From Escherichia coli (GTDB lineage Bacteria; Pseudomonadota; Gammaproteobacteria; Enterobacterales; Enterobacteriaceae), in assembly GCF_003334305.1 (NCBI RefSeq), contig NZ_QOWS01000005.1: 64,000 nucleotides of DNA; one strand, written 5' to 3'. Below are positions 1 through 64,000 of this stretch, piece by piece. The number at the start of each line of letters is the position of its first letter. Positions within the stretch are counted from its first letter, which is position 1. The notes beneath the pieces are model-generated. The model worked only from the letters and a program-made list of their open reading frames with translations, had not been told where the DNA came from and made no database searches. Position numbers and translations under genes: made by a program.

Positions 1-22991: not shown

Positions 22992-23657
22992 ATGTTAGAT
23001 TTGTTTAAAGCAATTGGCCTGGGGCTGGTGGTGTTACTGCCGTTAGCTAACCCATTAACAACTGTCGCGTTATTTCTTGGCCTGGCAGGCAACATGAACA
23101 GTGCCGAACGTAATCGTCAGTCGTTGATGGCCTCGGTGTACGTATTTGCCATCATGATGGTGGCGTATTACGCCGGGCAACTGGTGATGGATACATTTGG
23201 CATTTCGATTCCCGGTCTGCGAATTGCAGGCGGCTTAATCGTCGCGTTTATCGGTTTTCGGATGCTCTTTCCGCAACAGAAAGCGATTGATTCACCGGAG
23301 GCGAAAAGCAAGTCGGAAGAGCTGGAAGATGAACCCAGTGCCAATATTGCCTTTGTGCCGCTAGCAATGCCAAGTACCGCTGGTCCGGGAACCATAGCGA
23401 TGATTATTAGCTCGGCGTCCACAGTGCGTCAGAGTTCAACCTTCGCTGATTGGGTACTGATGGTTGCGCCGCCGCTGATCTTTTTCCTGGTGGCGGTTAT
23501 TTTGTGGGGAAGCCTACGCAGCTCCGGCGCAATTATGCGGCTGGTGGGCAAGGGTGGCATTGAAGCGATCTCCCGTCTGATGGGATTCCTGCTGGTATGT
23601 ATGGGTGTGCAGTTTATTATTAACGGCATCCTGGAAATCATTAAAACGTACCATTAA
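22992..23657 (+). CDS. marC: MarC-family inner-membrane protein (221 aa)
   Basis: ORF 22992..23657; divergent from marRAB as in K-12. Confidence 0.9.
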
Positions 23658-23677
23658 AAAAGGCCCGAATGGGCCTT
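23656..23677. terminator. Bidirectional terminator between marC and sotB
   Basis: AAAAAGGCCC-gaat-GGGCCTTT; U-tract on the minus strand, TTT on the plus strand. Confidence 0.6.
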
Positions 23678-23681
23678 TCAA

Positions 23682-24872
23682 CTATTGCGTCTGTTCTTCG
23701 AGTGTCACTGGCCAGCGGCGAAATATAATGATTGACCAAATTAACGCGGCAAAAGCAGGCACCGCGCCCACATAACCAATCATCGACATTGACCAGTGCA
23801 AACTCACCTGATTACCTACCAACGCACCCGCCCCGATTCCAATATTAAATATGCCGGAGAATAGCGCCATCGCGACGTCGGTAGCATCTGGTGCCAGCGC
23901 CAGCACTTTAACCTGCATACCAAGCCCGATGATCATCATCGCGATCCCCCAGAAAATACTCAGCACCCCGAGGTGTATTTCACTGTTCGCCGCAGGTAAC
24001 AGCAATGCCAGGCACACCAGCAACAGCGCAATCGCCGTACTCACCAACGCAGACGCATACTGATTACCCAGTTTACCGAAAATCACGCTGCCAATAATGC
24101 CCGCACCACCGAGTAATAACAGTAATGCCGTGGCAAAGTTGGCGCTGAATCCCGCAATGTTTTGTACAAAAGGCTCGATATAGCTGTATGCCGTGTAATG
24201 GGCGGTGACAACCACCACAGTTAACAAATAAATGCTCATCAATGCCGGGCGGCGGAACAATAGCGGGAGGCTTTTCAATGAACCGGAATGCTCACTGGGC
24301 AGTAAGGGAAGTAACTTAATCAGGCACAAAAGGGTGATAAGCGCCCCAATACCAATCGCGAAGAAGGTCATTCGCCAACCGAAATACTGGCCCACAATGC
24401 GCCCGAGAGGTAAACCTAAGACCATCGCCAGTGCTGTACCGGTGGCAATTAAACTCAATGCCTGTGCTCGCTTCCCGGCCGGAGCCATACGGATCGCCAG
24501 AGACGCCGTAATCGACCAGAAAATCGCATGTGCAAAAGCCACACCAATGCGACTGATCACCAGAACGGTAAAGCTCCACGACAAAAACGACAGTACGTGG
24601 CTGGCAATAAACACCACAAACAGGCAGATCAGTAATTTGCGCCGTTCAACCTGACTGGTCATTAACATAAAAGGCAATGACATTAGCGCTACTACCCATG
24701 CGTAAATGGTCAACATGATGCCGACCTGAGCGGTTTGCATGTGAAAACTTTGCGCAATGTCAGAGAGCAGGCCAACAGGGACAAATTCGGTGGTGTTGAA
24801 GATGAAGGCGGCGACTGCCAGCGTAACGACCCGTAGCCACGCCACTTTGCGGGAAACAGTGTTTGTTGTCAT
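23682..24872 (-). CDS. sotB: MFS sugar efflux transporter SotB (YdeA), 396 aa
   Basis: ORF 23682..24872; 12-TM MFS architecture; synteny. Confidence 0.85.
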
Positions 24873-25021
24873 AACAGATTATCGGGTGAGTTGCGAAAAA
24901 GTGATGAAATGATCTTAAAACGGTTAATGATGTGAATACAATGCATTTGTGATCTGGATCGCGTTTTCCGTTTCTCTGACGCTGATTCTTTCACGCGTCA
25001 GAGAGTCGGTAACATCACGGT

Positions 25022-26137
25022 TTAATGACGTTCAGGGAGGTCTGGCGTTTTGGAGGTTGCGGGTATAGGTGGTCTGACAGGGGAGCGAGGCCTGTTTTTC
25101 ACCAGGTCTTCGTGAGTAACTTTTGGCGGCGTTTCATTTTTTACAAAAAGTTTGAGGGTCCTGCGCGCCATATGTTTGATAATTTTATCATCACTTAATG
25201 ATGCTGGCATCAACACGTCATTCAAATCACTTTCATTGGGATTCATAAATTGGTGATAGTGCAATAACATATTGGCGAAAAATAAAAACAAGTCCTGAAA
25301 ATGAGGAGATTCTTGTTCTGCTAAAAGGGATAAAAAGCAGATGCAGACTTCGGGTAGTACATGTTTGTTAGAACCTAATGAATCCATCAGGCTTTGCAAT
25401 AAATCCTCTTTTAATTCGCTGTCCGTTATGTCGAGAATGGCGGTGTTCAAGTTAGGATCTTTATTGACGAACCATCTGTGAACCTCAGAGTTATTCCATA
25501 ATCGGGGGAGTATGACAAAATTACCGCGAGAGATAAAATTCAGGACAAGCAAATCAAACTGGCGTAAGTAATCTGCAGCGGTATGGTGATCCGGAGGCAG
25601 GGGTTCAATATGTGGTGTATGCGCTCTTTTGATGGGAGCGCCAGGGTTGATCATCGGAAATTGTTCAATAAAATCATTCAGAAACAGAAAGGGCACACGC
25701 TCGACGCCGGTCTGAAATACGCGCCCCATAGTGACAGGCTTTGGGTTGGGAGCGCAAAAAATATTAATTTCTCCATCATGGCGAAAATTATCTAAATAAA
25801 TAGGGCTTAAATTTATTACTACCTGAAATTCAATATTTTCTTTGTGTCTTCCATTCTTGACGGGATAAGTGAGTTTAAACTGAACCTTTTCATTGTATAG
25901 CGTGTCGTTACCCCGGAAAGAAGTCCTCTGAATATATGATAAGTTATCAAGGTTATTAAATATCTTTTTTGTGGCTGAGTTGATGTTTAAAGACGTGCGC
26001 CACTCTTCATCACATATTATGGTACTGAGTGCATCAATAAAATCCTTTAAAACTTCTTTTACCTGAGGTGCAATATTACGAGCGGGAAAATCATCAGGAA
26101 GAGATATATAATTGCTGATGCTTACTGGCGTAACCAT
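25022..26137 (-). CDS. yneK: Uncharacterised protein YneK (371 aa)
   Basis: ORF 25022..26137; assignment by length and position between sotB and yneJ. Confidence 0.7.
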   Translation of the reverse strand: MVTPVSISNYISLPDDFPARNIAPQVKEVLKDFIDALSTIICDEEWRTSLNINSATKKIFNNLDNLSYIQRTSFRGNDTLYNEKVQFKLTYPVKNGRHKENIEFQVVINLSPIYLDNFRHDGEINIFCAPNPKPVTMGRVFQTGVERVPFLFLNDFIEQFPMINPGAPIKRAHTPHIEPLPPDHHTAADYLRQFDLLVLNFISRGNFVILPRLWNNSEVHRWFVNKDPNLNTAILDITDSELKEDLLQSLMDSLGSNKHVLPEVCICFLSLLAEQESPHFQDLFLFFANMLLHYHQFMNPNESDLNDVLMPASLSDDKIIKHMARRTLKLFVKNETPPKVTHEDLVKNRPRSPVRPPIPATSKTPDLPERH

Positions 26138-26214
26138 ATTTGCCCCATATAGTCATAAGTCATCGGAACATCACTATATAGGGCATTTGAGCTGCAAGAA
26201 CTATCAAAAATAGC

Positions 26215-27096
26215 TCATTGGTAACCCTGTTTTGCCGAGTCAGGCACATCCAGTAGTTGAATAAATGCCTCAAGCGGACGCGTTTTCGCACCACGACGCC
26301 AGACCAGCCAGGTTGTTAACCAACGCCATTGCTCAGCTAACGGCCACGCTTCAACCTGGTGATGCCCCGGCATACTTTCCAGCATAGAGCGTGGAATAAG
26401 CGCAATGCCTGCTCCTGCGACCACACAGGCCAACATCCCGTGATACGACTCCATCTCGTGAATAGTTCCCGGAGCGGCACCGTCAGCATGAAACCAGCTC
26501 TCGAAGTGGCGACGATACGAACAATTGGCGCGGAAGGCATAAATGTTACTGCCGTTAACCTGACTGGCGCGGATTACTGGCGCATGACCTTGTGGCGTGA
26601 CGATCATCAGCTCCTCGCGGTATACCGGTATCCCGTCAATGGCAGTATGGTTAATGGGCCCATCAATAAATGCCGCATTCAGTTTTCCCTCCAGCACTCC
26701 TTCCAGCATAGTGCCGGAAGGGCCGGTGGAAAGTGAAAACTGAATTTTGGGATAACGATGGTTGAATTCCGCCAGCGTGGCCGGAATGCGCACTGCTGCG
26801 GTGCTTTCCAGCGAACCAAGAGAAAATAAACCTTGCGGCTCATCGCCAGCGACAACGCTCCGCGCTTCATCCACTAACGCGAGAATTTGTTGGCTATAGC
26901 GTAAAAAGTTATGCCCGGCAGGAGAGAGACGTAAACGCTGATTCTCGCGAATAAACAGATCTACCCCCAGTTCTGTTTCCAGCTGGCGTAGACGGGTAGT
27001 GAGATTCGACGGCACGCGATGCACTATTGCTGCTGCCTGGGTTATGCTGCCAGCTTCGGCAACCGCGTTGAACATCTCCAGTTGTGTCAGATCCAT
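26215..27096 (-). CDS. yneJ: LysR-family transcriptional regulator YneJ (293 aa)
   Basis: ORF 26215..27096; N-terminal LysR HTH ([23 protein letters not shown]); divergent from sad. Confidence 0.8.
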
Positions 27097-27196
27097 AATA
27101 TTCTCGATTCGTGAATAAGTGGCTTAATATTATTCATTTTAAAGCAAGAGTAAATCTGCGTATCTTCATACCATGACTCATAAAGGAGATACCCCG

Positions 27197-28585
27197 ATGA
27201 CCATTACTCCGGCAACTCATGCAATTTCAATAAATCCTGCCACGGGTGAACAACTTTCTGTGCTGCCGTGGGCTGGCGCTAACGATATCGAAAACGCACT
27301 TCAGCTGGCGGCAGCAGGCTTTCGCGACTGGCGCGAGACAAATATAGATTATCGTGCTGAAAAACTGCGTGGTATCGGTAAGGCTCTGCGCGCCCGTAGC
27401 GAAGAAATGGCGCAAATGATCACCCGTGAAATGGGCAAACCAATCAATCAGGCGCGCGCTGAAGTGGCGAAATCGGCGAATTTGTGTGACTGGTATGCAG
27501 AACATGGTCCGGCAATGCTGAAGGCGGAACCTACGCTGGTGGAAAATCAGCAGGCAGTTATTGAGTATCGACCGTTGGGGACGATTCTGGCGATTATGCC
27601 GTGGAACTTTCCGTTATGGCAGGTGATGCGTGGCGCGGTTCCCATCATTCTTGCAGGTAACGGCTACTTACTTAAACATGCGCCGAATGTGATGGGCTGT
27701 GCTCAGCTCATTGCCCAGGTGTTTAAAGATGCGGGAATCCCGCAAGGCGTATATGGCTGGCTGAATGCCGACAACGACGGTGTCAGTCAAATGATTAAAG
27801 ATTCGCGCATTGCTGCTGTCACGGTGACCGGAAGTGTTCGTGCGGGAGCGGCTATTGGCGCACAGGCTGGAGCGGCACTGAAAAAATGCGTACTGGAACT
27901 GGGCGGTTCGGATCCATTTATTGTGCTTAACGATGCCGATCTGGAACTGGCGGTTAAAGCGGCGGTAGCCGGACGTTATCAGAATACCGGACAGGTTTGT
28001 GCAGCGGCAAAACGCTTTATTATCGAAGAGGGAATTGCTTCTGCATTTACCGAACGTTTTGTGGCAGCTGCGGCAGCCTTGAAAATGGGCGATCCCCGTG
28101 ATGAAGAGAACGCTCTCGGACCAATGGCTCGTTTTGATTTACGTGATGAGCTGCATCATCAGGTGGAGAAAACCCTGGCGCAGGGTGCGCGTTTGTTACT
28201 GGGCGGGGAAAAGATGGCTGGGGCAGGTAACTACTATCCGCCAACGGTTCTGGCGAATGTTACCCCAGAAATGACCGCGTTTCGGGAAGAAATGTTTGGC
28301 CCTGTTGCGGCAATCACCGTTGCGAAAGATGCAGAACATGCGCTGGAACTGGCTAATGATAGTGAGTTCGGCCTTTCAGCGACCATTTTTACCACCGACG
28401 AAACACAGGCCAGACAGATGGCGGCACGTCTGGAATGCGGTGGGGTGTTTATCAATGGTTATTGTGCCAGCGACGCGCGAGTGGCCTTTGGTGGCGTGAA
28501 AAAGAGTGGCTTTGGTCGTGAGCTTTCCCATTTCGGCTTACACGAATTCTGTAATATCCAGACGGTGTGGAAAGACCGGATCTGA
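27197..28585 (+). CDS. sad: NAD-dependent succinate-semialdehyde dehydrogenase Sad (YneI), 462 aa
   Basis: ORF 27173..28585; aldehyde dehydrogenase motifs (LELGGSDP; catalytic Cys in GQVCAAAKR). Confidence 0.85.
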
Positions 28586-28648
28586 CGCGACATATTCAGC
28601 TCTGATATACTCGCAGGTCTTTTCAGACCTGCGGTCCAGGAGTAGAAA

Positions 28649-29575
28649 GTGGCAGTCGCCATGGATAATGCAATTTTAGAAAACATCTTGCGGCAAGTGC
28701 GGCCGCTCATTGGTCAGGGTAAAGTCGCGGATTATATTCCGGCGCTGGCTACAGTAGACGGTTCCCGATTGGGCATTGCTATCTGTACCGTTGACGGACA
28801 GCTTTTTCAGGCCGGAGACGCGCAAGAACGTTTTTCCATTCAGTCTATTTCCAAAGTGCTGAGTCTCGTTGTCGCCATGCGTCATTACTCCGAAGAGGAA
28901 ATCTGGCAACGCGTCGGCAAAGATCCGTCTGGATCACCGTTCAATTCTTTAGTGCAACTGGAAATGGAGCAGGGTATTCCGCGTAATCCGTTTATTAATG
29001 CTGGTGCGCTGGTGGTTTGCGATATGTTGCAAGGGCGATTAAGCGCACCACGGCAACGTATGCTGGAAGTCGTGCGCGGCTTAAGCGGTGTGTCTGATAT
29101 TTCATACAATACGGTGGTAGCGCGTTCCGAATTTGAACATTCCGCGCGAAATGCGGCTATCGCCTGGCTGATGAAGTCGTTTGGCAATTTCCATCATGAT
29201 GTGACAACCGTTCTGCAAAACTACTTTCATTACTGCGCTCTGAAAATGAGCTGTGTAGAGCTGGCCCGGACGTTTGTCTTTCTGGCTAATCAGGGGAAAG
29301 CTATTCATATTGATGAACCTGTGGTGACGCCAATGCAGGCGCGGCAAATTAACGCGCTGATGGCGACCAGTGGTATGTACCAGAACGCGGGGGAGTTTGC
29401 CTGGCGGGTGGGGCTACCGGCGAAATCTGGCGTTGGTGGCGGTATTGTGGCGATTGTTCCGCATGAAATGGCCATCGCTGTCTGGAGTCCGGAACTGGAT
29501 GATGCAGGTAACTCGCTTGCGGGTATTGCCGTCCTTGAACAATTGACGAAACAGTTAGGGCGTTCGGTTTATTAA
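28649..29575 (+). CDS. glsB: Glutaminase 2 GlsB (YneH), 308 aa
   Basis: ORF 28649..29575; serine-dependent glutaminase fold (QSISKVL motif). Confidence 0.85.
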
Positions 29576-29934
29576 TGCAGTCTCTCGATCCACTCTTCGC
29601 GCGTTTATCCCGTTCAAAATTTCGCTCTCGCTTTCGTCTGGGCATGAAAGAGCGTCAGTATTGCCTGGAGAAAGGCGCGCCAGTCATCGAACAACATGCG
29701 GCGGATTTTGTCGCTAAACGTCTTGCTCCGGCATTACCGGCTAATGACGGTAAGCAAACCCCCATGCGCGGGCATCCGGTGTTTATCGCTCAGCACGCCA
29801 CCGCGACCTGCTGTCGCGGTTGTCTGGCTAAGTGGCATAACATTCCGCAGGGTGTTTCGTTAAGCGAAGAACAACAACGTTATATCGTGGCGGTAATCTA
29901 TCACTGGCTGGTTGTACAGATGAATCAGCCATGA
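29575..29934 (+). CDS. yneG: DUF4186 family protein YneG (119 aa)
   Basis: ORF 29575..29934; start overlaps the glsB stop (TAATG). Confidence 0.8.
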   Translation: MQSLDPLFARLSRSKFRSRFRLGMKERQYCLEKGAPVIEQHAADFVAKRLAPALPANDGKQTPMRGHPVFIAQHATATCCRGCLAKWHNIPQGVSLSEEQQRYIVAVIYHWLVVQMNQP

Positions 29935-30072
29935 GAATTGCGGAAAACGATAAAATAGCATTCCCAGGGTACCTTTATTTGCCGCCGCTGTTAGCGAACA
30001 TGCTATCCTTTATGAGAATTTACTTATTACGTTGAGATAATTGCCACCCGCAATTGTATGGACAGATAATTA

Positions 30073-31491
30073 ATGCATGTACACCCCATTTCAACTTTCC
30101 GTTTGTTCCAGGAAGGTCATCTGCTACGTAATAGCATCGCTATTTTTGCGCTAACCACGCTGTTCTATTTTATTGGTGCAGAGTTACGGCTGGTTCACGA
30201 ACTTTCTCTTTTCTGGCCGCTGAATGGCGTAATGGCGGGGGTGTTTGCCCGCTATGTCTGGCTTAATCGACTGCATTACTATGCGATCAGTTATGTGGCG
30301 ATGCTGGTTTATGATGCCATAACCACCGAATGGGGACTGGTTTCACTGGTTATCAATTTCTCCAATATGATGTTTATTGTTACCGTCGCCTTACTGGTCG
30401 TGCGGGATAAGCGTCTGGGGAAAAATAAGTATGAGCCAGTAAGTGCCTTACGGCTATTTAATTACTGTCTCATTGCCGCATTATTATGCGCTATTGTCGG
30501 GGCGATTGGTTCGGTCAGTATTGATAGTCTGGATTTCTGGCCTTTGCTTGCGGACTGGTTCAGTGAGCAATTCTCAACGGGCGTTTTGATCGTGCCTTGT
30601 ATGCTGACGTTGGCTATTCCTGGAGTGCTGCCGCGCTTTAAAGCAGAACAGATGATGCCCGCCATCGCGCTTATTGTGTCGGTTATTGCCTCGGTAGTCA
30701 TTGGCGGAGCGGGGAGTCTGGCGTTCCCGCTGCCTGCATTAATCTGGTGTGCAGTGCGCTATACGCCGCAGGTAACATGTCTGTTGACCTTTGTCACCGG
30801 TGCGGTGGAAATCGTACTGGTGGCAAATTCGGTGATTGATATCTCGGTCGGTTCGCCGTTCTCCATTCCGGAAATGTTCTCCGCACGTCTCGGTATTGCC
30901 ACGATGGCGATATGCCCAATTATGGTTTCTTTTAGCGTGGCAGCGATCAATTCGCTAATGAAGCAAGTTGCGCTGCGAGCCGACTTTGATTTTCTGACTC
31001 AGGTTTACTCACGGTCCGGTCTTTATGAGGCGCTGAAAAGTCCATCGCTGAAACAGACACAACATCTGACGGTCATGCTGCTTGATATTGACTATTTCAA
31101 AAGCATTAACGATAACTATGGACATGAATGTGGCGATAAAGTGTTAAGCGTGTTTGCCCGGCATATTCAGAAGATTGTCGGTGATAAGGGGCTGGTGGCG
31201 CGCATGGGCGGCGAAGAATTTGCTGTTGCAGTGCCGTCGGTGAATCCTGTCGATGGTCTGCTAATGGCGGAAAAAATCCGTAAAGGCGTTGAACTGCAAC
31301 CATTCACCTGGCAACAAAAAACGCTTTATCTCACGGTAAGTATTGGCGTCGGTAGTGGTCGCGCATCGTACCGAACGCTGACCGATGATTTTAATAAATT
31401 GATGGTCGAAGCCGATACGTGTCTGTATCGCTCGAAGAAAGATGGGCGCAACCGTACCAGCACTATGCGTTACGGTGAGGAAGTTGTCTGA
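30073..31491 (+). CDS. dgcF: Membrane-anchored diguanylate cyclase DgcF (YneF), integral-membrane N-terminus + GGDEF (472 aa)
   Basis: ORF 30073..31491; multiple TM helices then GGDEF domain with RMGGEEFAV. Confidence 0.75.
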   Translation: MHVHPISTFRLFQEGHLLRNSIAIFALTTLFYFIGAELRLVHELSLFWPLNGVMAGVFARYVWLNRLHYYAISYVAMLVYDAITTEWGLVSLVINFSNMMFIVTVALLVVRDKRLGKNKYEPVSALRLFNYCLIAALLCAIVGAIGSVSIDSLDFWPLLADWFSEQFSTGVLIVPCMLTLAIPGVLPRFKAEQMMPAIALIVSVIASVVIGGAGSLAFPLPALIWCAVRYTPQVTCLLTFVTGAVEIVLVANSVIDISVGSPFSIPEMFSARLGIATMAICPIMVSFSVAAINSLMKQVALRADFDFLTQVYSRSGLYEALKSPSLKQTQHLTVMLLDIDYFKSINDNYGHECGDKVLSVFARHIQKIVGDKGLVARMGGEEFAVAVPSVNPVDGLLMAEKIRKGVELQPFTWQQKTLYLTVSIGVGSGRASYRTLTDDFNKLMVEADTCLYRSKKDGRNRTSTMRYGEEVV

Positions 31492-31717
31492 CATCTTTAT
31501 TCATTCCGCGCGATTTGAATGCAATGTGTTCTACCACTTTATGATCCAGGAAAAGGCGTATTTCCTCGATTAAACCATGATCCGCGCCACACTTTTCTCA
31601 TAAAACTGCTCATTAATCATCAGGAGTTGATCAAAACAGGGGTTCGGCGTATTAAAGTTTGCTAACCTGTCGTACCAATTCAAACAGGTTGTATGACTAA
31701 TCAGAAGGGAACCCATT

Positions 31718-33169
31718 GTGAAAACACTAAATCGTCGCGATTTTCCCGGTGCACAGTATCCAGAACGTATCATTCAGTTTGGTGAAGGTAACTTCCTGCG
31801 CGCCTTTGTTGACTGGCAAATCGATCTCCTGAATGAGCACACCGATCTGAATTCTGGCGTGGTCGTTGTTCGTCCGATTGAAACTTCATTCCCACCGTCA
31901 CTGAGCACGCAGGATGGTCTGTACACCACCATTATCCGTGGCCTGAATGAGAAGGGGGAAGCGGTCAGCGACGCGCGTCTGATTCGCTCGGTTAATCGTG
32001 AAATCAGCGTCTACAGTGAATACGATGAATTCCTGAAACTGGCTCACAACCCGGAAATGCGCTTTGTTTTCTCTAATACCACCGAAGCGGGTATCAGCTA
32101 CCATGCGGGCGATAAATTCGATGACGCGCCAGCGGTAAGTTATCCGGCAAAACTGACCCGTCTGCTGTTCGAACGTTTTAGCCATTTCAACGGTGCGCTG
32201 GATAAAGGTTGGATCATCATCCCGTGTGAGTTGATCGACTACAATGGCGACGCGTTGCGTGAACTGGTGCTGCGCTATGCGCAAGAGTGGGCACTGCCAG
32301 AAGCATTTATTCAATGGCTGGATCAGGCTAACAGCTTCTGTTCTACGCTGGTGGACCGTATCGTTACCGGTTATCCGCGCGATGAAGTGGCTAAACTGGA
32401 AGAAGAGCTGGGTTATCACGATGGTTTTCTCGACACCGCTGAACACTTTTACCTGTTTGTGATTCAGGGACCGAAATCCTTAGCGACTGAACTGCGTCTG
32501 GACAAATATCCGCTCAACGTGCTGATTGTTGACGATATTAAACCGTACAAAGAACGCAAAGTGGCAATCCTCAACGGTGCGCACACCGCGCTGGTGCCGG
32601 TGGCGTTCCAGGCAGGGCTGGATACCGTAGGTGAAGCGATGAACGATGCTGAAATTTGCGCATTCGTTGAAAAAGCTATCTACGAAGAAATTATTCCGGT
32701 ACTGGATTTGCCTCGTGATGAACTGGAATCTTTCGCCAGTGCAGTCACCGGGCGTTTCCGTAACCCGTACATTAAGCATCAGCTGCTGTCTATCGCGCTC
32801 AACGGTATGACCAAGTTCCGCACTCGCATCCTGCCGCAGCTGCTGGCAGGGCAGAAGGCAAAAGGCACACTTCCGGCGCGCCTTACTTTCGCATTAGCGG
32901 CATTGATTGCCTTCTATCGTGGTGAGCGTAACGGAGAAACATATCCGGTACAGGACGATGCACACTGGCTGGAACGTTATCAGCAACTCTGGAGCCAGCA
33001 TCGTGACCGTGTTATCGGTACCCAGGAACTGGTAGCGATTGTGTTGGCAGAAAAAGACCACTGGGAGCAGGACCTGACGCAAGTGCCTGGTCTGGTCGAG
33101 CAGGTTGCTAATGACCTGGATGCGATTCTTGAAAAAGGGATGCGCGAAGCTGTACGTCCGTTGTGCTAA
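31718..33169 (+). CDS. uxaB: Altronate oxidoreductase (tagaturonate reductase) UxaB, 483 aa
   Basis: ORF 31718..33169 (GTG start); [30 protein letters not shown]. Confidence 0.9.
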
Positions 33170-33188
33170 TAACACCGTTACTTCTGAA

Positions 33189-33216
33189 CCCGGTTTCGAC
33201 CGGGTTTCTTATTTCA
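33189..33216 (+). terminator. Rho-independent terminator of uxaB
   Basis: AACCCGGT-ttcg-ACCGGGTT followed by TCTTATTT. Confidence 0.55.
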
Positions 33217-33375
33217 CTATATTAGTTACAACATCCTATGTGCCTTTATCATTAACAGGTGCCACATGCAGCGCCTGTTAATGTTGTAAGCTTGTAGGTA
33301 ATTTGTAAGTAGCGTCTTGAGAATGTGATCGTAATCACGTTTAATAGGGCGACTTTTCCACGCCTGAAGATAACC

Positions 33376-34290
33376 ATGATTGTTCGTCCACAACAACACT
33401 GGCTGCGCCGTATTTTTGTCTGGCACGGCTCAGTATTATCCAAGATATCCTCGCGCTTACTACTCAATTTTCTCTTTTCTATCGCTGTTATATTCATGCT
33501 GCCCTGGTACACGCATCTGGGCATCAAATTCACCCTCGCACCGTTCAGCATTCTCGGTGTCGCCATCGCCATTTTTCTTGGTTTTCGTAATAATGCCGGG
33601 TACGCCCGTTACGTTGAAGCGCGAAAACTTTGGGGGCAGTTGATGATTGCCTCACGGTCGTTACTGCGCGAGGTAAAAACGACATTGCCGGATTCGGCAA
33701 GTGTAAGGGAGTTTGCCCGGCTGCAAATCGCCTTCGCCCACTGTTTACGCATGACATTACGCAAACAGCCACAGGCGGAAGTGCTGGCTCATTATCTCAA
33801 GACTGAAGATCTTCAGCGTGTACTGGCTTCGAACTCTCCAGCTAACCGTATCTTGTTAATAATGGGAGAATGGTTGGCGGTTCAGCGCCGCAATGGACAG
33901 CTTTCAGATATCCTGTTTATTAGCCTCAACGATCGGCTTAATGATATTTCAGCGGTTCTGGCAGGCTGTGAGCGCATTGCCTACACGCCAATTCCCTTTG
34001 CCTACACCCTGATTTTGCATCGTACCGTTTATCTGTTTTGTATCATGCTGCCGTTCGCGCTGGTCGTGGACCTGCATTACATGACGCCTTTTATCTCTGT
34101 GCTGATTTCCTACACTTTTATTTCGCTGGATTGTCTGGCGGAAGAACTGGAAGATCCGTTCGGTACTGAAAACAATGATTTACCGCTGGATGCCATCTGC
34201 AACGCTATTGAAATTGACCTGTTACAGATGAACGATGAAGCAGAAATTCCAGCAAAAATTCTTCCCGATCGTCATTACCAGCTGACGTGA
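33376..34290 (+). CDS. yneE: Bestrophin-like (UPF0187) membrane protein YneE (304 aa)
   Basis: ORF 33325..34290; start set at MIVRPQQHWLRR. Confidence 0.75.
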   Translation: MIVRPQQHWLRRIFVWHGSVLSKISSRLLLNFLFSIAVIFMLPWYTHLGIKFTLAPFSILGVAIAIFLGFRNNAGYARYVEARKLWGQLMIASRSLLREVKTTLPDSASVREFARLQIAFAHCLRMTLRKQPQAEVLAHYLKTEDLQRVLASNSPANRILLIMGEWLAVQRRNGQLSDILFISLNDRLNDISAVLAGCERIAYTPIPFAYTLILHRTVYLFCIMLPFALVVDLHYMTPFISVLISYTFISLDCLAEELEDPFGTENNDLPLDAICNAIEIDLLQMNDEAEIPAKILPDRHYQLT

Positions 34291-34293
34291 TAA

Positions 34294-35052
34294 TTACTCC
34301 GTACGGCGGGCAACAATAAACAGACGCGGAAATGCCAGCAGTATCTGTTCGTTCTCTTGCAGTGGATACTGCTCTTCCAGCATCTGATGGTAGCGCGTAA
34401 GAAAAAGCTGCTGTTCGCTCTCGGTCAGATCCTGTAACCACGGACGTAATCCAGTGGCGGTCACCCAATCGATAATCGCCTGGTGCGACGGCATCTGGTG
34501 ATAGTAGGTGGTTCGCCAGATATCGACCTCACATCCGGCTTCGCTCAAAATATCGTAGTAAGCATGAACGCCAGCCAACGGCTCACGCCCGCGATCCGGG
34601 TAGTTTTGTTCCCAGGCAACTTCGCGCATGAGCACATGGGTCGGCTCCAGCCAGTTATCTGGCATCTGTACTGCCAGCACGCCCTGCGGATTAAGTAAAG
34701 AAACCAGATGAGGAAACAATTCGTAGTGGTCGGGCAGCCATTGCAGTGAGGCATTAGCAAAAATCAGATCGAGTGCCTGTTCCGGTTGCCAGTTGCGGAT
34801 GTCTGCTTCCACGAACTGGCAGTCTGGCAAAGCACTGCGCGCTTCAGCAATCATCGCCGGAGACGAGTCGATGCCTGTTATCCTGGCAGCAGGCCAACGT
34901 TGGTTTAGAAGGGCGGTGCTGTTACCTGGGCCACAGCCAAGATCGGCAACGTATTCGATATTCTCCAGCGGTACTCTGGCAAGCAGCTCCACCGCCGGAC
35001 GCGATCGTTCAGCGGCAAAGTGCAGATATAAAGAGGGGTTCCAGTCAGACAT
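34294..35052 (-). CDS. tam: Trans-aconitate 2-methyltransferase Tam (252 aa)
   Basis: ORF 34294..35052; SAM-binding motif [10 protein letters not shown]. Confidence 0.85.
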
Positions 35053-35108
35053 TTATTTACTCCCGTCAGCGCGTTACCCCAATTGTAGATAAAACTGATG
35101 AATTCGCC

Positions 35109-35399
35109 TCACGGCATCAACCCATTGAACAGACGTTTTTTACGCGGCCCGGTCATTAAAGATTCCAGTTTCGCGACACAGGTTTTGTAGTGGGGCGTGG
35201 TTTTATGGAATGCCACTGCGTCTTCATCTTTATAGGCTTCGTAGATATAAAAGCGCGAATTCACTTCCGGGTCCTGTAAGACATCGAAGCGCAAATTGCC
35301 TTCTTCCTGTACAGAGCCCAGGTGGTTCTGGCGAAAAACTTCGATAAACTCGTCAATCTTGTCTTCATGAACGTTAATTTCAACCAGTGTGACGTGCAT
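35109..35399 (-). CDS. lsrG: Autoinducer-2 degrading protein LsrG (96 aa)
   Basis: ORF 35109..35399; antibiotic-biosynthesis-monooxygenase fold; last gene of the lsr operon. Confidence 0.9.
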
Positions 35400-35422
35400 A
35401 ATTCTTCTCCTTAAATCCGCAG

Positions 35423-36298
35423 TTACTGTTTTTCACTCAGATAGAGTTCATATGCCCGATCAGCCGTTTCGTTATGGTGAACCACCGCCTGTACGGCTTT
35501 CATCATCGCCACCGGATGGTCAGACTGGAAAATATTACGCCCCATATCCACACCAGAAGCGCCCTGATCGATAGCCTGCCAGCACATTTCCAGCGCCTCG
35601 CGCTCCGGTAATTTTTTACCGCCAGCAATAACAATGGGTACCGGACATCCGGCAACAATCCGTTCAAAACCTTTTTCGACATAATAGGTTTTGATAATTT
35701 GCGCCCCCATTTCAGCGGCGATTCGAGTCGCGAGCGAGAAATAACGCTGATCGCGCACCATATCTTTGCCCACGCCAGTCACGGCCATGGTCGGCATTCC
35801 CACTTTCATTCCGGCATCAACCAGCTGAATAATATTTTTGATCGACTGATGTTCATATTCGCTGCCGATATAAACCTGCGCCGCCACCGCGCAACTGTTC
35901 AGGCGCACGGCATCATCCATCGATAACGCCACGGCTTCATTACTTAATTCCGCCAGAATAGAGTTCGCACCTGACGCCCGCAGTACCACTGGCTTATTGG
36001 TCGCCGGTGGAACTACGCTGCGCAAAATGCCGCGCGTACACATTAATACATCGGCATGTTCAAACAGCGGGGCGATATTTATATCAATGCGTTCAAGTCC
36101 GGTCGTCGGCCCCTGAAAATAACCATGATCAAAGGCCAGCATCACGGTATTACCCGTTTTCGGATTAAATATCCGCGATAAGCGTGACTGCATTCCCCAA
36201 TCCAGCGCACCGCAACCTTTCAGGGTAAAAGGGATATTTTGTTGCGGTTGATCGGTACGAAAATCTTTACCATCTTTAATATCGTCTAAATCTGCCAT
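35423..36298 (-). CDS. lsrF: Phospho-AI-2 thiolase (aldolase-like) LsrF, 291 aa
   Basis: ORF 35423..36298; class I aldolase-like; lsr synteny. Confidence 0.9.
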
Positions 36299-36324
36299 AA
36301 CTTACTCCGGTTAAGTAATGCACA

Positions 36325-37347
36325 TCAGAAATCGTATTTGCCGATATTCTCTTTGTTGAATATCACGCGCTCCGGTAACAGTACGATGCCATTACCATCC
36401 GCTTCGTAGTCATAGCCCTGAACGCTGTTTGGCGAGACTTCAACCTGACCTACGCCCTGGATATCCAGCTTGTCGCCCGTTTTCATTGATCCTTTTTTCA
36501 ATAATGCATCCGCGACATACACTGAAATTTTGCCTTGCTGAACCACATCCCACAGTCCAAATTCTTTCACCGTACCGCGCTCTACATACGGGCGCATCAC
36601 ATTTGGCGTACTGAATCCGACAATCGCTACTTTGTCATTTTTCAGGTTTTCTGCGGCTTGTGCGGCAGCGGGCAGGGCATTGGCATCGGGGGCGATAATG
36701 GCGTCGAGATCGCTATACGCTTTTAATATTCCTTCTGCGGTTTGTAATGATTTAGTGGCATCGTTATAGCCAAACTGCGTAGTGACAATTTCCCAGCCAG
36801 GATGCTCTTTGGCGATTTTCGCTTTCGCTTCTTTCACCCACTGGTTTTGGTCCGTAACGGTGGGGCTTGAGTAGAAAAACGCGACTTTGGCTTTGTCTTT
36901 ATTCACCTGACGCGCCGCCATATCCACCAACATACCTCCCAACTGGGCGGGCGTTCCCTGATTAATGTAGTAAGAGCGGCACTCCGGTTTAGTATCAGAG
37001 TCCCAGGTCAGCACTCTCACACCACGTTGCATGGCGCGTTTCAGTGCCGGACACAAGCCATCAGGCGAAACCGCAGAAACGATAATGGCGTTATAACCTT
37101 GATTGACGAAGTTATTAATCAACTGTACCTGACCAGAAACACTGGGTTCTGTCGGCCCGTCGTAGGTCACATCAACGCTCAGCTCTTCACCCGCTTGTTG
37201 TGCGCCGTTGCCACCGCTGGTAAAAAATCCCACGCCAACCAGTTTGGGAATAAATGCAATACGCTCTGCGGCCTGCACATTCATAGAGATTGCGGCAATG
37301 CCAAGAGCGCTAAGTAAGGCGATTTTCTTAAAGCGATGAAGTGTCAT
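36325..37347 (-). CDS. lsrB: Periplasmic AI-2 binding protein LsrB (340 aa)
   Basis: ORF 36325..37347 with signal peptide. Confidence 0.9.
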
Positions 37348-37358
37348 GAAGATATCCT

Positions 37359-38351
37359 TTATGGCAATGGGTTATTGGCCCGACGCGCCAGCCACTCTTT
37401 AATTTGCTGGCGATGCAGGCTAACGGAACGACCTACGACAACGACGATAAGTAGCGCACCGGAAAGGGCGCTGGACACCTGATTTGGCACTCCTGCCATT
37501 TGCAAACCTTGTTGCAAATATCCCACTAATAAAACCGCAATGGCGGTGCCGATAATGGAACCGGAACCACCATAAATATTGGCCCCGCCAAGCACCACGG
37601 CGGTGATGGCGGGCATCAGAAACGACGCACCGAGATCGGAACGTGCTGAACCAAAATACGATACCAGCAGCACAGCGGCGACCGCAGACGCCAGCCCCGT
37701 CATGGCATAGAGCGCACATAAGGTGCGGTTAACTGGAATCGCGCTATAAAGCGCCACGCGCGGGCTTTGCCCAATCAAAAACACATTACGTCCGGCATGG
37801 GTTTTATGCAGCCAGAGCCAGAAAACGAGGAGACATATCAGGAAGATAATCAGCGGAACGGGGAGTCCCAGCACATCCAGGTTAGCGAAATCTGTAAACG
37901 CCATCGGGAATCCACCAATACCTTCGTACCTCGTCGCTCCGGCCATACCGGAAAGCAGCAGAGCGCTTCCGGCAAACAGATACAGCGTGCCAAGCGTAAT
38001 CACCAGCGGGTTAACTTTGGTATAGATAATTAATCCGGCGTTGATCAGCCCGCACAATGCGCCGAGCAGTAAGGTCAGGAGTATCGCCAGCGGCATCGGC
38101 ACACCACTTTGAAACAGTACGCCCAATGCAATGGCGCAGAGGCCGATGGTCGAACCAAACGAAATATCGATCCCGCCACTGACAATCACCATCGTCAGCG
38201 GTAGGGCGACAATGCCAATGCAGATAAAGTCACTGGTGCTGAACAGCAACATATTGAGATCTAACATTCGCGGGTTAATTGCACCAAATGCGACAATCTC
38301 AATAACGAGCAGTGCGGCAAGAGCCAGTTCCCAACCGTAGCGAATACGCAT
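37359..38351 (-). CDS. lsrD: AI-2 ABC transporter permease LsrD (330 aa)
   Basis: ORF 37359..38351; start overlaps lsrC stop. Confidence 0.9.
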
Positions 38352-39379
38352 TATGCGGCCTCCCGTTTTTTACCTGACGAAGCGGGTTTAACGGATGGCG
38401 GTGGCGTCATAAAGCGGGCATATTTTTGCCGCCGTAGATTACGTTCCAGCGCACAACGCAGGCGTCCATCAAACACCAGCACCGCCAGCAGCACGAGGCC
38501 CGCGATAAAATCGTTCCACCATGCCGGAATGCGCAACAGCACCAGTACGCTATCGATCTGCGTCAGGAACCATGCGCCGAGTACCGCACCGATGATCGCA
38601 CCGGAACCGCCGAGCAAACTAATGCCGCCCAGCACGCAGGCTGCAATTGCTTTCATCTCCAGCCCGGTACCGGTCTGGTTGGGGATAAAACCAATCTGCG
38701 AAGCAAACACAATTCCCGCCAGTGCCGCCATGCAGCCGTTCAACGAAAATGCCACAATGCGAATGGCTTCCGTACGAACACCCAGTTGACGAGCGCCCTG
38801 TAAATTATCGCCCGTGGCATAAAAACTGCGTCCAAACGCCGTCTTTGCCAGCAGCCAGGCCATAAATGCCACCAGAATTATCGTCAACCAACCAATCGCG
38901 GAAACGCCAAACAGCAGCGGTGCGGAGAGCTGTTTCAGTTCGGCGGGTAACCCTTCAATCCATTTACCGCCAGTCCACAGCAACATGATGCCTCTGTACA
39001 ACCCTAACGTGCCAAGGGTGGCAACAATGGCAGGGATCTTTAGCCACGCGACCAGGACACCGTTGAAAAATCCCGCGAGCAAACCAAGCAGTAAAGTCGC
39101 GACACAAGCAACAGGTAGTGAATACCCCGCGTTCAGTAACATCCCCAACAGCACTGCGCACATTCCGGTAATCGAACCCACTGAAACATCAATATTGCGC
39201 GTAAGCATTACCAGCGTCGCGCCCATTGCCAGCAGGATCAGGATTTGCGCGCTGCTATAAACCATGGTCAGCGTTTGCACACTTAAATACTGGCGGTCGA
39301 GAAAACCGGGTAATGCAAACAGCAGCACCACCGCCAGCAGTGCCGTGATTTCACGGTTGTTCTGAATAAACTTCAGCAT
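38351..39379 (-). CDS. lsrC: AI-2 ABC transporter permease LsrC (342 aa)
   Basis: ORF 38351..39379; overlaps lsrA 3' end by 7 nt. Confidence 0.9.
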
Positions 39380-40908
39380 GACACCTCCTGACGCTGACTA
39401 TCGCCGAAGGCAACGCGCATAATAGTCTCGACATTAATATCGCGCCCGGTCAGTGCAGAGTGGGCAATTTCGCCCTGATGCATCACATACACGCGATCTG
39501 CCATCAGTTCGATCTCTTCCAGATCGGAGGAGATAAGCAGCACTGCCACATTTTGTGCGGCGATGCTGCGCAACAGCTGGTAGATATCATTACGGGCCGA
39601 GACATCCACGCCGCGCGTCGGCTCATCGACAATCAATGCTTGCGGCGAAGCTTCCAGGCATTTGGCAATGAGGATTTTTTGCTGGTTGCCACCGGATAAT
39701 GTCCGTGCAGCTTGTTCCGGTTGGTTAAATTTAATATTCAGCGCCCGACGATAACGTTCCAGGGTGGCATTATCTTTCGCGGTTTTCGCCCAGAATCCAC
39801 GAAGGTTATGAGTAAGGGCGCAGACGTTCCAGGCAAGCGAAGCATCGAGATTCAGTCCGGATGACTGGCGATCTTCCGGCAGATAAACCAGACCGCGCAG
39901 TAAACGTTCTCCAGTGGATAATTTATTGATCTCTTTACCATTCAGCATAATGCATCCGCCACGCAAAGTACGCAGACCATAGAGCGTCTCGGCCAGTTCT
40001 GTGCGTCCGGCCCCCACCAGCCCAGCCAGGCCCAGAATTTCTCCGGCATTGAGCGTCATGCTGACATTCCTGAAACCTTCGCCGGTCAGATTTTCCAGTG
40101 TCAGCACCGGCGTTCCGGCAGCATGTTGTGGGCGGTTACCAGGTAACTCCAGCCATAATTTTTGGCTGGCAGAGAGCGATTTTTCCCGTACCACTGGCGT
40201 GATGGCCTGAATAATGTCGTCGGTAGACAGTTCGCTGGTTTTGCCGCTTAAGGCGATGGTTCCGTCGCGCATCACGCTAATTCGATCGGCAATCTGGCGA
40301 ATTTCCGGCAGCTTATGCGAGATAAAAACAATACCCACGCCAGTAGCAAGCAGCTCTTGCAAGCGAGTAAACAAGCGTTCGGTTTCCGCAGGGGTAAGCG
40401 AGGCGGTAGGTTCATCGAGGATCAGAATCCGCGAGTCGCGCATTAGCCCGCGGAGGATTTCCACCATTTGGCGATCGGCGACATCCAGCGATCCTGCCAG
40501 ACTATGCAGATCAAACTGGCAGCCCAGCGCCGCCAGCAAGTTCTTCATTTTTTGCATGGAGAGCTGTTTTTTTGCCATCCCAAACAGGATGTTTTCTTTT
40601 ATCGACAGGCTTGGGAAAAGCAGCGGTTCCTGGGGAACGAGATAAATGCCCAGCTGATGAGCATGAACTGGCGTTAATCTGGCGTAGTTGTTGCCCCCAA
40701 TCTCCAGCGTACCGCTATCAGCAGGGGTAATACCGGCAATAATCTTCATTAACGTCGATTTACCGGCACCATTGCCGCCGAGCAGGGCGTGGACCTCCCC
40801 CTGATGCAACGTAAAATCGATGCCTTTCAGGACATTGACCCCTGAATACTGTTTATAAACCGAGCGGGCGCAAAGTAGCGGTAACGCGCGGGTATCACTC
40901 GTTTGCAT
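39373..40908 (-). CDS. lsrA: AI-2 ABC transporter ATP-binding protein LsrA (tandem ABC domains, 511 aa)
   Basis: ORF 39373..40908; two Walker A motifs (GGNGAGKST and GLVGAGRT). Confidence 0.9.
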
Positions 40909-41156
40909 ATTTCCCCCGTTCAGTTTTGCAGGTGAGTTTTGAACAAATGTATTTCTGCTTTTAATTTGTTCATAACCTTAGGTGGACATTGCACATATTT
41001 CCGACGAATAGATCACAATTTATGCTATTTTGATTTTCACGGTTGCGTTTGTTCATGCTCGTAGAGTCAAACTGTGGCTGCCATCACAGATATAAATGCG
41101 CAAGAACTGAACAATTGCATTAAAGATTTAAATATGTTCAAAGTGAAGAATGAATT
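40909..41156. promoter_or_regulatory. Divergent lsrA / lsrR promoter-operator region
   Basis: 248-bp AT-rich intergenic spacer between divergent lsrACDBFG and lsrRK; this region is known to carry LsrR operators and a CRP site, but individual sites were not resolved here. Confidence 0.55.
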
Positions 41157-42110
41157 ATGACAATCAACGATTCGGCAATTTCAGAACAGGGAATGTGTGA
41201 AGAAGAACAGGTCGCGCGGATCGCGTGGTTTTACTATCACGACGGGCTGACCCAGAGCGAGATCAGCGATCGTCTCGGCCTGACCCGTTTGAAAGTGTCG
41301 CGCTTGCTGGAGAAAGGGCATCAGTCCGGCATTATTCGCGTACAGATTAATTCTCGCTTTGAAGGCTGTCTGGAATATGAAACTCAATTACGTCGTCAGT
41401 TTTCGCTGCAACATGTCCGGGTGATCCCTGGGCTTGCGGATGCTGATGTCGGCGGGCGACTGGGGATAGGCGCGGCGCATATGTTGATGAGTTTACTTCA
41501 ACCACAACAGATGCTGGCGATTGGTTTTGGCGAGGCAACCATGAATACGCTGCAACGCTTAAGTGGTTTTATTTCGTCACAGCAAATTCGCCTGGTCACG
41601 CTCTCCGGTGGCGTCGGTTCTTATATGACGGGTATCGGGCAGCTTAACGCGGCGTGCAGTGTGAATATTATTCCGGCTCCGTTGCGGGCATCCTCCGCTG
41701 ACATTGCCCGTACGCTAAAAAATGAAAATTGCGTCAAAGATGTTCTGTTAGCCGCGCAAGCAGCCGATGTGGCGATTGTCGGCATTGGGGCCGTCAGTCA
41801 ACAGGACGACGCGACGATCATTCGCTCCGGTTATATCAGCCAGGGCGAACAGTTAATGATTGGTCGAAAAGGGGCGGTTGGCGACATTTTAGGCTACTTT
41901 TTTGATGCAAAAGGTGACGTTGTCACGGATATTAAAATACATAACGAACTGATTGGCTTACCTTTAAGCTCGCTGAAGACCATACCCGTCCGGGTTGGCG
42001 TGGCAGGGGGAGAAAATAAAGCCGAAGCAATTGCCGCTGCAATGAAAGGCGGTTATATCAACGCACTGGTTACCGATCAGGACACAGCAGCGGCGATTTT
42101 ACGTAGTTAA
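41157..42110 (+). CDS. lsrR: SorC-family repressor LsrR (317 aa)
   Basis: ORF 41157..42110. Confidence 0.9.
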
Positions 42111-42188
42111 ATTTGCATGACCTTATTACCGGGAATGATGGAGAACGTATAGAGGAACAGACAGAACGCATAAGCCGAGGATAATCTA

Positions 42189-43781
42189 ATGGCTCGACTC
42201 TTTACCCCTTCAGAATCAAAGTATTACCTGATGGCGCTGGATGCAGGTACCGGAAGTATTCGGGCTGTGATATTCGACCTGGAAGGCAATCAAATAGCAG
42301 TGGGACAGGCGGAGTGGCGGCACCTGGCAGTACCGGACGTTCCTGGTTCTATGGAATTTGATCTCAACAAAAACTGGCAACTGGCGTGTGAGTGTATGCG
42401 CCAGGCGCTGCACAACGCCGGCATAGCCCCGGAGTATATCGCTGCCGTTTCGGCATGTTCGATGCGTGAAGGCATTGTTTTATATAATAATGAAGGAGCC
42501 CCGATCTGGGCCTGCGCCAATGTGGATGCCAGAGCGGCACGCGAAGTTAGCGAACTTAAAGAACTGCACAACAATACCTTTGAAAACGAAGTTTATCGCG
42601 CGACCGGACAAACACTGGCTTTAAGTGCCATCCCCAGATTACTTTGGCTGGCGCACCATCGTTCCGATATTTACCGTCAGGCATCAACCATCACCATGAT
42701 CAGCGACTGGCTGGCCTATATGCTCAGCGGCGAACTGGCGGTGGATCCCTCTAACGCTGGCACCACGGGACTTCTTGATCTAACCACCCGTGACTGGAAA
42801 CCTGCATTGCTGGATATGGCTGGCCTGCGTGCCGATATTCTTTCTCCTGTCAAAGAAACCGGCACATTGCTGGGCGTGGTAAGTTCACAAGCGGCGGAAC
42901 TCTGCGGTCTGAAGGCGGGCACTCCGGTGGTCGTTGGAGGAGGCGACGTGCAGCTTGGTTGCCTTGGGTTAGGCGTTGTGCGTCCGGCACAAACCGCGGT
43001 TCTTGGCGGCACATTCTGGCAGCAAGTTGTAAATTTAGCCGCGCCGGTGACAGACCCAGAAATGAACGTGCGCGTTAATCCTCATGTTATTCCTGGCATG
43101 GTACAAGCTGAATCTATAAGCTTTTTTACCGGACTCACCATGCGCTGGTTCCGCGATGCTTTCTGTGCCGAAGAAAAACTGATTGCCGAACGTTTAGGCA
43201 TCGACACCTATACGCTGCTGGAAGAGATGGCCAGTCGGGTGCCGCCTGGGTCGTGGGGCGTAATGCCGATCTTCTCCGACAGAATGCGCTTTAAAACCTG
43301 GTATCACGCTGCGCCTTCCTTTATTAACTTGTCCATTGAGCCGGATAAATGTAACAAAGCGACATTGTTCCGTGCGCTGGAAGAAAATGCGGCGATTGTA
43401 TCAGCGTGTAACTTGCAGCAAATTGCTGATTTCTCGAATATTCATCCTTCATCGTTAGTCTTTGCAGGCGGAGGTTCAAAAGGGAAATTATGGAGTCAAA
43501 TTCTCGCTGATGTCTCGGGATTACCCGTCAATATTCCGGTGGTCAAAGAAGCCACTGCATTAGGATGTGCCATTGCAGCTGGCGTCGGTGCCGGAATTTT
43601 TTCATCAATGGCAGAAACCGGAGAACGCCTGGTTCGCTGGGAACGGACGCACACACCAGACCCGGAAAAGCATGAACTTTATCAGGATTCACGCGATAAG
43701 TGGCAGGCAGTTTATCAGGATCAGCTGGGGCTGGTTGATCATGGACTGACGACGTCGTTATGGAAAGCGCCTGGGTTATAG
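42189..43781 (+). CDS. lsrK: Autoinducer-2 kinase LsrK (FGGY carbohydrate kinase, 530 aa)
   Basis: ORF 42189..43781. Confidence 0.9.
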
Positions 43782-43789
43782 TTTCATTG

Positions 43790-43826
43790 ACAGCCACATC
43801 ATGATGACCGTGGCTGTTAGTTTTTG
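43790..43826 (+). terminator. Rho-independent terminator of lsrK
   Basis: ACAGCCAC-atcatgatgacc-GTGGCTGT followed by TAGTTTTTG. Confidence 0.55.
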
Positions 43827-44311
43827 AGTATAGTTATTCTTATTTCCCTTCTTTTAGAGCTGGCTTGTTAAAAGCCAGCTTGCAGATTCATCGTTCCATC
43901 ACCAGTACTATATTCAAGGGAAAATTGCTATTTTTCTTAAAGCATTAAGCACAACCCTTATTTTATAGCGAATATTCCTAAAGACACTAATGGATGCAAA
44001 AGGGGTTTAATAAACTTCGATTTTTAGCAATTAGTGCTATTCTTTGTTAAATATGATGATGATAATTTTCCTATTGAAAGAAACAGTTTTCTTATTAATC
44101 AACAATAACTCATAGTTCATTTTTAAATAAAATAAGAACTATGCATTTTTTAATCTATCAATTCGAAAGTATTAGCAAATTAGCCAAATTGACACCTTCC
44201 CACCTCCAACTAACACTCAATACAGACCTCTGACAATTTAATAAGTTTCATTTTTAATGTCTGACGACTCATCTCTTTCGTGGCTGTATTGTTTGTATAT
44301 GGAGCGTTTAT

Positions 44312-47300
44312 ATGAATAGAATCTATCGCGTGATATGGAATTGCACTCTACAGGTATTTCAGGCCTGCTCGGAATTAACTCGCAGGGCAGGTAAAACATC
44401 GACGGTTAATTTGCGTAAATCCTCTGGACTGACAACGAAATTCAGTAGATTGACGCTGGGTGTTTTGCTGGCACTAAGCGGTTCAGCGTCTGGTGCAAGT
44501 CTGGAAGTTGATAATGATCAGATTACCAATATTGATACTGATGTTGCTTATGATGCCTACCTGGTTGGCTGGTATGGCACTGGAGTGCTTAATATTTTGG
44601 CTGGCGGTAATGCCTCCTTAACCACTATTACTACCAGCGTCATTGGCGCTAATGAGGACTCAGAGGGCACCGTTAATGTTTTGGGTGGCACCTGGCGATT
44701 GTATGATAGCGGAAATAATGCAAGGCCTTTAAATGTGGGTCAATCCGGAACGGGGACGCTGAATATTAAACAGAAAGGTCACGTTGATGGAGGCTATTTA
44801 AGACTAGGTTCCTCGACAGGAGGCGTCGGGACGGTCAATGTTGAGGGAGAGGACTCTGTTCTGACGACCGAATTATTCGAAATAGGGAGTTACGGTACGG
44901 GATCATTAAATATTACGGATAAGGGTTACGTCACGAGTTCAATAGTCGCCATTTTAGGCTATCAGGCGGGCAGTAATGGCCAGGTTGTCGTTGAAAAGGG
45001 CGGTGAGTGGCTAATAAAAAATAACGATTCCTCAATTGAATTTCAAATTGGTAATCAAGGAACTGGGGAAGCGACTATTCGCGAGGGTGGACTGATTACG
45101 GCTGAAAACACGATTATCGGTGGCAATGCTACCGGTATCGGAACCCTGAATGTGCAGGATCAAGACTCTGTCATCACGGTACGCAGACTCTATAATGGAT
45201 ATTTCGGTAATGGCACACTCAATATTTCCAATAATGGACTAATTAATAACAAAGAATATTCATTAGTGGGCGTTCAGGACGGTTCCCACGGTGTCGTCAA
45301 CGTGACCGATAAAGGGCATTGGAATTTCCTCGGAACGGGCGAAGCTTTCCGCTATATCTATATCGGTGATGCTGGCGACGGTGAACTTAATGTCTCGCGT
45401 GAAGGTAAAGTAGATTCGGGAATTATCACTGCGGGGATGAAAGAAACAGGCACAGGCAACATTACTGTTAAGGATAAGAACTCCGTTATCACTAATCTCG
45501 GAACTAATCTTGGTTATGACGGCCACGGCGAAATGAATATCAGTAATGAAGGGCTTGTTGTCAGCAACGGAGGAAGCTCACTCGGTTATGGAGAAACCGG
45601 CGTCGGGAATGTCAGCATCACCACGGGGGGGATGTGGGAGGTCAATAAGAATGTCTATACCACCATTGGTGTTGCGGGCGTCGGAAACCTCAATATTAGC
45701 GATGGCGGTAAGTTCGTATCGCAAAATATTACTTTTTTGGGCGATAAAGCAAGCGGTATCGGCACACTGAACCTGATGGATGCGACATCATCGTTCGATA
45801 CTGTGGGTATCAATGTCGGTAATTTTGGTAGCGGTATCGTAAATGTCAGTAATGGTGCCACCCTTAATTCAACGGGCTATGGATTTATCGGAGGAAATGC
45901 CTCCGGTAAGGGGATAGTTAATATTTCAACGGACAGTCTCTGGAATTTAAAGACATCATCTACTAACGCACAATTGCTACAGGTCGGTGTATTAGGCAAG
46001 GGTGAACTGAATATTACCACCGGAGGTATAGTTAAAGCGCGTGATACACAGATAGCTCTCAATGACAAAAGTAAGGGCGACGTGAGGGTGGATGGGCAGA
46101 ACTCTCTTCTTGAAACATTCAATATGTACGTAGGGACATCTGGTACGGGTACGTTAACCCTGACGAATAGCGGCACGCTGAATGTCGAAGGTGGAGAAGT
46201 TTACTTAGGTGTTTTTGAACCTGCTGTAGGAACGCTAAACATTGGTGCAGCTCACGGTGAGGCGGCGGCAGATGCCGGGTATATAACCAACGCGACGAAA
46301 GTAGAGTTTGGTTCTGGCGAAGGTGTTTTTGTCTTTAATCATACTAATAACAGTGATGCCGGCTACCAGGTCGATATGCTGATTACAGGTGACGATAAAG
46401 ACGGAAAAGTGATCCATGATGCAGGCCATACGGTGTTCAATGCAGGGAATACTTATAGCGGTAAAACGCTGGTCAATGACGGCCTCCTGACCATTGCGTC
46501 TCATACGGCAGATGGGGTAACGGGCATGGGTTCGAGTGAAGTCACCATTGCAAGCCCCGGTACGCTCGACATTCTCGCATCAACGAACAGTGCAGGAGAT
46601 TACACGCTGACCAATGCGCTCAAAGGCGATGGCTTGATGCGAGTGCAGCTGTCATCCTACGACAAGATGTTTGGCTTTACCCATGCAACAGGGACTGAAT
46701 TCGCCGGTGTTGCCCAACTGAAAGACAGTACCTTCACTCTGGAACGCGACAACACCGCTGCGCTTACTCACGCGATGTTGCAGTCTGACAGTGAAAATAC
46801 CACATCGGTAAAAGTGGGAGAGCAATCCATTGGTGGACTGGCCATGAATGGCGGTACGCTCATTTTCGATACGGATATTCCTGCTGCGACGCTTGCAGAG
46901 GGATATATCAGCGTCGATACGCTGGTTGTCGGCGCGGGTGACTACACCTGGAAAGGCCGTAACTATCAGGTAAACGGGACGGGCGACGTGCTTATCGACG
47001 TGCCTAAACCGTGGAATGATCCCATGGCGAATAACCCTCTGACGACGCTCAATTTGCTGGAACACGACGATAGCCATGTCGGCGTTCAACTGGTGAAGGC
47101 GCAAACGGTTATTGGGTCGGGTGGCTCATTAACGTTACGTGATTTACAGGGCGACGAGGTGGAAGCGGACAAAACGTTACACATTGCGCAAAACGGAACG
47201 GTGGTCGCCGAGGGTGATTATGGATTCCGCCTCACGACCGCACCAGGTGATGGTTTGTACGTTAACTATGGGCTGAAAGCGCTGAACATCCATGGTGGGC

Positions 47301-64000: not shown

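Follow-up and report, generated by a model that had tools for sequence, protein, structure and literature searches.

The core of the uxaB promoter repeat in Escherichia coli is probably the right half of an ExuR operator adjacent to a published site

The GTACCAATT core upstream of uxaB is probably the right half of an ExuR operator, here called site A, that is paired with the ExuR operator already published for this promoter (site B). ExuR, the hexuronate repressor, is a dimer of the GntR/FadR family, and its control of uxaB is textbook hexuronate regulation. The core was noticed in a 64,000-nucleotide stretch of E. coli DNA (the window), where an initial annotation made from the sequence had described it as lying within a 7-bp inverted repeat and had offered that repeat as a candidate ExuR site. 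The 601 bases around the repeat match many E. coli chromosomes at 100% identity and are present in 5414 of 5426 complete genomes; the RefSeq annotation of those genomes (>5400) places a diguanylate cyclase gene first and then uxaB, encoding tagaturonate reductase. Relative to K-12 MG1655, the segment 31470–31730 carries only two differences (31506 and 31560), both of which fall outside all sites discussed below. The 226-bp intergenic region upstream of uxaB is bounded by the following features:

30073–31491: upstream GGDEF/diguanylate cyclase open reading frame, with its TGA stop codon at 31489–31491.
31705–31709: Shine-Dalgarno-like AAGGG, ahead of the uxaB GTG.
31718–33169, + strand: uxaB (tagaturonate reductase), GTG start, full-length match to NCBIfam NF002969 (810 bits).

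The upstream gene differs in length between the two strains. It is a 472-aa open reading frame here, and dgcF in K-12 is annotated as 315 aa. The match to K-12 MG1655 is limited to nucleotides 434–1419 of the gene (99.3% identity), and K-12 MG1655 therefore lacks the N-terminal sensor part, which shows that the window does not derive from MG1655.

Sites of the FadR subfamily are palindromes with TKGT and ACMA boxes, which stand 3 nt apart in ExuR sites and 2 nt apart in UxuR sites (PMC4494728). That study (Suvorova, Korostelev and Gelfand 2015) compiles the ExuR operators of the E. coli exu regulon (uxaC, exuT, exuR and uxaB), and its supplementary table gives two ExuR sites for E. coli uxaB (b1521), GAAGTTGTCTGACATCTTT and CAGGTTGTATGACTAATCA. 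The GTACCAATT core is part of no site given in that table; for uxaB, the procedure of its authors called only the distal site and site B. A full-text literature search for the site sequences and for the uxaB promoter and operator returned nothing relevant, and no gel-shift, footprint, ChIP or SELEX results for ExuR at uxaB turned up in the literature searched. Four ExuR-type sequences are considered at this promoter:

31480–31498: distal site 1, published ExuR operator GAAGTTGTCTGACATCTTT; rank 1 at 18.7 bits, the best match in the window.
31523–31539: distal site 2, ExuR-like box AATGTGTTCTACCACTT; 11.65–13.6 bits, rank 2–4 in the window. The 19-mer at 31522–31540 (CAATGTGTTCTACCACTTT) is rank 4 at 11.65 bits and is unlisted.
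31664–31680: site A, candidate ExuR-type operator AACCTGTCGTACCAATT; boxes CTGT and ACCA with N3 between them, dyad at 31672. The 19-mer at 31663–31681 (TAACCTGTCGTACCAATTC) is rank 2 at 13.2 bits and is unlisted.
31685–31703: site B, published proximal ExuR operator CAGGTTGTATGACTAATCA; boxes TTGT and ACTA around ATG, dyad at 31694; rank 12 at 8.4 bits.

Site A consists of the left arm of the repeat together with the core, and reads CTGT-CGT-ACCA at 31667–31677; in K-12 it lies at about 1,610,718–1,610,734 of NC_000913.3. It follows the ExuR palindrome (TKGT-N3-ACMA) at three of four positions in one box and four of four in the other, with the correct N3. To score the site, a palindromised log-odds ExuR matrix was prepared from 53 unique published 19-mers, from which every uxaB site had been removed, and both strands were scanned. 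Site A scores 13.2 bits as a 19-mer and 13.4 bits as a 17-mer (rank 2–3 in the 64-kb window), inside the range of the training sites (8.4–23.5 bits for the 19-mer, 8.6 bits upward for the 17-mer), and its two halves are both positive, at 5.5 and 9.9 bits. On the curated matrix, the check named in the initial annotation, the score is not a poor one, as it is the second best of about 64,000 positions. Matches of at least 11 bits (17-column) number only five in 64 kb. Four of these, centred at 31489, 31531, 31672 and 31694, lie upstream of uxaB, within the 230 bp before the gene. The fifth, TATCTTGTAATAAAACTTT at 13705–13723 (12.6–13.0 bits), is the sole match of this strength elsewhere and may be due to chance.

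The gene downstream of site A is one under ExuR control, a point that is taken from the literature: uxaB is among the hexuronate genes under UxuR, ExuR and UidR (PMC5934670), and its expression is induced by glucuronate and freed from repression when uxuR is deleted (PMC10016265). The membership of uxaB in the hexuronate regulon, on which the initial annotation had built its proposal, is borne out by these reports. Taken as sequence, the 31664–31680 region is a strong candidate ExuR binding region. The proposal of a candidate ExuR site thus survives with a different geometry, as the dyad falls at 31672, where the left arm meets the core, and not at 31677, the midpoint of the repeat, and the repeat is not the symmetry of the operator. 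The description of ExuR operators as palindromes of GGT/ACC-type half-sites fits the right half-site of site A and nothing else there.

To follow these sites across relatives, 80 uxaB loci were collected, one genome per species, from Escherichia, Citrobacter, Enterobacter, Klebsiella, Kluyvera, Kosakonia, Lelliottia, Raoultella, Trabulsiella and other genera, and the region from −130 to +12 was aligned (n = 80, the window and 79 related Enterobacteriaceae promoters). The conserved blocks of this alignment are TTGATCAAAACAGGG, TGnTAAnnT, ACCAAT, AGGYTGTATGAC followed by AAT, and the ribosome-binding site. In an unaligned scan with a threshold of 9 bits, 76 of the 80 loci have a site A match, located at −45 to −50 relative to the start codon, and 53 of 80 have a site B match at about −24. 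The median aligned ExuR scores are 13.4 bits for site A and 11.1 bits for site B, and wherever a locus has both sites they are spaced 21–22 bp apart. Every aligned sequence with site A has an unchanged ACCAAT (31674–31679). The first box is imperfect: CTGT is its E. coli form, and other promoters have TTAT or CTAT, with the G of the GT pair lost. The commonest form of site A is AAGTTAT(C/T)NNACCAAT, or AAGTTAT(C/T)ACACCAAT(C/T) at greater length, which is essentially the K-12 uxaC operator AAGTTATCACACCAATT. This operator, read on the other strand, was confirmed 62 bp before uxaC. The comparison with uxaCA that had been proposed earlier therefore yields the same sequence that stands at site A in most other genera, and in some of them (e.g., L058) the identity extends to 17 of 17 positions. 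Across the 80 loci, the background amounts to 6.9e-4 matches per position at ≥8.6 bits, and most of these matches are the uxaB sites themselves.

Site B, which the published table (PMC4494728 supplementary file 2) gives for b1521 of E. coli and also for Shigella, E. fergusonii, Citrobacter koseri and Klebsiella, has ExuR matrix scores of 8.4–12.2 bits. Its overlap with the repeat is confined to the right arm, beyond which it continues downstream; in the aligned uxaB promoters its AGGYTGTATGAC is nearly invariant, with AAT after it. Distal site 1 is conserved in other Escherichia lineages (L001, L002 and L075). This site spans the TGA stop codon of the diguanylate cyclase gene, about 229 bp before uxaB. 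Distal site 2 lies 42 bp downstream of distal site 1 and is absent from the published table (PMC4494728); similar boxes, with TTCTACCA, recur in loci of Escherichia and Citrobacter (about −188 to −219), which gives distal site 2 a broader conservation than that of the listed distal site 1.

Relatives of ExuR were compared at site A by use of matrices for PdhR, LldR, GlcC, DgoR and FadR from the same table (PMC4494728), all of which except that of FadR are small (9–11 sites). The scores, in bits, are as follows:

PdhR: 6.9 in E. coli, against a training minimum of 15.8; orthologue median 5.4.
LldR: 10.2 in E. coli, against a training minimum of 13.6; orthologue median 7.7.
GlcC: 13.7 in E. coli, against a training minimum of 16.7; orthologue median 2.3.
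DgoR: 8.1 in E. coli, against a training minimum of 12.9; orthologue median −0.1.
FadR: 6.5 in E. coli, against a training minimum of 7.3; orthologue median 3.6.
ExuR: orthologue median 13.4.

Each of the five relatives falls below its own training minimum and has a low orthologue median, and all five were rejected as the protein that binds site A. For UxuR, a crude matrix with 2-nt spacing was built from three K-12 sites (gntP-uxuA and uxuR promoters). It gives 4.6 bits at site A, compared with 18.6–20.4 bits for its own three sites, and an orthologue median of 4.5 bits. Site A does not follow the UxuR plan of TGGT and ACCA separated by N2, and in the N2 register its left box reads TGTC.

These comparisons bear on the reading that site A is bound by another GntR/FadR member, be it UxuR, an ExuR–UxuR heterodimer, or one of GlcC, PdhR and LldR, which we regard as quite improbable. 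The candidates all recognise TGGT-N3-ACCA-like sites, and ACCAAT is a half-site of the UxuR/PdhR/LldR type, not of the GACAA type that is typical of ExuR. The derepression of uxaB in the uxuR deletion (PMC10016265) agrees with a role for UxuR, and ExuR reportedly has its motif in common with UxuR, with each protein binding the sites of the other (PMC11806353), so sequence alone cannot name the paralogue that binds. Against this reading, the K-12 UxuR sites have N2 spacing and their matrix scores site A low, and the scores of PdhR, LldR, GlcC, DgoR and FadR, besides lying under their minima, collapse across orthologues; the 13.7 bits of the GlcC matrix are found in E. coli alone and are not conserved. 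The geometry and sequence of site A favour ExuR among the candidates. The conservation of site A could have a second source in the core promoter. Its candidate −10 elements, together with a conserved block upstream of them, are:

31627–31648: conserved upstream block TTGATCAAAACAGGGGTTCGGC, whose TTGATCAAAACAGGG is nearly invariant across Enterobacteriaceae uxaB promoters, at about −80.
31650–31655: candidate −10 TATTAA.
31653–31658: candidate −10 TAAAGT.
31660–31668, + strand: extended −10-like element TGcTAACCT (TGnTAAnnT), which overlaps the left half of site A.

A simple hexamer promoter score does not separate the three −10 candidates, a promoter scan at the locus called no promoter, and the SMRT-Cappable-seq tables hold no uxaB entry. 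All three candidates would place the start at about 31661–31676, which would put site A between about −12 and +19. At least 95% of the 80 aligned sequences carry the majority base at the TG, TAA and final T positions of the extended −10-like element. Since the left half of site A overlaps this element, part of the conservation of site A may reflect promoter constraint. The stronger form of this argument, in which the real operators are site B and the distal site alone, and site A owes its conservation to the core promoter (−10, discriminator and start) or the 5′ leader and its matrix score to coincidence, is unlikely. It draws on the overlap with the conserved TGnTAAnnT, on the curated table (PMC4494728), which has no site there, and on the loss of the key G of the first box in most genera. 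On the other hand, ACCAAT is invariant where site A is present, yet it lies outside any −10 hexamer. In addition, four Franconibacter/Siccibacter promoters retain the −10-like element (TGnTAnnnT, with the TG, TAA and final T also kept in these four sequences without site A) and have lost ACCAAT, which indicates that this half-site is not simply part of the −10 element. The identity of the common site A form to the uxaC operator, the positive scores of both halves and the very low background match rate also argue against an incidental score.

The repeat itself is present as described in the initial annotation, with arms that are complementary at 7 of 7 positions across a 13-nt spacer, and the GTACCAATT core is located in its spacer region (31672–31680). 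The right arm stops 28 bp short of the uxaB GTG, and the distance from the core to this GTG is 38–46 bp. The arms are:

31664–31670, + strand: left arm AACCTGT, which is the left half-site of site A.
31684–31690, + strand: right arm ACAGGTT, which is the 5′ flank and first box of site B; site B contains most of this arm.

A functional role for the repeat as a unit, either as half-sites 20 bp apart for a protein or as a leader-RNA hairpin of uxaB, is highly improbable. Beyond the perfect complementarity of the arms, what speaks for it is that the predicted RNA fold of 31660–31725 employs them as a stem. This fold is no better than those of shuffled sequence (z = −0.52; 49 of 200 shuffles are as good). 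The 64-kb window has 192 perfect inverted repeats of 7 bp whose spacer is ≤20 nt, or about 0.68 per 227 bp. When the 226-bp intergenic region is shuffled with its dinucleotides preserved, the mean is 0.37 and 24% of the shuffles have one or more, such that chance can be expected to produce a repeat like this one (P about 0.24). Among the 80 aligned sequences, the arms are complementary at 7 of 7 positions in four and at 6 of 7 in five, and most sequences keep two or three of the seven pairs. The left arm is AAGTTAT, AACCTAT or AACTTAT in most other genera; the right arm hardly varies and does not change in step with the left. A pair count of covariation between the arms found none (68.4% of cells pair, versus 67.8% in shuffles), and a double change at one arm pair occurs in a single sequence. 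Neither compensatory changes nor a fold that beats shuffled sequence, the marks of a conserved hairpin, were observed. If the start falls after the extended −10 element, the left arm would moreover be untranscribed. The reading of the repeat as a functional unit is largely refuted by its lack of conservation: the repeat is a product of chance, in that the site B flank is complementary to the left half of site A in Escherichia.

Other blocks were seen in the same promoters. The block at 31627–31648 was scored with a KdgR-type matrix made from four K-12 boxes, which were found by pattern search upstream of kdgK, kdgT and kduI. On this four-site matrix the block reaches 14–20 bits in many genera and only 6.5 bits in E. 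coli, compared with about 24 bits for the training sites themselves. The sequence found in many genera, ATCAAAACAGGGTTTCAT, resembles the kdgT box of K-12, AATAAAACAGCGTTTCAAT; in E. coli the right half of this KdgR-like block has decayed to GGTTCG. The block may be a KdgR operator over the −35 region. It also contains TTGAT, a perfect FNR-type half-site. A CRP site was sought by eye near 31606–31623, where the E. coli sequence (palindrome CTGCTCATTAAT/ATTAATCATCAG) is a poor match to TGTGA-N6-TCACA. Several Enterobacter uxaB promoters (among them L035, L039 and L044) have TGTGA-N7-TCACA at about −125 to −105, which is CRP-like with a spacer of 7 instead of 6 nt.

With the core assigned to an ExuR operator, a model for the promoter can be proposed. 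Site A (31664–31680) would act from 22 bp, or about two helical turns, upstream of site B (31685–31703), and both sites would fall in the stretch from the candidate −10 elements to the ribosome-binding site of uxaB. Site A is predicted to cover the −10/start region or the first 20 transcribed bases, with site B just downstream, an arrangement typical of steric repression. In the absence of hexuronates, bound ExuR would block the binding or the escape of RNA polymerase, and a sugar-acid inducer would release ExuR from the sites. Two further ExuR-like boxes (31480–31498 and 31523–31539), located 141–205 bp upstream, may take part. We infer from sequence the occupancy of site A by ExuR, any cooperation between the sites 22 bp apart, any looping to the distal pair and the position of site A relative to the transcription start.

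A more elaborate version of this model is possible, and we hold it to be doubtful. It takes the promoter to have four ExuR-family boxes, against two in the published table, in two in-phase pairs, in which ACCA-type boxes would be contact points for UxuR or an ExuR–UxuR heterodimer and the pairs would loop over 141–205 bp. The pairs may be 31480–31498 with 31523–31539, 42 bp apart, and 31664–31680 with 31685–31703, 22 bp apart. Each pair may combine a GACA-type box with an ACCA-type box, with the unlisted ACCA-type boxes (site A and distal site 2) being the more widely conserved.

The main correction made here is to the geometry, with the real dyads placed at 31672 and 31694 instead of 31677 and the inverted repeat no longer read as the functional symmetry; a predicted ExuR operator had already been published within the same 40 bp. 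Site A, which is missing from the published table (PMC4494728), is more widely conserved in Enterobacteriaceae than the listed proximal site. If confirmed, site A would refine the uxaB operator map to a tandem pair over the core promoter, and such a map would be useful for the modelling or engineering of hexuronate-responsive promoters and for separating the roles of ExuR and UxuR. The arrangement is already known in kind, as it is the standard operator layout of a well-known regulon with one proximal site already published. That table lacks site A and distal site 2, yet neither is claimed as new.

Compared with known systems, site A shares the family-wide TKGT-N3-ACMA plan with the operators of PdhR (ATTGGTNNNACCAAT), LldR, GlcC, FadR and DgoR, and its right half, ACCAATT, is an exact match to the half-sites of PdhR and LldR. 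Its left half, in contrast, does not fit these operators, and their regulators have no pathway link to uxaB. The UxuR operators of E. coli K-12 (gntP-uxuA and uxuR) have the ACCAAT/ATTGGT half-site, belong to the same pathway and serve a regulator paralogous to ExuR; they differ from site A in the 2 nt between GT and AC (TGGTNNACCA), where site A has 3. Relative to the operators of the exu regulon (PMC4494728), site A is unlisted for uxaB, its first box is CTGT (TTAT or CTAT elsewhere) and not TTGT or TGGT, and it stands in a tandem pair with site B at 21–22 bp, a tandem that is not seen at uxaC or exuT. With these same operators, however, site A shares the TKGT-N3-ACMA plan, the A/T-rich flanks and the score range, and, like them, it precedes a gene of the hexuronate pathway and is near-identical, in other genera, to the operator of uxaC.

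Follow-up and report, generated by a model that had tools for sequence, protein, structure and literature searches.

The lsr and sad-glsB-yneG operons

The window analysed here, a 64,000-nt stretch of E. coli DNA, agrees from end to end, with 0 mismatches, with the reverse complement of positions 2394830-2458829 of E. coli A7 (NZ_CP028767.1), and the CDS ends in the RefSeq/PGAP annotation of A7 are the same as those in the window (Table 1). Positions 37359-39379 correspond exactly to two minus-strand reading frames, those of lsrD and lsrC. These belong to lsrACDBFG, the operon for AI-2 uptake and processing of E. coli and Salmonella (Taga, Xavier and Bassler): the genes follow in the order lsrA-C-D-B-F-G next to a divergent lsrR-lsrK, the locus is 100% identical to the annotated A7 locus, and gene order, protein lengths and RefSeq names are identical to those of the known system, from which we found no difference. 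LsrC homologues likewise carry LsrC names in their source records. On the plus strand, sad precedes glsB and yneG, the same genes in the same order as in the PtrR (YneJ)-regulated sad-glsB-yneG (yneIHG) operon, which is documented in PMC9283627 and bioRxiv 10.1101/2020.04.27.065417.

Both operons being documented, the lsr pairs and the glsB/yneG pair are each same-strand neighbours within one transcription unit. A search of the coding strand across the lsrA-lsrB interior gave no promoter-like site, and terminator-like hits at chance level only. At least 80% of the region is present in only 4,187 of 5,426 complete genomes, and decay of the operon is known in many E. coli strains (PMC3595036). 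The literature that we found on lsrACDBFG is concerned with transcriptional control and with loss of the operon in some strains, translation not being its topic, and we found no paper linking lsrACDBFG with translational coupling. Similarly, neither of the two papers on sad-glsB-yneG cited above takes up the overlap of glsB with yneG or the translation of yneG.

Table 1. Genes, gene junctions and Shine-Dalgarno motifs of the two operons, in window coordinates.
Feature	Position	Strand	Description
lsrA	39373-40908	minus	511 aa; ATP-binding subunit; ORF and RefSeq
lsrC	38351-39379	minus	342 aa; permease; ORF and RefSeq
lsrD	37359-38351	minus	330 aa; permease; ORF and RefSeq
lsrB	36325-37347	minus	340 aa; periplasmic AI-2 binding protein; ORF and RefSeq
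lsrF	35423-36298	minus	RefSeq
lsrG	35109-35399	minus	RefSeq
lsrR / lsrK	41157-43781	plus	divergent; RefSeq
glsB	28649-29575	plus	308 aa; glutaminase B; GTG start; preceded by sad
yneG	29575-29934	plus	119 aa; DUF4186
lsrA/lsrC overlap	39373-39379	minus	7 nt, ATGCTGA; lsrC ATG 39379-39377, lsrA TGA 39375-39373
lsrC/lsrD overlap	38349-38353	minus	1 nt, TAATG; sequence and RefSeq
lsrD-lsrB spacer	37348-37358	minus	11 nt; TAA, 11 nt, ATG
glsB/yneG overlap	29573-29577	plus	1 nt, TAATG; sequence and RefSeq
lsrC Shine-Dalgarno motif, AGGAGGTG	39382-39389	minus	within last lsrA codons (Q-E-V); -11.6 kcal/mol
lsrD Shine-Dalgarno motif, GGGAGG	38359-38364	minus	last lsrC codons (R-E), 7 nt before ATG; -10.3 kcal/mol
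lsrB weak Shine-Dalgarno motif, AAGGA	37355-37359	minus	overlaps lsrD stop codon; -5.4 kcal/mol

Junction geometry, start codons and ribosome-binding motifs

A preliminary description of this DNA had reported a 7-nt overlap of lsrA and lsrC as well as an overlap of the glsB stop with the yneG start in a shared TAATG. Both are borne out (Table 1), the former on the minus strand, which that description left unstated, and the latter on the plus strand. The lsrC stop had been described as abutting the lsrD start; the contact is real, but it is a 1-nt overlap rather than an abutment. The lsrD/lsrB junction, with its 11-nt gap, was absent from the description. On the coding strand the end of lsrA reads ...CAG GAG GTG TCA TGC TGA, with the lsrC ATG inside it, and lsrC runs into lsrD as ...CGG GAG GCC GCA TAA TG.

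These overlaps would vanish were the true start codons elsewhere, a condition that the preliminary description had itself raised. No in-frame ATG, GTG or TTG lies upstream of the lsrC, lsrD or yneG start before the next stop is reached, and the next candidates downstream are codon 17 of lsrC, codon 29 of lsrD and codon 24 of yneG. Downstream starts are implausible because conserved N-terminal residues would be lost: in ten genera LsrC begins M-L-K-(F/L)-I-Q-x-N-R-E, with M-L-K invariant, while in seven genera YneG begins M-x-x-L-x-x-L-F-(A/S)-R. No other start codon removes an overlap, and all three stand. The stop-to-start distances are thus -7 nt for lsrA/lsrC and -1 nt for both lsrC/lsrD and glsB/yneG, within the -8 to +10 nt taken as predictive of coupling (Huber et al. 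2023), with lsrD/lsrB, at +11 nt, just beyond.

Motif strength was calculated as the duplex energy with the 3' end of 16S rRNA. A Shine-Dalgarno motif embedded near the end of the preceding gene, which is usual for coupled pairs though not obligatory, is found for lsrC and lsrD (Table 1) and is missing for yneG, which has no properly spaced motif, only an AGGG about 14 nt upstream with a duplex energy of -3.9 kcal/mol.

Conservation of the overlaps across genera

Overlaps within a single genome are nothing unusual. In the window 5 of 43 same-direction pairs overlap, hipB/hipA and mgtS/mgtT in addition to the three described above, and across E. coli 707 of 2,987 same-direction pairs (24%) are spaced at -8 to +6 nt, with a further 7% at +9 to +12 nt, the class that includes lsrD/lsrB (PMC10666635). 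We therefore compared the window with 80 species-representative loci (81 loci in all, from 28 genera) containing LsrC relatives at 65-97% identity, placing the four genes of each locus by tblastn and then scoring the junctions. The sample consists mostly of Enterobacterales, with Martelella and a Vibrio; as the species are related, the counts below are not independent events.

lsrA and lsrC overlap in 79 of the 81 loci, by 7 nt in 56, 4 nt in 9, 8 nt in 4, 20 nt in 4, 1 nt in 3, 49 nt in 2 and 16 nt in 1, the stop being TGA or TAA, and the remaining two loci (L064 and L079) have a disrupted lsrA with a junction of the same sequence type. At lsrC/lsrD the distance is zero or negative in 74 of 81 loci (-1 in 44, -4 in 20, 0 in 7 and a longer overlap in 3). 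Three further loci (L045, L047 and L056) possess an overlapping ATG that the automatic choice of start codon skipped, bringing the total to 77 of 81 (about 95%); the exceptions are spacings of +2, +7 and +90 nt and one fused reading frame. Eight outlier loci were inspected by hand: the five just named, an LsrC-LsrD fusion ORF (L055), an extended lsrC (L052) and a real gap of +7 nt (L053). By contrast, a gap lies between lsrD and lsrB in 78 of the 79 loci that could be scored, ranging from 1 to 150 nt with a median of 29, and the two genes overlap in only one.

The overlaps at lsrA/lsrC and lsrC/lsrD persist through changes of length, of stop codon (TGA, TAA or TAG) and of the surrounding codons. 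What goes beyond chance is that they do so across 28 genera while the adjoining lsrD/lsrB junction stays non-overlapping. The constancy of the 7-nt form is in part a constraint at the protein level, because the invariant Leu2-Lys3 of LsrC (YTG-AAR) contains TGA. The ribosome-binding motifs are also retained: one of -6 kcal/mol or stronger lies ahead of lsrC in 79% of the 81 loci and ahead of lsrD in 88%, against a background of 8.8% among 11,406 windows taken from inside the coding regions of these genes. Both LsrA (after A-F-G) and LsrC (after Q-K-Y-A-R-F) have C-terminal tails that differ among genera in length and sequence, yet these tails finish on a purine-rich motif whose distance to the next start is constant.

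Proposed translation of lsrA, lsrC and lsrD

[quoted passage not shown] 2019 and 2023), which are same-direction operon neighbours, as are the pairs described here, and are similarly separated by short distances. Four of five native overlapping E. coli pairs were found to be strictly coupled, bioBF being uncoupled (Huber et al. 2019, PMC6728339), and coupling requires a distance of less than about 20 nt (PMC10666635). The geometry of the lsr and glsB/yneG junctions falls inside the range experimentally shown to couple native pairs (PMC6728339, PMC10666635). The known systems share with lsrC and lsrD a Shine-Dalgarno motif in the last codons of the upstream gene, and with lsrA, lsrC and lsrD the encoding of heteromeric-complex subunits, for which closely spaced E. 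coli pairs are 4.5-fold enriched, although about 70% of such pairs encode no complex (PMC10666635). They differ in that their coupling is experimental and that of the lsr and glsB/yneG pairs predicted, and the -7 overlap of lsrA/lsrC is rarer than those of -4, -1 and -8 nt. The ordinary stop/start overlaps in these two known operons most likely give rise to termination-reinitiation coupling. Geometry, start codons, motifs and their conservation are what we observe, and from these we infer coupling, how strong it is and how it bears on protein ratios.

A ribosome ending lsrA would terminate at the UGA, which lies 4 nt beyond the AUG of lsrC, where the AGGAGGUG motif just upstream would keep the small ribosomal subunit in place and so permit a restart on lsrC. 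The same restart would occur at the UAAUG between lsrC and lsrD, and the output of three subunits of a membrane complex, probably LsrA1:LsrC1:LsrD1, would thereby be linked. Fresh ribosomes may also be able to load at the strong lsrC and lsrD motifs, so coupling need not be absolute. lsrB, with a spacer and its own weak motif, would probably be initiated largely independently, possibly allowing a different amount of binding protein.

The suggested stoichiometry follows from the domain structure of LsrA, in which two Pfam ABC_tran domains are found in one chain (residues 27-169 and 280-431), an arrangement also evident as internal self-similarity. One LsrA could therefore serve one LsrC-LsrD pair, making a 1:1:1 complex plausible; judged by domain count only, LsrA1:LsrC1:LsrD1 is the probable composition, and serial coupling would plausibly fit it. 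We take LsrA to be RbsA-like, that is, to belong to the sugar-type ABC importers whose ATP-binding domains are fused in tandem. Such fused importers resemble the 511-aa LsrA in having two ABC domains in one chain, while Lsr differs in using two different permease genes, and its stoichiometry is one we infer. Proportional synthesis of complex subunits is documented in E. coli, where transcriptional and post-transcriptional controls tune ratios within operons (PMC7195860). The ribosome-profiling numbers that we found for lsr are fold-changes in a uL22 ribosomal mutant only, not synthesis rates, and the supplement of an acid-stress ribosome-profiling study contains no lsr entries.

Two claims of the preliminary description need to be softened in this light. 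That the overlaps fix stoichiometry is overstated, given that the strong motifs of lsrC and lsrD (-11.6 and -10.3 kcal/mol, respectively) allow fresh initiation. That any indel in the region would be polar holds for upstream frameshift and nonsense mutations, since these, in lsrA or lsrC, would stop ribosomes before the overlap, so that coupling would be lost and the mRNA exposed to Rho, the action of which on exposed mRNA is the known basis of polarity (PMC12548453); it should not hold for in-frame indels outside the final ~20 nt.

The overlaps could instead be neutral by-products of genome compaction and of stop/start drift, with each gene initiated independently and the overlap without effect. 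Indeed, lsrC and lsrD each have a strong and well-spaced motif that could allow initiation wholly independent of the upstream gene, overlaps are as common in E. coli as the 24% given above, one of the five E. coli overlaps tested is uncoupled (PMC6728339), and the RNA at the junctions is no more stably folded than its shuffles, leaving nothing obvious to block fresh initiation. A compaction bias would, however, be expected to act on all three junctions alike, whereas lsrA/lsrC and lsrC/lsrD stay at or below zero in 28 genera through at least seven forms of overlap and lsrD/lsrB drifts between 1 and 150 nt. That lsrD/lsrB drifts freely in the same operon argues against a general compaction bias, and its contrast with the two junctions that are kept argues for selection for linked translation of lsrA, lsrC and lsrD. 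In addition, yneG is without a usable motif in seven genera, yet its protein is made. We consider it unlikely that the overlaps are neutral.

Two models of coupling, RNA unfolding and ribosome reinitiation or scanning, are distinguished in a recent review (PMC12548453). Under the former, the downstream ribosome-binding site would be locked in a hairpin opened only by a ribosome translating the upstream gene, and in the minimum-energy and centroid folds of the E. coli sequence the AGGAGG of the lsrC motif does pair with GCCUUCGGCG, which encodes A-F-G in lsrA and lies about 20 nt upstream. All four junction segments, however, fail to fold better than their dinucleotide shuffles (z = -0.59, +0.99, +0.21 and +1.66), and an lsrA/lsrC alignment of 17 genomes gives zero consensus pairs, with widely varying spacing between A-F-G and the motif. 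In short, a stable and conserved hairpin was not found, the comparative data weakly refute RNA unfolding as the main mechanism, which we reject as improbable, and reinitiation at the overlap would seem the better-supported of the two models. A programmed frameshift or fusion site at lsrA/lsrC, yielding some LsrA-LsrC fusion protein, is suggested by the Shine-Dalgarno-like motif close upstream of the UGA, superficially like the prfB site, and by database ORFs that join LsrA and LsrC. Nonetheless, the last 60 nt of lsrA contain no X XXY YYZ slippery heptamer, a stop codon interrupts the lsrC frame 7 codons before the ATG, and the database joins (423-579 aa) are internal deletions, for example of LsrA 1-271 with LsrC 24-342, rather than junction frameshifts, and are consistent with the operon decay known from E. 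coli (PMC3595036). We reject such a site as scarcely credible, and retain reinitiation as the most likely consequence of the lsrA/lsrC and lsrC/lsrD overlaps.

The glsB/yneG junction

Six other genera (Salmonella, Citrobacter, Kluyvera, Kosakonia, Lelliottia and one more enterobacterial contig) retain a 1-nt overlap of glsB and yneG in the form TGATG: the last base of the gene for a 308-aa glutaminase is also the first of the DUF4186 gene. The neighbours of the pair differ among these loci, with sad or a chemoreceptor gene upstream and variable genes downstream. Among the seven genera no motif was found nearer than about 13 nt to the yneG ATG. YneG protein has been detected, its level going up along with those of Sad and GlsB on induction of the operon (PMC11480449). 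With no usable Shine-Dalgarno motif, yneG probably depends on reinitiation after glsB: its translation would probably come almost exclusively from ribosomes fresh from termination on glsB at the UAAUG, and of the junctions considered, glsB/yneG is the likeliest to depend wholly on reinitiation.

In having no usable motif it departs from the termination-reinitiation systems described above, and the overlap does not by itself imply a complex of YneG with GlsB. A more speculative proposal is that yneG is a natural case of obligatory, Shine-Dalgarno-independent reinitiation, in which the amount of YneG would be strictly set by GlsB translation, hinting at a functional tie of YneG and GlsB in the Enterobacteriaceae; we put this forward only tentatively, and think it less likely than not. 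YneG is a Cys/His-rich protein, and we found no solved structures related to it. In the three contexts outside the Enterobacteriaceae that we looked up, DUF4186 was not beside a glutaminase, and elsewhere the domain occurs in fusions with helicases, a nuclease, GNAT, NUDIX or DUF5131. We therefore reject YneG as a general partner of glutaminase, these standalone non-enterobacterial genes lying apart from one, and any link between YneG and glutaminase is lineage-specific at best.

Implications

The overlaps are real and conserved beyond chance, yet they are a textbook arrangement in two well-annotated operons and as such already known: they are present in every annotation of the locus, and the class to which they belong has been studied both genome-wide and experimentally. 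The only mildly novel thread is the apparent dependence of yneG on reinitiation without a Shine-Dalgarno motif. In practical terms, engineering of lsr by deletion, tagging or refactoring should retain the last ~20 nt of lsrA and of lsrC, because the ribosome-binding site and start codon of the next gene lie there. A clean glsB deletion must similarly retain the 3' end of glsB, as yneG would otherwise likely be silenced. For the Lsr transporter, the overlaps at lsrA/lsrC and lsrC/lsrD, set against the gap at lsrD/lsrB, provide a tidy illustration of overlaps being kept where subunits are needed in proportion.

Stop/start overlaps in the window

Five of the 43 same-direction gene pairs in the window overlap, namely lsrA/lsrC, lsrC/lsrD and glsB/yneG, together with hipB/hipA and the small-protein genes mgtS/mgtT, the last two each through a 1-nt TAATG overlap. 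The sole Rfam match within the window, STnc560 (281.9 bits), which we take to be the MgrR sRNA, lies antisense to the entire annotated mgtT frame and the end of mgtS. An intact 5.4-kb autotransporter gene of the ECSE_1600 family is found between lsrK and hipB, at a locus that is presumably a pseudogene in K-12; RefSeq annotates two pseudogenes elsewhere in the window (see table).

Features of the window, with positions in window numbering
Feature	Position	Strand	Remark
STnc560	12704-12917	+	Rfam match
mgtT reading frame	12807-12911	-	annotated
mgtS/mgtT overlap	near 12911	-	TAATG
GntR-family regulator pseudogene	15459-16157	-	internal stop; RefSeq
yneG	29575-29934	+	DUF4186
lsr region	35000-41200		
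LsrC C-terminal tail	38351-38420	-	
LsrA C-terminal tail	39373-39420	-	
ECSE_1600-family autotransporter gene	44312-49732	+	intact
hipB/hipA overlap	50205-50209	+	TAATG
Helix-turn-helix fragment	51841-52049	+	frameshifted pseudogene; RefSeq

YneG as a putative accessory module

YneG, encoded 3' of glutaminase B, carries an invariant H...CCRGC...W.H motif; a search for a relative with a solved structure found none. In other lineages DUF4186 is fused to DUF5131, UvrD/RecD-type helicases, PD-(D/E)XK nuclease, GNAT acetyltransferase, NUDIX or DnaJ domains, and a GNAT gene follows yneG in Citrobacter and lies farther downstream in Kluyvera. Together, the motif, fusions and GNAT neighbours hint that YneG is an accessory module that binds metal, and not a partner specific to glutaminase.

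Variable tails, chimeric reading frames and loss of the lsr genes

Across the window and the 80 lsr loci compared with it (L002-L081), the C-terminal tails of the ATP-binding subunit LsrA and the permease LsrC are hypervariable between genera in both length and sequence, except for the final few codons, which encode the ribosome-binding site of the next gene. Judged by this pattern, the tails seem to evolve more like RNA spacers than like protein. In Xenorhabdus sp. IM139775 (L055) the lsrC/lsrD junction has been lost by deletion between two CAACGTTAYG repeats, which spell Q-R-Y both in the tail of LsrC and in the N-terminus of LsrD, leaving a single reading frame that spans both permeases (L055:3001-4953); this could be a true natural fusion or an assembly error. 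Public protein sets hold many chimeric LsrA-LsrC and LsrC-LsrD reading frames arising by internal deletions. Of the 5,426 complete E. coli genomes, only 4,187 contain 80% or more of the lsr region. Such losses and chimeric frames are consistent with the published picture of 'labile signal reception'.

Follow-up and report, generated by a model that had tools for sequence, protein, structure and literature searches.

Promoter islands are described, in the abstract of their source, as stretches of the Escherichia coli K-12 genome at which RNA polymerase is bound in vivo while transcript output is very low (Panyukov and Ozoline, 2013; PMC3661553). One of the 78 islands listed in Table 1 of that work, 1596197_345, lies between ydeK(−) and lsrK(−) and carries the H-NS code 'A', denoting binding in all three of the ChIP-chip studies compiled there (Grainger, Kahramanoglou and Oshima). 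The same spacer, given as yneO<lsrK, is marked 'HNS' from genomic SELEX (Shimada et al., 2014; PMC3946193, Table 2). The autotransporter genes ycgV and yfaL also appear in the island table with H-NS code 'A' (PMC3661553) and, unlike the yneO spacer, ycgV and yfaL/ehaC are not among the MarA targets that Sharma et al. (2017; PMC5684230) tabulate from ChIP. The likeness of the ycgV and yfaL/ehaC upstream regions to the locus described here, all being H-NS-bound islands, is one of table listing. Both genes are AIDA-I-type adhesin genes which were reportedly found by Roux and colleagues in 2005 to be poorly expressed in K-12. Other systems which invite comparison are the promoters of the MarA/SoxS/Rob regulon (marRAB, micF, ycgZ), with which the present locus shares a consensus marbox occupied by MarA in ChIP-seq and recognized by it in vitro, and agn43 (flu), where an autotransporter gene of the AIDA-I type is likewise preceded by a regulatory region.

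The orthologous region was analyzed here within a stretch of 64,000 nucleotides of E. coli DNA (contig NZ_QOWS01000005.1, assembly GCF_003334305.1), referred to below as the window. In this window, lsrR (41157–42110) and lsrK (42189–43781) are followed on the same (+) strand by an intact 5421-bp ORF (44312–49732) encoding an autotransporter adhesin of the ECSE_1600 family of 1806 aa, with hipBA annotated downstream. The adhesin matched NCBIfam model NF011422 over residues 1–1806 of 1806 with 4188.7 bits against a cutoff of 2335, and its gene has as K-12 counterpart the pseudogene yneO, formerly ydeK/ydeU. The spacer between lsrK and the autotransporter gene (43782–44311, 530 bp) is the longest of approximately 47 intergenic spacers, the runner-up being 275 bp, as measured from gaps that were worked out manually from the annotation tables of a near-identical genome, as far as hipA. 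The AT-rich tract within it (43827–44311, 485 bp) had been delimited accurately in the preliminary description, with the U-run of the lsrK terminator ending at 43825 and the ATG at 44312, and the two A/T runs quoted there are both present, at 44120 and 44145. The strong AT-richness claimed for this tract was also evident, its 30.7% GC being the extreme of the 64-kb window: its GC content of 0.307 compares with 0.472 in the window as a whole and 0.523 in lsrK. The autotransporter gene, at 0.503, shows nothing atypical in its own composition. Equally AT-rich 485-bp windows make up 0.05% of all those in the 64 kb and every one of them overlaps the tract, with the lowest GC content (0.303) found in the one beginning at 43815.

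Most likely, this tract is an upstream regulatory region, that of the ECSE_1600/yneO autotransporter gene, and not a structured RNA leader. The spacer of the window differs from that of K-12 at five of 530 positions, with zero indels, and from that of ETEC H10407 at four (526 of 530 identical), and with so few differences the published K-12 and H10407 binding data can be transferred to the window. The offset from U00096.2 to NC_000913.3 at the island was assumed by us to be +1976. The island coordinates, which refer to U00096.2 (PMC3661553), were placed on the window through the gap-free K-12 alignment, and the counterpart of island 1596197_345 corresponds, by approximate mapping, to an AT-rich core of about 29% GC (0.292) at 43881–44225, with no strand assigned. 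Both sequences are AT-rich, exceed 300 bp in length and precede a gene for which a foreign origin is predicted, and the RNA polymerase and H-NS binding published for K-12 should extend to the window. The K-12 class is one of low transcript output, and the two loci differ in that the downstream gene is intact in the window whereas that of K-12 is a pseudogene. In the published data, H-NS, RNA polymerase and MarA bind the near-identical spacers of K-12 and H10407, strains in both of which the gene is a pseudogene. The comparison with H-NS data from the homologous region of K-12 that had been proposed earlier was thus positive, both by the island code 'A' (PMC3661553) and by SELEX (PMC3946193). 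For the H-NS-silenced adhesin promoter suggested in the preliminary description, this means that H-NS binding is documented in K-12, while silencing of this particular gene by the bound H-NS may be presumed from that binding. In the literature that could be reached, neither an effect of hns on yneO expression nor a mapped yneO transcription start was found.

The composition of the tract is in keeping with H-NS occupancy. The periodicity of A/T tracts at 9.5–11.5 bp scored 8.8 against 4.3 ± 1.8 in shuffles (p ~0.024) and the frequency of TpA was 0.101 against 0.056 for the window (approximately 1.8-fold enriched), both of which fit the curved, AT-rich DNA described as favored by H-NS. The AT-rich, intrinsically curved DNA associated with promoter islands is therefore seen here in the GC content (0.29–0.31), in a periodicity near 10.5 bp and in TpA. 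The 10-mer motif of H-NS, taken from general knowledge to be TCGATAAATT, showed no enrichment in the tract beyond what its composition gives. Loose promoter-like matches numbered 28 in the tract, placing it in the top 2.5% of the window, with mononucleotide shuffles scoring higher (42.7 ± 7.0), so that by this crude match count the promoter-island character is a consequence of AT-richness. It should be noted that this simple count of −35/−10 matches, which in the tract does not rise above composition, differs from the definition of an island, which is based on the density of start points called by PlatProm over at least 300 bp.

Such a compositional density of promoter-like matches would also be expected if the spacer were largely non-functional, with its distal two thirds being AT-biased junk left by the acquisition or decay of the autotransporter locus and with H-NS bound only through AT-richness and having no effect on the regulation of a gene which in many cases is a pseudogene. 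Conservation bears on this explanation from both sides. In an alignment of eight chosen lineages, 25% of columns were variable in the distal AT-rich part, which also carries indels of 3–9 bp among lineages, compared to 13% in the middle, 10% in the 20-mer containing a marbox (described below) and 6% in the last 82 bp (44230–44311; core promoter and UTR, 5 of 82 columns). The distal part is thus the least conserved, as junk would be, and the region tolerates insertion of IS1 as well as a deletion mediated by this element. The gene is also frameshifted in several strains and its locus absent from about 22% of genomes. The promoter-proximal 130 bp, however, are conserved on a par with the coding flanks, the surroundings of the marbox are at least 99% identical in the large majority of matching records and are bound by MarA in vivo, and many other strains, like the present one, have an intact gene. 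A non-functional spacer is for these reasons regarded as rather unlikely, and a regulatory region remains the preferred reading.

The distribution of the locus is that of an accessory gene. Of 5426 complete E. coli genomes, 4230 contain a 701-bp segment around the spacer, as one copy each and always between lsrK and the autotransporter gene, and the locus was missing from the remaining 1196 (~22%), an absence which fits the report that B2 strains are without ECSE_1600 orthologues (PMC2608844). An accessory or horizontally acquired gene is indicated both by these 1196 genomes and by the "foreign" flag (column C) of the island table (PMC3661553). According to RefSeq, the gene is frameshifted or a pseudogene in K-12 MG1655, O157 SRCC 1675, ETEC H10407, 19KM1803 and 98218. 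These repeated pseudogenes point to a recurrent decay of an H-NS-bound accessory gene.

Two further records of the locus were encountered. In strain CUPF09 (NZ_CP182142.1), IS1A at 44126 is joined to position 45635, which is inside the autotransporter gene, and the deletion removes the promoter together with 1.3 kb from the start of the gene. The second is a 25-kb contig (JARKOR010000214.1) in a metagenome-assembled genome (MAG) of 'Candidatus Nanosynbacter', of which positions 5589–13560 are 98.3% identical to 43662–51619 of the window, covering the 3′ end of lsrK, the autotransporter gene and hipBA. The contig is almost certainly a contaminant of the MAG derived from E. coli. It was also the only match to a marbox pattern with 26 specified bases in a scan of genome contigs, a result which is not informative on other Escherichia species.

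At its upstream end, the spacer begins with the lsrK intrinsic terminator, predicted by RNA folding as a hairpin at 43786–43821 (+) with a 12-bp stem and a 3-bp inner stem, followed by UUUUU (43821–43825). The fold of 43776–43900 reached −37.6 kcal/mol (z = −5.28), a value that none of 200 shuffles equalled, and 4 of 45 columns were variable among the eight lineages at 43782–43826. A simple terminator scan missed this structure because of its loop criteria. A second hairpin was predicted at 43857–43881 (+), with a 10-bp stem, a 5-nt loop and no U-tract. Its stem is perfect in the window and 7–10 bp of it are retained across the other lineages. As it is present as a single copy per genome, it was ruled out that this hairpin is a dispersed REP-type repeat. 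In strain G3X16-2 (NZ_CP038138.1), IS1A is inserted at 43856–43864, where 9 bp of target are duplicated in the 5′ arm of the second hairpin, an insertion that spares the promoter-proximal region.

At the opposite end of the spacer, the top match on the + strand of a promoter scan was a candidate sigma-70-type promoter, CTGACA-17-TTTAAT (44230–44258), with 10 of 12 positions matching the consensus. The same promoter was predicted for yneO from a peak between yneO and lsrK in RpoD-holoenzyme SELEX (Shimada et al., 2014; PMC3946193), and an RpoS-holoenzyme SELEX peak has been located between ydeK and lsrK (Shimada et al., 2017; PMC5493296). Judging from the position of the hexamers, transcription would start near 44265 and give a 5′ UTR of approximately 47 nt. 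A strict consensus scan of the region returned 0 promoters and 0 terminators, with CTGACA-17-TTTAAT being rejected because its −10 hexamer lacks the key A at position 2 (−11). A perfect TTGACA hexamer, identified by eye at 44189–44194 (+) and invariant in the eight lineages, could be an alternative −35 region. It has no good −10 region at 16–18 bp and failed the promoter scans. A Shine-Dalgarno (SD) sequence, GGAG, also found by eye and also invariant in the eight lineages, lies at 44301–44304 (+), 7 nt before the ATG. With the best promoter candidate situated some 50 nt before the ATG, transcription probably leaves out most of the tract, which would be upstream DNA. The unusually long AT-rich leader of the preliminary description is borne out in its length and AT-richness, and its transcription as a leader is hypothetical. 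It should also be noted that Bury-Moné et al. (2009; PMC2731931) give a value of 2.2-fold for ydeK in their CpxR tables, a weak signal and possibly an indirect one because hns is listed in those tables too.

The marbox, which was not mentioned in the preliminary description, is located within the AT-rich core. This MarA/SoxS/Rob-type sequence, GCACTAATTGCTAAA, lies on the − strand at 44023–44037 (20-mer context 44022–44041), matches the consensus GCACnnWnnRYYAAA exactly and is unique in the window. It is identical to the MarA ChIP-seq site 'yneO/ETEC1580', gcactaattgctaaa, of Sharma et al. (2017; PMC5684230, Table 1), which was bound in vitro by 0.3 µM MarA, the lowest concentration class (PMC5684230). 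In H10407 the marbox was found at 1717104–1717118, in agreement with the published centre of 1717112 (PMC5684230), and the ChIP peak centre of 1717096 corresponds to approximately 44045 in the window. Of 4171 records (4162 genomes) matching a 32-mer around the marbox, 3349 did so with at least 99% identity and 818 more with about one mismatch. Two positions of the marbox vary among the eight lineages and the consensus is kept at both. With the RpoD and RpoS holoenzymes binding the spacer in vitro and MarA binding it both in vivo and in vitro, the complex regulation that had been suspected for the region agrees with the data. An imperfect inverted repeat of 16 nt (43985–44000 / 44021–44036, 75% complementary) was also observed, formed by the marbox and a CACTAATGGATGCAAA segment 20 bp upstream. 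This upstream arm is off the marbox consensus and varies among lineages.

The geometry of the marbox is unusual for a MarA-activated promoter. A class I marbox is reportedly found at about −52 to −72 in the backward orientation and a class II marbox is said to overlap the −35 region in the forward orientation, following work by Martin and colleagues in 1999. The marbox of the window, centred on 44030, lies about 235 bp upstream of the predicted start near 44265, a distance at which neither the class I nor the class II mode of canonical MarA activation would operate on the proximal promoter. In this respect it differs from the MarA/SoxS/Rob regulon promoters, as the box is remote from the only supported promoter and has the positioning of neither class. 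When both strands were scanned, no promoter-like sites with at least 9 of 12 matches were found at class I or class II distance from the marbox. A MarA-dependent change in yneO transcription is not reported in Sharma et al. (2017; PMC5684230), and an entry for yneO is absent from the supplement of that study.

A start far upstream of the proximal promoter, such as at a MarA-dependent promoter just below the marbox, would turn part of the tract into a true long leader, with a 5′ UTR of approximately 200–250 nt controlling translation or stability. In class I MarA promoters the marbox is in the 'backward' orientation, and the marbox here is likewise backward relative to the gene. One means of control would be the pairing of CACCUCC (44201–44207) with the GGAG of the ribosome-binding site. 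The CACCTCC motif, which we take to be that of the anti-Shine-Dalgarno end of 16S rRNA, is situated about 95 nt upstream of GGAG and would be relevant only to a transcript starting upstream of 44200. These segments do pair in the predicted fold of 44200–44340 and both are nearly invariant. No compensatory changes are available, and the pairing has no support from covariation. The folds are no better than those of shuffled sequences, with z-scores of −0.79 for 44200–44340 and +1.17 for 44264–44340. An Rfam search of 43000–45000 by E-value gave no match below 0.49 and one of the whole window by gathering score gave no match in the region, and together with the folds these results yield neither a structured RNA leader nor a known sRNA. 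Neither the scans nor inspection yielded an acceptable −35/−10 pair below the marbox with the spacing of class I or class II, and the proximal promoter is the only one supported by a prediction from RNA polymerase SELEX. A long leader is accordingly considered quite unlikely, the short 5′ UTR from the proximal promoter being preferred.

The search for coding sequence in the tract had a similar outcome. The spacer might harbor a hidden small gene or sRNA, one candidate being the 30-aa ORF at 44141–44233 (+), which is open in all eight lineages. No Rfam match supports an sRNA, and the ORF has no SD, is unannotated in K-12 and other RefSeq records and has accumulated, by our own count, at least six non-synonymous against three synonymous substitutions, which is about neutral. 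Its preservation is attributed to its overlap with the conserved promoter region, and a small gene is thought very improbable. A further frame in the ORF list is one of 53 aa, antisense and overlapping the autotransporter ATG. No ORFs of at least 60 aa were found in 43827–44311, which, with the lack of any sign of purifying selection on the 30-aa ORF, upholds the earlier view that no convincing coding ORF lies in the tract.

Adhesin genes are often phase-variable, and a switch of the Dam/OxyR type, as in agn43, or an invertible element, as in fimS, was therefore considered for the spacer. Not a single GATC is present in the 530 bp of 43782–44311, so the Dam/OxyR mechanism which defines agn43 (flu) is absent here and phase variation of that type was rejected. 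An invertible element is brought to mind by a perfect 10-nt inverted repeat (43957–43966 / 44127–44136) flanking 160 bp which include the marbox. A repeat of this kind occurs in 20% of dinucleotide shuffles, which is the level of chance, and no recombinase gene is adjacent. A query with the inverted junction had no full-length match in the 5426 genomes, the best matches covering 80% and representing the normal orientation read through the repeat. A fimS-type element is thus refuted among these genomes, and the notion of a phase switch of either type is scarcely credible.

Several features elsewhere in the window were also recorded. The sole match in the whole window by Rfam gathering score was STnc560 at 12704–12917 (+; 281.9 bits), which adjoins mgtS/mgtT and is presumably the Hfq-binding sRNA MgrR. 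Strain SZQ1 carries 3.6 kb of inserted DNA downstream of hipA, with genes for a hypothetical protein, an S-4TM effector and an ISNCY transposase, which is missing from the window (region 51601–55583), and relative to K-12 it has approximately 3.3 kb (52304–55583) of a ydeQRST-type fimbrial operon which has been lost from K-12. Further troughs of low GC content (0.33) were seen at approximately 51997–52540, upstream of the fimbrial operon, and at 61488–62180 and 62680–63320, beyond ydeP. In K-12 the ydeP<ydeQ spacer is marked HNS (Shimada et al., 2014; PMC3946193) and ydeO/safA is an H-NS-bound promoter island (Panyukov and Ozoline, 2013; PMC3661553).

The arrangement proposed for the spacer, in 5′ to 3′ order, would consist of the lsrK terminator, the second hairpin, approximately 350 bp of AT-rich DNA, the proximal promoter, a short 5′ UTR and GGAG. 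The 350 bp, with their phased A/T tracts, would serve as a platform for the binding and spreading of H-NS, in which a high-affinity MarA-type marbox is embedded, and the putative promoter CTGACA-17-TTTAAT close to the gene would be a weak one read by sigma-70 and sigma-S. It is suspected that H-NS filaments nucleate in the AT-rich core and extend across the proximal promoter, so that under laboratory conditions the adhesin gene is hardly expressed. This silencing may be lifted or adjusted by the stress regulators MarA and, possibly, SoxS/Rob and Cpx, and MarA binding may in this way change the expression of the gene.

The region is already known in K-12 as a catalogued promoter island and H-NS target, and nothing in it is new in kind. 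It makes a textbook-style case of an AT-rich, H-NS-occupied region upstream of an accessory adhesin gene. The loose end is a high-affinity MarA site which is conserved in more than 4000 genomes and lies beyond the canonical activation distance. In strains with an intact gene, MarA (or SoxS/Rob) bound at this distant marbox could counter-silence the H-NS filament or drive an upstream promoter with a long anti-SD leader, a proposal that is speculative and given only a small chance of being correct. The mar locus itself is located about 20 kb away in the same window, as judged from the annotation of SZQ1, which matches 1–39976 of the window at 99.3%. If the proposal were true, an antibiotic or oxidative stress signal through the mar locus would switch on a cryptic autotransporter adhesin, and any effect of the marbox on the adhesin would tie surface adhesion to the multiple-antibiotic-resistance response in commensals and pathogens with an intact gene.

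Follow-up and report, generated by a model that had tools for sequence, protein, structure and literature searches.

The 64,000-nucleotide stretch of E. coli DNA analyzed here, referred to below as the window, carries at 44312..49732 (+) what is very probably an intact, chromosomal, classical (type Va) autotransporter gene of the ECSE_1600 family, the functional orthologue of the K-12 pseudogene yneO (ydeK/ydeU). As the first-pass annotation had proposed, a single ORF runs without interruption for 1806 aa plus a stop codon, and it begins with an ATG that has a GGAG Shine-Dalgarno sequence 8 nt upstream. The protein scored 4188.7 bits against the NCBIfam model NF011422 ("ECSE_1600 family autotransporter", a name taken from ECSE_1600 of E. 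coli SE11; cut-off 2335), with coverage of positions 1-1806 of 1806, and the identical sequence carries the same family name in RefSeq under the multispecies record WP_001349923.1. Exactly the same protein was found on at least 1000 public contigs, and the gene was 100% identical in a second complete genome, that of strain A7; the intact sequence is therefore not a sequencing artefact.

The neighbors of the gene were confirmed as LsrR, LsrK, HipB, and HipA, and the order lsrR-lsrK-[autotransporter]-hipB-hipA is the same in K-12 and in strain A7. A mobile or plasmid origin was rejected, the sole "plasmid" matches being mislabelled chromosomes of 4.8-4.9 Mb. The CDS of K-12 MG1655 at this position is flagged as frameshifted, in keeping with the ydeK/ydeU pseudogene that had been placed there. 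This K-12 gene (b1509/b1510) shares with the window copy the locus between lsrK and hipB, the 1806/1806 length model, and 98.9% DNA identity, and differs from it by 60 SNPs and one extra G in a G7 run (48266-48272). Because of that single G, the K-12 frame stops at codon 1326, and the ORF falls into two parts, YdeK (1325 aa), which has only the passenger, and YdeU, which has the autochaperone and barrel; the window copy is unsplit. K-12 thus carries a frameshifted copy rather than an identical intact gene, and the claimed difference between the strains stands. The finding is already known: the protein has a RefSeq record, its family has a curated model, and the contrast between a whole gene in commensals, a split one in K-12, and none in B2 strains was described in 2008. 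The SE11 genome paper of that year (PMC2608844) records ECSE_1600 (1806 aa) as whole in SE11 and HS and as disrupted in MG1655, E24377A, and Sakai, with no copy in B2 strains.

All modules that type Va secretion requires are present: a Sec signal peptide with an ESPR, a predicted beta-helical passenger with an autochaperone, and a barrel translocator. The extended signal peptide (44312..44497, +), recognized correctly in the initial reading, comprises an ESPR at aa 1-47 (Pfam PF13018, E 1.4e-14), the hydrophobic core that follows it, and an A-x-A-like end, which would place cleavage near aa 62. The N-terminal passenger repeat region (aa 89-640; 44576..46231, +), supported by periodicity, AlphaFold, and Foldseek, is characterized by the T5SS/PEP-CTERM-associated repeat TIGR04393, which NCBIfam matched to nine stretches. 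The central passenger (aa 641-1331; 46232..48304, +) has weak PATR/beta-strand repeats, with a best PATR E-value of 4.8e-5 and an additional match to TIGR02601; the IcsA passenger fragment 5KE1 aligns to aa 1195-1457. The autochaperone domain (aa 1332-1438; 48305..48625, +) overlaps a Pertactin family match, with PF18883 AC_1 (E 3.4e-26) and PF03212 Pertactin (E 1.6e-10) both falling within aa 1332-1452, and was also matched by the IcsA autochaperone 3ML3. A proline-rich junction and a predicted alpha-helical linker follow (aa 1439-1524; 48626..48883, +; containing TPADTPDPINNPPVVDPEGPSVYRPEAGSY); by homology with AIDA-I, to whose structure 4MEE they were aligned, this segment would plug the barrel lumen. 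The C-terminal beta-barrel translocator, likewise anticipated from the ORF, occupies aa 1525-1806 (48884..49729, +) and was identified by PF03797 (aa 1525-1784, E 2.9e-42), by TIGR01414 (406.6 bits), and by the AIDA-I beta-domain 4MEE, which aligns to aa 1345-1806 (E 5.9e-87).

The passenger had been described as a long array of 19-20-aa G-x-G-x-L-N-[IV] repeats. The repeats themselves are present, with 16 occurrences of G-x-G-x-[LVI]-[NT]-[IVL] versus 0.34 expected from shuffles, but they are limited to aa 89-617, the N-terminal third, rather than extending through the whole passenger, and the proposed period did not withstand analysis. The motifs are spaced by 24-26 aa or multiples thereof, and autocorrelation was strongest at 104-105 aa (z 6.0), with a further peak at 26 aa (z 3.4) and a z of just 0.2 at 19-20 aa; the actual periods are close to 26 and 105 aa. 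AlphaFold modelled aa 59-700 as all-beta, with a pLDDT of 90.9 and a pTM of 0.90. When searched by Foldseek, the model returned as the top eight PDB matches structures of Ag43 (7KOH, 4KH3, and 7KO9 among them) and TibA (4Q1Q), with E-values of 8.5e-7 to 8.8e-5 and a probability of 1.0, though with TM-scores of just 0.21-0.56, those for Ag43 being low at 0.27-0.38. The N-terminal passenger is thus predicted with high confidence to form an Ag43/TibA-like right-handed beta-helix; given the low TM-scores, the match establishes the fold class and not a shared function.

A further suggestion, that recombination between the internal repeats would readily alter the length of the gene, was contradicted at the DNA level. 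The protein repeats are degenerate in the DNA: TRF found no tandem arrays in the gene, and no usable direct repeats were present, the longest being 47 nt at 70% identity. Gene length was 5421 nt, give or take a few, in nearly all full-length matches. A survey of the protein database recovered 86 distinct variants with in-frame internal deletions (92-363 aa), whose junctions had next to no microhomology, at 3.2 nt compared to 2.4 nt in random controls; two junctions checked in DNA had 6 nt and 0 nt. In-frame internal deletions are therefore real but rare, and they are not repeat-mediated.

The "AIDA-type" label was correct for the translocator (4MEE, E 6e-87) and for the broad AIDA-I-type class, and failed for AIDA-I in the narrower sense. 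AIDA-I (adhesin involved in diffuse adherence) and the window protein have homologous autochaperone, linker, and beta-barrel segments (aa 1345-1806) and share a type Va layout with a beta-helical passenger. Against the curated AIDA-I model NF033176, however, the window protein scored 338.3 bits where the cut-off is 1200, and only aa 1071-1805 aligned. The AIDA-I passenger consists of imperfect repeats of about 19 aa, a period at which the window protein gave no appreciable autocorrelation, and Pfam detected no AIDA repeat family in the window protein. AIDA-I is also plasmid-borne and adjacent to a heptosyltransferase gene (aah/tibC-like), whereas the window gene is chromosomal and flanked by lsrK and hipB, with no such glycosyltransferase neighbor.

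Among solved structures, the modelled N-terminal passenger, a three-faced right-handed beta-helix, is matched best by the self-associating autotransporters Ag43 (Flu) and TibA, whose genes, like the window gene, encode E. coli surface proteins that vary between ON and OFF. Their sequence identity to the window protein is nonetheless 14-16%, and their rungs are 19-20 aa, in contrast to the rungs of about 26 aa with a 105-aa super-repeat seen here. Salmonella MisL and ShdA and E. coli YfaL (EhaC) have related C-terminal translocation units, with the MisL model scoring 467 bits over aa 1480-1806, ShdA 210 bits, and YfaL 196 bits; all of these scores fall far short of the equivalog cut-offs, and the passengers show no sequence relationship.

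The gene is widespread: 4364 of 5426 complete E. coli genomes matched it, and nearly all of the matches were chromosomal. When the window allele was compared to three other intact alleles, up to 3% divergent, a dN/dS of 0.13 was obtained. Intact alleles are under purifying selection, which makes a functional surface protein a reasonable prediction. Null alleles are nevertheless so frequent that the protein must be dispensable in many lineages.

The prediction of a functional surface protein may need qualification where transcription is concerned. The intergenic region between lsrK and the autotransporter gene (43782..44311, +), examined by sequence and motif scan and presumed to contain the promoter and regulatory sites, is 530 bp long at 31.7% GC and has 5 SNPs relative to K-12. 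A promoter scan found no strong sigma-70 consensus in it, and together with the AT-richness this suggests that many conditions may leave the gene silenced. Within the gene itself, the first third is 45.9% GC, as against 52-53% for the remainder, and many E. coli AIDA-I-type autotransporters are repressed by H-NS. The ORF could then be intact but transcriptionally silent in the source strain in most conditions, for instance when bound by H-NS, and would confer no surface phenotype unless derepressed. We regard this as a possibility worth keeping in mind, though a tentative one. A dN/dS of 0.13 among intact alleles implies expression and selection of the protein at some point in the life cycle. 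A gene that is silent in the laboratory could still function in the host, so that silencing is less a replacement for the main explanation than a qualification of it. The sole reported regulatory signal is an RpoS-holoenzyme site between lsrK and ydeK, identified in vitro by genomic SELEX in K-12 (PMC5493296).

An Ag43-like phase switch governed by Dam and OxyR was ruled out, the 530-bp upstream region containing no GATC site. With no GATC or OxyR-type sites upstream, any ON/OFF variation would arise from poly-G slippage and not from Dam/OxyR. Downstream, two terminator-like hairpins, recognized by consensus matches only, lie 3' of the stop codon between the gene and the hipBA promoter (49742..49799, +); one is GCCGCATG-N9-CATGCGGC, and the scan placed the other at 49786-49799. 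No RNA element was found at the locus with Rfam.

Comparison of strains, together with a listing of homopolymer tracts, revealed three poly-G runs within the gene. The first, G7a (gene nt 1314-1320; 45625..45631, +), forms the Gly-Gly codons GGG GGG, and its slippage by -1 yields a 485-aa product; G6 is found here in strains 1368KP and PapM-36-2 and in 31 complete genomes, and 485-aa products occurred on 867 and 97 contigs. The second, G8 (gene nt 3831-3838; 48142..48149, +), on slipping by +1 or -1 yields products of 1289 or 1302 aa that end before the autochaperone and barrel; it is G7 in O121, O55:H7, strain 165, and ETEC4088, and G9 in A28 and WF5-5-T2. The third, G7b (gene nt 3955-3961; 48266..48272, +), is the site of the K-12 frameshift and is G8 in that strain. 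Every +1 or -1 change at these tracts leads to a premature stop.

The frequency of such changes was estimated in complete genomes using exact probes of 70-73 nt, one for each tract length, so that the counts refer to genomes with identical flanks. An earlier 87-nt probe around G7b had given ambiguous counts because of SNPs in the flanks and was replaced by the exact probes. At the G8 tract, 2370 genomes had the in-frame G8, 348 had G7, and 432 had G9; at G7b, the in-frame G7 was found in 1170, G8 in 389, and G6 in 41. The shortened products derived from the tracts were found repeatedly, each on between 5 and at least 1000 contigs. Twelve of the 15 small indel events examined lay in 22 nt of poly-G, and on the allele without any other SNP, five of six indels were at the three tracts, in both directions. 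The three runs are a modest new lead on the repeated inactivation of this gene. Other routes were also seen, namely IS insertions at different sites, nonsense mutation, an 8-bp duplication (O157/O55), and deletions, one of which has left a scar in some strains such that just the last 96 nt of the gene remain. In a long-term culture study, the yneO mutations were IS2 insertions and not tract changes.

The question arises whether these runs act as reversible ON/OFF switches within E. coli populations; the window would then show the ON phase, and OFF phases would be seen in K-12, O121, and many ST10-like strains. In E. coli, surface proteins that vary in phase through simple sequence repeats have classically been regarded as rare. 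All three G runs of at least 7 in the 64-kb window fall in this one gene, where shuffling of synonymous codons gave a mean of 0.57 such runs (P = 0.015). Changes of +1 and -1 were found at all three tracts on the allele without any other SNP, and the K-12 and WF5-5-T2 alleles are separated by two tract changes and 0 SNPs. The same change also appears on alleles 59-128 SNPs apart, as with G7b +1 in K-12 and FDAARGOS_403 and G8 -1 in O121 and O55:H7. About 25% of complete genomes with identical flanks have G7 or G9 at the G8 tract, and purifying selection persists on the intact alleles. Intragenic G tracts whose change in length shifts the frame, as in the window gene, are found in the poly-G/C-controlled autotransporters of Neisseria, Bordetella pertussis, and Chlamydia (Pmp). 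Those tracts, however, are usually longer and conserved as switches, whereas the runs here are 7-8 nt long and are not conserved between alleles. K-12-like alleles have GGGGGGA in place of G7a, O157 has G6A in place of G7b, and EC21 and Ch1, which are divergent yet intact, have a broken G8 run; in other alleles, intact ones included, interruptions of G7a, G7b, and G8 may be synonymous or nonsynonymous. Tracts of 7-8 nt are also short for high-frequency switching in mismatch-repair-proficient E. coli. Furthermore, OFF alleles are fixed across whole lineages (K-12, O121, and O157) and often carry second hits or stand alongside IS insertions and nonsense mutations, a pattern suggestive of one-way decay. 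Among the alleles compared, reversion was not demonstrated, and errors may account for some of the tract lengths called in long-read assemblies. Reversible switching is accordingly improbable in our estimation.

Another reading is that the gene is a functionless relic being lost everywhere and that the window copy has simply not yet been hit. Null alleles are indeed very common and arise by many routes (frameshift, IS, nonsense, 8-bp duplication, and deletion), and the gene is absent from B2 strains (PMC2608844). This reading is hard to reconcile with a dN/dS of 0.13 over alleles up to 3% divergent, with the retention of 1806-aa forms at 84-87% identity in more distant Escherichia/Enterobacteriaceae (P0055-P0063), or with two main full-length clusters of 18868 and 5726 distinct sequences, and we consider it very unlikely. 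Just as little credence attaches to the beta-helix being a scaffold for an enzymatic or toxic activity: beta-helical passengers of other autotransporters do carry proteases or esterases, and Hap, Hbp, and EspP rank further down among the fold matches, but SPATE-type matches are insignificant (E > 0.03), the best fold matches for aa 59-700 are the pure beta-helix adhesins Ag43 and TibA, and neither Pfam nor NCBIfam detected a catalytic domain anywhere in the 1806 aa.

The reading that we prefer is that of an intact gene whose product would be surface-displayed and is probably adhesin-like. The ESPR-type signal peptide would direct the protein through Sec, after which the C-terminal barrel, AIDA-I-like and 12-stranded, would be inserted into the outer membrane by BamA/TAM. 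The passenger of about 1270 residues would then be threaded out and, starting at the autochaperone domain, would fold into a long right-handed beta-helix like those of Ag43 and TibA, displayed at the cell surface. Judged from the fold class only, the protein most likely serves in adhesion or in cell-cell aggregation/biofilm formation in the gut. Our literature search returned no functional study of the ECSE_1600/YneO protein, the mentions found being confined to genome/omics tables and the SE11 genome paper. The gene in the source strain is ON-capable. Across the species, it is an ancestral chromosomal gene that is under purifying selection where intact, yet has been lost repeatedly. The main cause of loss is slippage by +1 or -1 at the three Gly-Gly-encoded poly-G runs (G7, G8, and G7), the K-12 lesion being one such event, with IS insertion, nonsense mutation, the 8-bp duplication of O157/O55, and deletions as further causes.

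These findings make K-12 a natural null for the ECSE_1600 surface protein, while strains like the source strain carry an additional, predicted Ag43-like beta-helix, with possible effects on aggregation, biofilm formation, and gut colonization. The poly-G tracts call for caution when pseudogenes are assigned at the yneO locus in long-read assemblies. At least about a quarter of the sequenced E. coli carrying the gene have it switched off via one-base slippage at the three G runs, and the locus is therefore a convenient natural system in which to ask whether E. coli varies a surface antigen by homopolymer slippage.

A single unbroken open reading frame of 1806 codons, with an ATG start and a GGAG Shine-Dalgarno motif 8 nt 5′ of it, occupies positions 44312..49732 on the + strand. 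An open frame of this length cannot have arisen by chance, and the question therefore became the identity of the gene. Its product matched the NCBIfam model NF011422 (ECSE_1600 family autotransporter) over 1-1806 of 1806 residues with 4188.7 bits, against a curated cut-off of 2335. The Pfam search placed an ESPR extended signal peptide at aa 1-47 (E 1.4e-14), an AC_1 autochaperone at aa 1332-1438 (E 3.4e-26, overlapping a Pertactin match), and an autotransporter beta-domain at aa 1525-1784 (E 2.9e-42), bearing out the uninterrupted frame, extended signal peptide, and C-terminal barrel of the first-pass annotation. Nine stretches of the N-terminal passenger matched the T5SS/PEP-CTERM-associated repeat TIGR04393, and no catalytic domain was detected by Pfam or NCBIfam anywhere in the 1806 residues. 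When compared with solved structures, aa 1345-1806 aligned with the AIDA-I beta-domain (4MEE, E 5.9e-87), and the region preceding this match aligned with autochaperone and passenger fragments of IcsA (3ML3 and 5KE1).

The passenger had 3540 distant homologues with E < 1e-3, and 281 with E < 1e-30, in a library of 1.8 billion proteins. Ten homologue segments aligned with aa 59-700 were used as AlphaFold input, and the resulting model (pLDDT 90.9, pTM 0.90) contained only short, evenly spaced strands. Its best PDB matches were the Ag43 passengers 7KOH, 4KH3, 7KO9, and 7KOB together with TibA (4Q1Q), each with a probability of 1.0, with modest TM-scores of 0.21-0.56 and 14-16% identity. On the basis of the modules, the solved-structure alignments, and the modeled fold with its PDB matches, the protein is a classical type Va autotransporter, complete in its parts, whose beta-helix is of the Ag43/TibA class. 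The description "AIDA-type" holds only for the translocator and as a loose classification; the curated AIDA-I model scored 338 bits, well short of the 1200 it requires, and covered only the C-terminal 40% of the protein, and no heptosyltransferase gene adjoined the autotransporter gene in the flanks examined. The G-x-G-x-L-N-[IV] motif reported at first pass is genuine, with 16 occurrences versus 0.34 in shuffled sequences, all within aa 89-617. The 19-20-aa AIDA-like period assigned to it is wrong, since the motifs are spaced by 24-26 aa or multiples thereof, and autocorrelation of aa 80-640 peaked at 104-105 aa (z 6.0) and 26 aa (z 3.4) with no signal at 19-20 aa (z 0.2). Apart from the repeat period, the initial observation was essentially correct, and its interpretation is partly supported.

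The intact gene was already known as a member of a curated family, since the SE11 genome paper of 2008 tabulated the 1806-aa ECSE_1600 with intact copies in SE11 and HS, disrupted copies in MG1655, E24377A, and O157 Sakai, and none in B2 strains (PMC2608844). The literature search turned up no study of its function under the gene's various names. The protein in the window is identical to RefSeq WP_001349923.1, present on at least 1000 contigs, and the gene is 100% identical in DNA to that of strain A7. A match was found in 4364 of 5426 complete E. coli genomes, with at least 80% of the gene covered in 3953; the apparent plasmid matches were mislabeled chromosomes. Compared pairwise with three other intact alleles, which are 0.9-3% divergent, the window allele gave a dN/dS of 0.13, and 1806-aa forms with 84-87% identity are kept in more distant Escherichia and Enterobacteriaceae, which together indicate that the product of the intact gene is probably expressed and selected. 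The 530-bp upstream region contains neither GATC sites nor a good sigma-70 consensus; one SELEX study listed an RpoS-holoenzyme site in this region of K-12 (PMC5493296). The GC content rises from 31.7% upstream (43782-44311) to 45.9% in the first third of the gene (44312-46111) and 52-53% in the remainder (46112-49732), a gradient that would fit both H-NS binding and a 5′ part that is mosaic or was acquired horizontally.

Neighboring genes were named from NCBIfam equivalog models and synteny with annotated genomes. On the 5′ side lie lsrA (- strand), then lsrR and lsrK, and on the 3′ side hipB (49941-50207) and hipA (50207-51529), both intact. Upstream of hipB, 49800-49945 contains four TATCC-N8-GGATA inverted repeats, already known as the operators bound by HipB. 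At approximately 51841-52049 (coordinates transferred from the compared locus L002), between hipA and the fimbrial genes, is a short, frameshifted helix-turn-helix pseudogene lacking its N-terminus, annotated in both K-12 and A7. A complete fim-like chaperone-usher operon follows at 52434-58843. Its genes specify the major subunit and the chaperone, an usher of 883 aa, subunits resembling FimF and FimG, and a putative tip adhesin of 304 aa that no NCBIfam model matched. K-12 retains only a truncated usher, ydeT, lacking its N-terminus, and ydeS onward. This operon is a second locus for a surface structure that is whole in the window and degraded in K-12. The sole Rfam match in the window was a full-length one to the Hfq-binding sRNA family STnc560 (RF01407, 281.9 bits) at 12704-12917.

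The split ydeK/ydeU fragments attributed to K-12 were confirmed by alignment. MG1655 carries at this position a CDS annotated as a frameshifted ECSE_1600 family autotransporter, which differs from the window by 60 SNPs and one extra G, the G7 run at 48266-48272 being G8 in K-12. The K-12 frame ends at codon 1326, directly before the autochaperone domain, in agreement with UniProt YdeK (1325 aa) and the synonyms ydeK/ydeU/b1509/b1510 for YneO. Judged from the intact K-12-like G7 allele of strain EH10-18-47, only 11 SNPs away, the K-12 lesion is recent.

The tract affected in K-12 is one of three poly-G runs, in each of which the codons GGG GGG specify Gly-Gly: G7a at 45625-45631 (gene nt 1314-1320), G8 at 48142-48149 (nt 3831-3838), and G7b at 48266-48272 (nt 3955-3961). 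No other run of G in the 64-kb window reaches 7 nt, and no run of C does; three such G runs exceed the mean of 0.57 in a synonymous-codon shuffle (P = 0.015). Among the frameshifted alleles fetched, G7b had gained one G in K-12 and FDAARGOS_403 (59 SNPs from K-12 in background) and lost one in ET791; G8 had lost one in O121, O55:H7, strain 165, and ETEC4088 and gained one in A28 and WF5-5-T2; and G7a had lost one in 1368KP and PapM-36-2. WF5-5-T2, otherwise 0 SNPs from K-12, carries an additional +1 at G7b. Only three indels in these alleles lay outside the tracts, namely an 8-bp duplication that O157:H7 shares with O55:H7, and two deletions of 1 nt, both within dinucleotide runs. One allele, 1 SNP from the window, occurs in six genomes that differ from each other by the indel alone; five of the six indels are in the tracts, in both directions. 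The tract frameshifts are not long-read artefacts; the exact truncated products recur on 5, 61, 97, 155, 433, 867, and at least 1000 contigs among NCBI, ENA, and SRA-derived assemblies.

A census of complete genomes with exact 70-73-nt probes found G8 in frame in 2370 and frameshifted to G7 in 348 and G9 in 432; G7b in frame in 1170 and frameshifted to G8 in 389 (inflated by laboratory K-12 derivatives) and G6 in 41; and G7a, for which the frameshifted length alone was counted, at G6 in 31. Off-frame lengths thus occur in hundreds of complete genomes, and natural isolates have repeatedly acquired +1 or -1 frameshifts at each tract. Among genome matches sampled at even intervals along their ranking, 19 of the 32 full-length ones had the in-frame length. 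Other routes of inactivation were IS insertions at different sites and orientations, a nonsense mutation in P276M, and deletions from lsrC through most of the gene. In NZ_CP128923.1, and in some strains, such a deletion (approximately window 38351-49636) runs from within lsrC through lsrA, lsrR, lsrK, and almost the entire autotransporter gene, leaving its last 96 nt beside hipB. BL21 keeps only the 3′ 29%.

That the internal repeats drive recombinational length variation, as the first-pass annotation proposed, was unsupported. TRF found no tandem array in the gene, no direct repeat in it exceeds 47 nt (70% identity), and full-length matches stay within a few bases of 5421 nt. The public proteins compared (P0003-P0120) included at least 86 distinct single deletions of 92-363 aa, all in frame and spread over the passenger; owing to the ranking of matches in the search, this survey could show in-frame events only. 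Such variants are rare and nearly all singletons, beside two clusters numbering 18868 and 5726 different full-length sequences, and the deletion junctions had no microhomology beyond chance (3.2 nt versus 2.4 nt in controls; the two junctions checked at the DNA level had 6 nt and 0 nt). One variant, a 1589-aa product lacking 217 aa, recurs on dozens of contigs.

We also considered whether the poly-G runs drive reversible phase variation of the autotransporter, which would accommodate tract changes in both directions and on SNP-free backgrounds and the purifying selection that persists on intact alleles. However, the tracts are short and lack conservation: G7a is G6A in K-12-like alleles, as is G7b in O157, and the intact EC21 and Ch1 alleles have an interrupted G8 run. 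Moreover, OFF states are fixed in entire lineages and gather second hits, and reversion was not among the events seen. The evidence against phase variation is stronger than that for it, and we regard it as unlikely. The slippage-prone poly-G runs are the sole new lead from this locus, and the well-supported reading is that they are mutational hot spots that repeatedly cost strains a surface protein which is dispensable yet under selection, with the pseudogene of K-12 as one instance of that loss.
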